From: a virus | Lineage: Duplodnaviria > Caudoviricetes | Direction: 5' to 3' (one strand) | IMG/VR virus record: IMGVR_UViG_3300048923_000295 | Location: 16,938-80,937 of that record | DNA length: 64,000 nt | Shown: one piece after another, positions 1-64,000 of the stretch | Numbering within the stretch: position 1 is the stretch's first letter | How the letters are laid out: every line of letters starts with the position of its first letter | Program-made: the position numbers and the translations under genes | Notes under the pieces: generated by a model | Told to the model about the DNA's origin: nothing | Database searches by the model: none | The model's input: only the letters and a program-made list of their open reading frames with translations

Positions 1-1
1 G

Positions 2-223
2 ACCACCGTCGCCGGCACGCCGGCCCGGTCGGTTGCCCTCGTGCTCGTCGAGCAGAAGGACCGCGTCGAGCAGGCGGTGCACGCCGCCTACCCGAAGCTG
101 AAGAAGGCCAAGCCCCGCAGCCTGGCCGGTACCGGCTACCAAGACGGCGCTGCCGCCGGCCGCCGCGCCGACCTCGGCGGCACCCGCCTCGGCGGGCAGA
201 GACGTCGGGCGGTGGGACGGTGA
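2..223 (+). CDS. 5'-truncated hypothetical protein (C-terminus resembles DUF2786-type phage proteins)
   Basis: Frame is open from the window edge; ends GYQDGAAAGRRADLGG; stop overlaps the next start (GTGA). Confidence 0.55.
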   Translation, partial: TTVAGTPARSVALVLVEQKDRVEQAVHAAYPKLKKAKPRSLAGTGYQDGAAAGRRADLGGTRLGGQRRRAVGR

Positions 224-645
224 CCGCCCCGACCCGCCCGGCCGCGATGACCGCGACCCGCGGCGACGTCCTGCGGGCCCTCGCCGAGGCCGTCGACCGG
301 CTGCCCGCGACGGTGCGGCTGACCCTGTCCGCCGGCCCCTTCACGGGCCGCAGCCCCTACTTCTCGGTCCACGCGCACGGCGGGACCCCGCAGCAGAACG
401 TCGCCGCGCTGGCGACGATCGCACACGACCTCGCGCTCACCCTGGTCGTCCCGGTCACCGTCGACCAGTGGGCCGACGCCGACGGCGACGAGGTCATCTC
501 GATCAGCGCGACGACCCGCTGGCGCGGCGTCCGCCTGGAGCTCGTCGCCTTCCCCCGTGCGGACCACAGGCCGGACGCCGACGTCGTGGAGGCGTTGGTC
601 GCGCCGCTGCGGCTCGCGCTCGGCCCCGCGGCGGTGACGTCGTGA
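220..645 (+). CDS. hypothetical phage protein
   Basis: 141 aa, GC3-biased codons, GTGA overlaps at both ends. Confidence 0.7.
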   Translation: MTAPTRPAAMTATRGDVLRALAEAVDRLPATVRLTLSAGPFTGRSPYFSVHAHGGTPQQNVAALATIAHDLALTLVVPVTVDQWADADGDEVISISATTRWRGVRLELVAFPRADHRPDADVVEALVAPLRLALGPAAVTS

Positions 646-830
646 TCGGCCCGGACGGAATGCCGATCCCCGGAGCCGGCTGGCCCGCCCTGGAGCCCCC
701 CGGCCCCCTGTACGCCCCCCGGCCGCCGCGCCGATGGGACCTCGCCGCCTGGGTGCTGCTGTTCGCCCTCGGCACTCCGGCGGCGCTGCTCCTCGGCATC
801 CACCTCGGCATCAACCTGGCCCGGCCGTGA
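642..830 (+). CDS. small membrane protein
   Basis: GTG start overlaps the previous stop; hydrophobic segment WDLAAWVLLFALGTPAALLLGIHLG. Confidence 0.6.
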   Translation: MIGPDGMPIPGAGWPALEPPGPLYAPRPPRRWDLAAWVLLFALGTPAALLLGIHLGINLARP

Positions 831-1282
831 CCGGCCCGCAGGTGCAGACCCTCGGCTACGCCCCAGACCATCCCGGGTGGGCGGCGGTCTGGCCGGCGCT
901 CGGCGGGGATCTCGCGCAGATCGTCGCCGACGCGGCCCGCCACAACATCGCCCTGGACGCGGTCATCACCGCCGACCAGATGTGGCTGCACACCAACCAG
1001 CAGAGCCTCCTGACGCTCCACGGCCCGCACACCCCCGGGCTGGCGCACCGCTGGCTGCACGAGACCGCGCAGACCAGCGGCGTGCCCTACGGGCCGTGGC
1101 TCGCCGCCGCGATGCTCCACATCCACCTGGTCGCCCCGGCCTGCACCCGGCTCGGTTCGGACACGGACTGGGACCGCGGCTGGCTGCCCGCCAGGCGGAT
1201 CTGCTCCCGCCGGTTCGACCCCGTGCCGGACACGTCCCCGCTGGTCCAGCCGGCGGATGCGTTCGCCGGCATCCAACTCTAG
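827..1282 (+). CDS. hypothetical phage protein
   Basis: GTGA-coupled ORF, VTGPQVQTLGYAP..., coding-like codon usage. Confidence 0.6.
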   Translation: MTGPQVQTLGYAPDHPGWAAVWPALGGDLAQIVADAARHNIALDAVITADQMWLHTNQQSLLTLHGPHTPGLAHRWLHETAQTSGVPYGPWLAAAMLHIHLVAPACTRLGSDTDWDRGWLPARRICSRRFDPVPDTSPLVQPADAFAGIQL

Positions 1283-1284
1283 GA

Positions 1285-1482
1285 ATGATCATGACAGACG
1301 AAAAGCCGACCCTCCGATCGGGCGCGGTCGCCGAACGTTTCGGCGTCGACACCAAAACGGTTCTCGCCTGGGTGCACGCTGGGAAGCTGAAGGCCGTCAA
1401 GACCCTCGGAGGGCACTACCGGTTCCGCGAGTCTGACGTCAACGCGGCCGCCGAAGCACAGCAGGCTCTGGACGGGCAGTGA
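1285..1482 (+). CDS. BldC-like / excisionase-family MerR-type HTH DNA-binding protein
   Basis: RSGAVAERFGVDTKTVLAWVHAGKLKAVKTLGGHYRFRESDV closely parallels Streptomyces BldC (FRVDPKTVTRWAKAGKL..RTLGGHRRY). Confidence 0.85.
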   Translation: MIMTDEKPTLRSGAVAERFGVDTKTVLAWVHAGKLKAVKTLGGHYRFRESDVNAAAEAQQALDGQ

Positions 1483-1616
1483 GCGACCTCGACGGGGCGA
1501 CGATCGCGAACTGCCCGGACTGCTGGGGCACCGTCTGGGTTCCTCCTAGCGGCACGGCGAGCAGCTCCAGCGCCCACGCATCCAACAAGCCCTGCCCCGG
1601 TCGGCCGCGCCGGTGA
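1479..1616 (+). CDS. small putative zinc-finger protein (45 aa)
   Basis: Read by hand: MSDLDGATIANCPDCWG...AH...KPCPG; GTGA overlaps at both ends. Confidence 0.5.
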   Translation: MSDLDGATIANCPDCWGTVWVPPSGTASSSSAHASNKPCPGRPRR

Positions 1617-1741
1617 GCGGCGTCTGCGTGCTCTGCCTCGGCACCGGCGCTCCCTGCCTGCGCTGCGGCGGGCAGGGCATCGACCCCGACCCGGAAGCCG
1701 CGAAGCTCCCCCAACCCGACACCACACCGGAGGCACGGTGA
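1613..1741 (+). CDS. small DnaJ-type zinc-finger protein (42 aa)
   Basis: Read by hand: CVLCLGTG...CLRCGGQG, two CxxCxGxG motifs; GTGA overlaps at both ends. Confidence 0.6.
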   Translation: MSGVCVLCLGTGAPCLRCGGQGIDPDPEAAKLPQPDTTPEAR

Positions 1742-2121
1742 ACCCCCTCGATTTCCCCCCCGGCTCGCGTCAGGACCTACAGTCCCGACGACTTCAGGGC
1801 GCGGTGCTCAACTGCGCCGACTGGGAGCTGACCTTCGGTGCCACGAACATCCCTTTGATCGCCCAGCGCCGTTACCAGTGTGGTGCGGAAAGTGGATGCG
1901 TGCGCGGTTTCCACTACTGCGTGATCGCCACCGTCGGCTACTGGGACACCGAAGCCGGCGGCGAATGGCACTGGCATCTGATCGACACGCGGCGGGACCG
2001 CCCCGGCGACAGCGTCGTTCGCCTCGACAGGTCGCCCTACACCGAACCCAGTGAGGCGATGGCCAAAGCCGAGCAGGGGACGACCTTGTTCCTCGCGGGC
2101 CACGCCGACTGCCACATCTGA
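1738..2121 (+). CDS. hypothetical phage protein
   Basis: 127 aa ORF coupled to the upstream stop. Confidence 0.65.
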   Translation: MNPLDFPPGSRQDLQSRRLQGAVLNCADWELTFGATNIPLIAQRRYQCGAESGCVRGFHYCVIATVGYWDTEAGGEWHWHLIDTRRDRPGDSVVRLDRSPYTEPSEAMAKAEQGTTLFLAGHADCHI

Positions 2122-2246
2122 GCCCCGATCGCCGGCCTCTTCCCTCCCCTTGGGGCTGGCGGTCCTCCCCCGCCTGCCGGCCTGGCCTCTCGCTCCCCTG
2201 TCACGCGGCCGGGCCGGCAGGCATCCCGAACGCGAAAGGAATCCCA

Positions 2247-2645
2247 GTGGAACGAACCGACCGGTTCGACGGCACGATCACCGCCACCGTCCGCTACAGC
2301 GGCTGGAAGCCGCCGGCCGACGAAATCGTCGAGGGCCTGACCGACTTCTTCGGACCCTACCGGGACGACGAGCTGCCCTACATCCGGCAGATCCGCCTCG
2401 ACGCCCGGGCGGCGCCGACCCGCCGGAACCTGGTGCTCGCTATCGGCGTGTCGTACGCCCTGTTCGTCGGCCTCGTGCTGGCCGTCTACGGACTGATCCT
2501 CACCTACGACCACCGGTTCTGGCTCGGCGTGGGCCTGGCCGTCGTCGGCGCGGCGCTGGCCGGGGTCGCCGCCAGCTGGATCGTCCGGCTGTTGCGCCGA
2601 GAGGTCCAGCGGGAGCGGGACAGCGTCATCTACAGCAAGCCCTGA
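2247..2645 (+). CDS. two-TM membrane protein
   Basis: Preceded by AAAGGA SD; two hydrophobic helices. Confidence 0.7.
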   Translation: MERTDRFDGTITATVRYSGWKPPADEIVEGLTDFFGPYRDDELPYIRQIRLDARAAPTRRNLVLAIGVSYALFVGLVLAVYGLILTYDHRFWLGVGLAVVGAALAGVAASWIVRLLRREVQRERDSVIYSKP

Positions 2646-2721
2646 GACCGGCCGTCCGGCCCGGCCCCTCATCCCCTGTCACGGGCCGGGCCGGCAGGCA
2701 CCCCAACCACCAAGGAAAGCG

Positions 2722-3288
2722 ATGATCGAGGACACCACCAAGCGCGCCCCGATGCTCCACCTCCTCGGCGCCTTGTCCGACGGCCCCTCCGGCTACATCG
2801 AGGGCATGGAGGCCGGCGGCGGCCGGCAGCTCGCCGCCTCCGACCTCCTACCCACCGACCTCTCCCCAGCCGACGAGGGCGCCTGGACCGCGCTCGGGTT
2901 CACCCTCGGCGACACGGTCGACGGCGACCCCCTGTTCCGCCACGCCACCTTGCCGGAGGGCTGGACCCGCCGCTCCCACCAGGATCCGCGCGGCTCGGAC
3001 ATCCTCGACACCCGCGGCATCCCCAGGGTGTCGATCTTCTACAAGGCGGCGTTCTACGACCGGCGGGCGTCCGCGAGCATCGTCAACGTCGGTTCCGTCG
3101 TCGCGAACACCGCGATCTACGACGACGGCGACTACATGATCCCCTGGGATCTGCTGACCGCCGACGAGACGGCGACCGTCGTCCGTGTGCTCGACGAGTA
3201 CCTCGCCGACGTCGCCGACTATCCGGGCACCCACGGTCAGCGCGTTCCCCGCGTGCAGGCGCTCCGCAGCTCGGCGCCGTCCACCTGA
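2722..3288 (+). CDS. conserved hypothetical phage protein
   Basis: AAGGA SD; DPLF..ATLPEGW...RVSIFYKAAFYDR pattern, which I recall from many phage proteins. Confidence 0.75.
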   Translation: MIEDTTKRAPMLHLLGALSDGPSGYIEGMEAGGGRQLAASDLLPTDLSPADEGAWTALGFTLGDTVDGDPLFRHATLPEGWTRRSHQDPRGSDILDTRGIPRVSIFYKAAFYDRRASASIVNVGSVVANTAIYDDGDYMIPWDLLTADETATVVRVLDEYLADVADYPGTHGQRVPRVQALRSSAPST

Positions 3289-3423
3289 GACCGGCCGTCC
3301 GGCCCGGCCCTGTCTCCCCGGGCCGGACGGCCACCCCCGGTTCTGTTCCACCGTCTCCCGGTCTCGGCACCCCCCGAGCCGGGCCGGGAGGCGGCGGTAC
3401 AGAACCGACCCGAGAGGACCACG

Positions 3424-3999
3424 ATGCGCTTCGCGTTGGAGCTGACCGGCGCCACACCGTTGGTCATGCACAACATCCGTCTGGCCGACGAAGACGACGA
3501 GATCGTCATGGAGATCAAGAAGCTGACGAGTAAGAAAACGAAGACGAAGCAGGACCGAGACGAAATCGGCCGCTTGGAGTGGTACGGCGGTCTCTACACC
3601 GACCAGGGGAAGGTGGTGATGCCGACCGAGAACTTCAAGCGGTGCGTTGCCGAGATTGCCAAGGTTCGGAAGCTCGGCAAGGCGGTCGAGCGGGCGATGT
3701 TGCCCCTCGACGGTCTTCACGTTCCACTCATCCACGATGGCCCGCAGTCCCTCGAAGAACTGTGCTCCTCCGACGTCTACCGACTCAGGAAGTCGGTGGG
3801 CGTGATGGGCAGGCGTGTTACGCGAGTCAGGCCGCGATTCCCGGCCTGGGGCCTGACGCTGTCCGTGGAACTGCTGGCGGACGTCATGGACCCTGGCACC
3901 TTTGTCGACCTCGTCCATCTCGCCGGCCGCGCCGAGGGCCTTGGCGACGGAAGGCGCATCGGCTATGGACGATTCTCGGCCACGATAAAGGAGGTATGA
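3424..3999 (+). CDS. stand-alone RAMP / Cas7-like protein (candidate guide-RNA-binding filament subunit; Vipr-like)
   Basis: N-terminal strand FALELTGATPLVMHN, central LEWYGGLY...VMPTENFKRCV, RVRPRFPAW, and C-terminal Gly-rich loop GLGDGRRIGYGRF typical of RAMP/Cas7 folds. No cas1/cas2/cas3 or CRISPR array in the window. Confidence 0.8.
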   Translation: MRFALELTGATPLVMHNIRLADEDDEIVMEIKKLTSKKTKTKQDRDEIGRLEWYGGLYTDQGKVVMPTENFKRCVAEIAKVRKLGKAVERAMLPLDGLHVPLIHDGPQSLEELCSSDVYRLRKSVGVMGRRVTRVRPRFPAWGLTLSVELLADVMDPGTFVDLVHLAGRAEGLGDGRRIGYGRFSATIKEV

Positions 4000-4020
4000 T
4001 GCTGAAGCAGGCCGCCGCCA

Positions 4021-4090
4021 GGACCGGCATGGCTAGGCGGGGCTCGGCCTGGTTGGGCCAGGCATTGCGCGGTAAGGCTGGGTTGGGCGG
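4021..4090 (+). ncRNA. GGY-NN pentamer array 1 (candidate guide RNA)
   Basis: GGA-CC GGC-AT GGC-TA GGC-GG GGC-TC GGC-CT GGT-TG GGC-CA GGC-AT TGC-GC GGT-AA GGC-TG GGT-TG GGC-GG: 14 units in phase. Confidence 0.8.
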
Positions 4091-4099
4091 TGGGCTGGC

Positions 4100-4612
4100 G
4101 TGAGCCCGTTCACCGCCCGCAGCCCCGACGGCCGCTCGGAATGGCAGATCGTCCGCGACCTCATCGCCACCTACAGCCTGAAGCCGGGCGACATCCTCCC
4201 CTACCACGATCTCCACGTCGCCCTGAACAGGGACGAGGAAGAGCGGCAGGCCGTCCAACGGGCCGCCCGCGAAGCCTCACGACACATGCTCCAGCTCGAC
4301 AAGAGATGCCTGGTCCCGGTGCCGAACGAGGGCTACCGGCTGGCGCTCCCCAGCGAGCACGTGCGCGTCGCCAAGGAACGGGAGGCGCGGGGGGTCCGCC
4401 AGTTCGCCCGAGCGATCAAGGTGTACGACGGCACCCCGCTCGACGAACTGAAGCCCGCCGAGCGCGAACTTCACCTCAACACCTCCATGCTCGCCAAGAC
4501 CGCTTTCGCCGCTCTCGATGATCACGAGAAGAGGCTACGGAGACTGGAAAATGTGATCGGTGGGATCGCCGGACCCAAAATCATTGATCACGACCCGGAA
4601 GAGATAGTGTAA
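4100..4612 (+). CDS. accessory protein embedded in the RAMP/array locus (predicted winged-helix N-terminus, helical or coiled-coil C-terminus)
   Basis: 170 aa; LKPGDILPYHDL..., LVPVPNEGYRL resembles a wing; C-terminal DDHEKRLRRLENVI looks like a coiled coil. Confidence 0.75.
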   Translation: MSPFTARSPDGRSEWQIVRDLIATYSLKPGDILPYHDLHVALNRDEEERQAVQRAAREASRHMLQLDKRCLVPVPNEGYRLALPSEHVRVAKEREARGVRQFARAIKVYDGTPLDELKPAERELHLNTSMLAKTAFAALDDHEKRLRRLENVIGGIAGPKIIDHDPEEIV

Positions 4613-4626
4613 AGAACACAGTTCTG

Positions 4627-4700
4627 GGCCGCGCAGGTTAGGGCGGGGCCCGGCTAGGCGGGGCTGCGCTAGGCAGGTCCCGGCGGGGAAGGGAAGGCTG
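4627..4700 (+). ncRNA. GGY-NN pentamer array 2
   Basis: GGC-CG CGC-AG GTT-AG GGC-GG GGC-CC GGC-TA GGC-GG GGC-TG CGC-TA GGC-AG GTC-CC GGC-GG ..., ending AAGGCTGGGG (one 1-nt slip). Confidence 0.7.
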
Positions 4701-4702
4701 GG

Positions 4703-4770
4703 GCGCTTTCATGCGCGGGTGGCGGGCAGGCATCAACGTTCGAGCCGTTGACACCCACGGCCGAAAGGCC
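4703..4770 (+). ncRNA. tRNA-like spacer module A
   Basis: GCGC-tttcat-GCGC hairpin; GGGTG/CACCC stem; TCAACG-TTCGAGC-CGTTGA T-arm; GGCC-GAAA-GGCC tetraloop. Confidence 0.75.
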
Positions 4771-4781
4771 GATTAACTCGC

Positions 4782-4841
4782 GGCGTGGCTTGGCCCGGCT
4801 CGGCAAGGCGAGGCGGGGCGAGGCGCGGCGTGGTGAGGCTG
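4782..4841 (+). ncRNA. GGY-NN pentamer array 3
   Basis: 12 of 12 perfect GGY units; NN = GT TT CC TC AA GA GG GA GC GT GA TG. Confidence 0.85.
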
Positions 4842-4843
4842 GG

Positions 4844-4911
4844 GCGCTTTCATGCGCGGGAGGCTGGCAGCCATCGGGGTTCGAGGCCCCGACTCCCACG
4901 GTCGCAAGACC
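4844..4911 (+). ncRNA. tRNA-like spacer module B
   Basis: GCGC-tttcat-GCGC; GGGAG/CTCCC; TCGGGG-TTCGAGG-CCCCGA; GGTC-GCAA-GACC. Confidence 0.75.
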
Positions 4912-4923
4912 GATTCAGGTAAA

Positions 4924-4988
4924 GGCGCGGCTAGGTCAGGCTCGGCCGGGCGAGGCACGGCATGGCATGGCTGGGCCGGGGAAGGCTG
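4924..4988 (+). ncRNA. GGY-NN pentamer array 4
   Basis: GGC-GC GGC-TA GGT-CA(G) GGC-TC GGC-CG GGC-GA GGC-AC GGC-AT GGC-AT GGC-TG GGC-C GGG-AA GGC-TG (two 1-nt slips). Confidence 0.8.
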
Positions 4989-4990
4989 GG

Positions 4991-5059
4991 GCATCTTCGG
5001 ATGCGGGCGGATGGCATACACGCGGGGTTCGAGTCCCCGGCGCCCACGGCCGAAAGGCC
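4991..5059 (+). ncRNA. tRNA-like spacer module C
   Basis: GCATC-TTCG-GATGC; GGGCG/CGCCC; CGGGG-TTCGAGT-CCCCG; GGCC-GAAA-GGCC. Confidence 0.75.
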
Positions 5060-5064
5060 AGCAC

Positions 5065-5144
5065 GGTTCAGACTGGCGGGGCCGGGATAGGTGTGGCACC
5101 GCTGGGCGCGTCTAGGCGCGGCGCCGCTGGGCCTGGCAAAGCTG
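5065..5144 (+). ncRNA. GGY-NN pentamer array 5
   Basis: In phase every 5 nt from 5065; from 5075 NN = GG CG TA GT AC TG GC TA GC GC TG CT AA TG. Confidence 0.75.
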
Positions 5145-5147
5145 GGA

Positions 5148-5178
5148 GCGGGGGGGCGACTCGAAGTCGCCCCCCCGC
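5148..5178 (+). terminator. 13-bp hairpin closing the array locus
   Basis: GCGGGGGGGCGAC-TCGAA-GTCGCCCCCCCGC, perfect stem. Confidence 0.7.
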
Positions 5179-5319
5179 ATTCAAAGCAATTTGAACACAT
5201 CCGAGAGGACCCCTGTTGCGCGTTCGTCTCCGCCGTGCCGCCTGCCGCTGCCGACATCGCCGACGACCTGCTCGACCTCGTCACCGACCTGATCACCCGC
5301 TGACCGAACGGAACCGATC

Positions 5320-5442
5320 ATGAAGAGACGCATCCTCCCCGCCGTCGCGCTCGCCGGCACGCTGGCGCTGACCGCGACCGGCTGCGACGACAACCGGGCC
5401 GCCCTCGCCGTCGCCCCGAACGACCCCCGGTGCTCCGGATGA
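5320..5442 (+). CDS. tiny lipoprotein (40 aa)
   Basis: Read by hand: MKRRILPAVALAGTLALTATG-CDD..., signal peptide with lipobox Cys. Confidence 0.6.
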   Translation: MKRRILPAVALAGTLALTATGCDDNRAALAVAPNDPRCSG

Positions 5443-5858
5443 TCATGCGCACCCTGAACCTCAGCGCCGACCCGCCGACCCTCGATGGCCAGCCGATCCC
5501 CTACCCGCACGCCTGGGAGATCTCCTCCCGCGGCATCCGGGTGAACGGCGCCCGTCTCTTCGGCGTCCGCGCCGTCCACGGCGGCCGGACGATCGAGACC
5601 GCGGACCCTGACCCGGATGGCCGCTGCTGCGACCTGCACGGCCGGTGGGGCGCCGACTGTGGATGCACGGTCCCGGCTCCGGCGTCCGCCGCACCCTCCC
5701 CGCTGGCGGTCCGTCTCGCCGAGCTCGCCACCCGCTGGGAGCAGGCCGCTGCGGACATGCCCGACACCGCCGGCCCGGCCGCGAGCGCCGCCCGCGCGCA
5801 TCTGCGGGCCTGCGCACGCGACCTTCGCAAGGAGCTGGAAGGCGGCGGCCATGCGTAG
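5439..5858 (+). CDS. hypothetical protein
   Basis: ATGA overlap with upstream ORF; contains CCDLHGRWGADC. Confidence 0.65.
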   Translation: MIMRTLNLSADPPTLDGQPIPYPHAWEISSRGIRVNGARLFGVRAVHGGRTIETADPDPDGRCCDLHGRWGADCGCTVPAPASAAPSPLAVRLAELATRWEQAAADMPDTAGPAASAARAHLRACARDLRKELEGGGHA

Positions 5859-6096
5859 CCGACTCGCCGCCGGTCTGCTTGCCGTCGCGCTGGCCACGGC
5901 CGGTCTGGTGGCCTGCCAGTCGGGCAGCGCCTGCGCCTCCCCGCCGCTAGTCCTGGCCCGCGGCGCCGGCAGCCACGGAGGTCACAGCTCCGGCCACGGC
6001 CACAGCTCCAGCCACGGGGGCAGCCGGAGTCGTCCCCACGCCCCGCATCCGGTCGTCGTTCACCCCGGCGGCAGCGGCAGGCACTGTGATGACTGA
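5851..6096 (+). CDS. small lipoprotein with His/Gly/Ser-rich tail
   Basis: MRSRLAAGLLAVALATAGLVA-C lipobox; GSHGGHSSGHGHSSSHGG. Confidence 0.65.
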   Translation: MRSRLAAGLLAVALATAGLVACQSGSACASPPLVLARGAGSHGGHSSGHGHSSSHGGSRSRPHAPHPVVVHPGGSGRHCDD

Positions 6097-6814
6097 CCCG
6101 ACCCTGCCGGAGGAGCTGCGCGCCCGCCTGGCCGCCGCCGGCCGCCAGGTGCACCGCACACTCGGCCCGGACGACGATTCCCGCGCGCTCGCCCTCGAGG
6201 TCCGCGCCGCCGGCCTCTGCGCCCAGATCTGCCCCGTAGCCGAGGGCCCCGACGCGGAGGCCACCGGCTGGCGGCACGACATCTGCGTCCTGGCGCCGGA
6301 CCATCTCGACCGCCACCGGTCGGCGCTGTGGACCCGGTGGGGCCTGGACTGGCACGAGATGCGAGACCGGGCCCTCGCTCTCGCCGACCGTGTCAGGGCC
6401 ACCGAAGAGCGCGCCGAGGAGCTGGAGGCCGAGCTGGTCGGCACCCGAGACGCCCTCGCGCTGGCCACCCGGGATCGGGGGCACTGGCGGGACGCCCACC
6501 TCCGCCTCCGCGGCCAGGTCGAGGCGCTGCTGGGATCCATGGGGTTCGCGCCGGGCTCCTACTCGAACGGCTGGGACGACGCCCTCGGCCGGGTGCTCGA
6601 CACGCTGCTCCCACCCGAGGCCGACCGGGACGCGGACGGCCGTCCCCCGCTCGGCGCCCGGGTCACCGTGACCGTGACCGGCATCGTCGACCCGGGCCGT
6701 TACGACGGCACCCAGGCCTACATCTCCGCGTCACGGTCCCAGCTCGACGGAGACCTGTGGCTCGACAAACCCACCATCGTCATCACCGCCGCGCCTACCG
6801 AGGAGACCCGTTGA
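6086..6814 (+). CDS. hypothetical protein with coiled coil
   Basis: 242 aa ORF with coding-like codon usage. Confidence 0.7.
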   Translation: MMTDPTLPEELRARLAAAGRQVHRTLGPDDDSRALALEVRAAGLCAQICPVAEGPDAEATGWRHDICVLAPDHLDRHRSALWTRWGLDWHEMRDRALALADRVRATEERAEELEAELVGTRDALALATRDRGHWRDAHLRLRGQVEALLGSMGFAPGSYSNGWDDALGRVLDTLLPPEADRDADGRPPLGARVTVTVTGIVDPGRYDGTQAYISASRSQLDGDLWLDKPTIVITAAPTEETR

Positions 6815-7227
6815 CCGCCACCGCCGTCGAGCTGCCGCCATGCCGAGTCTGCGGCTGCACCGCCGACGACCCGTGCCCCCTCGGCCGGCACAACTCGGTT
6901 TCCTGCCTGCCAGTGCCGGACCCGAAGGGCTCGCCGCGGCTGTGCAACTGGTGCGCGGGCAAGGAGGAGGGCGCGGTCCGCTGCGACGTCCTCGCGTCCG
7001 GTCTGCTCGCCGGCCCCGAGCCGGTGCGCTGCGCGATGGGCGCCATCCACGCCGCCCATTACCGCTGCGCTCGCGGCCACGACCGCCACATCAACGTCTG
7101 CCGCATGCACCACGGCGACCAGGGCGACATCCCGGCCGACTGCGCCGAGTGCCCGCACGCCGATCAGGTGCCGGTCCGGCTCGTCTCCTCCGCCCTCCTC
7201 TATCCGCCGACCGCACCGCCGGCCTGA
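6811..7227 (+). CDS. Cys/His-rich zinc-binding protein
   Basis: TTG start overlaps upstream stop; CRVCGCT..DPC, CNWC, CAEC. Confidence 0.65.
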   Translation: MTATAVELPPCRVCGCTADDPCPLGRHNSVSCLPVPDPKGSPRLCNWCAGKEEGAVRCDVLASGLLAGPEPVRCAMGAIHAAHYRCARGHDRHINVCRMHHGDQGDIPADCAECPHADQVPVRLVSSALLYPPTAPPA

Positions 7228-7251
7228 CGCGCAGCGGCAGCGCAAGACGCC

Positions 7252-7296
7252 GAACGGCCCCCGCCCGGAGACCCTCCCCCCGGGCGAGGGCCGTTC
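7252..7296. terminator. hairpin between convergent genes
   Basis: GAACGGCCC-c-CGCCCGG ... CCGGGCG-a-GGGCCGTTC. Confidence 0.55.
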
Positions 7297-7313
7297 GTCC
7301 GTTCTGGGACCGC

Positions 7314-9599
7314 TCAAGCGGCGGCACCGGCCAGCCAGGCGGGCACCGTGTCCGGCGCCTTCGCGAAGCTCGGGCAGGCGGTCACGTCCAGCGCGTTCCG
7401 CGCCCGCGTCACTGCGACGTACAGGAGCATCAGCTCGTCCGCGTTGCCGTCGAGCTGGCCGGGCGGCGGGAAGTCCGCGGCGAGCTTCACCGTGTCCCAC
7501 TCCAGCCCCTTGACGCAGTGCACGGTGCCCACCGTGACGTCCGCAGCCCGCAGGTCGGACAGATCCGCCAGCCCCGCGATGATCGCCTCCGGGCCGAAGT
7601 CCTCGACCAGCTTCACGAGCAGCGCAATGTCACTGCCGAGCTCGTCGAACTCGCAGTTGTGGGAGAGCAGGCCCTCGGCGATGAAGGTGCGGGCGTCCGT
7701 ACGTACAGCGACGACCTCGCGCTCTCCCACGTACTCGACATTGACGACCTTGGTCCGGGGGGTGCGGCCAATCTGGCGACGCTCCCACAAGCCTCCGGCC
7801 GCCGCGACTAGGCGCTCAGGGCGCGTAGTACCCAGCAGGCGCAGCTGCTCGGAGAGCCCTCCTCGTATGACAAGTTGCCGCACCTCGCTTGGGGCGCTGC
7901 CATGCGCGTAGTCGCCGAACTCGAAGCCTCGGTCCTTGAGCAAGGAACGAACCCGCTCAAGCACCGGCCCCTCCTTCTGAGAGATTGACAAGTGACGGTT
8001 GCGGCTGCTCTCACCCCGGCAGCCAGCGGACCCCTCACCGTCGAACATGCCCGCCAACCAGCCGGCATCCTTGGTGTCTTCCTCCTCCCACCGCCCGAGA
8101 GTCAGGATCGGCGTGCCGGGCGAGAGCCGCTCCGTGTGCATCCAACGGAGGTTGTTGCCTTGCTGGACGATCCAGCGATGCTCGGCACTCGCTGTGACCG
8201 TGGTGCCGTCGTCCGTGGTGATGCGGTAGCACGGCCTAGTGATGGTCTTGACACTCTCCACGACGGCCGTCCGATACCGGCGTCCTCGCGCATCCGCCGG
8301 CGTCTCCTCATCGAAACCTACGAGACGGTCGCCCGGCTCCAGAGTGTCAATGGTCTGCCAGCGAAGATCTGAGGTGAGCACTCTCGTCTCTGGCGCGAGA
8401 CAGTAATCCTGCACCTGCCCCCACGTCGAGAAGCAGGACAGCTCCGGGTGCGCCGTCCACCCTTGGTCGCGGAGCTCGATCGCACCGCGGGCGAAGGAGA
8501 CGACGGCCTGCGCCGTGTTCCCCACCAAGTGGACCTTCCTTCCGGCCTTCATCAGCGTCAGCGCCTCGGACACGGCCGTCGCATTGGTGCGGCAGAGGAT
8601 CGCGTCGATCATCTCGCACGGGCCGATGTAACCGGCTTCGTCGTCGCTGCCGGGCCTGCCCTTGAGCCGCAGGGGGGTGTCGAGCTGGGCGAGGAGGGTG
8701 TTCGCGAAGTCGGCGAGGTCCTGACCGAACCGGAACGACTGGGACAGGTAGGCGGTGCGGTCGACCTCGATGTTCTTGAAGGCGTCCAGGCAGCCGTTGA
8801 ACGAGTTGATCGCCTGGGCCGAGTCGCCTACCAGTACCACGCGGCTGCCGAGCTGCATCTGCTTCTTGATGATCGAAAGCATGATCGGACTCATGTCCTG
8901 CGCCTCGTCGATCATGAGAATTTCGGCGCCGATCCACGGCATCCGCCGCACACCCGGCCGCGACGGGTGCAGCCCCAGCTCCCACATCTTCAGGAAGTGC
9001 GCCGGGCTGTACGGCAGGACCCCGTTCGTCTTCTGCGCGTCCTCCCACGCACGGTTCAGCGCCGGGAGCATCCGCGCCCGGAGCATGTCGTTGGCCTTGT
9101 AGGTGCGCTTCCCAGTCGCCGAGTCGGGGGCGTCGATCCCGTCCACATACCGGAAATGGTCGACACTGGGCGCCTCGGCGTCGGACTGGCAGAACCGGCC
9201 GAGCGCCCGCAGCACGTAGGACGCGAGCCACGCCGGACGCAGCGCCCGCGATCCCCCACCGATCTGCGGCACCCACACCGGCTCGTTGATGCCGAGCGCC
9301 TTCGCGTTCTCCGCCGAGGTGCGCCGCACGTTCGACCGTCCGGAGAACTCCCGGCCGACCGCGTCGAACGCGAATCCGTGCATCGTCCGGACCCGCACGT
9401 TCCGGCCCATCTTGCCCTTCTGCTCCTGGCAGATGGCCTTGTTGAACGCCGTGTAGGCGACCCGCCGGTCCCGGTATTCGTGGGCGATCGCGCGGAGCAC
9501 CGTCGACTTTCCGCAGCCTGCCCCGGCCTGGATGGCGAGGTGGCCGCCTTCAGCGAACAGGTCGATGGCCTTCTGCTGCTCGGGTGTGGGCTGGAACAT
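7314..9599 (-). CDS. UvrD/Rep-like SF1 helicase containing an intein
   Basis: PTPEQ..., Walker A QAGAGCGKS, MIDEAQD, LVGDSAQAI, SQSFRFG, TVHCVKGLEWD, LYVAVTRAR. Confidence 0.9.
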   Translation of the reverse strand: MFQPTPEQQKAIDLFAEGGHLAIQAGAGCGKSTVLRAIAHEYRDRRVAYTAFNKAICQEQKGKMGRNVRVRTMHGFAFDAVGREFSGRSNVRRTSAENAKALGINEPVWVPQIGGGSRALRPAWLASYVLRALGRFCQSDAEAPSVDHFRYVDGIDAPDSATGKRTYKANDMLRARMLPALNRAWEDAQKTNGVLPYSPAHFLKMWELGLHPSRPGVRRMPWIGAEILMIDEAQDMSPIMLSIIKKQMQLGSRVVLVGDSAQAINSFNGCLDAFKNIEVDRTAYLSQSFRFGQDLADFANTLLAQLDTPLRLKGRPGSDDEAGYIGPCEMIDAILCRTNATAVSEALTLMKAGRKVHLVGNTAQAVVSFARGAIELRDQGWTAHPELSCFSTWGQVQDYCLAPETRVLTSDLRWQTIDTLEPGDRLVGFDEETPADARGRRYRTAVVESVKTITRPCYRITTDDGTTVTASAEHRWIVQQGNNLRWMHTERLSPGTPILTLGRWEEEDTKDAGWLAGMFDGEGSAGCRGESSRNRHLSISQKEGPVLERVRSLLKDRGFEFGDYAHGSAPSEVRQLVIRGGLSEQLRLLGTTRPERLVAAAGGLWERRQIGRTPRTKVVNVEYVGEREVVAVRTDARTFIAEGLLSHNCEFDELGSDIALLVKLVEDFGPEAIIAGLADLSDLRAADVTVGTVHCVKGLEWDTVKLAADFPPPGQLDGNADELMLLYVAVTRARNALDVTACPSFAKAPDTVPAWLAGAAA
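7656..8402 (-). mobile_element. intein (249 aa) with a LAGLIDADG-type endonuclease motif
   Basis: Starts CLAPETRVLT, has TASAEHRW (block B), WLAGMFDGEGS, ends FIAEGLLSHN followed by Cys+1. Confidence 0.92.
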
Positions 9600-9632
9600 C
9601 AGGGTCCCCCTTCGTCTCGATTCTACCGAAAC

Positions 9633-9852
9633 CTACCATATTCGTAGTTTCGACGAAATTACCATACCGGCAGACCTCGACCACCACTCTCCGTAGCCGG
9701 ATCCGGTGGCCGGACATCCGGACATCCGCCCACCCATCGCGCAGGCACGCGCGGGCACACAGGCGATCCGGACGTCCGCCCGGACAACCCAGGACGTCAC
9801 CCAACGTCACAGCACTCCCGACCGGGGGAGGGGATCCCGATCTACGAAATGG
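9633..9852. promoter_or_regulatory. divergent intergenic region with CTAC-N6/7-GTAG-type boxes
   Basis: CTACCATATTCGTAG at 9633-9647; inverted-like copy CTACGAAATGG at 9842-9852; related boxes at 10274 and 17614. Confidence 0.45.
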
Positions 9853-9908
9853 TCGGATCGGCGATAGGGTGACAACACCTATCCCGCCCTCGGCGAAAGC
9901 GAGCCCCC

Positions 9909-10250
9909 ATGGCCCAGAAGACCTTCGTCAGCCTGGTCTGCGACATCACCGGGGAGGAGGCTGCCGAGACGGTGCGATTCAGCCTCGACGGCGCCCAGTA
10001 CGAGATCGACCTGACCGGGCCGAGGGCGGACGAGCTTCGCGGCGCCCTGGCGCCGTTCATCACCGCAGGACGCCGGCAGGGCGCGAAGCCGGCCCGACGT
10101 CGCAGTGGCGGCGCGACCGCGCCGAGGGCGACCAGCGGAACCGCGGACGTCCGCGAGTGGGCCCGCGAACAGGGAATCGAGGTGTCCGACCGGGGCCGGA
10201 TCTCCCGGGAGATCCTCACCCAGTACGAGGCGGCACAGACCCCCGCCTGA
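9909..10250 (+). CDS. lsr2: Lsr2 nucleoid-associated protein
   Basis: ETVRFSLDGAQYEIDLT...LRGALAPFITAGRR and C-terminal VREWAREQGIEVSDRGRIS. Confidence 0.95.
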   Translation: MAQKTFVSLVCDITGEEAAETVRFSLDGAQYEIDLTGPRADELRGALAPFITAGRRQGAKPARRRSGGATAPRATSGTADVREWAREQGIEVSDRGRISREILTQYEAAQTPA

Positions 10251-10273
10251 CCGGATTGGCCAGATCGCGGTTT

Positions 10274-10287
10274 CTACTAATTCGTAG
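10274..10287. promoter_or_regulatory. imperfect palindrome upstream of the transfer operon
   Basis: CTACTAATTCGTAG; AT-rich island in about 70+% GC context. Confidence 0.45.
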
Positions 10288-10394
10288 CCGCGTTATCATC
10301 GGGCGGCGTGCCGGACTGGTGCGCCGCCCGACACGGTGACTCCAACACCGGGCCGGACGACGACTTGCACGTGTCCTAACAGGAGGACCGCGCC

Positions 10395-10481
10395 GTGCGT
10401 CATTTTGCCGTGCCCACGCTTCCGCGCACGTGGTTGGGCGTGTTGCGCCCGACCGTTACCGGTCTGGTGGCCGTCCGATGA
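10395..10481 (+). CDS. putative 28-aa peptide
   Basis: AGGAGG SD at 10381, GTG start, stop overlaps the next ATG (ATGA). Confidence 0.4.
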   Translation: MRHFAVPTLPRTWLGVLRPTVTGLVAVR

Positions 10482-10666
10482 GCCAGGGCGACTTCATCGC
10501 GCTTCTGGTCCTGGGCGGAACATTCGGCCTCGCTGGGCTCTACCTGCGGGAGTTCCGCGCGGCCCTGGTCGTCGGCTTGATCTACGCCGGCGGATACACC
10601 GGCCTGCTGATCCTCAAGGCGGGGGGCCCCTGGTTCGAGTTCATCGTCTCCCTCCGAGCCGGCTGA
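10478..10666 (+). CDS. small membrane protein (Spd-like)
   Basis: MSQGDFIALLVLGG..., two hydrophobic helices. Confidence 0.6.
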   Translation: MSQGDFIALLVLGGTFGLAGLYLREFRAALVVGLIYAGGYTGLLILKAGGPWFEFIVSLRAG

Positions 10667-10669
10667 TCG

Positions 10670-12217
10670 ATGGCCGTCACCCCCGAGGTCATCGCTGCCC
10701 GCGCCGAAGCCGCCCTCGTGCTGGCCCAGGCCGACGAGACCCGTGCCGAGACGGCCCGGCGGGACGATGCCGCCGCGGCCGAGCGGGCCCGGCTCGCCGA
10801 GGAGACCCGCGCCGACATCCGCCGCAAGGACGCCGCAGACCGGGACGCCCGCGCCCAGCGGGAGCGCGCGGACTGCCGAGCCCGCTGGAAACGCCGCCGC
10901 GCCGCCGTTGCCACCGTGCTCGGCCGGATCCGCGGGGACGCCGATGCTGCCGCAGCGATGACCGTCTACACCGCCGCCGTCGGCACCGCCCTCTACGGCC
11001 AGCTCACCGCCGCCCACGACCACGGCCTCCCCGCACCCATCGCGATCGCCGCCGCGGTCGCCCTGGAAGGCTGGGCGCTCGCCGCTGCCCGCACGGCCCT
11101 CCGGCTGCGCCTGGAGCACGGGGAGCGGGCGGTGCTGCCCCGGACGGCAATGGCGGTCGCCGGCGCCGTCGTCGCCGCGATCAACGTCGCCGGCCACTGG
11201 CCGCACGTCGTCACCGTCGATGGCGTCGCCACGCAGTCCGGCAGTCGGGCGACCGCGGTCATCCTCGGTCTCCTCTCCCTCGGCGCGATCACGATGTGGG
11301 AGCTGCGGTCCGGCGCCCGACACCGCCCGGCCCTACGCGCCCGCGGCCTGCTCGCCGAGCCGCTGCCGTGGCTCGGCCTGCGCTACTGGACCCGTTACCC
11401 GCTGCGCGCCTGGTGGGCCCGTTCGGCGTCCATCGCCGCGCCGTCAATCCGGACCCGCGCGGCAGCAATCCGCGCGGGCGAGCTGCTGCGCGCACTCCGC
11501 GCACAGGCCCGCGTCGATGCGCGGAACGCGCGCACGGCCGCGCGGCACCGCGCACAGGTCGCCCAGCTCGCGCGCGAGGCCGCGCGCGACGCCGCGAAGA
11601 AGGGCGCCGTGCAGGAGGCGCTCGCGCAGCTGCGCGCGTTTGCCGCGGCGAACGCGCTGCCCTTGGCCGCGCAGCCTCGCGCAGCCGTCCGCGCGGACGT
11701 GCGCGACGAGCCGGCCGACCCGCGCGAGGCCGCGCAGGAGACCGCGCTGGCCGCGCACCCGGACGACGAGCCCGCGCGCCCCGCGCAGGACGACCGCGCG
11801 GACGCCGCGCACGACGAGGACCCGTTCGCGCACATCGCGCGCGACCTCGTGCACGTCGACGTCGACCTCGCACACCTGCGCGAGCCCGCGCGGACCAGCA
11901 CACCCGTGCTCGCACAGCACGCCGTCGAGTTCGCCGCGCCGCCGCCCGCAGTCGAGCCGGCCCCGGACGACGACGACCTCACCGATGGCGATGAAGAGGA
12001 GCCGGCCGCGCCGGTCGACGACCTCGCCGCCCGCCGCGCGGAGAAGAACGCGGCGCTACGCGACGAGGTGCGGGACCTCCTCGACCGGGGCAAGGCCGTA
12101 TCGTCGCGCGCCCTCGGCCGCCAGTACGGCGTCGCCGAGTCGACCATGCGGGACCGGATCAAGCCGATCCGCGCGGAGTGGGAGGCGGAGCAGGCGGCCA
12201 GAGAGCGCACGGGATGA
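10670..12217 (+). CDS. SpdA/DUF2637-like membrane spread protein with C-terminal HTH
   Basis: Four TM segments (AAAVALEGWALAAA, AVVAAINVAGH), low-complexity linker, C-terminal VSSRALGRQYGVAESTMRDRI HTH. Confidence 0.7.
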   Translation: MAVTPEVIAARAEAALVLAQADETRAETARRDDAAAAERARLAEETRADIRRKDAADRDARAQRERADCRARWKRRRAAVATVLGRIRGDADAAAAMTVYTAAVGTALYGQLTAAHDHGLPAPIAIAAAVALEGWALAAARTALRLRLEHGERAVLPRTAMAVAGAVVAAINVAGHWPHVVTVDGVATQSGSRATAVILGLLSLGAITMWELRSGARHRPALRARGLLAEPLPWLGLRYWTRYPLRAWWARSASIAAPSIRTRAAAIRAGELLRALRAQARVDARNARTAARHRAQVAQLAREAARDAAKKGAVQEALAQLRAFAAANALPLAAQPRAAVRADVRDEPADPREAAQETALAAHPDDEPARPAQDDRADAAHDEDPFAHIARDLVHVDVDLAHLREPARTSTPVLAQHAVEFAAPPPAVEPAPDDDDLTDGDEEEPAAPVDDLAARRAEKNAALRDEVRDLLDRGKAVSSRALGRQYGVAESTMRDRIKPIRAEWEAEQAARERTG

Positions 12218-12861
12218 TCCGCGTCGTCGCGCTCCTGGCCGGCGCGCTGTTCCTCCTCAGCTCGTTCGACGGCCCGACGCCCCGCCGCGCACCCGCGCGC
12301 GCGGGGCGTTCCAGTCCGAGCACCCGCGCGATGCTCGCCGGCAGCGCACGAGCATGGCGCGCGGCCACCCCGGCGGGCCGCCGCTGGCGTGCGCGCCGGC
12401 TCGCCGGGAACACCGCCCGCGCACTGCTCTGGCCGCGCGGTCGCGCAGCCGCCGCGCACCCGCCGCGCGGCCCGCGCGTCGACCTCACCCATCCCGCGCG
12501 ACGCCGCGCACCATCCGCGCACCACCCGCGCGAATCGCAGCCGGCCGCGCGAGACCCGCACACACCACGAGGCGGAGGACCGTACATGGATCTCGTCAAA
12601 TTCGCGCAAGCCACGGCCGCCGCCGGCCAGCTCGACCCCCCAGACGGCGGCCTGCCCGGCGTCCCCGACCAGGCCCGCGCATGGGCGCGCGCCATCGAGA
12701 CGATCGCCGACGGCTACCTGGCATGGGTCGGGAGTCTCATTGAGGACGTCGGGCTCGCCCAGAAACCGCTCGAGCCCCTGCTCGACGCTGGCGACCTTCT
12801 CGTTGGTCTCGGCCCTGCGGTGGCCGCCGGGGCACAGCAGATCGCGGCTGGCCGGCGATGA
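12214..12861 (+). CDS. putative transfer accessory protein (TraA/Spd-like)
   Basis: ATGA-coupled between the DUF2637-like gene and traB; N-terminal hydrophobic stretch. An alternative start lies at 12586. Confidence 0.5.
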   Translation: MIRVVALLAGALFLLSSFDGPTPRRAPARAGRSSPSTRAMLAGSARAWRAATPAGRRWRARRLAGNTARALLWPRGRAAAAHPPRGPRVDLTHPARRRAPSAHHPRESQPAARDPHTPRGGGPYMDLVKFAQATAAAGQLDPPDGGLPGVPDQARAWARAIETIADGYLAWVGSLIEDVGLAQKPLEPLLDAGDLLVGLGPAVAAGAQQIAAGRR

Positions 12862-14885
12862 GCAGCCCGCGCGACCGCGCGTTCGCGCGCGAACTGCGCC
12901 GCGCAGAGGGTGCGCGACGTCGCGAGCAGGCCGCGCAGCGCCGCGCGGATCTGCGCGACCGTCGCGCGGGTGGTGCGCAGCCGCGCGCACGCCCGGACCG
13001 TTCGCGCACTGTCGCCCGCGCATCACGCGACCGGCCCGCGCAGAAACCGCGCGAGCGTCGCGCACCCGCCGCGCGGGCCCTGCGCGAACCGCGCACGGCC
13101 CGCGCAGGCAACCCGCTGCGCCGCGCACGCCGCGCGGCCTACCGCACCCGTCACGCGCTCGCCCCGGCCTGGTGCGCGGTCGGCGTCGCCCTCGTGGCGT
13201 GGGGCCTGCGCGGCCTGCTGCCCGCCTGGCTCGCCGTGTGCGCGGTGCTGCTACTGCTCGCCGCGGCGGATGTGCGGATCGCGCGGGACTCGCGCACCCT
13301 GCGCGCGCACCGCGCGGGCGTTCTGCTCGCGGCGGCCGCCGCGGCGTGGGCCTGCTGGGTGGTCGTCGCCGGCTTCGGCCAGCTCCAGGCGGTCGCGCTC
13401 GCACTCGCGACGCTGGCCATGTGGCCGTCGTGGTGGCGATCCCACCGGGTACGCCGCGCCCGCGCGGCCAGCCGGTTCGAGCAGGCATGGGCGTGGGCCG
13501 CCGCCGACCTCGGCCTCCGCGCCGAACTCCGCGGCACCATCCCGGGCGAGGTGGACGGCCAGTGGTCCCACCCGGTCGACCTGAACGGGGACACAGTCGA
13601 CCGGCTCCGCGGGGCGCTCGGCGACCTCGAAGCGGTCCCGGCGCTGCGTCTGCGCCGTGGCGCGCTCCGCGTCGACGACGTGCCGGCGGACGCCTCCCGG
13701 GCGGTGCTCCACGTCGTTGCCGTCGACCCGCTCACCTCCGCCCCGGACGTGCCGGCCGGCGATGACGAGGGTATCCCGTGGCCGGGCCCGGACCCGGCCG
13801 CCGGCCCGGACGACCCGATCGCCGTGGGCCTGTACGAGGACGGCGGCCCGATCGAACTCGGTCTAGATCAGCACATCCTCTTGGTTGGCGGCACTGGCGC
13901 CGGGAAAGGCACACTCCTCAAGATCCTTATTGGGAACGCTCTAGCTCGCCGCGCGCTGAAGGTGTGGGGAATCGATTTCAAGGGCGGCCGGCTCCTCACG
14001 CCGTGGGGCCGGTGCATCGCCAAGGCCGTGACGAACGCCGACGGCTACGGACCAGGTATCGAACAGGCGCGGGCTCTTCTCGCGGGGGCCCTCGCCGAGG
14101 TCGACCGCCGCGCCGCCGCCGGTGCGGTGTCCGGCCTCGACGGGCACGTGGCGACGGAGCGGGACCCGCACATCATTCTGATCATCGATGAGGCTGAGCG
14201 GGTCCTCGACGACCCGGACTGCCTCTATCTGATCAACGAACTGTCGGACGTGGCCCGCTCCGAACGGATCACCCTCGTGATCACGGTTAAGCGCCCGACC
14301 GCCGACAGCACCCGCGGCGGACGGCTTTCCAGCAACATCAAAACCCGAGTGCTGCTCGGCTCCCGCGAGAACAAGCAGGATCTTCGGGGCGCTCTGCCTG
14401 GCGGCATCACGTTCCCCGTCGAGGTGCTCGACCGGCCGGGGAAGGCAGCGATCTACCGGCACGGCCAAGCCGCGGCCCGTCCCGGCCGCATCTGGCTGCC
14501 CTCCGTCGCCCAGGTCGCCGAGCTCCGCGCCGCCTACGAGCCGGCCGAAACAGCGCCCGCGATGTCGACAGACCCCGAAAACACCCCCGAGAACGCCGTT
14601 TCGGGAGCTCTGTCGACATCCGAGGCCGCTATCACGACCACCCCGGTGCCGTCGGGGCCGCCGTCGCCCGCGCTCGCCCTGGAGCTCATCACCGCCACGG
14701 GCACCGAGGGCATCCGCGCCAAGGATCTGAAGCCTCTGGGTCAGTGGGGTTCGACCACCACCATGTACGAGCACCTCGCCCAGCTCGGCGAGGACGAGGA
14801 GAAAGGCCGGGCCGCACAGGTCGTGAGCGTGAATCGCCGCTGGTACGCCGTTGAGCATGCCCCGGATGGGCCGCGGCCAGCGTGA
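12858..14885 (+). CDS. traB: TraB-type FtsK/SpoIIIE DNA translocase
   Basis: N-terminal TM segments, Walker A LLVGGTGAGKGT, WGIDFKGG, Walker B IILIIDEAE, C-terminal winged helix. Confidence 0.85.
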   Translation: MSSPRDRAFARELRRAEGARRREQAAQRRADLRDRRAGGAQPRARPDRSRTVARASRDRPAQKPRERRAPAARALREPRTARAGNPLRRARRAAYRTRHALAPAWCAVGVALVAWGLRGLLPAWLAVCAVLLLLAAADVRIARDSRTLRAHRAGVLLAAAAAAWACWVVVAGFGQLQAVALALATLAMWPSWWRSHRVRRARAASRFEQAWAWAAADLGLRAELRGTIPGEVDGQWSHPVDLNGDTVDRLRGALGDLEAVPALRLRRGALRVDDVPADASRAVLHVVAVDPLTSAPDVPAGDDEGIPWPGPDPAAGPDDPIAVGLYEDGGPIELGLDQHILLVGGTGAGKGTLLKILIGNALARRALKVWGIDFKGGRLLTPWGRCIAKAVTNADGYGPGIEQARALLAGALAEVDRRAAAGAVSGLDGHVATERDPHIILIIDEAERVLDDPDCLYLINELSDVARSERITLVITVKRPTADSTRGGRLSSNIKTRVLLGSRENKQDLRGALPGGITFPVEVLDRPGKAAIYRHGQAAARPGRIWLPSVAQVAELRAAYEPAETAPAMSTDPENTPENAVSGALSTSEAAITTTPVPSGPPSPALALELITATGTEGIRAKDLKPLGQWGSTTTMYEHLAQLGEDEEKGRAAQVVSVNRRWYAVEHAPDGPRPA

Positions 14886-14906
14886 TCTATGCTAGCCGGC
14901 TAGCTT

Positions 14907-15680
14907 ATGATGGAGGCGAGCATGGTTGACCGCGGCGACGGCCGGCACACCTACGAATCGATCGCGTGGGACATCCGCGGACGGATCGGCCGCGGCGATC
15001 TCCGTCCAGGTGACCCGATCCCCAGCCTCCCCGCGATACAGCGGGACTTGAAGGTCTCGAACCAGACGGCGCAGGCTGCGGTCCGGCTCCTGAAATCGTG
15101 GGGGCTGGTCGAGGGGAAGTCGGGGCTTGGGACCTTTGTGCGCGAGCTTCGTCCCATCGTCCACGTCATGACGGACATGACCGTTCCCGGTCCCGCCGGG
15201 AAGCGGCGCACCTGGCGCGAGATCGTGTCCGAGTACGGCATGGTGGGCGCTCAGCAGGTCACCGGAGCTGGCCGGACGCCCGCACCTGCGGACGTCGCAG
15301 AGGCGCTGGGGATCGCCGCGGAAGCCCCGGTGGCATGGCGCCAGAGGCTCCTCTTGGCCGATGGTCGCCCCATCATGATCTGCTCCTCGTACTACCCGGA
15401 CGCCATAGCCGACGTCGTGCCAGCGCTCGCCGAGCCCGCACGGCTGCCCTCCAACGCAATGGAGTTGATGGCCCGCGTAGGCCACGCAATCGTCCCCGGC
15501 GGCCGGGACACCGTCTTCGGCCGCGCCGCGACAGCGGAGGAAGCGGCCCAGCTCGGGGCGCAGGCCGGCGCGCCGGTCACCGAGACGTTCCGAGTGGCGT
15601 ATGACGCAGACGGGTTGGTGGTCCTCGTAGAAAGGATGGTCGCGGACGGGCTGCGGCTCCGGCAGGTCTGGCGGTTCTGA
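14907..15680 (+). CDS. GntR/HutC-family regulator with UTRA domain (KorA/KorSA-like)
   Basis: YESIAWDIRGRI..GDLRPGDPIPSLPAIQRDLKVSNQTAQAAVRLL..GLVEGKSGLGTFVR; C-terminal UTRA-like domain. Confidence 0.9.
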   Translation: MMEASMVDRGDGRHTYESIAWDIRGRIGRGDLRPGDPIPSLPAIQRDLKVSNQTAQAAVRLLKSWGLVEGKSGLGTFVRELRPIVHVMTDMTVPGPAGKRRTWREIVSEYGMVGAQQVTGAGRTPAPADVAEALGIAAEAPVAWRQRLLLADGRPIMICSSYYPDAIADVVPALAEPARLPSNAMELMARVGHAIVPGGRDTVFGRAATAEEAAQLGAQAGAPVTETFRVAYDADGLVVLVERMVADGLRLRQVWRF

Positions 15681-15733
15681 CATGTCGATGCCCCCGGCCC
15701 GAGAACGGGACACGGGGGCGGGGGGCTGGACGG

Positions 15734-15955
15734 TCAGGTGTCGGTCGGGATGACGACCGACACCGTCCGGATGTGGCTGAGGTGCTGGCCGGTCCGCCGC
15801 CCGTCGGCGTCGAGGAAGGCCAGCTGGTAGCGGGTGCTGCCGTTGCAGCGCAGGCACCAGCAGGCGCCGGCGGCGAGGACCTCGGCCGGGCCGTGGCCCG
15901 GGGTGTAGCTGCCGGCGTAGACGACGCGGGCGCCGCGCGGGGCGAGAGCGGACAT
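15734..15955 (-). CDS. small hypothetical protein
   Basis: AAGGAG SD then MSALAPRGARVVYAGS...CWCLRC. Confidence 0.6.
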   Translation of the reverse strand: MSALAPRGARVVYAGSYTPGHGPAEVLAAGACWCLRCNGSTRYQLAFLDADGRRTGQHLSHIRTVSVVIPTDT

Positions 15956-16044
15956 GGCGGGCTCCTTCGGGCTGGTGCGGGGGCGAGGGGTGCGGGGTGC
16001 GGGGTGCGGGGGCCCGGCCGGCGGACCGCCAGCCGGGCGGAGGG

Positions 16045-16554
16045 TCAGGCGACCCGGGCCGCCTTGATCGAGTCCGCCTTCTGCTTCATCGGCACCTCGT
16101 CCTCGCGCGCCTCGTAGTCCGCGCGAACCGCGCCCTGGTCCATCACCAGGCCGCCCGGGATGAACCGCAGCTCGAACCGGCCGTGACGGCCCGGTCCGGC
16201 CGCTTCGAGGATCGGCCGGGCCTGCTTCTTCAGGTCCCGGGCGATCGCCTCCAGTCGCGCCGCCTCCGCCCACGCCTCCGCGGCGAGCTCGACGTCGGTC
16301 AGCTCGGTGAGGTCGGTGACCGGCCTCGGGGCCTTCTTGAACCGGGTGCGCTCCTGGTTCGCCTTCCGCGCGACCTTGTACGCCTCGACCGAGTCGGCGG
16401 AGATCCCGCCGGCCAGGCGGGCAAGCTTCCCGGCCTTCGCGTAGCGGCGGATGGTGGCGACCTTCAGTCCGCCGAGCTCGGCGGCGGCGGTCTCCACGCT
16501 GATCGCGTGGTCGCGGGCCGGCGCGGTGGTGGTGATCTCGGCGGTGATGGTCAT
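16045..16554 (-). CDS. HTH-containing hypothetical protein
   Basis: ISVETAAAELGGLKVATIRRYAKAGKL is an excisionase-like HTH. Confidence 0.7.
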   Translation of the reverse strand: MTITAEITTTAPARDHAISVETAAAELGGLKVATIRRYAKAGKLARLAGGISADSVEAYKVARKANQERTRFKKAPRPVTDLTELTDVELAAEAWAEAARLEAIARDLKKQARPILEAAGPGRHGRFELRFIPGGLVMDQGAVRADYEAREDEVPMKQKADSIKAARVA

Positions 16555-16555
16555 C

Positions 16556-16667
16556 GTGGCCCCCGTGGTGTGGCGTACCGTTCGGTGTGGCCCTACTGTA
16601 CCCACAAAATGGCCACAGTGGCAATGGGGAAACTCGACGGACCTTGTGGCCCGTCCGTGGGTACACT
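16556..16667. promoter_or_regulatory. divergent promoter/operator region
   Basis: 9-bp inverted repeat TGTACCCAC (16597-16605) / GTGGGTACA (16657-16665); repeated (T)GTGGCC; TANNNT boxes on both strands (TACACT 16662-16667; TACAGT on minus at 16595-16600). Confidence 0.55.
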
Positions 16668-16674
16668 GGGGGGT

Positions 16675-16857
16675 ATGGCAGAGACCGCCCTCAAACGCTT
16701 CCGCATCGACAGCGACCAGTGGGACCGCTTCAAAGCGGCCGTCGACAACAGCCCCGACCCCGAGGCCGACATGTCCAAGGTCCTGCGGCAGTTCGTCCGC
16801 TGGTACTGCCGAGAGACAGGCGCCAAGCTCCCCGAGCGTCCGGCGGAGAAGGCGTGA
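16675..16857 (+). CDS. ribbon-helix-helix DNA-binding protein
   Basis: KRFRIDSDQWDRFKAAV...MSKVLRQFVRWY. Confidence 0.75.
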   Translation: MAETALKRFRIDSDQWDRFKAAVDNSPDPEADMSKVLRQFVRWYCRETGAKLPERPAEKA

Positions 16858-17405
16858 CCATCGCCCTGGCTGGAACGATCACGACCCTGTACCGCATGTA
16901 TGACGAGGCTGGCACGCTGCTCTACGTGGGCATCAGTAACCGGCCCCTCGACCGCAAGGGCCAGCACAAGCACGACAAGCCGTGGTGGACCGAAGTAGCG
17001 ACCATGACCCTGGAGCACTACCCGACGCGCCAGGCAGCAGCGCACGCAGAGGCGATCGCGATAGCAGGCGAAGCTCCCCGGTACAACAAGGCTGGCACGC
17101 CCGACTTCGAGCAGGCACGTCACGCGCCCCGCGCGCGGCTGGTCGCAGAGGCGCCTGTCATCGCCCGGCTGTTCTCTCATCCCGAGCCGGACACCCGGCA
17201 CAGGCCGACGGGCCTACTGATGGGCCTCCAGGAGATCGAAAAGAAGCTAGGCGTCTCTCGCCAACGGGTCCACCAGCTCACAGACCACCCAAACTTTCCG
17301 CCCGCCTATGACGTGATCAAGGCAGGCCGAATCTGGCGCACCGAGGACATCGAGGGCAGGATGCGCCGCACCGGGCGGACGCCAGCGAAGGAGGGTTCGC
17401 AGTGA
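16854..17405 (+). CDS. GIY-YIG nuclease-family protein fused to a C-terminal AlpA-like HTH
   Basis: TLYRMYDEAGTLLYVGISN..DR..QH...KPWW...E..AI..E.P.YN; C-terminal LMGLQEIEKKLGVSRQRVHQL...FP. Confidence 0.85.
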   Translation: MTIALAGTITTLYRMYDEAGTLLYVGISNRPLDRKGQHKHDKPWWTEVATMTLEHYPTRQAAAHAEAIAIAGEAPRYNKAGTPDFEQARHAPRARLVAEAPVIARLFSHPEPDTRHRPTGLLMGLQEIEKKLGVSRQRVHQLTDHPNFPPAYDVIKAGRIWRTEDIEGRMRRTGRTPAKEGSQ

Positions 17406-17651
17406 GCGCCGTCGACCGGCACTGAACCCGGCAACGCGAACGGCCCCACACCGACGGGGGACGCGGTGTGAGGCCGCACGTGCCCTGGCGCGTCGGGTGC
17501 GGCTCACCCATGCCGCTGACTCGCCGGCAGGGCTGCCCAGACCCGGGGGCGGAGCACTGGAACGGACACCAGCCATGTCGGTGCCGTCCCGACGCGCCAG
17601 GAACGAGACCATCCTACTAATTCGTTGGTTCGTCGATCGTAGGATGCGGCT

Positions 17652-18332
17652 GTGCCCCCCACGCAGCTCTCCGCTGAGATCCAGTTGTCTCATCTACTCG
17701 GCGAGCTGTACGGCCGGTTCTCTGCCGCCGACGCCCCCGGGAACCTGTCGCTGCTGGATCGGCTGAGCCTCGCCTGGCGGGAGCGCCTCCTCCCGGCCAG
17801 CCGCGAGGGCACCTCCGGCCGCCGACCACCGGGATCCCGCCCGCCGAACCCTGACGGGGCGCTTCTCGCCCGAGACGAGATCGAACGTCTCGTCGACGAC
17901 TGGCTCGACGCGCTGGCCCCAGCCGGGACGACCCGCCGTGGAGATCCACTGCTGCTCCCAATACTCGTCCAGAGCGCCGACGACCAGCAGGCCGGCGAGC
18001 TGCTCACCGACGTGCGGGGGATGCACCGCACCGCTCTACTAGTCCTCGGACTGGAGGAGTACCCGCGGAACCTCCGCGGCGAGAGCGCGCCGGTGTGTAC
18101 CCACTGCGACCAGCAGACGATCATGTTCGATCGGAATGCGAACCGCGGGGACCTGTGGTGCGGTAACGCCGGCTGGGCTGCCAGCGCCTGCCACGACGAC
18201 GAACACTGGCCGGACTGCCGCGACCCCGAAACGGGGGTCATTCGCTGCCGGCGCTCCGCTCGTTCCGTGCGCCACCACTACTTCTGGGAGCACTGGCGGT
18301 GGCACGAGCTGACCCGGGCGAGGCCGGCATGA
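17652..18332 (+). CDS. hypothetical protein with zinc-ribbon motifs
   Basis: 226 aa; CTHC ... WCGN ... CHD. Confidence 0.7.
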   Translation: MPPTQLSAEIQLSHLLGELYGRFSAADAPGNLSLLDRLSLAWRERLLPASREGTSGRRPPGSRPPNPDGALLARDEIERLVDDWLDALAPAGTTRRGDPLLLPILVQSADDQQAGELLTDVRGMHRTALLVLGLEEYPRNLRGESAPVCTHCDQQTIMFDRNANRGDLWCGNAGWAASACHDDEHWPDCRDPETGVIRCRRSARSVRHHYFWEHWRWHELTRARPA

Positions 18333-18628
18333 GCACACCAACCGCTCCCGCCGTCACCTGCTGGGCTCCCGGTGGCCATCTCGAGAACGCCACCGATCCC
18401 GGCTGGTGTGTGTCCTGCGGCGCGGCCATCCCACCACCTCCGCCGTGGGAGTGGTGGACGGCTCGACAGGCGCTCATCGTCCAGGCCGCGGAGACCGCCC
18501 GCCGCCGACGGCAGACACGGCTGACCGCCGACCGCATCGCCCGGCTGGGCGCGGCCATCGAACGGGCCGCCGACGTGCTAGGCGCGGTGAGCGAGGCCGC
18601 GGCGCGCGTCCGCGAGGACCTCCGGTGA
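18329..18628 (+). CDS. hypothetical protein
   Basis: ATGA-coupled; C..GH...WCVSCG. Confidence 0.6.
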   Translation: MSTPTAPAVTCWAPGGHLENATDPGWCVSCGAAIPPPPPWEWWTARQALIVQAAETARRRRQTRLTADRIARLGAAIERAADVLGAVSEAAARVREDLR

Positions 18629-18891
18629 GCCCGCGCGGGACGCTCCGTGTCGACGAGCTGATCCTCCCGGTCGTCGACATCAGGCTCCGAGCCGGCGAGC
18701 TCCACATCATCGCGGTCCGCGTCGGCGTCGGCCCGGCTGCCTCCGGCTGGCCTGTGGTGCATGGCGTCGACGGCACCCAGATCATCCGCGGCGTCGACCG
18801 GATCGACATCCCCGCACGATCCAGCTACGCCCAGACGATCACGGTGGATCTGCCGATCCGCCTCGGTGCCGATCGGACGGCCATCCGCTGA
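18625..18891 (+). CDS. hypothetical protein
   Basis: GTGA-coupled, beta-rich 88 aa. Confidence 0.6.
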   Translation: MSPRGTLRVDELILPVVDIRLRAGELHIIAVRVGVGPAASGWPVVHGVDGTQIIRGVDRIDIPARSSYAQTITVDLPIRLGADRTAIR

Positions 18892-19097
18892 TGCCGCCCC
18901 TCGCCACGTTCGTGGTCATCATCGTCGAGTGGCTACTCGACCGCCGCCGCGCCGCACGGCTGCCGGTGGAGGTGTTCCGGGACGTCTGCGCGGTCTGCGG
19001 CCACGTCGAGGACCATCCGGATGCGGGAGTGGCACTGGCTCGGATGGCCGTGCACCGCGCCGCCGACCACACCACACCCACCCTGGAGTCCCGTTGA
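18891..19097 (+). CDS. hypothetical protein
   Basis: TGATG-coupled; CAVCGH. Confidence 0.6.
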   Translation: MPPLATFVVIIVEWLLDRRRAARLPVEVFRDVCAVCGHVEDHPDAGVALARMAVHRAADHTTPTLESR

Positions 19098-19924
19098 CCC
19101 GCATCCGCGCCCAACGCCCGGCCGCCGACGTCCTCGCCGAGATCGAGGCGACGCTCGACGCGGTGACCACCCCGCCGCCGGACTGGTCCGGATCCGGCGT
19201 CCAGGCGCGCCGCGACGACGACCCGATGTGGCAGATGGGCGACACGGCCGCCCGCTGGGATCCCGACGTCGGGTGGAACCCCCGCCTCGGCGAGGTTGCG
19301 GCCGAATCGCTCGACGACCTCATGATTGGCGACTTCGATCCCGGCACCATGCGCGTCAGCGTGGCCCGCAGGCTGCAACGCGCAGCCTCGCAGACCGTCC
19401 GCTACGAGGCATGCAACCCGTCCGACCCTGCCCGCCGCCACTGGCTCCGAGATGGACAGCGGGACGGCGTCGACATCGGCCGCGTGTGGCTCGACGAGGC
19501 CGCCGGATTCCCGGATCACCCGCGGCTGTTCCGGGAGGCCGACACCGTCCGCATGCTCGAAACGCACCAGCTCACCGCACCGATGCCGATCGTCGTCATC
19601 GGCCGAGACCGGCGGGACATCGAACGCTGGTGCGACGAGGGCAACATCCCCGACCATCTGCGCCGCCGGCAGATCATCGGCATCACCGGCGTGCCCGACC
19701 TCCGCGGGCTGATGGGCTCCATCCCGCAGGCCGCGGTCGTCCTCGACTCCTTCGACGGCCACCCGCACCGCGTGGAGATCCTCGCGGAGGTAGTGACCCG
19801 GCTGACGGCGGCCGACCAAGCCGAGGCCGCACACCGCCAGGCCGGCTGGCCGGTGCCGCCCCACCTCGACAACCCGATCACCCGAATCTTCAACGAGCAC
19901 ATCGAGGAGCACCGCCGCAGATGA
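19094..19924 (+). CDS. hypothetical protein
   Basis: TTG start overlaps upstream stop; coding-like codon usage. Confidence 0.6.
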   Translation: MTRIRAQRPAADVLAEIEATLDAVTTPPPDWSGSGVQARRDDDPMWQMGDTAARWDPDVGWNPRLGEVAAESLDDLMIGDFDPGTMRVSVARRLQRAASQTVRYEACNPSDPARRHWLRDGQRDGVDIGRVWLDEAAGFPDHPRLFREADTVRMLETHQLTAPMPIVVIGRDRRDIERWCDEGNIPDHLRRRQIIGITGVPDLRGLMGSIPQAAVVLDSFDGHPHRVEILAEVVTRLTAADQAEAAHRQAGWPVPPHLDNPITRIFNEHIEEHRRR

Positions 19925-20439
19925 TGAACCCCCTCACTGTCGTCGCGGTCACCGGCGTTCGGGAGCGGCCAGACGACCTCGATGTCAGCTCGCTCGGCGT
20001 GCCAGCCAGCATCCCGAACCCCACCGCATCCATCACGATGACGATCACCGCCGCGAAACCGTGGGGGATGGTGACGGTCTCGGCCACCGCCTCAGGCCCG
20101 CATGCCGTTGCCCGCGCCGGATGGCAGGCGTTCACACGCCTCGAAGCCGCCCTACCCGGCATGACCCTGGAACACCGCGCACTCGTTGACGGCCGCTGGC
20201 AGACCGTCCTCACCGAACCGGAGGAACCATCGATGGCCGATGAGCCGACCCCGCTCCATCCCGCCCAGCGTCTGACCGACGAGCAGGTGGTCGCCGAGCT
20301 GGTGCGCCTGGCCGACGCCGACGAGCTCCCCAACCGGCTCGCCGCGCAGTTGAACGGGGCGCTGATCCGCCGCGCCGGCCGACAGTTCAAAGGCGCGATC
20401 GACCAGTTCACGTCCGCTCTCGGCGGCGGGAAGCAATGA
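19921..20439 (+). CDS. hypothetical protein
   Basis: ATGA-coupled at both ends. Confidence 0.6.
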   Translation: MMNPLTVVAVTGVRERPDDLDVSSLGVPASIPNPTASITMTITAAKPWGMVTVSATASGPHAVARAGWQAFTRLEAALPGMTLEHRALVDGRWQTVLTEPEEPSMADEPTPLHPAQRLTDEQVVAELVRLADADELPNRLAAQLNGALIRRAGRQFKGAIDQFTSALGGGKQ

Positions 20440-21194
20440 ACCCCGGCACCTTCGAGGCCACGATGCGCGCGGGCGAGTGGTTCCACGACCTGACCGTCCC
20501 GGCCGGCATGTGGCCTGTGATCCGGGTCGACGGCCGCGCGTTCACCAAGCTCACCACCGACGCCGGCTACGACAAGCCGTTCGACGCCCAGTTCTCGAGC
20601 ATCATGGTCGAGGTCGCCCGGGAGCTCCTCCAGCAGCTGGGCGGCCTCTACGCGTTCACCGAGTCCGACGAGGTCAGCGTCGTACTCCCGCCGACCACCG
20701 ACCTGTTCAGCCGCTCGCTCGAGAAGCTGGTCAGCGTCTCCGCCGGCATCGCCACCGCGGCGTTCACCTCCCGCGCACCCGAGCCGGGGCATTTCGACAG
20801 CCGGGTGTGGATCGGCCCCACCCTCGGCGCCGTGGTGGACTACCTGTCGTGGCGGCAGGCGGATGCGATCCGCTGCGGCCTGAACGGCTGGGCCTACTGG
20901 ACGCTGCGCCATGCCGGCCGGTCGGCGCGTGCGGCCACCTCGGCGCTGAAGGGCCTGCGCGCCGACGCGAAACGCCAGCTGCTCGCCGAGTACGGCGTTG
21001 CCTTCGACGAACGCCCGGCGTGGGAGCGTCACGGCATCGCCCTCTGGTGGGACCTCCACATCAAGATCGGCCACGACCCTATCCGCGGCGTCGATGTGGC
21101 CACCGACCGCCGTCGGATCCACGTCGCCCGGGAGCTGACGACCGGCGCCGACTACCGGGAGATCGCAGCCCACGTCATCGGCAGCTCGCTGTGA
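20436..21194 (+). CDS. tRNA(His) guanylyltransferase Thg1-like protein (3'-5' polymerase)
   Basis: VIRVDGRAFTKLT...KPFD, AFTESDEVSV, FDSRV, YLSWRQADA, PAWERHG: canonical Thg1 motifs. Confidence 0.92.
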   Translation: MNPGTFEATMRAGEWFHDLTVPAGMWPVIRVDGRAFTKLTTDAGYDKPFDAQFSSIMVEVARELLQQLGGLYAFTESDEVSVVLPPTTDLFSRSLEKLVSVSAGIATAAFTSRAPEPGHFDSRVWIGPTLGAVVDYLSWRQADAIRCGLNGWAYWTLRHAGRSARAATSALKGLRADAKRQLLAEYGVAFDERPAWERHGIALWWDLHIKIGHDPIRGVDVATDRRRIHVARELTTGADYREIAAHVIGSSL

Positions 21195-21261
21195 CCGGGA
21201 CCCGCGCCCAAAACGCGCTCCGCGATCTCCTCGACGCGCCCGCCCCGCTGGTCTCCCGGCC

Positions 21262-21723
21262 GTGACCGACCTCGACGTCCTCGCCGCGTTCGTGCTCGCC
21301 CGGATCGCCGAGGAGGAAGCCGACGCGCGGGCGGCCACACCGGCCCCGTGGTGGGTCGAGAACACCACATCCCGTCGCTGGACAGTCATGGCGGCAGCGG
21401 ACGACGCCCCGGAGCTTGCGCAGATGGTCGGTGGAGGGAACTCGGTTCGGCGGTGCGGTGACGCTGACACCCGGCACATCGCCCGCCAGAACCCTGCCGT
21501 CACCCTCGCCCGGGGGCAGGCGCTACGGTCGCTCGTCGAGCTGCACGGGCGCGTCGAGGAGCACGGCGAGGCGATGTGCGGGCACTGCGCGCGCCCCGGG
21601 GAGATCTCGGGCGACCTGGAGGGCGACTGGCCCTGTGCGACCCTCCGTCTCGTCGCGTCGATCTACCGTTACCGTCCTGACGGCTCCCAGCATCCCGACT
21701 GGCAGGCAGACTGGGCCGTGTGA
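21262..21723 (+). CDS. DUF6221-like actinophage protein
   Basis: LAAFVLARIAEEEADA...PCATLRLVASIY...HPDWQADW. Confidence 0.75.
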   Translation: MTDLDVLAAFVLARIAEEEADARAATPAPWWVENTTSRRWTVMAAADDAPELAQMVGGGNSVRRCGDADTRHIARQNPAVTLARGQALRSLVELHGRVEEHGEAMCGHCARPGEISGDLEGDWPCATLRLVASIYRYRPDGSQHPDWQADWAV

Positions 21724-22337
21724 ACTGGTGCGAGCACTGCCGGGAATTCGCTGCCGACCATTACGACGCGGACGGTAAGCATCGCGTCGGTTCGGCCTTC
21801 GGTGCGTACGGCCGGCTCCTCGCCGCCGAGCAGCAGCTCCACCGGCTTCTCGCCGCCGCCGGCACGCTCGCCGCCGTCAGGGCAGAGGAGAGCGAAACCC
21901 GGTTCGGCGGCTGGCTCCTCTCGCCCCCCATCGAACTGCCCGACGAACTCGAGAAGCTCCGCGCCGCCATCACCGAAGCCCGCGAGACCTTGGGCCTGTG
22001 CGGCGCCCGGGCGGTGTTCTGGCCCGACGACGAGGCGTGCGACGCCGAATGCTGCCTCCTCCTCGGCCACCGGCCCGCCGGCGTCCACGAGGATGAGATC
22101 CTCGGCGAGTGGGACGAGGACGAGCTGCCCACGACCCCCGGCGTGCCGGACACGGCCTCACATGAGGATCATCATCGGCACATCGTCCGTTCCCGCATCG
22201 TCTGCTCGTGCGGCGTACCCCGGGCACTCCTTGTCCCAGCGGCGAAGGCCACCAGCGGGGATGACGTGTGCGTGATCTGCGGCATTCGAGGTGTCCGCGC
22301 CGCCGATCCACCTCCATCCGAGGAGTCGACACCATGA
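21720..22337 (+). CDS. hypothetical Cys/His-rich protein
   Basis: GTGA-coupled; CEHC, CSCG, CVICG. Confidence 0.6.
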   Translation: MNWCEHCREFAADHYDADGKHRVGSAFGAYGRLLAAEQQLHRLLAAAGTLAAVRAEESETRFGGWLLSPPIELPDELEKLRAAITEARETLGLCGARAVFWPDDEACDAECCLLLGHRPAGVHEDEILGEWDEDELPTTPGVPDTASHEDHHRHIVRSRIVCSCGVPRALLVPAAKATSGDDVCVICGIRGVRAADPPPSEESTP

Positions 22338-22471
22338 CGAATCGTTCGGGCCGTTCCGTGAACACCCGGGATCCACGGGGCTGGACGAGCACGGGGAAGC
22401 GGTACAAGGCGTCGACGGCGCGCTACCTGCGCCGCGCCGTCCGTCAGGTGCTCACCCGCAAGACCCGCTGA
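22334..22471 (+). CDS. small basic protein
   Basis: AGGAG SD; 45 aa Arg-rich. Confidence 0.5.
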   Translation: MTNRSGRSVNTRDPRGWTSTGKRYKASTARYLRRAVRQVLTRKTR

Positions 22472-22547
22472 CCCCCCGCAATCATCTGTTTCGCATACCG
22501 CTATGCTCCCCCTCCGTTAGGTACAACATCGGATACACGGGGGAAAC

Positions 22548-22994
22548 ATGGGCAAGAAACTCGCGATCGCTGGCGGCGTCATCATCTTCCTGGCCATCGT
22601 CGGCGCGGCGATCGGTGGCAGCGGCGGCGGGAAGTCCAGCACGTCGACGTCGAGCACCACCCCGTCCGCGATCGCCGCAGGCCAGCCGGCGTCCGCCGCC
22701 CAGGCCGCGGGCCCGGAGCACTCCGAGGATGTGGCCATCACCGGCTGCGCCCCGGACGCCGCAGGGTTCGCCGCGGCCAACGTCACCGTCACGAACCACA
22801 GCTCGAAGGCGTCGAACTACATCGTCAACATCGTCTTCGAGTCCGGTGACGGCACCACCCAGATCGGCACCGGCCTTGTCGCCGTCAACGGGTTGCAGCC
22901 TGGCCAGCAGTCCCCGCAGGACACCTCGGCGCTGAAGCCGGCAACCGCCGGCTACCGGTGTCGGATCGGCGACATCACCCGCTACGCCGCGTAG
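22548..22994 (+). CDS. membrane-anchored exported protein with FxLYD-like beta-sandwich (moron-like)
   Basis: N-terminal TM, Ser/Thr linker, VTVTNHSSKASNYIVNIVFES..G.TQIG...VNGLQPGQ; AT-richer upstream region with TATGCT. Confidence 0.75.
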   Translation: MGKKLAIAGGVIIFLAIVGAAIGGSGGGKSSTSTSSTTPSAIAAGQPASAAQAAGPEHSEDVAITGCAPDAAGFAAANVTVTNHSSKASNYIVNIVFESGDGTTQIGTGLVAVNGLQPGQQSPQDTSALKPATAGYRCRIGDITRYAA

Positions 22995-23127
22995 GAGGAC
23001 GCCACGGGCATGCGGGTGGGACGCCTGCATGCCCCACCCCCACCGTGAGGGGTGGTAAGGTCCCGACAGCGCCAGAGGTGCGCCTACAGCACACCCCGGA
23101 GGTCCGATGCGACCCCGGGGGTTTCTT

Positions 23128-23316
23128 ATGCTGCCCGAGATCGCCCACTGGCTCGGCCAGTCCCCCGCCCGCTACTGCGCCGCGACCCGCCGACTCCTCG
23201 AACGCCGCGGCATCGCCCCAGCCGCGCAGATGGCCACAGGCCGCCGCGAGCTCCTCTGGCGCTGGGAAGACCTTCAGCCCCTCGCCGCCCGGATCCCCCG
23301 CGCCGAGGCGGCGTGA
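23128..23316 (+). CDS. small putative DNA-binding protein
   Basis: MLPEIAHWLGQS...LLWRWEDL. Confidence 0.5.
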   Translation: MLPEIAHWLGQSPARYCAATRRLLERRGIAPAAQMATGRRELLWRWEDLQPLAARIPRAEAA

Positions 23317-23591
23317 CGGGGCCGACCGACCGGGCCGCCGACCTGCGCCACGCCCGCGAGCAGGACGCCCAAAGAGCCGCTCGGGACCGCAAGACAGCCG
23401 CAAGGGCCGCACGGCACCGTGCGGCCGGCCGCTCGAGCGCCCACGCGGCCCGGGTGCGTTCCCGAACCCTCGAGCATCTCCTGGCCGCCGAACGCCGCGA
23501 CCTCGCCGTCGAGGTGGAACGCCGCCGTGCCGAGCTCGCCCGCCTCGCCCGGCTGATGACCGCCCGGCCCACCCGGCACGCCCCCGAATAG
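23313..23591 (+). CDS. Arg/Ala-rich hypothetical protein
   Basis: GTGA-coupled ORF. Confidence 0.45.
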   Translation: MTGPTDRAADLRHAREQDAQRAARDRKTAARAARHRAAGRSSAHAARVRSRTLEHLLAAERRDLAVEVERRRAELARLARLMTARPTRHAPE

Positions 23592-23615
23592 CCCCGCAGC
23601 GACCCGAGGTGACCC

Positions 23616-24827
23616 GTGGCCGGTCCCTCGGCCCCGAAGTGCGCCGCGATCACCCTCAAAGGGCTGCCGTGTAAGAACAAGGCGAAGTACGGGCCCTACT
23701 GCGGCGTCCACAAGAACTACAGCGGTAAGGCCGCAGCGAAAGCCGCGGCAGCCCCGAAGCTCGCGCACCTCGCGGGGAAAGCGAAGCCGACCGCGACCCA
23801 CCCGCCCGCGGCCCCGGACGCAGACCCGTTCACCCCCACCGGCCTGTCCGTCCTGGACGCCGCGCCAGACGCTTTCAATCTCCCTGCCACGGTCTCCTCG
23901 GCCGACGTGGCCCCCTACCGGCCGTCGGGGGCGAAGAAGACCGTCGGCGCCTACCTCCGCCGGCTCGACGCGGATCCGAATGCCAAGGCGCAGACGAAGA
24001 CCAAGCTGGCCGCGCACGCCGATGGTCTCGTGCACCTCGACGCGGACGGCAAGGCGACGCTCACCCCGAAGGGGCAGGCGATCGCCGCCGCCCTCGCCCA
24101 GCCGAAGAAGAAGCCGACGCTCGCCGCGCTGAGCGGGAAGACGCCCACCCCGGCTCTCCCGCATCACGGCGGGACCGCGCCGCTTCATACCGGCCCGTGG
24201 TGGTCGAAGGATGCCGCCAAGCCTAAGAGCCTCGCCGAGTTGCTGGCCAGCAACGCCCCCATCGTGGGATCCGCGAACCTCGCAACCTATTTCGATCATG
24301 TGATGTCGCACGGGAAGTACACCGACGCCCACAGGAACGCGACCCGCGCCTACTCGGGTCCCGCATACGGCCACATCAACGCCAACCTCAGGGCGGGCAC
24401 AGCCGTTCCGGCCAGCAGCCAAGTCACGATGAAAAACCTTGACTCGGCATTCGAGGCCACACCTCCACTCGACCGTCCTGTCCACGTCAGTCGAGGAGTG
24501 AAGGGCGTCGCCGGAGTGTTTCCCGACCTTGCCCCGGGGACGATGTACACCGATCCCGGGTTCATGTCGACGAGCCGGGACAGAACAACCGCGGAATCGT
24601 TCTCCGGTTACACCGACCCGGGGATCATCACCCTTCGGGTGCCGGCCGGTGCGCGAGCCATCGCGATGACCAGCCCATCACCCCCGAACCTACCCTCGAA
24701 CCTGCCCGGCGAAGGCGAGATTCTGCTTCCCCGGGATAGCTCGATCAGGATCCGGCATGTTACCATCAAGAATGGTAGGACGTATATCGACGCCGAACTC
24801 ATCGTCGCGGGGGTTAACGATGGCTAG
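23616..24827 (+). CDS. ADP-ribosyltransferase 1 (VIP2/C3-like, R-STS-ExE) with N-terminal C3H zinc finger
   Basis: CAAITLKGLPCKN...YCGVH; AYSGPAYGHINANLR; VSRGV; GFMSTS; EGEILLPR. Confidence 0.9.
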   Translation: MAGPSAPKCAAITLKGLPCKNKAKYGPYCGVHKNYSGKAAAKAAAAPKLAHLAGKAKPTATHPPAAPDADPFTPTGLSVLDAAPDAFNLPATVSSADVAPYRPSGAKKTVGAYLRRLDADPNAKAQTKTKLAAHADGLVHLDADGKATLTPKGQAIAAALAQPKKKPTLAALSGKTPTPALPHHGGTAPLHTGPWWSKDAAKPKSLAELLASNAPIVGSANLATYFDHVMSHGKYTDAHRNATRAYSGPAYGHINANLRAGTAVPASSQVTMKNLDSAFEATPPLDRPVHVSRGVKGVAGVFPDLAPGTMYTDPGFMSTSRDRTTAESFSGYTDPGIITLRVPAGARAIAMTSPSPPNLPSNLPGEGEILLPRDSSIRIRHVTIKNGRTYIDAELIVAGVNDG

Positions 24828-24999
24828 CACGCACGGCAACGCCACGCAGGAGGACCGTCTCACCTGGAAGCCGGGGGACCTGCGGCCACTCCCGCCCGGC
24901 GCTCCGATCCCGACACCGGTGATCGGGCCTCTCGACTGGGAGAACACCCCGGAAGGCCAGGCGCTCCTCGCGCAGGCCGCGGCGGAGGCCGACGGATGA
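24820..24999 (+). CDS. small acidic/Pro-rich protein (W-x-PGD motif)
   Basis: MASTHGNATQEDRLTWKPGDL...; overlaps ART1 stop. Confidence 0.65.
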   Translation: MASTHGNATQEDRLTWKPGDLRPLPPGAPIPTPVIGPLDWENTPEGQALLAQAAAEADG

Positions 25000-25139
25000 G
25001 CCACCCCACCGGCGACGGCCCCACGCAGGCCGAACAGGACGAGTACGACGAGCGGTTCCTGTGGGAGCCAGGCGACGCCACGGTGATCCCCGCCGGCGAG
25101 CCGCTCCCCCAGCCCGATCCCGATCCGGCCAGCGAGTAG
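24996..25139 (+). CDS. small acidic protein (W-x-PGD motif), 47 aa
   Basis: Read by hand: MSHPTGDGPTQAEQDEYDERFLWEPGDATVIPAGEPLPQPDPDPASE. Confidence 0.65.
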   Translation: MSHPTGDGPTQAEQDEYDERFLWEPGDATVIPAGEPLPQPDPDPASE

Positions 25140-25184
25140 CACCCGCCCGCGGGCCGCTCGCCCGCATCCCCGTAGTGAGGCGTC

Positions 25185-26339
25185 ATGGCCTCACACGGGC
25201 CGAAGTGCGCCGCGATCACCCTCAAAGGGCTGCCGTGTAAGAACCGGGCCCGGCCAGGCTCCCCCTACTGCGGCGTCCACAAGAACTACAAGGGCGGCCA
25301 GCACGCCGCCCAGGCGGCCGCCGCCCCGAAGCTCGCGCACCTTGCGGGGAAGGCGAAGCCGACCGCGACCCACCCGCCCGCGGCCCCGCCAACACCAGCA
25401 GCGCCCCCACCGGCCGCCCAGGCCATCCCGCACGACCTCGACGCCACCCCCTACCGGTCCAGCGGCCCGAAACGCACCGTCGGCGCCTACATCAGCCGCC
25501 TCGCCGCCGACCCGAAGGCCCGCGCGCAGACGAAGACGAAACAGGCCGCCCTCGACGACGGTCTCGTGCACACCGACCCGTCGGGCAGCCTGGTCCTCAC
25601 CCCGAAGGGCCATCAGCTCGCCGGCGAACTCGCCATGAAACCGAAACCGAAGCTGGCCGCGCTCGCCAAGCCGAAACCGGTCGGCCCGCTACCCGCTGCC
25701 GTGGCCGCCGCCCAGAACACCCCGAAGCCGCCACCGAAGGGCGCCCCGCCGCCGCTGCTCGTCCCGGGCGCGGTCCACGGCCAGGACGACGTCATCGCCT
25801 ACATGACCGGCCACTCGAAGGCGGTCAGTTACACCGCCCAGCATCGAATGGCGACCCGCACCTACACCACCCCCGTCTACCGGGAAATCAACGGCAACCT
25901 TCGTCACGGAAGCTGGGCGTCGCCTGCCGCGCAGAAGGCCATCGCCGGCCTCGACTCGGCGCTCCAAGCCACCCCACCACTCGACAAGCCGGTGATCACC
26001 CAGCGGGGTATCCGCTTCTACCGCGACGTCCTCGGCGACGTGAAAGTCGGCGACACCATCCACGACAAAGGTTTCATGTCGACGTCGGTGGACCGGAACC
26101 ACGCCTACTACTACGCGACGAAACGCGGCCACGCCAACCAGGCCGCCCTGATGAACATCACCATCCCGCCAGGAGTGCGCGCGCTCAGCATCCTCCCACC
26201 GGCCCCGCCGAACCTCCCCCCGAAATATGGCACCGAACATGAGGTGCTGCTGCCCCGCGGCACGTCCCTGCGGGTCGACCGGATCGTCCGCAACGCGCAG
26301 GGCGTCACGTTCATCGACGCGACCGTGGTCCCCGCCTGA
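25185..26339 (+). CDS. ADP-ribosyltransferase 2 (paralog of ART1)
   Basis: Same N-terminal zinc finger; TYTTPVYREINGNLR; TQRGI; GFMSTS; EHEVLLPRG. Confidence 0.9.
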   Translation: MASHGPKCAAITLKGLPCKNRARPGSPYCGVHKNYKGGQHAAQAAAAPKLAHLAGKAKPTATHPPAAPPTPAAPPPAAQAIPHDLDATPYRSSGPKRTVGAYISRLAADPKARAQTKTKQAALDDGLVHTDPSGSLVLTPKGHQLAGELAMKPKPKLAALAKPKPVGPLPAAVAAAQNTPKPPPKGAPPPLLVPGAVHGQDDVIAYMTGHSKAVSYTAQHRMATRTYTTPVYREINGNLRHGSWASPAAQKAIAGLDSALQATPPLDKPVITQRGIRFYRDVLGDVKVGDTIHDKGFMSTSVDRNHAYYYATKRGHANQAALMNITIPPGVRALSILPPAPPNLPPKYGTEHEVLLPRGTSLRVDRIVRNAQGVTFIDATVVPA

Positions 26340-26381
26340 CCGTCCCCGTTCCACCCCCCGTCCCTCCCGCCGTGGTGCCAG

Positions 26382-26924
26382 GTGCCTGCGGTGAGCCCCT
26401 ACACGCCCACGAGCGAGGTCCAGGTGCCCCGCCGTGAACCGTCCAAGGGCCGTCGCCCGCGCGCTGGCGCAACGTTGTCGGACCAAGAACGCGCGCGGAT
26501 CGCGGAGCTCCACGGCGAGGGGCTCGGCTGCTCCGAGATCGCCCGCCGGATCGGCCGCGACCCGTCGACCGTCTCGCGTGCGGCGAAGAAGCTCGGGCTG
26601 TCCTTCGCCCGGGAGGCCACGAAGGCCGCCACCGAGGCCCACCAGGCCGACATAGCCGCGGAGCGGGCCCAGCTCGCCAGGGACCTCCTGGGCGACGCTC
26701 AGCGCCTGCGAGAGCGTGCCTGGTCGGAGTACAAGGTCGTCACATCGGGCCCGCAGGGCGCGGAGATCACCGTGCTTGAGCTGCCCCCGCTCGGCGACGT
26801 CCGGAACGCCTATGCCTCGCTGGGGATCTGCGTCGACAAGGTCAAGGTCATCACGGACGCGGACCGTGACCCGGTCGGGATGTCGGCGGTTGACGCCTGG
26901 TTGCGCGGAATCACCGGCGGATGA
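26382..26924 (+). CDS. terS: terminase small subunit (HTH)
   Basis: LSDQERARIAELHGEGLGCSEIARRIGRDPSTVSR HTH; directly upstream of terL. Confidence 0.8.
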   Translation: MPAVSPYTPTSEVQVPRREPSKGRRPRAGATLSDQERARIAELHGEGLGCSEIARRIGRDPSTVSRAAKKLGLSFAREATKAATEAHQADIAAERAQLARDLLGDAQRLRERAWSEYKVVTSGPQGAEITVLELPPLGDVRNAYASLGICVDKVKVITDADRDPVGMSAVDAWLRGITGG

Positions 26925-28210
26925 TCGTTCAATCGCTTGTCGCGAAACAGATCCAGTCGTACCGGCTCGCGGATGCTCGGCTCAACATCTGGGACGGCAC
27001 GGTCCGATCGTCGAAGACCATCACCAGCCTGTTGCGGTGGATCGAGTTCGTGAAGGACGCCCCCCCGGGCAACCTGCTTATGGTCGGGAAGACCGAGCGG
27101 ACCCTGCGCAGGAACATCATCGACGTGATGGTCGACATGCTCGGCCGTTCACGCTGCAAGCTCATCGCCGGATCTGGTGAACTCTGGCTCCTCGGCCGTC
27201 GGATCTACCTCTGCGGGGCAGCCGACGAGCGGGCGCAGGAGAAAATCAGAGGTCTCAGCCTCCAGGGTGCCTACTGTGACGAGCTGACCACCTACCCCGA
27301 GTCGTTCTTCTCGATGCTCCTCACTCGCCTGTCCGGCGACGGCATCCACCCCGCCCGCTGCTACGGCACGACCAACCCTGACGGCCCCCGGCACTGGCTT
27401 AAGATCAACTATCTGGACAAGGCGAAGCTCCACCTCACCCTGGACGGCGAGCTACGCCACAGCGACGACCCGGACGCGCTCGACCTCCACCGCTTCTCCT
27501 TCCAACTCAAAGACAATCCCGCGCTGTCACCGGACTACGTCAAGGCGCTGGAGAAGGAGTTCGTCGGCCTCTGGCGGAAACGCTTCATCCTCGGGATGTG
27601 GGTGCTCGCCGAAGGCAGCGTCTACGACATGTTCGACCCCGAGGTCCACGTCGTCGACGAGATCCCGACGATCACCCGCTACGTGGCCCTCGCCGTCGAC
27701 TACGGCACCCGGAACCCGTTCCACGCCGGCCTCATCGGCCTGGGCGTCGACCGCAAGCTGTACGTCATGGCCGAGTGGCGCCACGACTCGCTGGCGGCCT
27801 TCCGGCAGATGTCCGACACCGAGTACGCCACCGCGATCCAAGACTGGCTCGCCAGCATCCCCATCCCCGGCACGAGCCTGCGAGGCGTCCGGCCCGAGTG
27901 GACCTGTGTCGACCCGTCGGCCGCCTCGTTCATCGTCGAGCTCTACAACCGGGGCATCACCGCGGCGAAGGCGAACAATGATGTCCTCGACGGGATCCGG
28001 CTCATCTCGTCCCTGTTCACGAACCGGCAGCTCCTCATTCACCGGTCTTGCCGGTGGCTGGTAGATGAGCTGGTCGGATACTGCTGGGACGATAAAGCGG
28101 CCATGGTCGGTGAAGACAAACCCATCAAGCAGGCCGACCACGGGCCGGACATGTTGCGTTACGGGCTTCTGACCACTCAGGCGCTTTGGCAAGGCCAGAT
28201 CGCGGCCTAG
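26921..28210 (+). CDS. terL: terminase large subunit (PBSX-type)
   Basis: WDGTVRSSKT Walker A, IRGLSLQGAYCDE, GTTNPD, VDYGTRNP, VDPSAASF, DHGPDMLRY. Confidence 0.95.
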   Translation: MIVQSLVAKQIQSYRLADARLNIWDGTVRSSKTITSLLRWIEFVKDAPPGNLLMVGKTERTLRRNIIDVMVDMLGRSRCKLIAGSGELWLLGRRIYLCGAADERAQEKIRGLSLQGAYCDELTTYPESFFSMLLTRLSGDGIHPARCYGTTNPDGPRHWLKINYLDKAKLHLTLDGELRHSDDPDALDLHRFSFQLKDNPALSPDYVKALEKEFVGLWRKRFILGMWVLAEGSVYDMFDPEVHVVDEIPTITRYVALAVDYGTRNPFHAGLIGLGVDRKLYVMAEWRHDSLAAFRQMSDTEYATAIQDWLASIPIPGTSLRGVRPEWTCVDPSAASFIVELYNRGITAAKANNDVLDGIRLISSLFTNRQLLIHRSCRWLVDELVGYCWDDKAAMVGEDKPIKQADHGPDMLRYGLLTTQALWQGQIAA

Positions 28211-28354
28211 GGATTTGACCGGAAGTTGTGCCGGTTGTCGCAGACTTACAGGACCCCGGCAATAGAATCGAACACGTAAGCGAACATGCGCCCCGGGAAG
28301 CGGACGGCAATCCGCCCCCGGGACTTCGAGACACCTTCTACGGAGGTGCCCCGC

Positions 28355-29266
28355 GTGGGCGATCGTACCTGCTCCGTCCCCGGCTGCGCCGGCAAGTACA
28401 AGGCCGCCGGGCTGTGCATCATGCACTACGAACGCAAGCGGAAGAACGGCACGACCGATCCGAAGCAACCGCCCGCCCCTCGCCGCATGGTCGAGGGGCG
28501 GCGCGTCTGCGCGGTCGAGACCTGTACCCGCAAGTACGGCGCCGCCGGCTACTGCCGCCGTCACCACGAGCTTCTGCGAGACACCGGGTCGCTGACCGAT
28601 CCGCGAGACGAAGGTCGGCGAGAGCCGCGGATCTTCGACGGCGTGCGTCGCTGCGAGTTCGAGTCCTGCGACGGGAAGTATCTCGCTAAGGGCTACTGCG
28701 CGAAGCACTACCAGCGGTCCGTCGATGGCAGACCGATGGAAGACCCCACCCCCCGAACACCCCAGGAGCGCCACGCAGCCCGGTTGGCAGCCGGGCGACG
28801 CTACTACGAGCGCAACAGGGAGTCCGAGCTCGCGAAGAACAGGGAATATAGGGCACGTAACCGTGAACGACTGAACGCCGCCTCTCTGGAGTGGCACAAA
28901 CGCAACCCTGGACGGAACGCCGAGAACACGCGCAGGTGGCGCGAGGCCAATCCGGAGCGAGTCGCGCAACGCAACAGCGAATGGTACGCCCGCAACCCGG
29001 ACTGGTCGCGCACTAAGTCTGGCCGCCGTCGAGCGATGAAGCTCGCGACACAGGTCGAGCCGGTCGACTACGCGGTCATCCTCGAACGGCACGGAATGCA
29101 GTGCCACATCTGTAAGGCCCCGATCGAGTCGAAGGCCGTGCTGCACTTCGATCACGTCGTTCCGCTTGTCCGGGGCGGCACGCACACCTACGACAACATC
29201 AAGCCAGCCCACTCTCGGTGCAACCTGAGCAAGCACGCGAAGCTGCTTCCCGCCGAAGCAGGGTGA
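28355..29266 (+). CDS. HNH endonuclease with three N-terminal C-x4-C...C-x2-HY zinc repeats
   Basis: CSVPGC..AGLCIMHY, CAVETC..GYCRRH, CEFESC..GYCAKHY; C-terminal CHIC...HFDHVVPLVRGGTHTYDNIKPAHSRCN; GGAGGT SD. Confidence 0.9.
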   Translation: MGDRTCSVPGCAGKYKAAGLCIMHYERKRKNGTTDPKQPPAPRRMVEGRRVCAVETCTRKYGAAGYCRRHHELLRDTGSLTDPRDEGRREPRIFDGVRRCEFESCDGKYLAKGYCAKHYQRSVDGRPMEDPTPRTPQERHAARLAAGRRYYERNRESELAKNREYRARNRERLNAASLEWHKRNPGRNAENTRRWREANPERVAQRNSEWYARNPDWSRTKSGRRRAMKLATQVEPVDYAVILERHGMQCHICKAPIESKAVLHFDHVVPLVRGGTHTYDNIKPAHSRCNLSKHAKLLPAEAG

Positions 29267-29302
29267 CCGTCCGCCATTCCAACCCGCCGCATAGGAGCCC
29301 TC

Positions 29303-29545
29303 GTGGGATTCCCACCCGCACCCGGTGGCCGGCCGAAGCTCGCCAGCCTCGCGAAGCGCCGCCGTCGTCCCGCCGGCCCGCCGCAGCCCGATGGCGAACC
29401 CGACGAGGACGACACCACCCCGCCGGCTGACGGCCAGGCGCCCGTCCCGGATGACGACGAGGACGACCAGCAGCAACCCCCGGGGCGCCCCGGTGCGTCC
29501 GCGCCCGCGATGCGGAAGAAGCGCCGGCCGCCGTTCGGCCGCTGA
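29303..29545 (+). CDS. small Pro-rich protein carrying the PKLASLAK motif
   Basis: AGGAG SD; 80 aa low complexity. Confidence 0.55.
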   Translation: MGFPPAPGGRPKLASLAKRRRRPAGPPQPDGEPDEDDTTPPADGQAPVPDDDEDDQQQPPGRPGASAPAMRKKRRPPFGR

Positions 29546-29558
29546 CGAAGGAGTCCCC

Positions 29559-29804
29559 GTGGCCCGCTACCGCTCCAGCCCCGTCGCGGTCGACGCCGTC
29601 CACTGGACCGGCACCAACCGCGGCGAAGTCGAGGAGCTCGCGGGCAACGCCGTGCAGGTCCAGCCGGACGGCGCGGCCATGTTCTGGGCGCCGGCAGGGT
29701 CGGTGTGGGCGCCGGCAGGGTCGTGGCTGGTCCTGCGCGGCGGCGGGTTCGAGGTGCTCGACGAGGCGGCGTTCGCGGCCCGCTACGAGCCCGCCGAGGA
29801 CTGA
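29559..29804 (+). CDS. conserved small phage protein
   Basis: RYRSSPVAVDAVHWTG.N..EV...G.WLV......F...YEP pattern; AAGGAG SD. Confidence 0.7.
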   Translation: MARYRSSPVAVDAVHWTGTNRGEVEELAGNAVQVQPDGAAMFWAPAGSVWAPAGSWLVLRGGGFEVLDEAAFAARYEPAED

Positions 29805-30091
29805 CCCGGCCGATTGCTGCTGCTCTCGCGGGCGCTGTAGGTCTCCAACGCCTCCGTGAAATCGTCCGGGTCGTAGTCGCGGGCCTCGACGCCGGCTGCG
29901 TTCGCCCACACGTTCTCCAGGCCCTCGCCGAGCGCCAGGGCGTCGAGGATGCGGCGAGTGTCGCGTGCGGCGGCGCCGGCCTTCGGGTGCGCTTCGAGGA
30001 GCGCGGCGATCCGCTGGAGTTCCTCGGTGAGGCTGGTGCCTCCGAACGTGAGGTCGTACAGCTCGGGGTAGTTGTCGTGCAGCGCGCTCAC
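29783..30091 (-). CDS. hypothetical protein (leftward cassette)
   Basis: GTG start overlaps upstream stop. Confidence 0.55.
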   Translation of the reverse strand: MSALHDNYPELYDLTFGGTSLTEELQRIAALLEAHPKAGAAARDTRRILDALALGEGLENVWANAAGVEARDYDPDDFTEALETYSARESSSNRPGQSSAGS

Positions 30092-30402
30092 TGGTTCGCT
30101 TCCGTCGCGGCCCGGTTGACCTGATCTTCGATGGTCCGAATGACGCCTTCGATGTTGTTGCACTGCCAGACGCCCGGCAGGTCGGTGTAGAGCTTGCCCA
30201 CGGTGTACGAGATCGGGCCGTCTTCGGACCACTGGACGTCATCGATGACCAGCGTGTGGCGGACCTCGGCGACGTCGACGAGTGTCACCCAGCCGTCGTC
30301 ACCCCGGTGGAGTTTGACGGCGCGCGGCTCCAGCATCGTCGCCAGGGCGGGCAGTCCCCCCCCGATGCTCGTGGCGACCCGCTCGGCCTTCCCCTGGTTC
30401 AC
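30088..30402 (-). CDS. hypothetical protein (leftward cassette)
   Basis: GGAGG SD; overlapping start and stop. Confidence 0.6.
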   Translation of the reverse strand: MNQGKAERVATSIGGGLPALATMLEPRAVKLHRGDDGWVTLVDVAEVRHTLVIDDVQWSEDGPISYTVGKLYTDLPGVWQCNNIEGVIRTIEDQVNRAATEANQ

Positions 30403-30638
30403 TTCGCCTCCTGTCCGCAGTGCCCGCAGGCACCGCCCTTGATCGGGCCCTGGTGTCCGCGGGCACAGTCGCGTTCCCAATCGGCCAGCGCCTTGCCAAC
30501 CGCTCGACGGATCGCCGCCGAGACGGTGAACTCCTCGTCGTCCGCGCTGGACGCTACGGCGATCCGCTTGAGACGCGCGAGGCCGTCGCCGCCCATCCGC
30601 AGGCTGATCTGTTCCCGGGCGGGTCGCCGGCTGCTCAT
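30399..30638 (-). CDS. RHH/CopG-like regulator with C-terminal zinc knuckle
   Basis: QISLRMGGDGLARLKRIA...TVSAAIRRAV; C..GH...CGHCG. Confidence 0.7.
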   Translation of the reverse strand: MSSRRPAREQISLRMGGDGLARLKRIAVASSADDEEFTVSAAIRRAVGKALADWERDCARGHQGPIKGGACGHCGQEAK

Positions 30639-30916
30639 TCGGTCGGCTCTTCCCAGTCGTTGATCGGCTCCCAGATCCCGCACTCGATCATCGCGAGCGC
30701 GTCGGAGATCGACACGGTGTCGTGCTGCGGCAGGTAGCCCCGCATTTCGGGCTGCCGCTCGATGACGAGCCTCCCGGCCGGGTCGCAGCGTTCCAACGTG
30801 ATCGTGCAGGCCGGGTCGCTGTCCTCGTAGCTGGCGCCCGGTAGTCCTCCTCGGTAGGTAAACCGAGCCCCGGTGAAAAGAACCGGCTGTCTCGCAAAAG
30901 TTTTCACGTCACCCAT
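30635..30916 (-). CDS. hypothetical protein (leftward cassette)
   Basis: MGDVKTFARQPVLFTG...; coupled to the next gene. Confidence 0.55.
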   Translation of the reverse strand: MGDVKTFARQPVLFTGARFTYRGGLPGASYEDSDPACTITLERCDPAGRLVIERQPEMRGYLPQHDTVSISDALAMIECGIWEPINDWEEPTE

Positions 30917-30952
30917 CGTATCCCACTGTCCGACACTTTCGGGAGGGCCCGC

Positions 30953-33349
30953 GTGCCTCTCCCCGATGGCAGCATCCCTTGGCCCCCACCCCACCTCGCC
31001 CGGCCGTTCGGCGAGATGGACCGGCTCGCCGCCTGGTGGGAAGGCGACCCGGAGAAGCTGTCCGCGGTCTACGGCGGCACCGCCGGCGGCACCACCCAGA
31101 CCTCCCCGTCCAGCGAACGCTCATTCGAGCGGCCCGCGCAGTACCGCGGCGGTGTCGTCGGCGCCGTCGCCCGCTGGTTCTGGGGCCAGCCGACGAGCCC
31201 GCAGCAGCAGCGAACCAAAGTCCACGTCCCCCTCGCCAGCGAGATCGCCAGCGCCTCCGCCGACCTCCTGTTCAGCCGGGCGATCACCGTCACCTGGGGC
31301 GACGAGGCCGCCCGCCGCGCAGACCGTGACGCGGCCGTCCAAGACGCCCAGGACCTCGCCGACCAGCAGGCCGCCGACGACCACGCCGCGGCGATGGACG
31401 ACGCCGGTGTCGACCCGGACGACCCGGCCCTGGCGAACCCGATCACCGGCGAGCCCCCGCAGCCGCCCAAGGCCGACCCCGTCGACGCCCCGGACGTCCC
31501 CCCGGACCCGGCGCAGCTCCGCTTCGACCAACTCCGCGAAGCCAGCATGCTCGACGCGACGCTTCTTGAGGCAGCCGAGATCGCCGCCGCCATGTCCGGC
31601 GTCTACCTGCGTCTGGTGTGGGACGAGGAACTCCAGGACGGCCCGTGGATCGACATCGTCCACCCCGACAGCGCGGTGCCGGAGTGGCGCTACGGCCGCC
31701 TGTGGGCGGTGACGTTCTGGCGTGAGCTGGTGAGCTCGGACGAGTCCCAGAACCGCGGCAAGGTGATCCGCCATCTCGAACGGCACGAGCGCGGGCAGAT
31801 CCTGCACGGCCTGTACGAGGGCGACCGGGACAACCTCGGACGCGCGATCCCCTTGTCCGAGGCGCCGGACCTTGAGGGGCTGGTCGAGTCCCTCGAAGAC
31901 GGAAACAAGATCGCCACCGTTGAGGGGCGCCTGACCGCCTGCTACGTGCCGAACATGCGCCCCGCCCCGCAGTGGCGCCGCCTGCCGCAGCTCGCCCCCC
32001 TCGGCCGCTCCGACTACACCCCGCCCGTTCTGGCCCTCATGGACCAGTTGGACGAGGTGATGACGAGCTGGATGCGCGACATCCGCCTCGGTAAGGCCCG
32101 GATCCAGGTGCCCGAGAGCTACCTGGAAACCCAGGGGCGCGGCAAAGGGGCGCTGTTCGACGAGGACCGTGAGGTCTACACGACGCTGGCGATGCTGCCA
32201 ACGCCCGCCGGCCCGCCGCAGATCACGGCGACACAGTTCGCGATCCGCGTCGACGAGCACGAGCGGACCGCCCGGGCGTTGATGGACGCGATCGTCCGCG
32301 GCGCCGGCTACAGCTCGCAGACGTTCGGCAGCGACGCTGAAGGCGCCGGCGCGACGACCGCGACCGAGATCAACGCCCGCGAAAAGCGCAGCGTCATGAC
32401 CCGCGAGAAGAAGATCCGCTACTGGGACAACGCCCTGTCGGACCTCTTCTACACGTGGCTCCTCCTCGACGCCGCCCTCGCCGGCGTGAAGGCCGCACCG
32501 CCGGCCGCGGACACCGAACCGAAGCCCGGCCAGCCCCAGCCCGGCGATGCCCCGGCCGAGCCTGGGAAGGGCACGGGCACCGACGGGAAGAAGCCCGTCT
32601 TCGGGAAACAGGCCGAACCAGCGCCCGGCCCGCCCGGCACGAAGCCGACCCCCGGCGACGCGAAGACCCCGCCTGCGGGCAAGGGCAAGCCGTTCAGCCA
32701 GCAGGGCCAAGACGACACCGCCCAGCCCGCGGGGAAGCGCCGTCCGTTCGGCAAGGGCAAGGCGGGCGCTCCGCCGTTCGGGCAGAAGCCGGCCAGCGCC
32801 CAGCCCGGCGACGCGCAGGACGGCCAGACCCCAACCGGCGCTCCACCCGCACCAGCCGGCAAGGCCGGTGGCCGGTCGGGTCCGACGCTCGGCGCTCTCG
32901 CCCGCACCGCCCAGCAGCCCACCGACCCGAACGCCGATCCGCAGGCGGACGAGCAGGACCCGAACGCCGCCCTCGACCCCAACGCCCCCGCAGCCCCGGT
33001 CATCCCCGACGGGCCGCCGGAGCTGTCCTGGCCGGCGCTCGCCGACGCCGACCAGCTGACCCTGGCACAGACCGCGCAGGCGATTTTCGCCGCCTCGGCC
33101 GCCAGCAAGTACACCTTGGTCAAACTCCTCCACCCCGACTGGGACGAGGACCAGATCCAGGACGAACTCGCCCGCATGGACGAGGACACCAAGGCCGCGG
33201 CGCCGGCGCCCGACCCGATGTCCATGGGCGCCGAACAGCCCCTCGGCGGCGCTCCGTTCGGGCAGGACCCGATGGACGACGGCACGGGCAACCAGGGCGA
33301 CTTCGGACAGGACGACGGCAGCGGCGACGGCGGGGTGCCCTTCCAGTGA
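30953..33349 (+). CDS. portal protein (SPP1 gp6-like) with acidic and Pro/Gly/Lys-rich insertions
   Basis: WPP..., HVPLASEIASASADLLF, YVPNMRP, GRSDY, LDEVMTSW.RDIRLGK, S.YTLVKLLHPDWDEDQIQDELAR. Confidence 0.9.
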   Translation: MPLPDGSIPWPPPHLARPFGEMDRLAAWWEGDPEKLSAVYGGTAGGTTQTSPSSERSFERPAQYRGGVVGAVARWFWGQPTSPQQQRTKVHVPLASEIASASADLLFSRAITVTWGDEAARRADRDAAVQDAQDLADQQAADDHAAAMDDAGVDPDDPALANPITGEPPQPPKADPVDAPDVPPDPAQLRFDQLREASMLDATLLEAAEIAAAMSGVYLRLVWDEELQDGPWIDIVHPDSAVPEWRYGRLWAVTFWRELVSSDESQNRGKVIRHLERHERGQILHGLYEGDRDNLGRAIPLSEAPDLEGLVESLEDGNKIATVEGRLTACYVPNMRPAPQWRRLPQLAPLGRSDYTPPVLALMDQLDEVMTSWMRDIRLGKARIQVPESYLETQGRGKGALFDEDREVYTTLAMLPTPAGPPQITATQFAIRVDEHERTARALMDAIVRGAGYSSQTFGSDAEGAGATTATEINAREKRSVMTREKKIRYWDNALSDLFYTWLLLDAALAGVKAAPPAADTEPKPGQPQPGDAPAEPGKGTGTDGKKPVFGKQAEPAPGPPGTKPTPGDAKTPPAGKGKPFSQQGQDDTAQPAGKRRPFGKGKAGAPPFGQKPASAQPGDAQDGQTPTGAPPAPAGKAGGRSGPTLGALARTAQQPTDPNADPQADEQDPNAALDPNAPAAPVIPDGPPELSWPALADADQLTLAQTAQAIFAASAASKYTLVKLLHPDWDEDQIQDELARMDEDTKAAAPAPDPMSMGAEQPLGGAPFGQDPMDDGTGNQGDFGQDDGSGDGGVPFQ

Positions 33350-33498
33350 GCACCCCGTCCCGGTCGCTCGGCTGGCACGTCATCAGCGGCGAAGACCTCC
33401 TCGCACTGCTCCGCCGGGCCGCTGCCGGTGAGGATCCTGACCTGCTCTACGCCGAGGCGTGGGCGAACGCCGACCACGAGCCGGTTGACGGCGACTGA
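33346..33498 (+). CDS. small hypothetical protein
   Basis: HVISGEDLLALLRRAAAGEDPDLLYAE; GTGA-coupled. Confidence 0.55.
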   Translation: MSTPSRSLGWHVISGEDLLALLRRAAAGEDPDLLYAEAWANADHEPVDGD

Positions 33499-33513
33499 TC
33501 TTCTGGAGGCCCG

Positions 33514-34344
33514 GTGGCCTCCCGCGCCCGTCCGAAGCTCGGCGACCTCGCACGCAAGACCCGCACCTACAAACGCGACGGCCGCGGACGGTTCGCCCAC
33601 ACGGCCAGCTCAGGCCCGGACGCCTCCGCGATCGGCATCGGCCGCCGCCGCGAACCCGGCCGTCACCGCGCCGGACGCCCCCCGGCCGCGCACGAGGAAG
33701 CCGAGCGGCGCCTCCGCCAACGCTTCGGTGCGGACCGGATCCACGTCGCTGACCGCGACGATCCCGCCGTCCGCAAAGCCCTGGTCGACCTGGACCGGCT
33801 ACCTGCCGACCATCAGGAGCGTCTCGCCCGCCACCTCTCCGGTGTCGACGGCGGGGGGATCCTCATCGGCCGGGGCATGGCCATGGACGTCTACCGGGCC
33901 CACGGCCGGCAGGACCTGATCGAGCGAGGCTGGGGGCAGCCGACAGCCCGCTCGGCGGTTGGCCTGTACCAGTACGGGCCGCGGGTCATCGCGATCGGCA
34001 CTGTCGAAACCGGCTCACCATCAACCGCGCAGCACGAAGCCGGCCACGCCCTGGACCATGCGCTCGGGAATCCGTCGCAGAACCGCCGCTTCCCCGTCTG
34101 GCATGCCGTGTCCCGGGCGCGCCACTACGACCTGCTGTTCGACTACTTCGCGCAGGCGAACGGCGACGGCCAGCGGGAGACGTTCGCCGAGGGATATGCG
34201 CTGTGGAACGCCCACCGGGATGCCCCGGACCGGGCCCGTCGGATCGCTGAGGGGCTCGGCGCACCGGTCGACAACCCGAAGCTCCGCGGCGAGTCCGAGA
34301 AGCTGGGCCGTACTCTCGGCGACTTCTTCGACACGCTCGTCTAG
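33514..34344 (+). CDS. zincin metallopeptidase (anthrax lethal factor-like HExxH...E)
   Basis: QHEAGHALDH, RETFAEGY; N-terminal RDGRGRFA motif. Confidence 0.8.
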   Translation: MASRARPKLGDLARKTRTYKRDGRGRFAHTASSGPDASAIGIGRRREPGRHRAGRPPAAHEEAERRLRQRFGADRIHVADRDDPAVRKALVDLDRLPADHQERLARHLSGVDGGGILIGRGMAMDVYRAHGRQDLIERGWGQPTARSAVGLYQYGPRVIAIGTVETGSPSTAQHEAGHALDHALGNPSQNRRFPVWHAVSRARHYDLLFDYFAQANGDGQRETFAEGYALWNAHRDAPDRARRIAEGLGAPVDNPKLRGESEKLGRTLGDFFDTLV

Positions 34345-34354
34345 GATGCCGGCC

Positions 34355-34513
34355 ATGCTCCCCACGCGACTCCCTGACGGGAAGATCCGCACCATGAAGA
34401 CCGTCGGCGGCGGCCCGACCAGCGGGCTGATCGGTGACGCGGTCGTCATCCTCAAGCCCGGTGACGACGGTTACGCGAAGGTCGACGCCTGGCTCAAGTC
34501 CCGCGGCAAGTAG
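34355..34513 (+). CDS. small protein downstream of the peptidase
   Basis: RLPDGKIR...GLIGDAVVILKPGDDGYAKVDAWL. Confidence 0.6.
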   Translation: MLPTRLPDGKIRTMKTVGGGPTSGLIGDAVVILKPGDDGYAKVDAWLKSRGK

Positions 34514-34528
34514 CACCCTGGGGGTCGT

Positions 34529-35686
34529 GTGGCCCCCACCCCGGACGACGCCTCCCACCTCGGCGAGCAGATCCGCCGGGCGTATGAGGACCTCGAGCTC
34601 GGCCTGGTCGCCCGCATCGCCCGCGCGCTCGGCGTCGGCCGCGGCACGTTGGGCTCGGCGCTCGGTAAACGTGGCGCGCTCCGCAGGGCCGTGCAGCGTC
34701 TCCTCGCCCGGCTGGCCGCACGCCTCCGTCGAGAGCTACCCAGGCTCGTCGAGGAGGCGTACCAGATCGGCGCCGACGAAGCGGCGCGCGAGCTCCGTCG
34801 CCTCCGCCGCCTCGACGAGGACCAGAGGCCCCGCCGGGAATCCCCGGGAGGCCGTGGCCGCGCGCTCCCGATCCGCCCGCCGCTGCGCTCCCCCCTACCC
34901 GGCCCGGCCCGTCGGGACGAGCTCGCCGAGCGGCTGATCCGCGAGTTTCACCCCCAGGTGCTACGCGGCGTCGATGACGCGTTCCGCAGGATCGTCGCCG
35001 AGGTGTACGCCCCGGCGCTGGTCGAACCGGCGACGCGGCTGGAGGCGTCGCAGCGGGTCCTCGCCCGGTTCGCCGAGGAGGGCATCGTCGGGTTCACGGA
35101 CCGTGCTGGCCGCAGATGGAGACCGGAATCCTACGCGGAGATGGCGATGCGGGCCGCGTTCGCGCGCGCCACGATCGCTGGGGCACTCGACCAGTACCGC
35201 GCGGACGGCATCGTCTGCGTCGCCGTGCCGAACATTCCGTACGAGTGCGAGAAGTGCCGACCCTTCGAGGGCAAGACGTTGTCGATCACCTCTGGGGCGA
35301 AACCGCCGCGCGGCGTGCGGGTGTTCACCTCCCTCGAGAACGCCATGGCGCGCGGCTTCCTCCACCCGAACTGCCGGCATACCCTCCTGCCGGTCTCGTC
35401 GGCCGGTGTGGTCGCGGCGATGGAGCCGGCGGAGCCGGATCCCGAGGGCTACAAGGCGACGCAGCAGCAGCGCGCCCACGAACGCCGCATCCGCGCAGCC
35501 AAGCGCGCCCTGGTGGCCGCGCAGGAGTCCGGCGCCCCGCCCGCCGACGTCCGACGGGCCCGCGAGCGGGTGAGCCGGCAGCAGGCCGCGCTCCGCACGT
35601 TCCTGGCTGCCAACCCGCAGCTGCTGCGGTACAGCTCCCGCGAGCAGGTCCGCCGCGCCGGGGAAACGGTCGAACGCGCCGTCTAA
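34529..35686 (+). CDS. minor capsid protein (MuF / phage minor capsid 2-like)
   Basis: DRAGRRWRPESYAEMA.R, CEKCRPFEGK, GFLHPNCRH, QRAHERRIR. Confidence 0.88.
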   Translation: MAPTPDDASHLGEQIRRAYEDLELGLVARIARALGVGRGTLGSALGKRGALRRAVQRLLARLAARLRRELPRLVEEAYQIGADEAARELRRLRRLDEDQRPRRESPGGRGRALPIRPPLRSPLPGPARRDELAERLIREFHPQVLRGVDDAFRRIVAEVYAPALVEPATRLEASQRVLARFAEEGIVGFTDRAGRRWRPESYAEMAMRAAFARATIAGALDQYRADGIVCVAVPNIPYECEKCRPFEGKTLSITSGAKPPRGVRVFTSLENAMARGFLHPNCRHTLLPVSSAGVVAAMEPAEPDPEGYKATQQQRAHERRIRAAKRALVAAQESGAPPADVRRARERVSRQQAALRTFLAANPQLLRYSSREQVRRAGETVERAV

Positions 35687-35711
35687 CGATCAACGACGAG
35701 AGGTAGTCACC

Positions 35712-35936
35712 ATGGCCGACACGGACCTCGACGAGGCGCTCAACCGATTCCGCTTCCACCCGGCGGGGACCGTCGAGCGGCAGCGGGCGCATGAGGACGT
35801 GCGGAACGTCTGCGCCGGGGCGCTGCGCGACCTGTGGGTGTTGGTCCCGGCGTCGCCGGAGCGGGATCGGATGGTCGATGCGCTCGACGGCGTGTGCATG
35901 CTGGCGAACGCCGCGGTCGCGCGTCACGGGAAGTAG
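35712..35936 (+). CDS. Acb2/Tad1-like helical-hairpin protein (candidate nucleotide-signal sponge)
   Basis: NRFRFHPA...HEDVR...PASPER...DALD...ANAAVARH parallels the RFTYH...P.SRE.S.A.T.LEE..MWANAAIAR family. Confidence 0.6.
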   Translation: MADTDLDEALNRFRFHPAGTVERQRAHEDVRNVCAGALRDLWVLVPASPERDRMVDALDGVCMLANAAVARHGK

Positions 35937-35939
35937 ATC

Positions 35940-36287
35940 ATGGCCGGCGGTGGGATGCGGGTTCGGGCGGACTGGCGCGGCAGCCGGATTCTCGCCCGGA
36001 TCCCGATCGTTCGCCGCCGGGCGTTGCAGCGGGCTGGGCATATGTGGCTGGCCCGGTCGCAGGCGATCGTGCCGCTGCGTGAGGGGCATCTGCTGCGCAC
36101 CGGCAAGATGACGTTGGCTGATCGCAGTGTGACTGTTGCGTTCGGGACGCCATACGGCGCCCGTCAACACGAAGAGCTATCTTACCGTCACCTTCCGGGG
36201 CGGCAGGCGAAGTACATCACGGACGCGGTTCCCCCCGGCGCCCTACAGGCCGCTCTCGCCGAGGCTTTCCGCGAACTCTTCCGCTGA
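35940..36287 (+). CDS. HK97 gp10-like neck / tail-completion protein
   Basis: SQAIVPLREGHLLRTG...FGTPYGARQHEELSYRH..GRQAKY. Confidence 0.8.
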   Translation: MAGGGMRVRADWRGSRILARIPIVRRRALQRAGHMWLARSQAIVPLREGHLLRTGKMTLADRSVTVAFGTPYGARQHEELSYRHLPGRQAKYITDAVPPGALQAALAEAFRELFR

Positions 36288-36303
36288 CCATCTGGAGGCC
36301 ATC

Positions 36304-36396
36304 ATGCGCGCCGACGTGAACGCCCTGCTCGCCGCCCTCGCCGCCCTCGTCATCATCATCGTCGGCGTCGTCTGGCTCATCCAGCAGGCCCACTGA
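36304..36396 (+). CDS. 30-aa membrane peptide
   Basis: GGAGG SD; single TM. Confidence 0.55.
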   Translation: MRADVNALLAALAALVIIIVGVVWLIQQAH

Positions 36397-37205
36397 TGGC
36401 CCGCCGCCCCGTCTCCGCCGCTGCCCGCGCGGCGATCGCCGCCGGGTTGCGCCACTACTGGGAGACCCACGGCGGCGGCAACGGCAGATCGGCGCGCAGC
36501 GGGAGCGGCCGGGCCCGCTCCGGCTCCGTCCGCCTCGGCCCGCTCCGCGTAGGCGTAGGAGTCCGCGAGCGCGGCGCCGCACCGCAGGGCAGCCTGAACA
36601 CGGCCGCGCACGCCTACCGGCAGCACCGCGCCGCCCAACGGCAGCGCGCCCTCGGCTCCGGCCTCGGTGACGGCGAGGTCGACCGGGCACGCGCCCAAGC
36701 CCGCGCAGGACGTGAGGCAGAGGCGGCCGCGCGGGACGAGCGGATGGCCCAGCGCCACCGCCGGCTCATGTCGCGCGGCCAGCAGTCCTCCCCCGAGCTG
36801 CGCGCCGCGCACCAGCGTCACCAGGCCAGGCAGCGTGAGCAGCGTGCGGCTCAGAGGGAGTTCGACCAGTACCGCCGGCCGAACCCAGGTGAGCAGCGCC
36901 GTGCCCAGCCCGCCCGGCGCCGCGCACCGTCCGGAGGTCAGCGGCGTACTTCGCAGCCGGGTCAGCGGCGGACATCCCCACGGCCACCACCCGACCAACC
37001 CCGACCGCAGCCGCAGCGTCGCCGCCAACCGAACGGCGACCTCCGCGACCGCATGGGCGCCGCCTCACGGGAATTGCATGCAGCCCGCCGAGACGAGCAG
37101 ATGGCTCAGAGGCACCGCCGGCTCCTCCGGCAGGGCCGGCAGTCGACACCCGAGCTGGAAGCGGCCGCGCGCCGGCACGCGGCCCGGCAGCGCCGGCCAC
37201 GCTGA
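36396..37205 (+). CDS. Arg/Gln-rich basic protein with internal duplication
   Basis: RDERMAQRHRRLMSRGQQSSPEL and RDEQMAQRHRRLLRQGRQSTPEL. Confidence 0.6.
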   Translation: MARRPVSAAARAAIAAGLRHYWETHGGGNGRSARSGSGRARSGSVRLGPLRVGVGVRERGAAPQGSLNTAAHAYRQHRAAQRQRALGSGLGDGEVDRARAQARAGREAEAAARDERMAQRHRRLMSRGQQSSPELRAAHQRHQARQREQRAAQREFDQYRRPNPGEQRRAQPARRRAPSGGQRRTSQPGQRRTSPRPPPDQPRPQPQRRRQPNGDLRDRMGAASRELHAARRDEQMAQRHRRLLRQGRQSTPELEAAARRHAARQRRPR

Positions 37206-37236
37206 CGCGCTTCGGCGCCCCGACCGCGAGGGGGTG

Positions 37237-37447
37237 ATGATCACTGTGCCCGATCACGCGCCCCGTCCATTCAAGTCCCGGGCCCAGTGGCGAAGATCGC
37301 CTGTTCATGGCGAAGGCCGCGAAGGGCTCCCCGAAGTGGAAGAAGTGGGCGACGGAGAAGGCGCACGCCACCCCAGGCGGCCCCGTCGCCCGCTACCGCC
37401 ACCTTCCCGAGCGGACGGGCGGCCCGACGGCACGCACAGCCCGGTAG
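37237..37447 (+). pseudogene. frameshifted small basic phage protein (PFKSRAQWR..FMAK..KWA..LPER family)
   Basis: Removing GAAGATC (37292-37298) restores ...QWRLFMAKAAKGSPKWKKWATEKAHATPGG...YRHLPER. Confidence 0.5.
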
Positions 37448-37759
37448 GAGCTCACGGAGGGGGCGTCAGGGGACCGCGAAGCCCCTGCCCTTGCGCGACC
37501 TGACGGCCGGTCGGCCTGCACCACCGCTTGTCCCGCGCGCTGCACAGCGTCCTGCGCTCGCCTGCGGGCCCATCTGAGGCGGGGACCGAGCCGGGTGCGC
37601 TGCTTCCGGCTCTGAGGGTCCGGATGCGCCGTCCTGCCACTCACCCCGTCCCCGCAGACAGCAGTGTAACCCCGGTCACACCCAATGACCCGGGGGAAAT
37701 CCCCCTCCCCCTCAAGGCCCGCCCAGGTGGCGGGCCTTCTTCATGCCCGGAGATCCCCT

Positions 37760-38677
37760 GTGCCCCACGCGCGCCGCCCTCGCACCCTCGACGAGCTGCC
37801 CATCCTCGGCCACCGCAAGGACGGCCGGCCGATCCGGCTCATCGCGGGCGGCAACGGCGACGACGGCGGGGACACCCTTGGAGGTCAGGCCCCGGCCGAC
37901 CCCGGGGGTGCACCGGCCGCCGCCCCCGCCGCTCCCCCCGCACCGGCCCGGACGGCCCCCGCGGTTCCGGCCGCGCCGCCGCAGGCGCCCGCCGTCCCCG
38001 CCGCCGGTGGTGGGCTGAGCCTGGCCGACCAAGGCATCACCCCGCAGTCCCTCGCCGCCGCGCTCGCAGCCCAGCAGCCGAGGCACGCCACCGACTCGGA
38101 TCGGGACATCTCCCGTCTCCCCCAGTGGGCGCAGACCGAGATCCGCAAGGCCCGTGACGGTGAGGCCGGCTACCGGGTCCGGTACCGCGAGGCCGAGCAG
38201 GCCGGCACCGAGCTGCGGCAGACCATCGCCGATGCCGCCGGCCTCGAAGTGTCCGAGGTCACCCCCGACACCCTCCAGGACCTTTTCGCGTACGCGGCCG
38301 GCGCCGCCCAGCGCGCCGAGGTCACCCAGGCCGCGCTCGTCGCCGCCGTCGAGCACGGCCTCGACCCGGCCGCCCTACTGAAGTGGCAGCCGTTCCTCGA
38401 CGCCGCGGACGCGTTGGACCCGACCGCCGACGACTTCCGGACGAGCATCGGCAGCCTCGTCCGGGACACCGGCGAGTCCACCCCGATTCTTCGGGCGCTC
38501 CAGACCGGCCAGGAGCCGGCACGGGGTGTTCCGTCGCGCTCCGGCGCACCGATTCCCGGCGGGTCCGGGAATCAGCCCCAGCTCACCATGGACGACGTCA
38601 ATGCGATGGCCGCCGACGGCCAGTTCGAGCGTATCGACCAACTCCGCCGCGAAGGCAAGCTGTCCCACCTCATCTGA
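37760..38677 (+). CDS. capsid scaffolding protein
   Basis: LPILGHRKDGRPIRLIAGG N-terminus, LPQWAQTEIRK.R.EA..YR, directly before the MCP. Confidence 0.85.
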   Translation: MPHARRPRTLDELPILGHRKDGRPIRLIAGGNGDDGGDTLGGQAPADPGGAPAAAPAAPPAPARTAPAVPAAPPQAPAVPAAGGGLSLADQGITPQSLAAALAAQQPRHATDSDRDISRLPQWAQTEIRKARDGEAGYRVRYREAEQAGTELRQTIADAAGLEVSEVTPDTLQDLFAYAAGAAQRAEVTQAALVAAVEHGLDPAALLKWQPFLDAADALDPTADDFRTSIGSLVRDTGESTPILRALQTGQEPARGVPSRSGAPIPGGSGNQPQLTMDDVNAMAADGQFERIDQLRREGKLSHLI

Positions 38678-38749
38678 GGTCACGCATTCCAGTACGCGCC
38701 CGGGTGGTGCGACTGACAGGACTTTCCGCACCGCCTGAAAGAGAATCAG

Positions 38750-39583
38750 ATGGCCATCAATCGGTTTGTGCCGATCATCTGGACGTCCGCGCTGATGTCC
38801 TCCCTCAAGAAGAGCCTGGTCTACGCGGACCTGTGTAACACCGACTATGAGGGCGAGATCCAGGCCGCGGGTAACACCGTGAAGATCACGTCGATTTCGC
38901 GGCCCACGATCAACAGCTACACCCGCAACAGCAACATCACCTACGAGGAGCTGACCGATGCGCAGCGGTCCCTCGTCGTGGACCAGGAGAAGTACTGGGC
39001 CGTCACCGTCGACGACGTCGACAAGGCCCAGGCCAAGGCCGACGTCGTCAGCGAGGCGATGTCCGAGGCGGCGTACGCACTGGCCGACACCATCGACCAG
39101 TACATCGCCGCGCTCTACACCCAGGCGCAGACCGCGAACCGCCTCGGCACCGTCTCCGTCACCACCGCCGACCTTGCGTACACGCAGATCCGGCTGATGA
39201 AGCTCAAGCTCGACCAGGCGAACGTGCCGCAGGAGGGCCGCTGGTTCACCTGTCCGCCGTGGTACCACTCGCTGCTGCTGGAGAACCAGAAGTTCGTGTC
39301 CTACATGAACTCGCAGAGCACCGAGCCGCTGTACAACGGCCGCGTCGGACGCGCCCTCGGATTCGACATCCGCGTGTCGAACAACGCCCCGCTGGTCACC
39401 GGCGACGACTATGCCGTCATGGCGGGCACCAATCGTGCGATCACGTTCGCCCGGCAGCTCACCAAGACCGAGGCGGGCCGTTCCGAGCAGCGTATCGGCG
39501 ACTGGATGCGCGGCATCGCGGTGTACGGCGCTAAGGTGATCCGCCCGGAGGGCATCGCGACCATGGTCGCGTCTATGACCTGA
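38750..39583 (+). CDS. major capsid protein (P22 coat-like family)
   Basis: FVPIIW, DYEGEI..GNTVKI, LVVDQEKYWAVTVDDVDKAQ, VPQEGRW, VYGAKVIRPE. Confidence 0.93.
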   Translation: MAINRFVPIIWTSALMSSLKKSLVYADLCNTDYEGEIQAAGNTVKITSISRPTINSYTRNSNITYEELTDAQRSLVVDQEKYWAVTVDDVDKAQAKADVVSEAMSEAAYALADTIDQYIAALYTQAQTANRLGTVSVTTADLAYTQIRLMKLKLDQANVPQEGRWFTCPPWYHSLLLENQKFVSYMNSQSTEPLYNGRVGRALGFDIRVSNNAPLVTGDDYAVMAGTNRAITFARQLTKTEAGRSEQRIGDWMRGIAVYGAKVIRPEGIATMVASMT

Positions 39584-39605
39584 TCTTTCCCCGCCATTCT
39601 TCATC

Positions 39606-39627
39606 GCCCCTCACAGGGGCTTTTTTT
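39606..39627 (+). terminator. intrinsic terminator after MCP
   Basis: GCCCCT-CAC-AGGGGC followed by T7. Confidence 0.8.
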
Positions 39628-39646
39628 ATGCCCAAAGGAGGGCGAT

Positions 39647-40027
39647 ATGGCGCGCACCGCCATTCCCTACACCAACCTGGTCGCCAACGGGAACGTCGCG
39701 CAGCCGGCCGGCACGACGATCGACGCGACGAACAGCCACGTCATCAACTCGGCCCGGCCCGAGCAGACGGTCCTGCGGGTCACGAACACCCACAGCTCCG
39801 ACCACGTGCTCACCATCAAGGCCGGGGACTACCCGCCCGCGTGGGCCGCCGGCCTCGGCGACCTCACCGTCACCGTCACCGCCACCTCGGGGGTGCAGTT
39901 CATCGGCCCGTTCGAGTCCGGCCGGTTCCTGAAGAAGAACACCGACGGCACGGCCGCGCTGAACATCGACATCGAGGCCGGGCACACCGGGACCATCGCC
40001 GCCCTGCTCGTCCCCCTGGCCGCCTGA
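39647..40027 (+). CDS. capsid decoration / cement protein
   Basis: Small beta-rich protein after MCP; AAGGAGG SD. Confidence 0.7.
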   Translation: MARTAIPYTNLVANGNVAQPAGTTIDATNSHVINSARPEQTVLRVTNTHSSDHVLTIKAGDYPPAWAAGLGDLTVTVTATSGVQFIGPFESGRFLKKNTDGTAALNIDIEAGHTGTIAALLVPLAA

Positions 40028-40377
40028 TGGCCGCCGAGGACGCCGCGCCGCTGACCGTGTTCCTGCGGCACGGCGGGGACCTGAACGAGCACGACTGGCC
40101 GCTGCACCCGGACATCGCCGAGCAGCTCGCGAAGGGCATGGTCACCCAGGCGTCGGAGCCCGGGCCGGCGACCTGGTTCAAGCCGCCGGAGACCGTGCCG
40201 TCGGAGTCGGAGCAGACCGGCCGGGAGATCTACGCCGACGACAGACCGCTTGTCCCGCACCGCGGCGCGCCCAAGAGCGAGTGGGTGGGCTACGCGGTGA
40301 AGGTCCACGGGGTCCGGCCTGACGACGCCGACGCGATGACGAAGCAGGACCTGATCGACCGGTACGGGCAGGGCTGA
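40027..40377 (+). CDS. small virion-associated protein
   Basis: C-terminal APKSEWVGYAV...DADAMTKQDLIDRYG motif. Confidence 0.7.
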   Translation: MAAEDAAPLTVFLRHGGDLNEHDWPLHPDIAEQLAKGMVTQASEPGPATWFKPPETVPSESEQTGREIYADDRPLVPHRGAPKSEWVGYAVKVHGVRPDDADAMTKQDLIDRYGQG

Positions 40378-40379
40378 CC

Positions 40380-40613
40380 ATGTCCAACCCGTACCGCGAC
40401 CGGCTGCTCGGGGTTGGGGTCCTGCGTCACGGCAGGACCCGACCCCGGGTTCGTGAGGGCCGCTCCCACCCGGAGACCGGCGTCCCGTTCAAGGCCGTCA
40501 CCGACGAGCTCGGATCCATCACGACCGAGCACGCCACCCGAGACGACCGGGTCGACGTCAACATCGCCGCGCCGCTCGTGCGCACACACCTATCCCAGAG
40601 CGAGGTCCGCTAA
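40380..40613 (+). CDS. hypothetical protein
   Basis: 77 aa ORF in operon. Confidence 0.6.
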   Translation: MSNPYRDRLLGVGVLRHGRTRPRVREGRSHPETGVPFKAVTDELGSITTEHATRDDRVDVNIAAPLVRTHLSQSEVR

Positions 40614-40882
40614 TGGACGAGCTGACCGACCTTCTCGGCGAGCTCAACGCCGACCAGCGGGCGGCGCTCCTCGCCCAGGTCCGCGGCCCGATCGTCGAGC
40701 GGCGTCTGGCCGCCGAGCTGGACGCGGCCACCGACACACACCGCGCCGAGCAGACCGACGAGTCCCGCGCCGCCTACCGGGCCGCCAACGACGCCCTCGT
40801 CTCCCACCGGCGGCAGATGCGCGCCGGACGCACCGGCGTTGGTGTCGGCGGCGACGCGGTCATGACCAGACAGGAGCAGTAG
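40613..40882 (+). CDS. hypothetical helical protein
   Basis: TAATG-coupled. Confidence 0.65.
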   Translation: MDELTDLLGELNADQRAALLAQVRGPIVERRLAAELDAATDTHRAEQTDESRAAYRAANDALVSHRRQMRAGRTGVGVGGDAVMTRQEQ

Positions 40883-40885
40883 GCC

Positions 40886-41365
40886 ATGGCGATCACCGTT
40901 TCCGGGCTGTACGTCGCGAACTGGATCGACATCCTCGACGCGACGCAGCTCGCGATCGACACGAGCCTGACCACGCACAAGCTCGCCCTCTACAACAACA
41001 CCCTCACTCCGAACTTCTCCAGCGACGTCGGCTACGGCGCCGCGCCGTTCACCTCCAACGAGGTGAGCGGTACCGGCTGGGCGTCGGGCGGTGTCGCGCT
41101 CTCGGCCGCCGCGTCCGGCGCGACGAGCACCTCGCCGACCACCACCGAGTCGCCCACCGGCACGCTCATGTACGACATGGGCGACGTCGCCGTGTCGGGC
41201 ACGACGCTCACCAACGCCCGCGGAGTCGTGCTCTACGCGAACGCGCTCACCAACAAGAACGCCATCGTCCTGATCAACTTCGGGGCCGACTATTCCACGA
41301 ACAATGGAATCTTCGGGATCACGTGGGCCGCGGGCGGTGTGTTCAACATCGATCTTACCCCGTAG
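40886..41365 (+). CDS. virion structural protein (fibre-base type)
   Basis: KLALY...NEVSGTGWASGGVAL...INFGAD..NG.F.ITW.A.G.F motif. Confidence 0.7.
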   Translation: MAITVSGLYVANWIDILDATQLAIDTSLTTHKLALYNNTLTPNFSSDVGYGAAPFTSNEVSGTGWASGGVALSAAASGATSTSPTTTESPTGTLMYDMGDVAVSGTTLTNARGVVLYANALTNKNAIVLINFGADYSTNNGIFGITWAAGGVFNIDLTP

Positions 41366-41399
41366 CCGCGCGGCGCCTCACACAAGAACGGACCGATCA

Positions 41400-41870
41400 A
41401 TGGCGAAAGCCGGATACAGCATCGTCACAGGCGGAGCCGTTGCTCTTTCCGCAGCCACCGCGAAAACGATCCTCGGTGTGAAGGCAACGTCCGGGTTCGG
41501 TATCGACCTTCAGTATGTCGAGGTGGGTTTCGACGGGGTCACTGCCGGCGCGACGCCGGTTCTCGTGGAAATCCAGTATTGCACGTGGGCGTCGAACTCG
41601 CCGGGTACGAACTCCACCTCGGTCACGCCCGCGCAGATCTACGGCCGGGCGGTCACGGTCGGAGCTACCGCAGCGAAAACTTGGACCACGGAACCGACGG
41701 CCATCACCACCTTCGACGAGGAGCTGCTGACCCCGTACGGCGGTCTCGTGAAATACGACTGGCCGTTGGGGCGCACCCCGGACAGTAACGTGAGCGAGGG
41801 GTTCACTATTCGCTGTACGGCTCCGGCCGCGGTGAACGTCCGCGCGACGATGATTTTCGAGAGGATCTGA
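41400..41870 (+). CDS. virion structural protein
   Basis: Beta-rich 156 aa ORF, lower GC. Confidence 0.7.
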   Translation: MAKAGYSIVTGGAVALSAATAKTILGVKATSGFGIDLQYVEVGFDGVTAGATPVLVEIQYCTWASNSPGTNSTSVTPAQIYGRAVTVGATAAKTWTTEPTAITTFDEELLTPYGGLVKYDWPLGRTPDSNVSEGFTIRCTAPAAVNVRATMIFERI

Positions 41871-41876
41871 TCCGGG

Positions 41877-42452
41877 GTGGCGTCAGTCGCCGACTCGTTC
41901 ACGTCCGGGACCGGGATCACGGCGCTTGTCGGGTCGTTCACGGCGACGGGCGGCCAGATCACCTCAGCGACCACAGGTAGTTTCGTCATCGGCCAGTATC
42001 AGGGCACTACTCTCGGCGCCGATCAGTTCGCTGAGATGACAATCGCGACGTTGGATGCGACAACGTCACGACGGTGGGGTGTCGCCACCCGCCTCGGCAC
42101 CGCAGGGGCTAACTACCAGCTTTATCTGGACGCATCGGCCGGCGGCACATGGGAATTGTCGAAATACACATCGTTTACCTACGCGACGGTTTCCGGTGTG
42201 CAGGCAATCACCATTTCTCTACCGATGAGAATCCGCCTGGAATCGATCGGCTCAACTCAGCGGGCGATCATCAATGGGATTCCTGTTGGCGCCTACACGG
42301 ACACTGGCGTGGCCACAGGAACTTATGTGGGGATCTACGGAAACGAACCAAACTCTGCCGTCGCCGGTGACGATTTTTACGGTGGCGACATGACACCGCC
42401 GCCGCCAACGCCGATGTCGCGTGCCGCGCTGGTCCGCGCGTCGTCGATCTGA
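41877..42452 (+). CDS. ConA/lectin-like beta-sandwich protein
   Basis: ADSFTSG..., YQLY, IRLESIG...ING, GTYVGIYG, DDFYGG. Confidence 0.65.
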   Translation: MASVADSFTSGTGITALVGSFTATGGQITSATTGSFVIGQYQGTTLGADQFAEMTIATLDATTSRRWGVATRLGTAGANYQLYLDASAGGTWELSKYTSFTYATVSGVQAITISLPMRIRLESIGSTQRAIINGIPVGAYTDTGVATGTYVGIYGNEPNSAVAGDDFYGGDMTPPPPTPMSRAALVRASSI

Positions 42453-42467
42453 TCCGGAGGTCGGGCC

Positions 42468-45400
42468 GTGGCGCGTGTGGGACGTGGGATCCCGAACCGG
42501 CCGGTCATCGTCAGCCCCGTGCCGGTGGCGTCGTCCAGCGATGCGTCGGTGTCCGCAGCCGCGGTTGCCGGAGTTGCCGCGGTTCCGGCGGCGAGCCTGT
42601 CGACCGGGTCCACGCTCACCGCGGCGGCTGTCGCCGCTGTCGCCTCGGTCCCAGGGCCGACGGTCGGTGGTGGTGCGTCGGCCACACCTGCGACGGTGGC
42701 GGGCACGGCGAGTATCCCGGGCCCGGCTGTCAGCGCAGGGTGGACGGGGATCGGGGCTGTCGGCTCGGGCGCGGTCTCGCGGGCAACCGCAGGCGGCACG
42801 ACTCCGACGTTGCCCGCCGGGCTGATCGCCAATGATCTGATGGTCCTGGTCGACGGCGTTGTCTCCTGGGCTGGCACCGGGGGTCCTGCGACTCCGGGGA
42901 CGCCGTCAGGGTGGACGCAGGTCACTAGCTACCTGAACTCGGGTAGCAGCGGTTTCGCCCGGGTGACGCTCTACTACCGGCTGTACCAGCCGGGCGACAC
43001 GGCGCCGACGGTCTCGTACACGGCGAACTCGGGCGGCGGCTCGGACAACCACGCATCCCAGATCCACGCCTACCGCGGCAACGCGACCAGCTCGATCCAG
43101 GATGCGGTCGGCTCCGGGGCGTCGACCGCGCAGAGCTCCACCGCGGTGGGGACGATCACCGGTCTGACGACGACCGCCGCGGGCAGCATGGTGCTGGTCG
43201 CCGCGGTCCGCGATGACCAGCCGACCACCTCCACCGTGCTGACCGGTGACGGGCTGACCTGGGCGAAAGAAGCCGACTACTCCGACGGCACCGCCAACGG
43301 GCTGAGCCTGATCACCCAGTATGCGGTCACAACCACGGCCCTGACGGTCACCAGCAAGACCATTGCGCTCACCGGGTCGGCGGACGCCGCCGGCGCGGCG
43401 TTGATGTGGGCGTTCAAGGCCCTCGCCGCCGCCGCACCGGCCACCGTTTCCGCCGTGGCCGGCGTCCCCTCGGCCGCAGCGACCGTCAGCGTGAGCGTGA
43501 CCGCTACCACGGTCGCAGGTGTCGCCTCGATCCCGTCCGTGCAGGCCGCGGGCGGGGCGGGCACAACACCGGCGTCCGTCGCCGCAGTCGCGTCGATCCC
43601 TGCTCCGGCGCTGATGACCGGCTCGACGATCGCAGCCACAGCGGTAGCCGGGACCGCGTCCGTCGCTGCCGTGCAGGTGCTGGTCTCCCCGCAGGTCGCC
43701 ACCGTTGCGGGGGTCGTGGGTGTTCCCGCGGCGACGCTGGCCGCAGGTGCCGGCGCCGCCCCGACCGGCGTCGCCGGTGTTGCGGCCGTACCTGCCGTGA
43801 CCGTGCAGGCCGGTGTCGGAACAGCTCCTGCCACTGTGGCCGGCGTCGGAGCTGTTCCCGCGCCGGCTCTCGTCGCCGGATCGGTCGCCACACCCGGTGT
43901 TGTCGCTGGTGTCGCCGCGGTGCCGCAAGCATCGGTCGGGATCAGCCCGGCCAGCGTCGCCGCGGTCGCCCTGGTCCCCGCGCCGGCTCTCGTCGCCGGA
44001 TCGACGCTCGACGTCGCCGCGGTCGCCGGGGTCAGCGCCGTTCCCTCGTCCGTGGCTGCGGGGGGCGCCGGGACGAGCCCGGCCGTGGTCACCGCCGTCG
44101 CCTCGGTGCCGGCCGTTGTCGCCTCGGCGAACTCGAATGCGACACCCGGTGTTGCGTCGGCCGCTGTGTCGATTCCGGCCGTGCAGGTTGCAGTCAGCCC
44201 GCAGGTTGCTGCGGTCGCTGCGGTTGCTGCGGTGCCAGGCCCGACCCCGACCGTCAGCTCCACCGCCGCACCCGCCACGGTCACGGCCGTTGCCGTGGCG
44301 CCGGCCGCCTCGGAGCAGGGCGGCGCGGACAGCGTCCCGGCCACGGTCGTCGCCGTCGTCTCGGTCCCATCGGCCGCCGTGACAGCCGGCTCGACGGCCA
44401 CCCCGGTCGTCGTTGCCGGAGTCGGACAGGTGCCGGCGGCCACGCTGGGCATCGCGCCAAACACGGTCATCGCGATCGGCGCAGTGGCGGCGCCGGTGTT
44501 GTCTGCCGGGTCGGCGTCGGCCCCGGCCGTCGTGGCCGGCGTCGGCGATGTTCCCACCGTGCTGGTGCACAGCGGTGCCGGCGCCGCTCCGGTTGCGGTC
44601 ACCTCCACCGCCTCGATCCCCGCCGCGGCGCTGACGACCGGTGGTACCGCCGCGCCAGGCTCCGTGGCCGGTACAGCGCAGGTACCCGAGGTGGTACTCG
44701 CCGGTATCGCCCGGGCAGCGACGGTCACCACGGTCGGTGCGGTCCCGGCCCCGGGCGTCACCGCTGGTTCCACTCTCACGGCCACGACCGTCGCCGGTGT
44801 CGCCCTTGTCCCGGCAGTGTCCGCGGCGGGAGGCGCGGGCGCGCAGCCGAACGTCATCACCGCAGCCGCGGACGTTCCCGCCGCGGCCATCACGACCAGC
44901 CCGACCATCATCGCCGTGGCAGTCTCGGCCACGGTTACCGTGCCCGCGCCGAGCATCATCACAGAATCGGTCATCGCCGCCACGGCGGTGGTCGGCGTCG
45001 CGGACGTTCCGGCCGGCACGGGCGCGGGCGGTGCGGTAGCTGGCCCGGCCACGGTATCCGTGTTCGCGGCGGTCCCGGATCCGGCGGCGGCGGCGGCGGG
45101 CACCACGGCCACGGTCGCCGCGGTGGCCGCAGTCGTGTCCGTGTCGACGCCCGCCTTGTCCGTCGACGCTGCCATCACGCCCGCCGCGGCGGGCGGTGCC
45201 GCCGAGATCCCGGTGCCCGTCGCGTCGGCCAGTGCCACTGCCGGCCCGGTCGCGGTCGTCGGCATCGTCTCGATCCCAACAGCGTCTGCGGCTGGCGGCG
45301 CGGTAGTCACCGCAGTCGCGGTGTCCTGCGGGCCGCCGCAGATCCCCCCGGTGGTGCTCGCGTTCGACAGCACCGCGCCCGCGGGTTCGCTGGCTGGTGC

Positions 45401-45662
45401 GGCACAGATCCCGGTCGCCGTGGTCGCGGTCGGCTCGACGCTGCTCGTCGCCACGGTCGGCCTCGCCGCGACCGTCCCGGCTGTGGACGTGCACGGCGGC
45501 GCCAACGTGGCGCCCGACACTGTGGCCGCCTCGGCGCAGATCCCGGTGATCGCCGTCTATGTGGTGCATCGCAAGGGCCGGCTCACCGGCGGGGCACAGT
45601 ACCTACCCGGCCTGACCGGCACGGCGCGACCGACTGCCACCCTGACCGGTTCTGCCAGCTGA
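42468..45662 (+). CDS. 1064-aa Ala/Val/Gly/Thr-rich repetitive fibre-like protein
   Basis: Dozens of about 20-aa repeats (ATPATVAGVAAVPAP.V..G) around one globular insert (about aa 90-320). Confidence 0.8.
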   Translation: MARVGRGIPNRPVIVSPVPVASSSDASVSAAAVAGVAAVPAASLSTGSTLTAAAVAAVASVPGPTVGGGASATPATVAGTASIPGPAVSAGWTGIGAVGSGAVSRATAGGTTPTLPAGLIANDLMVLVDGVVSWAGTGGPATPGTPSGWTQVTSYLNSGSSGFARVTLYYRLYQPGDTAPTVSYTANSGGGSDNHASQIHAYRGNATSSIQDAVGSGASTAQSSTAVGTITGLTTTAAGSMVLVAAVRDDQPTTSTVLTGDGLTWAKEADYSDGTANGLSLITQYAVTTTALTVTSKTIALTGSADAAGAALMWAFKALAAAAPATVSAVAGVPSAAATVSVSVTATTVAGVASIPSVQAAGGAGTTPASVAAVASIPAPALMTGSTIAATAVAGTASVAAVQVLVSPQVATVAGVVGVPAATLAAGAGAAPTGVAGVAAVPAVTVQAGVGTAPATVAGVGAVPAPALVAGSVATPGVVAGVAAVPQASVGISPASVAAVALVPAPALVAGSTLDVAAVAGVSAVPSSVAAGGAGTSPAVVTAVASVPAVVASANSNATPGVASAAVSIPAVQVAVSPQVAAVAAVAAVPGPTPTVSSTAAPATVTAVAVAPAASEQGGADSVPATVVAVVSVPSAAVTAGSTATPVVVAGVGQVPAATLGIAPNTVIAIGAVAAPVLSAGSASAPAVVAGVGDVPTVLVHSGAGAAPVAVTSTASIPAAALTTGGTAAPGSVAGTAQVPEVVLAGIARAATVTTVGAVPAPGVTAGSTLTATTVAGVALVPAVSAAGGAGAQPNVITAAADVPAAAITTSPTIIAVAVSATVTVPAPSIITESVIAATAVVGVADVPAGTGAGGAVAGPATVSVFAAVPDPAAAAAGTTATVAAVAAVVSVSTPALSVDAAITPAAAGGAAEIPVPVASASATAGPVAVVGIVSIPTASAAGGAVVTAVAVSCGPPQIPPVVLAFDSTAPAGSLAGAAQIPVAVVAVGSTLLVATVGLAATVPAVDVHGGANVAPDTVAASAQIPVIAVYVVHRKGRLTGGAQYLPGLTGTARPTATLTGSAS

Positions 45663-45680
45663 CGAGGAGAGGAGACGACC

Positions 45681-46394
45681 GTGTCCGGGCTGCCTTACAC
45701 CGTCGGTGACGCCGTGCGCCTCACCCTCAACGTCGCCGACATCGACGGCGCCGCCGACGACCCGGACACGATCGCGCTCGACGTCGAGCTGCCCGACGGG
45801 GCGCACACCGCTATACCGTCGGGCGACCTCGTCCATCAGGCGCTGGGCCTGTACCTGTACGACTACACCGCCACCGTCGCCGGCCGGCACATGGCCCGCT
45901 GGACGACCACCCTGCCTGACGGGCTGCTCATCACCGAGTTCGACGTCGCGCCCGCTCTGGATTCGACGACGCCGTACCGGCCGGTGTACGCCACGGCGGC
46001 GGACTACCGGCAGGTCACCGGACAGGACCCGCCCCCGGACGCGATCCGCCGCCTGGCCGACGCCAGCGAGTATCTCGATGAGCTACTGATCACGTCGTGG
46101 TACGAGACCGACCCGGAAACCGAGCTACCGACCGATCCGCGGATCGCCGCGGCGATGGCCCGCGCGGTCTGCTGGCAGGTCCACTGGGAGGAGACAACCG
46201 GGGACCGGGACGGCCTGGGGCTGGTCTACCCGTCGATGAGCATCGGGTCGGTGTCGATCAGCCGCGGGTCGGGCAGTGGGGGGACGACCGGGTCAGCGTG
46301 GGACCGAGCCGCACCCCGGCTCGTCACCGCGCTGCGGACCGCTGTGGACTCGCGCGGGTATGCGCTGCTCGGGCACCCGATCGTCCTCGGCTGA
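45681..46394 (+). CDS. Ig/BppU-like domain fused to head-tail adaptor
   Basis: N-terminal GLYLYDYT...GRHMARW; C-terminal YATAADY...RRLADASEYLD...AVCWQV...SIGSVSISR. Confidence 0.75.
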   Translation: MSGLPYTVGDAVRLTLNVADIDGAADDPDTIALDVELPDGAHTAIPSGDLVHQALGLYLYDYTATVAGRHMARWTTTLPDGLLITEFDVAPALDSTTPYRPVYATAADYRQVTGQDPPPDAIRRLADASEYLDELLITSWYETDPETELPTDPRIAAAMARAVCWQVHWEETTGDRDGLGLVYPSMSIGSVSISRGSGSGGTTGSAWDRAAPRLVTALRTAVDSRGYALLGHPIVLG

Positions 46395-46683
46395 CAGCAC
46401 GGTGATCGTCGCGTCCGGGGCGAGCGGCACCCACCGGCCGCCCTGCGAGCCGTAGGCCCGTCGGCAGCCGCAGAACCAGACGTTCCCGGCGGGAAGTTCA
46501 GGCGTCCAGCCGCTCGCGGTCACCGCCCGCACCATCGGCGGCCGGCACCGGTGGATCCACCCCGTCGGGGCTGCATGGTCCCAGCGCACCCGACCATCAT
46601 CCCGGATCGGTGGCGGATGACGGCCGCGCGGGTACGCGGCGCCTTGGGCCGCTAGACGACTAGGAGTACCGATCAACCGCCGG

Positions 46684-46767
46684 GGTGCCCGCCGGGATTT
46701 GAACCCGGGTTCCGCGTCCCCGCGCGGACCGTCACGGCTGATCGTAGCCGGCTCGTTGTAGCGGGCC
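46684..46767 (-). ncRNA. tRNA-like element (no D-stem, long extra arm), antisense to late genes
   Basis: Minus strand: GCCCGC-TA-CAACGAGC-CGGCT/AGCCG-...-CGGG-TTCAAAT-CCCG-GCGGGC-ACC; canonical T-loop. Confidence 0.4.
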
Positions 46768-46860
46768 GGCCGGTCTCACCGGGCTTATATGTGCGGCCCG
46801 GCCGCGAACCCCCGCCCGCATCGCGTGATCCGCGCCACACGTCTCTCCCTGGGAGGTCCG

Positions 46861-47199
46861 GTGGCCGGCATCCCCGCGATGCTCCTCCGCTTCCTCGCCG
46901 TCGTCGAGCCCTACCAGGGCGCCGGCGCACACGGCCCGATCCTTGGCCCGCCCGCCCCGGCCATGCCGTGCTTCGCCGAGGTTCGCCGCTCGCTGACCGT
47001 CGACCGCGAATCCCGCCGGATCACCTCCACGGCCACCGTCTGGCTGCCCCTCGGCACCGACTGCCCGGCCGAGTCGATGGTCACCGTCCTCCGCCGTGAC
47101 AGCTCCCTCCTGATCGCCCGCACGCGGGTGCTCGCCGCGACACCGCGGGACGGCGGCGGCCTGCCCGTCCCCGACCACCTCGAACTCCAACTCCAGTAG
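46861..47199 (+). CDS. head closure / head-tail joining protein
   Basis: VVEPYQGAGAHGP.LG...VRRSL...ITST..VWLP...P.ES.VT...PDHLEL.L; GGAGGT SD. Confidence 0.8.
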   Translation: MAGIPAMLLRFLAVVEPYQGAGAHGPILGPPAPAMPCFAEVRRSLTVDRESRRITSTATVWLPLGTDCPAESMVTVLRRDSSLLIARTRVLAATPRDGGGLPVPDHLELQLQ

Positions 47200-47215
47200 A
47201 GAGGGGGGTCGCGCT

Positions 47216-47557
47216 GTGGCGCGCACCGCCATCACCCCGACCACCGTCACTCCGGCCGGCGTCGACCCGTTCCCGTCCAGCGGGGACGCGACCAACGGCC
47301 ACACCTTCCCGTGGGCGGCTACCCGGCTGCTCGCGGTCCGCAACGGTGGCGGCAGCTCCCTGACTGTCACCGTCCGCGCGAACTACACGGTGGACGGTCT
47401 CGTCCTGCCGGACAGGACGGTGACCGTCGCCGCCGGCGCCAGCCGGATCATCGACACCCGGGGAGCCGCTTACCAGCAGACCGACGGCGGCGTCTACGTC
47501 GACCTGTCCTCGGCGACGTCGGTGGTCCTCGGCGTGCTGGACATAGCCCGCGGATGA
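47216..47557 (+). CDS. small structural protein, paralog of 39647-40027
   Basis: Both begin MARTAI and share DATN.H, L.V.N, LTVTV.A. Confidence 0.7.
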   Translation: MARTAITPTTVTPAGVDPFPSSGDATNGHTFPWAATRLLAVRNGGGSSLTVTVRANYTVDGLVLPDRTVTVAAGASRIIDTRGAAYQQTDGGVYVDLSSATSVVLGVLDIARG

Positions 47558-47991
47558 GCATCGCCGAGGCCGTCGCCGCTTGGCTCGGTGGCAACGTCCC
47601 CGGCCTAGCCTGGCAGCCTGACGGCGCCTACCCGGACGGCACGGTCGGCCTGTACGTCGAGCAGCTCCCCGCCGGGCCGGATATCGCCGTCGCCGTCCTC
47701 ACCACCGACGGCCAGCCGTCGGACAGCCTCCTCGCCTGGGACATGCCCGCACTCCAAGTCCGGGTCCGCGGCGACCGCTCCCCGTTCGGCGCGCAGCAGA
47801 TCGCCCAGCAGATCTACAGCGCTCTGCACGGTCTCGCAGACGTCGAGCTGCCCGACGGCACATGGCTCGGCCTCGCGGTGTGCCTCAACTCCGGTCCGAC
47901 CACGTCGGCGCCGGACGAGCAGGGCCGCTGGCAGTGGGTCGTCGGCGTCGACCTCCAGACCCTCGCGCCGACGGAGCATCGGCCCGCCTGA
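47554..47991 (+). CDS. tail terminator protein
   Basis: LPAGPDIAVAV...WDMPALQVRVRG...IYSALHGL...DEQGRWQWVV. Confidence 0.85.
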   Translation: MSIAEAVAAWLGGNVPGLAWQPDGAYPDGTVGLYVEQLPAGPDIAVAVLTTDGQPSDSLLAWDMPALQVRVRGDRSPFGAQQIAQQIYSALHGLADVELPDGTWLGLAVCLNSGPTTSAPDEQGRWQWVVGVDLQTLAPTEHRPA

Positions 47992-48007
47992 GCATCACCC
48001 ATCCACC

Positions 48008-48039
48008 AAGCCCCATCCGACCTCTCGGGTGGGGCTTTC
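48008..48039 (+). terminator. hairpin upstream of the tail tube gene
   Basis: AAGCCCCATCCGA-CCTC-TCGGGTGGGGCTT. Confidence 0.6.
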
Positions 48040-48060
48040 ACGTTTCCAGGAGAGATCCGC

Positions 48061-48513
48061 ATGGTTGCGACGCAGGTCCCCGCGCGGAGCCTGATCGTGC
48101 AGGTCCGCGCCGCGGACGGCACCACCTGGCTCCCCATCAAGGGCATCACCCAGTGGACCATGAACCCGGCCGAGGGCGAGGAGGTCACCGACGTCACGAC
48201 CTACGACTCGCAGGGTGACGCCGAGTCCCGCAAGATGCAGCGCGGCAAGTCCCTGAAGGGTGAGGGGAAGCTCTACAAGGACAGCTTGACCGGCGTCCAG
48301 GACGCGGGGCAGGCCCGCTGCGAGGTCATCGCCGACTCGCTGGCTGAGGACTCCGTCGGCCGCGTGCGGTTCCGGCATCCGATGGATGGCCAGTGGCGCG
48401 TCTGGGACGCGATCTTCAGCGTGGGTGAACAGGGCGGGGGCAACAACGACATGACCTCATGGAGCGTCACCGCTACCCGCACCGGCTCGTCCATGACGGC
48501 GTCCGCGCCGTGA
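48061..48513 (+). CDS. major tail tube protein
   Basis: WLPIKGI...DVTTYDSQG...QRG.SL..EG...D.GQ...RFRHP...GGGNND.TSW....R.G. Confidence 0.88.
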   Translation: MVATQVPARSLIVQVRAADGTTWLPIKGITQWTMNPAEGEEVTDVTTYDSQGDAESRKMQRGKSLKGEGKLYKDSLTGVQDAGQARCEVIADSLAEDSVGRVRFRHPMDGQWRVWDAIFSVGEQGGGNNDMTSWSVTATRTGSSMTASAP

Positions 48514-49070
48514 CCCGCTCAGAGCACAGTGCCCCCGCCTCGTCGCGGCAGCCGCTCGACGAGTACACGGTCGACCCGTCGGAGATCTACGACCCGGACG
48601 ACGTCGACCCGGACGACGGCCCGGATGAGTTCGAGGACTTCGACGCCTACTGGGCCGAGCACGGCACGCGGGTGGAGATCCGCCGGGCGCGGATATGCGG
48701 CGTCGACGTCGAGGTCCCCACCGACCTGCCGCTCGAGGTCGAGGTCATCCTCCAGCGCCGCGGCGGCGAACTGACCGACCGCGACCTTGAACGGGTCATC
48801 GACCTCATGTTCGGTGAGGACGTCCTCTCCCTCTGGATCTCGAACGGGATGACCAGGTCGCAGTTCCCCGTCGTCTGCGCCTGGGCGCTCGCGAACGCGG
48901 AGGGCCGGCGGATCAGCTTCGCGGAGGCTGCGGAGAAGGTCGCCGAGTCCCAGGCGCGCCCTACGAACCGGGCGGAGCGCCGCGCCGCGAGCCGCCCCCA
49001 TGGGTCCGCTTCTGGCCGTTCGTCGTCGCGGACTTCGCGCGGGAGTACGGCCTCGCGCAGGAGGCGGTAG
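48510..49070 (+). CDS. tail assembly chaperone (gpG-like)
   Basis: Acidic N-terminus, DFDAYWAE, between tail tube and TMP. Confidence 0.8.
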   Translation: MTRSEHSAPASSRQPLDEYTVDPSEIYDPDDVDPDDGPDEFEDFDAYWAEHGTRVEIRRARICGVDVEVPTDLPLEVEVILQRRGGELTDRDLERVIDLMFGEDVLSLWISNGMTRSQFPVVCAWALANAEGRRISFAEAAEKVAESQARPTNRAERRAASRPHGSASGRSSSRTSRGSTASRRRR

Positions 49071-49207
49071 CCCGCCTGTCCTGGCGGGAGTTCTGCCGCT
49101 ACCTCGGCGGCTTGTCCGCCGAGGCGGTGTACCGGCAGGTCGTCCGCCACGCCCCTGCTCTCGTCACGGACGAGACGCAGATCCGCAGCGTCATCAACCG
49201 CATGTGA
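48995..49207 (+). CDS. tail assembly chaperone C-terminal extension (gpT-like, -1 frame)
   Basis: RFWPFVVADFAREYGL...LSWREFCRYLGGLSAEA, typical gpT motif; no clear start of its own; start coordinate approximate. Confidence 0.7.
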   Translation, partial: PPWVRFWPFVVADFAREYGLAQEAVARLSWREFCRYLGGLSAEAVYRQVVRHAPALVTDETQIRSVINRM

Positions 49208-49225
49208 GCAGCCTCGGGAGGCCCT

Positions 49226-52174
49226 ATGGCCTCCGTCGGCGGCGGTCTCAATGTCGGCCGGTTGTATGCCACATTGGATCTGGATACAGCCCAGTTCACC
49301 CGCGGTCTCGCGGGCGCGGGCGCCCTGTTCGCCGGGTTCACGGCCGGGTTCGGCAACGCGATCTCCTACCTCGGCGTAGCCGCGGCCGGCATCCAGGCCA
49401 TCGCCGGGGTCGGCGCGGTCCTCGGCGCGATCGCTCCCGCAGCCGCCGTCGCGATTCCCGCGGTCCTCGGCCTCGCGCAGGCATTCGGCACACTGAAGCT
49501 CGCCTTTTCCGGGGTCGGAGCGGCTATCTCAGCCGGATTCAAGGCCCGCAGCCCAGGCGGGGGTGGCGGAGGCGGAGGCGGGGGTTCCGCCGCAGCGGCG
49601 AAAGCCCGGGCGAACGCCATCAAGAACGCCGAGCAGAGCCTCGGGGATGCGCGGGAAAGGCTCGCCGACGCCTACCAGTCCGCAGAGAAGCGCAACATCG
49701 CCGCGCAGCGCGAAGCTATGCAGGCGCAGAAAGACCTGACCAAGGCCCGCCAGGATGCGTTGCAGCGCCTCCAGGACCTCCGCCGCGAGGTCGAACGCGG
49801 CTCCCTCGACGAGCGCGAAGCCGCGCTCGCCGTACGGGACGCCGAACGGGAGTTGCAGCGGGTCCAAGGCGATTCGACGTCCACGGCGGACGACCAAGAA
49901 CGGGCCGTCCTCGCCTACGAACGCGCCAAAAACGCGTTGAGTGACACCCGCGAGGAAATCACCAACAACAAGACCCAGCTCGCGGAGATGACCGCGAAAG
50001 GCGTTGACGGCTCCGACGAGGTTGTTGCCGCCCAGGAGCGGGTCCAAGAGGCCAACCAGAACATCATCGACACGCAGATCGAGGGCCAGCGGTCCATCCG
50101 GGATGCGCTCCGCGGTGTCGAGCGGGCCGAGGACGCGCTCGCGCAGGCCCGCGAGACGTCCACCGCTGCGGCGGCGGGCGGCACGAACGCCTACGCCGAT
50201 GCACTGGCGAAGCTGCCGCCACTCGCACGGGAGTTCGTGCAGACCCTGATGGGGTTCGCGCCGCAGTTCGACCAGCTCAAAGAAGCCGCGAGCCACGTTT
50301 TCCCCGGAATGACATCCGCCCTGAAAGACGTCATGACCAACTTTGACGTTTTCAAGGCGGGCATCCGCTCGACAGCCGACAGCATATCCAGCGTTGCCGA
50401 GCGCGCCGGGAAAATGTTCTCAGGCCCAGGGTTCCGTGGAGAACTCCAGACGATGATGGCAAACAACGCCATCGCGACGAAGAACTTCGGCGATTCGCTC
50501 GTCAACGTGCTCCGAGGTTTCTTCTCGATCGGGGCCGCAGCGTCCCCGATCCTCGCAGCGATCTCTGGTGGCGTCGGGGGGATCACGGAGAAGTTCCGTC
50601 TGTGGGCGGAGCAGGCGAACGCGTCCGGCCGGCTCACACAGATCATCGGTCAGGCCGTGGGCTACCTGGTGCAGCTCGGCCAGATCGTCGGCACCGTCGC
50701 AAAGGGCCTCGGGAACCTGTTCGGCGCGTTCAACGTGTCCGGCGGCGGCGCCCTGAACACGTTGCAGCAGCTCGCGGCAGCATTCCTTAAGTTCACCGAG
50801 AACAAGGCTGTCATATCGATCGTTCAGGCGTTGGCGAGTGCCTTCCAGGGGGCACTCGGGCAGGCTCTCACCACCGTCTTTCAGGTGCTCGAGGATCTCC
50901 TTCCGTCGATTCAGGAAATGGCTCCGCTGTTCTCGCAGCTGATGCCGCTTCTGATGCTGTTCGCGACCGGACCTCTCGGACCGGTGTTGAAGCTGCTGGG
51001 AGCGTTCGGGCTGTTCGGGCCGGCGTTGAAGGAGATCGCGAAGCCGCTCGGCGAGTTCGCGAAGGCGGCGGGCGGGCTGCTGTCGCAGGTCATGACCGCG
51101 CTCGGACCGGTGCTCGTCGCGGTCGGCCGGGCCTTCGGGCAGATCCTGACTGCGCTGGCGCCGCTCCTTCCCCCGATCGGCCAGTTCCTAGCAGCGGTCC
51201 TGTCGATCGTCCCGCCTCTGGCGCAGATCGCCGGCCAGTTGATCGCCCAGCTCCTCGCCGGGCTCCAGCCGCTCCTGCCGGTGCTCGTTCAGGCCGGTCA
51301 GCAGCTGGCTGCCGGGCTGGTCACAGCCCTTCAGCAGACCCAGCCGGCGCTGACGGCGGTGATCGGCGCGGTGGTGCAGCTCCTCCCGGCGCTGCTGCCG
51401 CTGGTCCCGGCGATCATGCAGATCACGCTGGCAGTGCTGCCCCTTTTGCCAGTTTTGGCACAGTTGGTGGCGCAGCTGCTAAGCGCCCTGATGCCGATCA
51501 TCATGCCGCTGGTGCAGCTACTGGTGAACCTCGCGGTGACGCTGACCAACATCGTCACGGTCGCCCTGACGATCGTCGTTGGGGCGATCCGCATCTTGGT
51601 CGGCGCGGTGTCCGCCATGCTCGGCACCGTCGGCGTGGCAGCCGGCCAGCTCGTCGGCTGGTTCGTCGGCCTGGGAGCCAAGATCACCGGCGCCTTCGCC
51701 GACGCCTCGCGCTGGCTGGTCGAGGCCGGCAAGAAGATCATGGAGGGCCTGCTCAAGGGCCTGACCGCCGGCTGGGACAGCGTGAAGGGGTTCGTCGGCG
51801 GCATCGCCGGCAAGATCACCAAGCTCAAGGGGCCCCTGCCCTACGACGCCCGACTCCTGATCCCCGCCGGCTCCGCGATCATGGGCAGCCTCCTCGACGG
51901 CCTCCAGAAAACCTGGCCGCAGGTCGCTTCCTACCTGTCCGGGGTCGCCCCGGCCATCGCCGGCATCGCCGGCGCCGTCGCGAACCCAACCCCGACCACC
52001 GCGGCAGCGGCGGCGCAGGCAGTGGGCCAGGCGGTGCAGGTGATGTTCAGCGGGCCCGTCTACGCGGACAGCGCGGGCATCGCACGGCTGGCCGCGCAGA
52101 TCGCCGTCCCGGTCCGCAACGAGATCAACCGCTTCGCCGGGCGGAACGGCGGCACAACCGGCCTCGTGGCCTGA
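49226..52174 (+). CDS. tape measure protein
   Basis: VGRLYATLDLD start, long helical region with PLL..L repeats, W-rich C-terminus. Confidence 0.93.
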   Translation: MASVGGGLNVGRLYATLDLDTAQFTRGLAGAGALFAGFTAGFGNAISYLGVAAAGIQAIAGVGAVLGAIAPAAAVAIPAVLGLAQAFGTLKLAFSGVGAAISAGFKARSPGGGGGGGGGGSAAAAKARANAIKNAEQSLGDARERLADAYQSAEKRNIAAQREAMQAQKDLTKARQDALQRLQDLRREVERGSLDEREAALAVRDAERELQRVQGDSTSTADDQERAVLAYERAKNALSDTREEITNNKTQLAEMTAKGVDGSDEVVAAQERVQEANQNIIDTQIEGQRSIRDALRGVERAEDALAQARETSTAAAAGGTNAYADALAKLPPLAREFVQTLMGFAPQFDQLKEAASHVFPGMTSALKDVMTNFDVFKAGIRSTADSISSVAERAGKMFSGPGFRGELQTMMANNAIATKNFGDSLVNVLRGFFSIGAAASPILAAISGGVGGITEKFRLWAEQANASGRLTQIIGQAVGYLVQLGQIVGTVAKGLGNLFGAFNVSGGGALNTLQQLAAAFLKFTENKAVISIVQALASAFQGALGQALTTVFQVLEDLLPSIQEMAPLFSQLMPLLMLFATGPLGPVLKLLGAFGLFGPALKEIAKPLGEFAKAAGGLLSQVMTALGPVLVAVGRAFGQILTALAPLLPPIGQFLAAVLSIVPPLAQIAGQLIAQLLAGLQPLLPVLVQAGQQLAAGLVTALQQTQPALTAVIGAVVQLLPALLPLVPAIMQITLAVLPLLPVLAQLVAQLLSALMPIIMPLVQLLVNLAVTLTNIVTVALTIVVGAIRILVGAVSAMLGTVGVAAGQLVGWFVGLGAKITGAFADASRWLVEAGKKIMEGLLKGLTAGWDSVKGFVGGIAGKITKLKGPLPYDARLLIPAGSAIMGSLLDGLQKTWPQVASYLSGVAPAIAGIAGAVANPTPTTAAAAAQAVGQAVQVMFSGPVYADSAGIARLAAQIAVPVRNEINRFAGRNGGTTGLVA

Positions 52175-52189
52175 CCCAGGAGACCCCCT

Positions 52190-53437
52190 GTGAGCTGGAC
52201 GTACACCCCCATCGGCACCTCGGCCGGGGACGTGTGGGGCGCGGCGAACAACAGCCAGCTCTCCACCCTGTTCGGCGCCGTGAACGAACTTGACGCGGGC
52301 GCCGGCATGGTGCGGGTGCCGTGGGCGTCCGGGGACCGCACTTCGGCGATCCAGACCGCCCTGAACGCCGCGCAGACCGCGGGCGGGGGGCTGGTCCGCC
52401 TCGGCCCCGGCAACCACAGCATCAGCGCCTACCTCGACGTCCCGCCGAACGTGAAGCTCGCCGGGGACAGCGACCGGTCGACGACGATCACGCAGACGGC
52501 CAGCAACACCCCCGTCGTCCGGTTGGCCACCGGCGGGAACGCCCTGTCGGACCTGCGGATCACCTACTCGGCGGCGCAGAGCGGCACGAGCGCGGTCGCC
52601 GTCGAGCTGCACAACGCGTTCATCTGCCGCCTGGAGCGGCTGCACATCAGCAACTGCTACACCGGCATAGGCCTCGCGAAAGGCCGCGGCGACACCTACC
52701 TCGCCAGCTGCACCGTGCAGGACATCGAGATCTACGCCTACTCGGGGTACGCCCTCGACCTGGCAGCGATCAACAACACGTCGACCGGCAGCTACTTCGC
52801 GAACGTGTACAGCCACAACAACCCGTCCGCGGGCGTCCGGAACCTCGCAGTTGCTGGGGTCCGCCTCGCGAACATGTCCGACTCGGTGGTCGCGGTGCTC
52901 AACATCGAGCACAGCCGACACCAGGACTCCAGCCTGATCATGTCCTCCTGCGAGGGCGTGAACATCATCGGGCTGCACCTGGAGGGCCTGGAGCCGATCA
53001 CCAACTTCAACGCCCTCGTCGGCCTCTACGGCTCGAACACGTCGGTCTTCCTGGCGAACACGACCGTGGTCGGCTGCTTCCTGACCAGCACGAACATCCC
53101 GAACAGTATCGGGATCTTCAAGATGGACAACGGCGTGCGCTTGGCCGCGCACGGCGTCAAGCAGCGGTCGTGCACCGTCAGCACCCCGGCGTTCCCGATC
53201 CTCTACGGCGGCGCCGACCTGACGACCGCGCTGGTGTGGATGTGGGACGTCTCGACGACTCAGACGACCGCCACGCTGGCAGGGAGCACGACGAACCCCT
53301 ACAAGTGGTGGAACGACCGCGCGCCCACGCTCAAGATCGGCACGGGTAGCGGAACTCCGGGCACGCTGACGAACAACGCCGGCGCCCTCGTGTGGACTAG
53401 CCCGGCCGGGACCGTCACGACGATCGCGCCCGCCTGA
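52190..53437 (+). CDS. right-handed beta-helix (pectate lyase 3-like) tailspike / depolymerase
   Basis: DRTSAIQTALNAAQTAGGGLVRLGPG...VPPNVKLAG...; periodic beta-helix pattern. Confidence 0.8.
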   Translation: MSWTYTPIGTSAGDVWGAANNSQLSTLFGAVNELDAGAGMVRVPWASGDRTSAIQTALNAAQTAGGGLVRLGPGNHSISAYLDVPPNVKLAGDSDRSTTITQTASNTPVVRLATGGNALSDLRITYSAAQSGTSAVAVELHNAFICRLERLHISNCYTGIGLAKGRGDTYLASCTVQDIEIYAYSGYALDLAAINNTSTGSYFANVYSHNNPSAGVRNLAVAGVRLANMSDSVVAVLNIEHSRHQDSSLIMSSCEGVNIIGLHLEGLEPITNFNALVGLYGSNTSVFLANTTVVGCFLTSTNIPNSIGIFKMDNGVRLAAHGVKQRSCTVSTPAFPILYGGADLTTALVWMWDVSTTQTTATLAGSTTNPYKWWNDRAPTLKIGTGSGTPGTLTNNAGALVWTSPAGTVTTIAPA

Positions 53438-56400
53438 TGGGCGCCTACGGCCAAGGCGTCTACGGGCTCGGCACCTACGGCATCGGCGCAGGCGCCCCGG
53501 TGTTCACGGGCGACGTCCGCGACGACTTCGACAACGGGAACGTCGACAACCCTCCCTGGGTGGACGTCGCAGGCGCGTCCGAGGCGGGGAGCACCCTCAC
53601 GATCCCCTGCACCGGGTCGTATGGCCACGTCACCAGCGCGGCCGGGCTGGACATGCGGGGCAGCCAGGTCGCCGTCTCCGTGCTCGAGACCCCGACGGCG
53701 GGCCTGGTGGGGATCGCCCCGGTCGCGGACATCACCTCGACGGTCAGCCAGCTGCGCCAGGGCTCGCTCACGGGTCCGCGGATGGTCCTCGCCGGCATAG
53801 CTCTCTGGGGCATTCAGGACACGATCGTCGGGCCGTCCCCGCTCGGGGATCAGTGGCTCGCCGCGCGGGACCAGATCGCCGCGACGCTACGCAGCTGGGG
53901 CGTGAACTACGTCCGTATCCGCGTCTGGGCCGACTACTGGAACGGACTCGGCGCTACCGATCAGGCCGCCTATGTGGCGAAGGCGGTCGCATGGCGCGAC
54001 GCCATGAAAGCCCAGGGGATCCTCACCTGTTTCTGCTGGTGGGACCCTCTGGACGGCGCTTTCAGCGGCGCACTGTGGGCGACGAACTATAACCGGTCGT
54101 TCGCCCTCATGGCGGCGATCATCAACGCAATCGGTGTCAACGATCCGTGGACGTTCGTCGAACCGGGCAACGAACCGAACAACATGACGGCCGACGCCTG
54201 GTATGCGGCGATGGCGGCGACGATCACCTACCTGCGGTCGACGCTCGGCTATCAGAACCTGCTGGTCATCGACCCGAATGCGTGGGCGCACACCTGGGAC
54301 GACACCAGGTTCACGAACCTTGAGAACCTCGATGCGACACTGACAGCATCCGGCCGGGCAAATCTCATCTTCGCCTGGCATGAATATGCAAACAACTATT
54401 CGGGGCAGACCTGGAACACGTCCACGTTCACGGCTAACACCGGCGGCTCCTCTCAGAAGCACCCGTACTTTATGGGAGAGTGGGGGCCAAAAAACGGCAG
54501 CCTCGCGGACAACGTCCCCTGGGCGTCGGACGCGGCTACCGCCATTGCCGCGCTACCCGCGACGCGAACAAACTTCTGCGGTGGTTCAGCGTTCATTTTC
54601 GGCAACTGGTATGACAACAATGCCACCACGACCGCTGATTTCACGACCACCACCACGTGGGGCACCGCGGCGAAGACCAACTTCTACGCGAACGTCGGTG
54701 GCACCCGGCCGCAGCAGAGCACCACCCAAGCCGTCGTCCAGATCAAAGACGCCGCCGACAACCGGCTGGAGATGCTCGTCGAGGCCGACGCCAGCGGCGC
54801 GCAGGTGCTGACCATGCGGCAGCAGGTCGGCGCCCCATCGGATGTGACGATTCCCTACGATCCGGCGGCGCACCGCTGGTGGCGGATGACCGAGACGTCG
54901 GGGACGATCACCTGGGCGACGTCGCCCGACTCGTCGACGTGGACGACCAGGCGGACCGCGGCAGCCGGGATCACCACCTCGGCCGTGTCCGTGGGCCTGC
55001 TGTCCGGTTACTGGGGGGCCGCCCCCGCGAGCCCGGGGAGCGCCCAGTTCGGCGCGATCAACATCCTCACCGAGCAGGTTGTCGGAGTGCCGTCCGCTGG
55101 CACGGTCGCCGACCTGCTGTGTTTCGTCTCGTTCGACCGGGACCCGCTCGACTGCTCGCTCGCGTCCGGGAACGACGCGACGATGGAGGGCGCGAACAGC
55201 TGGGATCACGCCAACGCCAACACCGTTGACGTGATCGCCGGTGGAATCGTGCACGCCGGCACCGGTGCGACGCAGCTCACCCGCACCGGGACGACCGGGT
55301 CGTTGCAGGAGTTCTGGCAGTCGCCGGTGGGCAGCGTTACCGCGGATCGCTGGTATGGGGCGCTGCTCTACCTGCGTCCGGACAGCACCGCCCGCACCGC
55401 CCAGCTCACGATGACGTTCCAGACCGCGGCGTCCGGCACGCTCACCGCGGTCACCTCGACCGTGCCTGAGATGGTCGGGCAGTGGTGGCCGGTGATGGTC
55501 GTCGGGCTCGCCCCGATCGGCGTGTCCCGGCTCCGAGTAGACCTGACCATCGCGGGCGTCGCGGTCGACGAGGTGCACCGGTACGACACGTTCACCTGCG
55601 ACTACCTCGGCACGCTCCTCGGCCCGGGCAGGGTTCGGGACCACTCGTGGAAACGCGGGAGGAACGATGAGCTCGGCCAGGTGCAGGCGTCGACCTGCTC
55701 GGTGACGCTCAAGAACCAGGACGGCTATCTCACCCCGGACGGCACGACCGCGCCCAGCCCCTACCTGGGCAACGTTGACTCGGGGCGGCGGCTGGTGATC
55801 CTCCGCCGGGTGAACGGGGTCATCTACCCGGAGTGGGCAGGGACCACCGAGACGTGGCAGCAGACGATCCACCCGTCAGGCCGCTGGTCGGAGGTGCAGG
55901 TCCAGGCAACCGACGCGTTCGGCTGGTTCGGCAGGCCGCTACTACCCCCGCTCCCCGCCGAGATCATGCGCGACGCGCCGGACACCTACTTCCGCCTGGC
56001 GGAGGAGAAGGGGTCGACACGAGCGGGCAGCATCGCCGGGGACGGTGGTGTCCTCACCCTCGCCACGTCCAAGTACGGCAGCCTCGGGACCGACTTCGGC
56101 GGGGACAACGCGGCCATCGTCCTGGATACCGGGAAGACAGCCGACGACGGGCAGACCTGGCTGGACCTCAACCCGTCGGCGATCATCAACGGGGCCGGGA
56201 ACGTCCTCGACCTGTCCGCCGTCCCGGCCGCGAACCCCTACGTCACCACAGGCGGGTTCAACGGCTGGACAATGGAGATCTGGGCGCAGCTTCCCGCGAA
56301 CCCACCACCCGAGACGCGGGTCCTTTTCCGGACGGCACGGTACGGCGGCGGCTACGAATACCATTCGGGTATTCAGGTCCAGCATGATGTCGATAGCGGC

Positions 56401-57528
56401 ATCACCGTCCACAGCCCGACGGCCACCCTACTCACCAGCCAGTACGGGTGGCTCGGGACCACCGTCCCCATCGTCCTCGCCTGGAGCCCGACCGGCGGCG
56501 CCTGGGGAACACTCGCAATGCGAATCGCGGGCGACGCCGACGTCCAATCGGTGTCACTGTCTACCAGCCCTTACACGAACGGTATCCCCGACCGCATCTG
56601 GGTCGGCGGCTACTACCAGTCCGGTATCCGAAACCTTCAATACGCATGGCGGACCAGGATCGCGCACATCGCGTTTTGGAAGCGGGCGCTGACCGGCAGC
56701 AGGGTGCTGGCTCATTCGGTGGTAGGGAGGTCCGGGAACTTCTCCGGCGAGTCGGACGGGAACAGGATCGGAGGAATCTCCGACCTGGTCGGCTGGCCGA
56801 CCGCATGGACCCGAGTCGATGTCGGCCTGTCGGAGATGATGAACCGGTCATGGTCGCAGACCACGGCCCTCTCCCAAATCCAGGAGATCGCCAAGCAGGC
56901 CAGCGCCGTTGTCTACATCGACGGCGCGGGGAAGCTGACGATGCGGAACCGGCATTTCCGAGTGAACGCGCCGGTGAAGGCGACGTTCCGCACGGCGGAC
57001 GGCACGCCGATCACCGCCCGTGATTTCCAGCCGAAGAAAGACAGCCAGTTCATCGAGAACAGCATCCGGGTGACGCGGACGAAAGGCGCGACCACCGTCG
57101 CCTCCGACGCGGTGTCGGTCCGCCGCTACGGCCTCAGCCCCGCCGATGACCTCGAAGTCGCCGTCACCTCGAACGAGGAGGCGGTGGCGCTCGGCCAGTG
57201 GAGGGTCGCGACCCGCAAGGACAACAAGGCCCGCGTCGCCAGCCTGGTGCTCCAGCCGGGGGCGCGGCCGGCGCTGTGGCCGATCGTCCTCACCCTCGAA
57301 GTCGGCGACCGGGTCAGCGTCCAGGGCCTGCCGGGTCTCGCCCCGTGGCAGTCCCTCGACGCGTTCGTCGAGAGCATCGAGAGCCGGGCGGACGGCGGGC
57401 CGCGGAACACCTCGTACACGCTCGGCCTGTCGCCATGGTCCGCGGCGCTCCACAAGATGGGCCAGCTCGACACCGGCACGGACCTGTCCCTTCTCGGCGC
57501 GGCGGATTGCCAGCTCGGGTGGTACTAG
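53437..57528 (+). CDS. multidomain minor tail / hub protein with GH5 glycoside hydrolase, CBM-like and LamG domains
   Basis: GVNYVRI, EPGNEPN (acid/base), YFMGEWG (nucleophile); YFRLAE (LamG); C-terminal hub-like IDGAGKL..RNR. Confidence 0.8.
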   Translation: MGAYGQGVYGLGTYGIGAGAPVFTGDVRDDFDNGNVDNPPWVDVAGASEAGSTLTIPCTGSYGHVTSAAGLDMRGSQVAVSVLETPTAGLVGIAPVADITSTVSQLRQGSLTGPRMVLAGIALWGIQDTIVGPSPLGDQWLAARDQIAATLRSWGVNYVRIRVWADYWNGLGATDQAAYVAKAVAWRDAMKAQGILTCFCWWDPLDGAFSGALWATNYNRSFALMAAIINAIGVNDPWTFVEPGNEPNNMTADAWYAAMAATITYLRSTLGYQNLLVIDPNAWAHTWDDTRFTNLENLDATLTASGRANLIFAWHEYANNYSGQTWNTSTFTANTGGSSQKHPYFMGEWGPKNGSLADNVPWASDAATAIAALPATRTNFCGGSAFIFGNWYDNNATTTADFTTTTTWGTAAKTNFYANVGGTRPQQSTTQAVVQIKDAADNRLEMLVEADASGAQVLTMRQQVGAPSDVTIPYDPAAHRWWRMTETSGTITWATSPDSSTWTTRRTAAAGITTSAVSVGLLSGYWGAAPASPGSAQFGAINILTEQVVGVPSAGTVADLLCFVSFDRDPLDCSLASGNDATMEGANSWDHANANTVDVIAGGIVHAGTGATQLTRTGTTGSLQEFWQSPVGSVTADRWYGALLYLRPDSTARTAQLTMTFQTAASGTLTAVTSTVPEMVGQWWPVMVVGLAPIGVSRLRVDLTIAGVAVDEVHRYDTFTCDYLGTLLGPGRVRDHSWKRGRNDELGQVQASTCSVTLKNQDGYLTPDGTTAPSPYLGNVDSGRRLVILRRVNGVIYPEWAGTTETWQQTIHPSGRWSEVQVQATDAFGWFGRPLLPPLPAEIMRDAPDTYFRLAEEKGSTRAGSIAGDGGVLTLATSKYGSLGTDFGGDNAAIVLDTGKTADDGQTWLDLNPSAIINGAGNVLDLSAVPAANPYVTTGGFNGWTMEIWAQLPANPPPETRVLFRTARYGGGYEYHSGIQVQHDVDSGITVHSPTATLLTSQYGWLGTTVPIVLAWSPTGGAWGTLAMRIAGDADVQSVSLSTSPYTNGIPDRIWVGGYYQSGIRNLQYAWRTRIAHIAFWKRALTGSRVLAHSVVGRSGNFSGESDGNRIGGISDLVGWPTAWTRVDVGLSEMMNRSWSQTTALSQIQEIAKQASAVVYIDGAGKLTMRNRHFRVNAPVKATFRTADGTPITARDFQPKKDSQFIENSIRVTRTKGATTVASDAVSVRRYGLSPADDLEVAVTSNEEAVALGQWRVATRKDNKARVASLVLQPGARPALWPIVLTLEVGDRVSVQGLPGLAPWQSLDAFVESIESRADGGPRNTSYTLGLSPWSAALHKMGQLDTGTDLSLLGAADCQLGWY

Positions 57529-58068
57529 ATGGCTCTCATCCCCTCGGCCGTCACATGGCCGGACACGTTCCTGACATCGGTCCAGTTCAACAAGTACGCA
57601 TCGTTCCTGACGTTCCTGGCATACCGGAACGGCGGATTCTGCGAGCTCTCGCAGACCCAGACGCAGGATATTCCAGAAAACACCGACTATCCGATTGTCT
57701 TCCAAAACGAGGAGGTTGACCGCGACGGCGGGCATTCCGACCTCGATAACCTCTCGCGTTACAACGTCAAGACCTCCGGCGTCTACCTGCTGTCGGGCCA
57801 GGTAGCGTTCGCCGCCAACGCGACCGGGTTCCGCGCCGCCAAGCTGATGAAAAACGGCGGCGGCGGCTCCCCCGAGACCCTGGCGACCACGCTGCGGCCA
57901 GCGCAGGCAGGAGGCATCGAGGCGTTCATCCCCGTTGGCTCATGGATCGGCCGTCTCAACGCCGGTGACTATGTCGAACTCCGCGCCCGCCAGAACTCCG
58001 GCACCACATTGAAAACGTCGATCGCGGACGCAGGGTGCGGTATGAGCATCATGTTCCTGGGGGCCTGA
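57529..58068 (+). CDS. minor tail protein (C1q/TNF-like jelly roll)
   Basis: SRYNVKTSGVYLLSGQVAF.ANATG.R...LNAGDYVELRARQNSG. Confidence 0.75.
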   Translation: MALIPSAVTWPDTFLTSVQFNKYASFLTFLAYRNGGFCELSQTQTQDIPENTDYPIVFQNEEVDRDGGHSDLDNLSRYNVKTSGVYLLSGQVAFAANATGFRAAKLMKNGGGGSPETLATTLRPAQAGGIEAFIPVGSWIGRLNAGDYVELRARQNSGTTLKTSIADAGCGMSIMFLGA

Positions 58069-58589
58069 TGGCTACTGTGCCGCCTATTCGCACGTGGACG
58101 AACGAGCTGCTGACCTCCGCGAAGATGAACGAGATCAGCGACATGCTCAACTTCCTCAAATTCAACTCCGGTGGAATCTGCCATGTCCGGCAGACCGCAC
58201 AGCAGGGCATCGCCACCACGACAGACGTCCCGATCACTTTCGGGACGGCCGAGGCGAACGTCGACAGCATGTGGTCGGCGCTCACCCCAACCCGAGTGAC
58301 AGCGAACACGTCCGGCTGGTATGCCGTCAGTGGTGTCGTCACCTTCACTGCGAACGCGACCGGATCCCGGTTCGGTAAGTACAAGCGGAACGGCACTACG
58401 CTGCGGGCCGCGTCGCTCGGCGCCCCGACCGGAGGTGTCGAGGCGTTCCTCGACATGGGTCTGCGGGTCGTGTTCCTGAACGCCACGGAGTACGTGGAGC
58501 TGACCGCCTGGCAGAACTCCGGCGGCACGATCAACACATCGGTCGCCGACGGCGCGAGCCAGCTCTCGGTCTACCGCATCGCCTCCTGA
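58068..58589 (+). CDS. minor tail protein, paralog of 57529-58068
   Basis: TANTSGWYAVSG.V.F.ANATG.R...LNATEYVELTAWQNSGG. Confidence 0.75.
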   Translation: MATVPPIRTWTNELLTSAKMNEISDMLNFLKFNSGGICHVRQTAQQGIATTTDVPITFGTAEANVDSMWSALTPTRVTANTSGWYAVSGVVTFTANATGSRFGKYKRNGTTLRAASLGAPTGGVEAFLDMGLRVVFLNATEYVELTAWQNSGGTINTSVADGASQLSVYRIAS

Positions 58590-58618
58590 TCGCCCCTCAC
58601 CCCCTCCCTGGAGGCGTC

Positions 58619-60193
58619 ATGGTCACCTGGCCGGAGTACTGCGCGCGGGCGGGCCAGCAGCTCGCCGACTGGATGACCTCCCATCCCTGGACCCCGCCGG
58701 CCGACCCGGATCCGGATCCGCCCGTGCCGGTGCCGACCGCGACGGTACGGATCAACTGCGGCGGGCCGGCCGTCACCGTCGGCGGGATCGCATGGGAGGC
58801 GGACCGGGCGTTCACCGGCGGCACCGCGAGCGCGCAGGGCGCCGGCCACTACGGTGCCGACACGGTCATGGAGACCGAGCGGTGGGGGACGTTCTCCTAC
58901 CAGTTGGCTGGCTTGCCGGTCGGGCCTGCGACCGTGCGGCTGCACCTCGCCGACTCGTACGCGGCCGATACCCAGCCGGGCCAGCGGGTGTTCACCGTGA
59001 CGGCGAACGGCGCGCGGCTGGCCGAGGTGGACCCGATCCGGCTCGCCGGCGGGCCGTACCGGGCGACGGTGCAGGAGCTGGAGACCGAGGTGGACGCCTC
59101 CGGCCGGCTCACCGTCGCCCTGACCACGTCCGTCAACGCGGCGTGCCTCCAGGGGCTGGAAGTGCTCTGCTACGGCACCGGCACGCCGACCGACCCGGGA
59201 CCGGGCACCGGCGGCGGAGGGACGGGCACGAAGGCGCGCTGGCTGTCCGGGGGGAACCCGAACAACAACAGCCAGGCGACAGGCCTCCAGTTCGGGGCAT
59301 GGCGCGGGAAGCCGATCACGGCGGCGCTGCACTACCCCGACCGCGACGACGACTGGGGCCCCCTGATCTCCGCGCCGACCTACTGGACCGACAAGACGAT
59401 CACGCTGATCGTGCAGATCCCCCCGTTCCCCAAGGGCAGCTACACCTACGCCGCCGCGGCGAATGGCGTCTACGAGGACCGGTGGCGGCAGCTCGCGCAG
59501 AACTGGAAGGCACGCACCGACGCCGGGTTTCCCGCGCCTGTGTTCTCGATGGGCTGGGAAGCCAACCACAGCCAGATGCACTACTGGGGTGGACCGAAGG
59601 GTTCCGGCGAGAACTCCTGGCAGCACTTCCAGAGCTACGAGGAGTACATCAAGACGTGGCAGCGGTTCTCCACCGTCGTCCGGGCCGTCGACCGGCGGGC
59701 CCGGCTGATCCAGACCTGGAACGGCCACGATAGCCCCGGCTTCAGCGCGGGCGCGTTCCCGGCGAACGACCCGCGGAACATCTACGTGGGGAAGGCCTAC
59801 CTCGACGGCATCGGCGTCGACTACTACGACCACTACCCGCCCAGCTTCGGCGGCACGAGCACGAGCCCGAACCGGAAGGACTTCGCGGCCGAGGCCGCCG
59901 AGGTCAACGGGGTGCGCTGGTACGCGGACTTCGCCTGGTCCGAGGGCCTGGAGTTCTGGGTGCCGGAGTGGGCGTGCAACAGCTCGAACCTGACCGTCGG
60001 CGGTGGTGACAACCCCACGTTCGTCACGAACATGGTCGGCGAGTTCGCGCGGGTACGGGCGCGTGGCCAGTCGGGCGGGGAGTGCTACTACGACGACGAC
60101 GCCCAGCGCATGTCGATCCTCGGGAACACGGCCACGCCGGCTAACCCCAGGGCGGCGCAGGCGTACCTCGCCGCCTACCGCGCCAGTGCCTGA
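58619..60193 (+). CDS. malectin domain plus GH26 glycoside hydrolase
   Basis: VRINCGG...WEADRAF..TERWG.FSY..L.VG..V.LHLA...GQRVF (malectin); MGWEANH, GIGVDYYD, VPEWA (GH26). Confidence 0.85.
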   Translation: MVTWPEYCARAGQQLADWMTSHPWTPPADPDPDPPVPVPTATVRINCGGPAVTVGGIAWEADRAFTGGTASAQGAGHYGADTVMETERWGTFSYQLAGLPVGPATVRLHLADSYAADTQPGQRVFTVTANGARLAEVDPIRLAGGPYRATVQELETEVDASGRLTVALTTSVNAACLQGLEVLCYGTGTPTDPGPGTGGGGTGTKARWLSGGNPNNNSQATGLQFGAWRGKPITAALHYPDRDDDWGPLISAPTYWTDKTITLIVQIPPFPKGSYTYAAAANGVYEDRWRQLAQNWKARTDAGFPAPVFSMGWEANHSQMHYWGGPKGSGENSWQHFQSYEEYIKTWQRFSTVVRAVDRRARLIQTWNGHDSPGFSAGAFPANDPRNIYVGKAYLDGIGVDYYDHYPPSFGGTSTSPNRKDFAAEAAEVNGVRWYADFAWSEGLEFWVPEWACNSSNLTVGGGDNPTFVTNMVGEFARVRARGQSGGECYYDDDAQRMSILGNTATPANPRAAQAYLAAYRASA

Positions 60194-60223
60194 CCGCCGT
60201 GGCATCCATGATCGGGGCGGCTG

Positions 60224-60568
60224 ATGCTGGCGATCTGGGCCGCCGCGGAGACCAGTGGCGCCGACCCGATCGGGACCCTCGCAGCCCAGGGGGCTTTCGG
60301 GCTGGTGGCGGCGCTGGCGATCCTCGGCGCCTACTGGGTGATCCGCCGCATCGAAGCGGGGCACCTGCGGGAGCTGGACGGCCGGGACGCGGAGATCGAG
60401 AGGCTGACGGGCGAAGTCCGGGCGCTGCGGGAGGCGCTCGAGGAGGCGCACACCTACACCCGGGATCGGACCGTGCCGGCGCTCACGGACACAGGGCAGG
60501 CGCTCGTGAGATCCAGCGAGATCAACCGCGAGTACCTGCAAGCCCTGTCGCGGCGGGGGCGGGGGTGA
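60224..60568 (+). CDS. membrane protein (holin-like or lysis accessory)
   Basis: TM then coiled coil. Confidence 0.65.
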   Translation: MLAIWAAAETSGADPIGTLAAQGAFGLVAALAILGAYWVIRRIEAGHLRELDGRDAEIERLTGEVRALREALEEAHTYTRDRTVPALTDTGQALVRSSEINREYLQALSRRGRG

Positions 60569-60765
60569 GCCGGCCGGCCAGCCGGCGGCCCGCGGCGACG
60601 TTGTCGCCGGTGTCGGTGGAGCTCATCGCCCGCATCCATGACGTCCTCGGCCAGGCGGATCAGGCGGCCCGGCTGTTCACCGCGCGGCTGCGCGCCCACG
60701 ACGTCGTCATCGATCAGCTCGCGGCCTACATCAACGACGACGATTCGAGGGGGCACCGTGGCTGA
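60565..60765 (+). CDS. small hypothetical protein
   Basis: GTGA-coupled. Confidence 0.5.
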   Translation: MSRPASRRPAATLSPVSVELIARIHDVLGQADQAARLFTARLRAHDVVIDQLAAYINDDDSRGHRG

Positions 60766-61369
60766 CATCGTGCCGGACGAGCTCCCCGCCGACGGGCCCG
60801 CGGAGGTCCGCCGGCTCCGTGAGGCCGTGGAGCGGCTGACCGCCGACCGGGGAGCTATCCAGCGGAGCACGGACGGCATCACCGCCGGGTTGGATCAGGT
60901 GCGCGCCGAGCTCGCCGAGGTCAACCGGCGGACCGAGCATGCCGAGACCCGCGTCGAGGAAGTCGACGCCTCTGCGCAGACGCGGATCCTCGACGAGGCG
61001 GCGGCGCTGCGCACGCAGATCCGTACCCGGGTCATCGTCGCCGTCGTCGCGCTGCTCGTCGTCGCTGCCGTGGTGCTGGCCGCCTGGGTGCAGCAGCGAC
61101 GCGAGGCCGGGCGATTCGCCAGGGTGCATCAGGGGCTGATCGAGGCGTGCGCTAAGAGCCAGGCGAGCAACGCCGCGCTGCGCACGAAGAACACGAAGTT
61201 GCGCAACGACACGCACGCGCTCGTGCTCGCGGCCGAAGACGTCGACGCGCCGGGCCCGGTGCTCTCTCCGATCGTGGCCTACCTGCGCGCCGAGGAGGTC
61301 GCCTACAACGAGTATCTGTTGGCGATCCCCGCGCCGGTGGACTGCCGGGCCCGGTACGGGGACCGCTGA
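60758..61369 (+). CDS. coiled-coil membrane protein (spanin/LysZ-like or lysis accessory)
   Basis: Coiled coil, one TM, C-terminal region with two Cys. Confidence 0.6.
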   Translation: MADIVPDELPADGPAEVRRLREAVERLTADRGAIQRSTDGITAGLDQVRAELAEVNRRTEHAETRVEEVDASAQTRILDEAAALRTQIRTRVIVAVVALLVVAAVVLAAWVQQRREAGRFARVHQGLIEACAKSQASNAALRTKNTKLRNDTHALVLAAEDVDAPGPVLSPIVAYLRAEEVAYNEYLLAIPAPVDCRARYGDR

Positions 61370-62385
61370 TGGGCGCACCTGTGCTCTACCCGCCGGCCCG
61401 CTACCGCCCGGTCCGCAACCGCTCCGGCGTGATGGTCCAGCCGACCCGGGGTCTGATCGCCCACGTCCAGGTCGGCAACGGCTCCCTGTTCGGCTGGTTC
61501 GACAACCCGCAATCGCAGGTCAGCGCGCATCTGTGGTTGTCCCGGGCGGGCGAGTTCGAGCAGTACGTCCCCTTCGACCAGCGCGCCTGGGCCCAAGCCG
61601 CGGGCAACCCGTACTGGATCTCCTGCGAGTGCGAGGGACGCCCGGACGAGGACTACACCGCCGCGCAGATCCGCGGTCTCGGCCAGCTGTTCGCCTGGGG
61701 CATCCAACAGTTCGGCTGGAAGGCGGAGATCACCGACTCGCCGGACGGCTACGGCCTCGGAACCCACCGAATGGGTGGCGCCGCGTGGGGCGGCCACGAG
61801 TGTCCCGGGCCGATCCGCGCCGGCCGCCGAGGGGACATCCTCGCCGCCGCCCTCGACCTGCTGCACCCCACTCCACCCGCACCGGCCGTCCCGGAGGACG
61901 ACATGCCCAGCCCGAGCCAGTGGACCGCCGAGGACTGGAAGGCGTGGGAGACGCACGGCGCCCTCGCGTTCGCGAACCTGCTCACCGCGCAGATGCGCCA
62001 GCTCGTCACAACGGACCCGGACAGCGGCCAGCAGGTACGGATGGCCGACGTGCACCTCGGCAGCCTCGGCGAGGCGCTGGGTCTGCTCGTGCTGCGGTCG
62101 TCGTTCGCGATGCGCCGCGACGGCGCGTTCCACGACGAGCTCGTCCGCATCGGCGACCACCTCGGCGGAGACGGGCCGCTCGTGCAGTGGACAACGAAGC
62201 TCGCCGGCGACGTGGCGGCGGTCCGCCAGCAGCTCGGCCCCGCCACGCCGGCCGCGCCGCTCACCCTCGACGACCTGTCCGCGGCGCTCAACCGCCTGGA
62301 CGCGCTCGACACGGCCCGGCTGATGCAGGCCGCCGGCGCCCACCTCGCCTCGCTCGTCACCCCGACTCCGTCCGGAGGCTCCTGA
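61369..62385 (+). CDS. endolysin, N-acetylmuramoyl-L-alanine amidase (Amidase_2)
   Basis: GLIAHVQ..., SAHLW...EQYV..D.RAWAQAAGN..WISCECEG, GTHRMG...GHECPG. Confidence 0.92.
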   Translation: MGAPVLYPPARYRPVRNRSGVMVQPTRGLIAHVQVGNGSLFGWFDNPQSQVSAHLWLSRAGEFEQYVPFDQRAWAQAAGNPYWISCECEGRPDEDYTAAQIRGLGQLFAWGIQQFGWKAEITDSPDGYGLGTHRMGGAAWGGHECPGPIRAGRRGDILAAALDLLHPTPPAPAVPEDDMPSPSQWTAEDWKAWETHGALAFANLLTAQMRQLVTTDPDSGQQVRMADVHLGSLGEALGLLVLRSSFAMRRDGAFHDELVRIGDHLGGDGPLVQWTTKLAGDVAAVRQQLGPATPAAPLTLDDLSAALNRLDALDTARLMQAAGAHLASLVTPTPSGGS

Positions 62386-62792
62386 TGCCCTACCTCGAGA
62401 CCGCGCCGGCCACGGCGTCGCTTCCCCTGCCTGCCCGTGAGCCTGCCGCGCTCGCCGGGGGCGCGCAGGCCGTCATCGCCGCGGCGGTGTCCCTGGCCGC
62501 TCTGTGGTGGCCGGACACGCTCACAGCCGGTGTGCAGGCGACGATCCTCGCCGTCGCTGCGGCGGTGCTCGCGCTGGTCACAGGCTGGCGGACCGCGCCG
62601 GCCCGCCTCGCGCTGGTCTACGGGCTGATCCAGGCGCTGGTGCCCGCGTTCGTCCTACTCGGGCTGGACCTACCGCCGGGTGCGGACGCGGCGATCCTCG
62701 CGCTGGCCGCCGCGACGCTCGGCATCGGGCATCGGGGCGAGGTCAGCCCCCGGGCCGCGCTGCCCACCGAGTCGATCCGGAGCCTGCCGTGA
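62385..62792 (+). CDS. holin
   Basis: REPAALAG, four short TM segments, R..VSP C-terminal motif. Confidence 0.75.
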   Translation: MPYLETAPATASLPLPAREPAALAGGAQAVIAAAVSLAALWWPDTLTAGVQATILAVAAAVLALVTGWRTAPARLALVYGLIQALVPAFVLLGLDLPPGADAAILALAAATLGIGHRGEVSPRAALPTESIRSLP

Positions 62793-63079
62793 GCTGGCTC
62801 CGGCTCCCGTGGCCGTCCCGCCGGACGGTTGCATCCCTCGAACGAAAGGTCGCCACCATGGCCACCAACCAGGAGAAGCTGGACGCCGCCGTCACCGCCA
62901 TCGGTGAGGACATCACGGCGATCGCGGCCGAGATCGAGACGTTGAAGGCGCAGGTCGCCGCAGGCGAGCCGCTCGACTTCTCGCGCGTCGACGAGCTGGT
63001 CGCGCGGGTCGACGCGGTCGCGAACCCGCCCGCCCCGGAGCCCGAGCCGACGCCGGCCCCGGACGAGCCCACCGTCTGA
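62789..63079 (+). CDS. small coiled-coil protein
   Basis: MATNQEKLDAAVTAIGEDITAIAAEIETLK; alternative ATG at 62858. Confidence 0.65.
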   Translation: MSWLRLPWPSRRTVASLERKVATMATNQEKLDAAVTAIGEDITAIAAEIETLKAQVAAGEPLDFSRVDELVARVDAVANPPAPEPEPTPAPDEPTV

Positions 63080-63093
63080 CCCCAGACGCCAGC

Positions 63094-63136
63094 GCGCCCC
63101 CGGCCGCCCACGAGAGTGGGTGGCCGGGGGCGCTTT
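63094..63136 (+). terminator. intrinsic terminator ending the late operon
   Basis: 18-bp stem GCGCCCCCGGCCGCCCAC-GAGA-GTGGGTGGCCGGGGGCGC followed by TTT. Confidence 0.85.
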
Positions 63137-63181
63137 CGGCATGCCCAGGATCAGGACGTGCGGCTGATCCGTACAGCCCGG

Positions 63182-63424
63182 TCAGATCGGGCCTTGGCGG
63201 CGCTCCTCCTGCGACGACGGATCCTCCGGTGCCTCGAGCGTCTCGGCGGTCTCGGCCGACCGGGCCGCCTCCGGCCCCTCGCCCGGTGCCCACACGGTCC
63301 GGTCCACCAGCCCGTGCGGGCACCGGCCGCTGCCGTCCTTCGACGATGCTCGGGTGCCGCGGATCCCGGCGAGTGCTGCGCCGCGGGCACGGCGGCATTT
63401 CCGGCAGGCCGTCACGCTGATCAT
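63182..63424 (-). CDS. small hypothetical protein
   Basis: MISVTACRKC...CPHG; start uncertain. Confidence 0.45.
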   Translation of the reverse strand: MISVTACRKCRRARGAALAGIRGTRASSKDGSGRCPHGLVDRTVWAPGEGPEAARSAETAETLEAPEDPSSQEERRQGPI

Positions 63425-63483
63425 CGGCACGATGCGGTCCGCCGCGGCGACCGCATCGGGGTCCTGGTCCTGCGCCTCAGCGG

Positions 63484-63774
63484 TCACTTCTTCTTCACCC
63501 GCCCGCTGCCGCCGCAGGCGGTGCACTTCGTGACGGCGTTGCCGGAGAATCGGCCGTCCTCGTCGACCTCCTGGCGGCCGGATTCGACCTCGCCCTTCCC
63601 CTCGCAGGCCGAGCAGTCGCCCCACTCCACCGGCTTGTCTCCGGTGTTGCCACCGGCCTTCTTCTTGTCCTTGTCGCTGTCGTCGCGGGCGACAGGCTCC
63701 CTGCCGCCGCGCTTGGTGCCGCCGCGACCGGAGGATGCGCCGCCGTCCGTGTTCCCCCGCTTGTTCCAGACCAT
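63484..63774 (-). CDS. DnaJ-type zinc-finger protein
   Basis: CSACEGKG ... CTACGGSG. Confidence 0.7.
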   Translation of the reverse strand: MVWNKRGNTDGGASSGRGGTKRGGREPVARDDSDKDKKKAGGNTGDKPVEWGDCSACEGKGEVESGRQEVDEDGRFSGNAVTKCTACGGSGRVKKK

Positions 63775-64000
63775 CCGCGTTCTCCGTCCCGCCGTCTCTG
63801 CCGGTACGACGGGGAGAGTAGCCCGGAATACGCGGGCGGGAAGCAAGCGTGCCGGATGGGTAACCATCCCGCCTGGGTCAGACTGCGGCGACCCGGCGGC
63901 TCAACTCCGCCACCAGGCTCTCCCGCTGCCACGGGACCATCTCGGCCGCCAGGCGGCGCGCGCGGTCGTGCACCTCCGCGTTGGGAGCCGCAGAGACCAC

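Follow-up and report, generated by a model that had tools for sequence, protein, structure and literature searches.

What do the tandem GGY-NN pentamers encode that lie beside two small genes of an integrated actinobacterial phage, and could the two variable bases of each unit spell out guides against DNA? The window, i.e. the whole 64,000-nt stretch that was analysed, covers positions 16,938 to 80,937 of IMG/VR record IMGVR_UViG_3300048923_000295. The full record (80,937 bp, 71% G+C) is a metagenome-derived provirus with integrase, terminase, capsid and lysin genes. Based on protein homology, array form and gene context, we read positions 3424-5178 of the window as a VIPR (Viral Interference Programmable Repeat) locus of the vipr plus vap1 kind, working by the mechanism proposed below, and assign this reading a probability of roughly 85%.

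VIPR is a phage system of RNA-guided DNA silencing, first described in preprints of 2026 (April-October; 10.64898/2026.04.26.720920; 10.64898/2026.04.26.720927; 10.64898/2026.10.15.759431). In the experiments reported there, GGY provides the protein anchors, NN pairs with DNA and one target base is skipped per unit, usually at the codon wobble position; targets are rival phages, satellites and mobile elements (10.64898/2026.04.26.720920; 10.64898/2026.04.26.720927; 10.64898/2026.10.15.759431). The gapped NN guide code has been published since April 2026, and the present locus opens no new kind of system.

The Vipr protein and its provirus setting

The vipr gene (3424..3999, + strand) encodes a 191-aa minimal RAMP protein with a G-rich loop, GLGDGRRIGYGRF. 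Residues 5-188 (184 residues aligned) matched PDB entry 36pp, 'SUSP1 Vipr protein', with an E-value of 1.4e-15, and the protein matched phrog_4652 at 2.2e-30. Its AlphaFold model (pLDDT 97.7) retrieved Cas7-family RAMPs in Foldseek, namely Csm3, Cmr4 and type VII Cas7 (E about 1e-5). The 36pp alignment and the model agree on a minimal single-RRM RAMP with G-rich loop and thumb that is homologous to a characterised Vipr. Pfam, NCBIfam and PADLOC returned no match for either Vipr or its partner protein. A CRISPR-Cas identity was considered and rejected, as the region holds no repeat-spacer array (with repeats of ~25-40 nt) and the neighbouring genes no Cas families (Pfam, NCBIfam, PADLOC).

The functional residues of SUSP1 Vipr have been named in 10.64898/2026.04.26.720927. 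In the 36pp alignment, H17, K33, R39, E71 and K82 of SUSP1 correspond to H16, K32, K38, E69 and K80 here, and G87, K88, R138, D177 and R179 to G85, K86, R136, D175 and R177. The sole differing functional residue is W178, which stacks on the second G and is replaced by G176. Judging from the alignment, the GGY-reading and DNA-holding residues are conserved or conservatively replaced with this one exception.

The Vipr family comprises 2053 representative clusters. No close relative of the protein was present in the genome collection, and identical copies were found only in two metagenome assemblies. Elsewhere in the phage, Lsr2 shares 59% identity with its Frankia counterpart, and the terminase shows ~50% identity to three genomes of the Frankia order.

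Five GGY-NN arrays on the plus strand

A GGYNN caller applied to both strands of the whole 80,937-bp record revealed five strong arrays at 4026-5144, all on the + strand and about 11-15 pentamers in length. The other runs amounted to just four weak ones on the − strand (6-8 units; score 1.5-3 vs. 6-12 for the five arrays), and the best run scored 12, whereas the best runs of 20 simulated records (first-order Markov) scored 3-5. The vrRNA1 tract (4026..4080; caller to 4090) consists of 11 units with the NN string AT TA GG TC CT TG CA AT GC AA TG, and the vrRNA2 tract (4627..4700; caller to 4686) of ~15 units, including one of 4 nt near the 3′ end. The vrRNA3 tract (4782..4841) contains 12 perfect GGY units (GT TT CC TC AA GA GG GA GC GT GA TG), the vrRNA4 tract (4924..4988) 13 units (GC TA CA TC CG GA AC AT AT TG CG AA TG) and the vrRNA5 tract (5065..5144; caller 5139/5144) 14-16 units ((TC CT) GG CG TA GT AC TG GC TA GC GC TG CT AA TG). 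Several units of arrays 2 and 5 carry an imperfect GGY. The strings of arrays 1, 3 and 5 had been given in an earlier note on this DNA, correctly letter for letter.

Over 62 units, the G, G and Y positions carried 1.42, 1.72 and 1.31 bits of information, whereas the two N positions had 0.04 and 0.06 bits. Every one of the 16 dinucleotides was present among the NN, the bases of which are 46% A+T within a record of 71% G+C. In unit number (11-15), GGY/NN profile and structured 3′ tail, the arrays fit the published description of vrRNAs as 9-16 tandem 5-nt units of conserved GGY and hypervariable NN (10.64898/2026.04.26.720920). In every array the final two units are invariant, reading (A/G)A and TG before GG and a hairpin, so that roughly two units of each NN string listed do not count as free guide content.

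Could the tracts be something other than RNA genes, e.g. a slippage-prone satellite or a coding frame? Open frames do traverse them (148 codons at 4748-5194; 35 codons at 3996-4103), and TRF reported periods of 5 and 15. However, a reading frame cannot be maintained with a 5-nt period, a G+C content of 71% commonly gives rise to long spurious frames, and no family match was obtained for the open frames through the tracts. The units are not homogenised either, as all 16 NN occur; the earlier note had likewise stated that only the GGY anchors are conserved in what is no slippage-homogenised satellite. Moreover, the layout recurs in distant phages: of 33 loci examined in phages of Mycobacterium, Gordonia, Pseudomonas and Escherichia and in IMG/VR contigs, 28 have GGYNN arrays adjoining the homologous gene, and in vipr-homologue loci of A+T-rich genomes GGT replaces GGC in an otherwise similar layout. 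We thus regard a satellite or coding origin as so improbable as to be nearly negligible, and retain the tracts as vrRNA arrays. In public records, the 'hypothetical proteins' LittleE gene 35 and Trine gene 40 (5′ part) overlie such arrays.

A vap1-like gene and a small frame across array 1

The gene downstream of vipr (4100..4612, +) encodes a 170-aa protein that matches phrog_5926 (8.9e-09), a family that also holds the partner-gene products of wV8 (7e-76), LESphi2, LittleE and Trine; from this family match, I take it to be a vap1-like accessory gene. Its single-sequence fold was poor (pLDDT 45), with the order helix-helix-helix-strand-strand. The provirus hence carries the two genes of a minimal locus, vipr and an accessory vap.

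Array 1 lies between these two genes and is traversed by a 35-codon open frame (3996..4103, +) with an AAGGAGG motif upstream. The frame starts with an ATG that shares bases with the vipr stop (ATGA) and ends in a TGA overlapping the GTG start of vap, an arrangement that may reflect translational coupling of vipr and vap or be incidental. As a bolder extension, the position of array 1 inside a translated mini-frame could tie guide production to translation of the operon. In the relatives L005 and L006, an array is likewise located between vipr and the next gene. The hairpin that follows tract 1 (4084..4119, +; GGGCGGTG...CACCGCCC) spans the vap start codon and had a predicted folding energy of −36.8 kcal/mol (z −3.9), none of 200 shuffles reaching this stability.

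Hairpin tails and tRNA-like minihelices

Each tract possesses a structured 3′ tail, composed of (A/G)A-GGC-TG-GG and a hairpin. The tail hairpin of vrRNA2 (4703..4716, +) reads GCGC-TTTCAT-GCGC inside a GG-hairpin-GG frame, that of vrRNA3 occupies 4844-4857 (+) and that of vrRNA4 (4991-5004, +) reads GCATC-TTCG-GATGC, so that the stems show compensatory changes between copies (GCGC/GCGC vs. GCATC/GATGC). A GG-hairpin-GG frame also occurs in LittleE, and a GG-hairpin in LESphi2. The tail of vrRNA5 is the closing hairpin of the locus (5148..5178, +), a perfect inverted repeat of 14 bp (fold z −6.1). It is likely a transcription stop, although no T run comes after it and a U-tract terminator scan did not call it.

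Between successive vrRNAs, we noticed a second type of structure. A tRNA-like minihelix at 4717..4757 comprises a 5-bp acceptor-like stem (GGGTG/CACCC) that encloses a T-arm (CAACG-TTCGAGC-CGTTG), followed by a GNRA hairpin (CGGCC-GAAA-GGCCG, 4758..4771). Minihelix 2 (4858-4898; GGGAG/CTCCC with CGGGG-TTCGAGG-CCCCG) and minihelix 3 (5005-5046; GGGCG/CGCCC with CGGGG-TTCGAGT-CCCCG) precede GNRA hairpins at 4899-4912 and 5048-5059, respectively, all of these elements being on the + strand. Each acceptor-like stem is followed by an unpaired A (4757, 4898 and 5046). Among nine copies from three phages, compensatory changes affect 10 of 11 pairs. The folding energy of the minihelix modules was no different from that of shuffles (z −1.5 to +0.2), so it is the covariation that argues for this structure.

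A tRNA gene was rejected as an identity for these elements: ARAGORN called no tRNA in the window, and the minihelix, having an acceptor-like stem and T-arm only, includes no anticodon arm or full cloverleaf. Rfam searches yielded no family at or near its gathering score and no hammerhead or other ribozyme family; the only hint was the tRNA-like mascRNA at 5006-5044, below threshold (E 3.5).

Minihelices separate the arrays here as well as in the phages LittleE and Trine. As the VIPR literature searched makes no mention of tRNA-like minihelices in arrays, this punctuation may be a new feature. We tentatively propose, at slightly less than even odds, that an actinobacteriophage branch of VIPR (this provirus, Mycobacterium phage LittleE and Gordonia phage Trine) hands maturation of its minihelix-punctuated arrays to host RNase P and RNase Z. 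If true, minihelix processing would constitute a third solution beside hammerhead ribozymes and unpunctuated arrays. The tRNA-like punctuation suggests guide maturation that depends on the host.

Proposed mode of action

In the model that we propose, the + strand would be transcribed into five vrRNAs, each made up of 11-15 GGY-NN units, the (A/G)A-GGC-TG-GG junction and a hairpin tail, and the minihelix between successive vrRNAs would recruit RNase P and RNase Z of the host, which would cut the array transcript into single vrRNAs. One Vipr protomer would bind each unit, hiding GGY and exposing NN, and the NN would pair with a single strand of the DNA duplex, leaving out one target base in each unit (NNxNNx...). 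The bound gene, most likely carried by a rival in the same host, be it a phage, a satellite or another mobile element, would be silenced transcriptionally, with Vap1 assisting. RNA binding, the one-base skip, silencing and the target class are adopted here from the literature on homologues; what we infer for this provirus is that the locus is transcribed, that the transcript is processed at the minihelices and that targets exist.

TRAP binds 11 GAG/UAG triplets separated by 2-3 nt. A triplet with a two-base spacer, repeated in 11-15 units, resembles such sites, and the tracts might accordingly be protein-binding RNA only, on whose GGY Vipr polymerises to form a scaffold, a sponge or a regulator of vipr/vap, the NN being meaningless spacers. 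The near-uniform NN composition, the lack of a target in the scans made and the placement of array 1 inside the operon, across the vap start, would suit this view. Indeed, a TRAP-like reading with NN as spacers was our first idea, dropped on the PDB 36pp match and the VIPR papers. In the SUSP1 and P. fulva systems, however, changing the NN alone reprograms repression, and cryo-EM reveals NN-DNA pairing (10.64898/2026.04.26.720920; 10.64898/2026.04.26.720927). Likewise, K33, R39, K82 and K88, which contact DNA in SUSP1 Vipr, have conserved counterparts here (K32, K38, K80 and K86), and unselected spacers would be expected to drift to G+C in a genome of 71% G+C, whereas the NN are 46% A+T. Protein binding devoid of guide content is thus quite improbable in our view, and we continue with the NN as guides.

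Searches for target DNA

The earlier note had read the NN strings as guides to gapped DNA targets and had proposed to find these by gap-pattern searches. Against shuffled or reversed controls, the searches gave nothing above controls at gaps 0-2 and no site with at least 80% NN identity. The gapped code agrees with the published VIPR mechanism by homology, not by target matches (gaps 0, 1 and 2). To count as a target, a site had to match at least 80% of the NN with one base skipped per unit and to exceed shuffled controls; Python scans covered gaps 0-3 and used 60-100 shuffled guides for comparison.

Within the 81-kb provirus, the best self-target scores at gaps 0-2 fell in the range of shuffled guides, the only match being a trivial gap-3 self-match. 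Absence of self-targets has been reported for VIPR as well (10.64898/2026.04.26.720920). Gapped scans vs. shuffled guides detected no targets in 401 kb of 33 Vipr loci, and none were detected in 130 kb of Frankia-order regions around the terminase matches (one region of 100 kb). Exact one-base-skip scans of IMG/VR with all five guides gave 0 matches. Seeds of 8 units hit IMG/VR 16 times for the vrRNA3 and 12 times for the vrRNA5 guide; extension stayed at chance (best 19/24 and 21/28), with contigs of unsuitable composition. In the metagenome collection, a 9-unit seed of the vrRNA4 guide matched once, with 3 of the 8 remaining positions agreeing. Finally, full-length searches allowing ≤3 mismatches returned 0 matches and 0 reversed-control matches, both for the vrRNA3 guide in 56 Frankia-order genomes and for the vrRNA4 guide in 371 evenly drawn Actinomycetes genomes; together, these 427 actinobacterial genomes were searched with the two guides tried. 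As the provirus stems from a metagenome, this negative outcome marks a limit of coverage rather than a refutation.

The searches also bear on where the guides might be aimed. In a genuine VIPR, they could regulate the phage itself or be directed at chromosomal genes of the host instead of at rival elements; the array 1 hairpin overlaps the vap start, making some self-regulation of the operon conceivable. Yet no site in the 81-kb provirus exceeded shuffled guides at gaps 0-2, the 427 actinobacterial genomes lacked a match for the two guides tried, and 18 of 20 and 48 of 66 targeted vrRNAs in the published clades hit satellites or prophages (10.64898/2026.04.26.720920). Host or self-targeting hence appears unlikely. 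Competing phages or elements, which the earlier note had favoured, are the target class of published VIPR, with no natural target found for these five guides in the databases scanned. Once found, targets would show the competitors of this phage in its soil-type community.

That skipped bases fall on wobble positions, another suggestion of the earlier note, corresponds to the published VIPR tendency. Assuming coding targets of similar composition, phases that place the skip on the wobble base gave a better fit than the remaining coding phases, by 26-37 log2 units. The codon model was, however, slightly inferior to a uniform NN model in accounting for the NN composition, and the wobble argument therefore serves only as a consistency check.

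Relation to known systems

The tracts resemble TRAP sites in layout only (~11 conserved triplets, two variable bases between them, one protein subunit each); TRAP has no relation to RAMPs, forms a closed ring and has spacers devoid of information. With the Cas7 proteins of Class 1 CRISPR (Csm3, Cmr4, type VII Cas7), Vipr shares the RAMP fold, G-rich loop and thumb, and with Cas7 backbones the binding of one protomer at each fixed step of the RNA and the regular flipping-out of target bases. The step here would be 5 nt of guide, 2 of them pairing, per 3 nt of target, vs. 6 nt with 5 pairing in Cas7. Unlike Class 1 CRISPR, the locus has no repeat-spacer array, other cas genes or adaptation module, and the output of VIPR is, according to the literature, silencing and not cleavage.

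As in the hammerhead-interspersed VIPR arrays of types I and V (10.64898/2026.04.26.720920, fig. S19), an RNA module lies between the vrRNAs, presumably separating them; here, in contrast, it is a tRNA-like minihelix that would depend on host enzymes instead of self-cleavage. Such a module recalls mascRNA at the MALAT1 3′ end and tRNA-punctuated transcripts, where an acceptor/T-arm mimic sits at an RNA border and RNase P/Z defines the ends. Unlike those signals, the candidate module has no D and anticodon arms and was missed by ARAGORN, and its cleavage is a prediction.

The closest known system is type II VIPR of Escherichia phage SUSP1 and a Pseudomonas fulva prophage (10.64898/2026.04.26.720920; structures in 10.64898/2026.04.26.720927, PDB 36pp). 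Shared features are the order of vipr and a phrog_5926-family gene in a phage or provirus, several GGY-NN vrRNAs of 9-16 units up- and downstream, each with a structured 3′ tail, conserved RNA- and DNA-contact residues, and the absence of detectable self-targets. In contrast to type II, the protein is only ~29% identical to that of Felix-O1-like phages, W178 has become a glycine, GGC takes the place of GGT, and the tail is a simple hairpin in a GG-hairpin-GG frame as opposed to the pseudoknot described for the SUSP1 clade. Also unlike type II, tRNA-like minihelices and GNRA hairpins lie between the vrRNAs, and one of the arrays, contained in a small open frame, separates vipr from vap. The locus thereby extends an experimentally characterised layout to high-G+C actinobacterial phages, of which LittleE and Trine are cultivable, making this layout testable in Mycobacterium smegmatis and Gordonia terrae.

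Anatomy of the GGY-NN arrays

The plus strand of window positions 4026–5144 harbors five tracts of 5-nt GGY-NN units (arrays 1–5, with guides vr1–vr5). When GGYNN runs were called along the entire 80,937-bp record, both strands included, the five arrays were joined by just four weak runs of 6–8 units; the top array run score was 12 vs. 3–5 across 20 Markov simulations. Over the 62 units, the anchor positions carried 1.42 (G), 1.72 (G) and 1.31 (Y) bits and the two N positions 0.04 and 0.06 bits, with all 16 possible NN dinucleotides present and NN bases being 46% A+T, whereas the record is 71% G+C. The information profile, complete dinucleotide set and run score above simulations show the tracts to be real, non-random and not homogenised, bearing out the view in the earlier note that this is no slippage-homogenised satellite; the note also gives the NN strings of arrays 1, 3 and 5 exactly. 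Its claim that only the GGY anchors are conserved needs amendment: GGY positions do exceed NN (1.31–1.72 vs. 0.04–0.06 bits), but the final two units of every tract are also conserved, (A/G)A and TG, with GG and a hairpin next. These two units form part of a handle, not of the free guide content.

Array 1 lies between the vipr gene (3424–3999) and its partner (4100–4612), and arrays 2–5 lie downstream of the latter; a perfect 14-bp hairpin (5148–5178) closes the locus. Between the upstream gene (2722–3288) and the vipr start, an imperfect ~74-nt palindrome (3336–3409; a ‘mir-3160’ match on each strand, E 0.3–0.4, was far below threshold) may be a terminator or operator preceding the operon.

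A Vipr protein and its partner

The 191-aa product of vipr matched phrog_4652 but no family in Pfam, NCBIfam or PADLOC, and has a glycine-rich loop of RAMP type, GLGDGRRIGYGRF, at its end. Its one match among solved structures was PDB 36pp, ‘SUSP1 Vipr protein’, from an Escherichia phage (E 1.4e-15, residues 5–188). In this alignment, SUSP1 Vipr H17, K33, R39, E71, K82, G87, K88, R138, D177 and R179 correspond to H16, K32, K38, E69, K80, G85, K86, R136, D175 and R177 of the window protein, the sole non-conservative substitution among the named functional residues being W178 to G176. With 36 homologues as input, AlphaFold gave a model with a pLDDT of 97.7 that matched Csm3, Cmr4 and type VII Cas7 (E about 1e-5) in a Foldseek library older than the Vipr entry. 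The 170-aa partner matched phrog_5926, as does the partner gene of phage wV8 (7e-76), and the locus thus has the vipr plus vap1 layout called type II (10.64898/2026.04.26.720920).

Vipr, the protein of VIPR (Viral Interference Programmable Repeat) systems, is a minimal RAMP encoded chiefly by phages and proviruses; the system targets either strand of double-stranded DNA with no PAM, its binding silencing transcription, the base that it skips is mostly the codon wobble position, and natural targets are satellites, rival prophages and at times other VIPR loci (10.64898/2026.04.26.720920; 10.64898/2026.04.26.720927; 10.64898/2026.10.15.759431). Each unit of the guide RNA (vrRNA) binds one Vipr protomer that sequesters GGY, while NN pair with a DNA strand and exactly one target base is skipped per unit (10.64898/2026.04.26.720920; 10.64898/2026.04.26.720927). 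Loci combine vipr, one accessory gene (vap) and vrRNAs of 9–16 GGY/NN units with a structured 3′ tail, and lack self-targets at 80% NN identity (10.64898/2026.04.26.720920). Judged by its sequence, the present locus clearly belongs to this family. The form of its arrays and their tail, the genes it contains, its viral context and the lack of self-targets all fit.

Guide content and target search

The gapped code deduced in the earlier note (NNxNNx, or another fixed gap) matches the published mechanism, which was known from the VIPR preprints before the present analysis, but no target was found for any of the five guides in the collections scanned. These were scanned at gaps 0–3 on both strands against shuffled-guide nulls. 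Within the provirus, the sole significant matches were trivial gap-3 self-matches; at gaps 0–2, best scores of 14–20 of 22–30 fell inside the null range, revealing no self-target. The guides performed no better than nulls across 401 kb of Vipr loci or across 130 kb of Frankia-order sequence around terminase matches. Exact one-base-skip patterns of all five guides had no match in IMG/VR, where eight-unit seeds gave 16 (vr3) and 12 (vr5) hits that extended at chance (best totals 19/24 and 21/28) and shared no contig with a second guide. A nine-unit vr4 seed had one hit in one metagenome-collection scan, with 3/8 other positions matching. At full length with ≤3 mismatches, vr3 had no hit in 56 Frankia-order genomes and vr4 none in an even sample of 371 Actinomycetes genomes (reversed controls also 0). 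Gapped searches thus yielded no enrichment over controls in provirus, loci, IMG/VR, metagenome or actinobacterial genomes, and the suggestion that the targets may be competing elements agrees with published VIPR targets but found no instance here. We do not take these negatives as refutation, since the phage is known from metagenome assemblies only.

Wobble skipping, likewise anticipated, is published for VIPR and was assessed here with codon statistics from 47 provirus genes (GC1 0.70, GC2 0.53, GC3 0.90). The two wobble-skip phases beat the four other coding phases by 26–37 log2 units in total, and one of them was always the best coding phase per guide, but a uniform NN model fitted slightly better. 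The fit shows only that NN avoid G+C-rich wobble composition, not that targets are coding.

The record is an 87% complete IMG/VR provirus with integrase, antirepressor, Lsr2, helicase, terminase, capsid and lysin genes. The nearest genomic relatives found for its Lsr2-like nucleoid protein (9909–10250) are Frankia and Parafrankia Lsr2 (58–59% identity), a similarity that is the sole hint at the host lineage; the terminase shares about 50% identity with three Frankia-order genomes and, at the DNA level, about 69% with Streptomyces phages. Immediately upstream of the terminase genes, a 384-aa protein (25185–26339) carries an ADP-ribosyltransferase exoenzyme domain (PF03496, E 2.8e-17). A 761-aa UvrD-like helicase (7314–9599, minus strand) shows weak similarity to LAGLIDADG_3 over residues 510–558, possibly the mark of an intein or of an inserted homing endonuclease.

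Related loci in other phages

With the 191-aa protein, tblastn matched 34 phage records, those of Gordonia phage Trine, Mycobacterium phage LittleE, Pseudomonas phage LESphi2 and Felix-O1-like Escherichia and Salmonella phages; the family comprises 2053 representative clusters (E ≤ 0.001). In all four records examined (Trine, LittleE, LESphi2, wV8), the vipr homologue is followed by a phrog_5926 gene and GGYNN tracts adjoin the pair, the repeat being GGC in G+C-rich phages and GGT in wV8. Arrays adjoin the vipr homologue in 28 of 33 loci.

Some public annotations overlap arrays. LittleE gene 35 (L001 2557–2946, ‘hypothetical protein’) occupies the strand opposite two vrRNA arrays, and Trine gene 40 (‘hypothetical protein’) traverses two arrays from a start annotated ~300 nt too early (L002 3591–3887 region), the vap start likely being L002 3888. 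Two IMG/VR relatives (L012 3249–5628; L029 9384–11763) have six minus-strand arrays upstream and nine plus-strand arrays downstream of vipr, diverging from it both ways, with a 7-nt linker, CTACCTC(A/G), as sole separator. Mycobacterium phage Quico (L084 2390–2640) carries ~50 consecutive GGC-NN units between an antirepressor region and two unannotated genes without BLASTP similarity to the window Vipr or Vap, and Florinda, Brocalys, Donkeykong, Pippy, Clifton and LastJedi gave similar matches; Quico's tract could belong to a divergent type of VIPR or represent solo vrRNAs.

tRNA-like minihelices between arrays

After each of arrays 2, 3 and 4 come a short hairpin, a 5-bp stem (GGGTG/CACCC, GGGAG/CTCCC and GGGCG/CGCCC, respectively) enclosing a T-arm-like hairpin with loop TTCGAGN, and a GNRA hairpin. 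ARAGORN called no tRNA in the window, and Rfam gave a sub-threshold mascRNA hint alone for the inter-array modules. Alignment of nine modules, three each from the window, LittleE and Trine, revealed a shared acceptor-like stem and T-stem, 5 bp each, and a TTCGANN loop on the T-stem; two-sided changes preserving pairing occurred at 10 of 11 pairs. As folding energies were not exceptional, the evidence for the minihelix is this covariation. For RNase P and RNase Z, an acceptor/T-arm minihelix is the minimal substrate, and we therefore infer that these host tRNA enzymes would cut the array transcript at the minihelices into vrRNAs.

A lone minihelix (GGGAG...CGGGG-TTCGAGT-CCCCG...CTCCCA; 82% identical to a window module) occurs in Streptomyces phage Zemlya (L083 1500–1545), directly upstream of an Ocr-like antirestriction gene and with no GGYNN array nearby; it recurs in dozens of related records from Streptomyces phages among the 76 matched.

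The main texts of three VIPR preprints, the first preprint's supplement and a fourth VIPR text do not mention tRNA-like elements, although figures or data tables may still show them, and such punctuation of arrays is possibly a new feature. Whereas the architectures in these texts are hammerhead-interspersed, staggered or single-vrRNA, the present locus has tRNA-like minihelices between its arrays, making it a modestly interesting variant architecture within the VIPR family.
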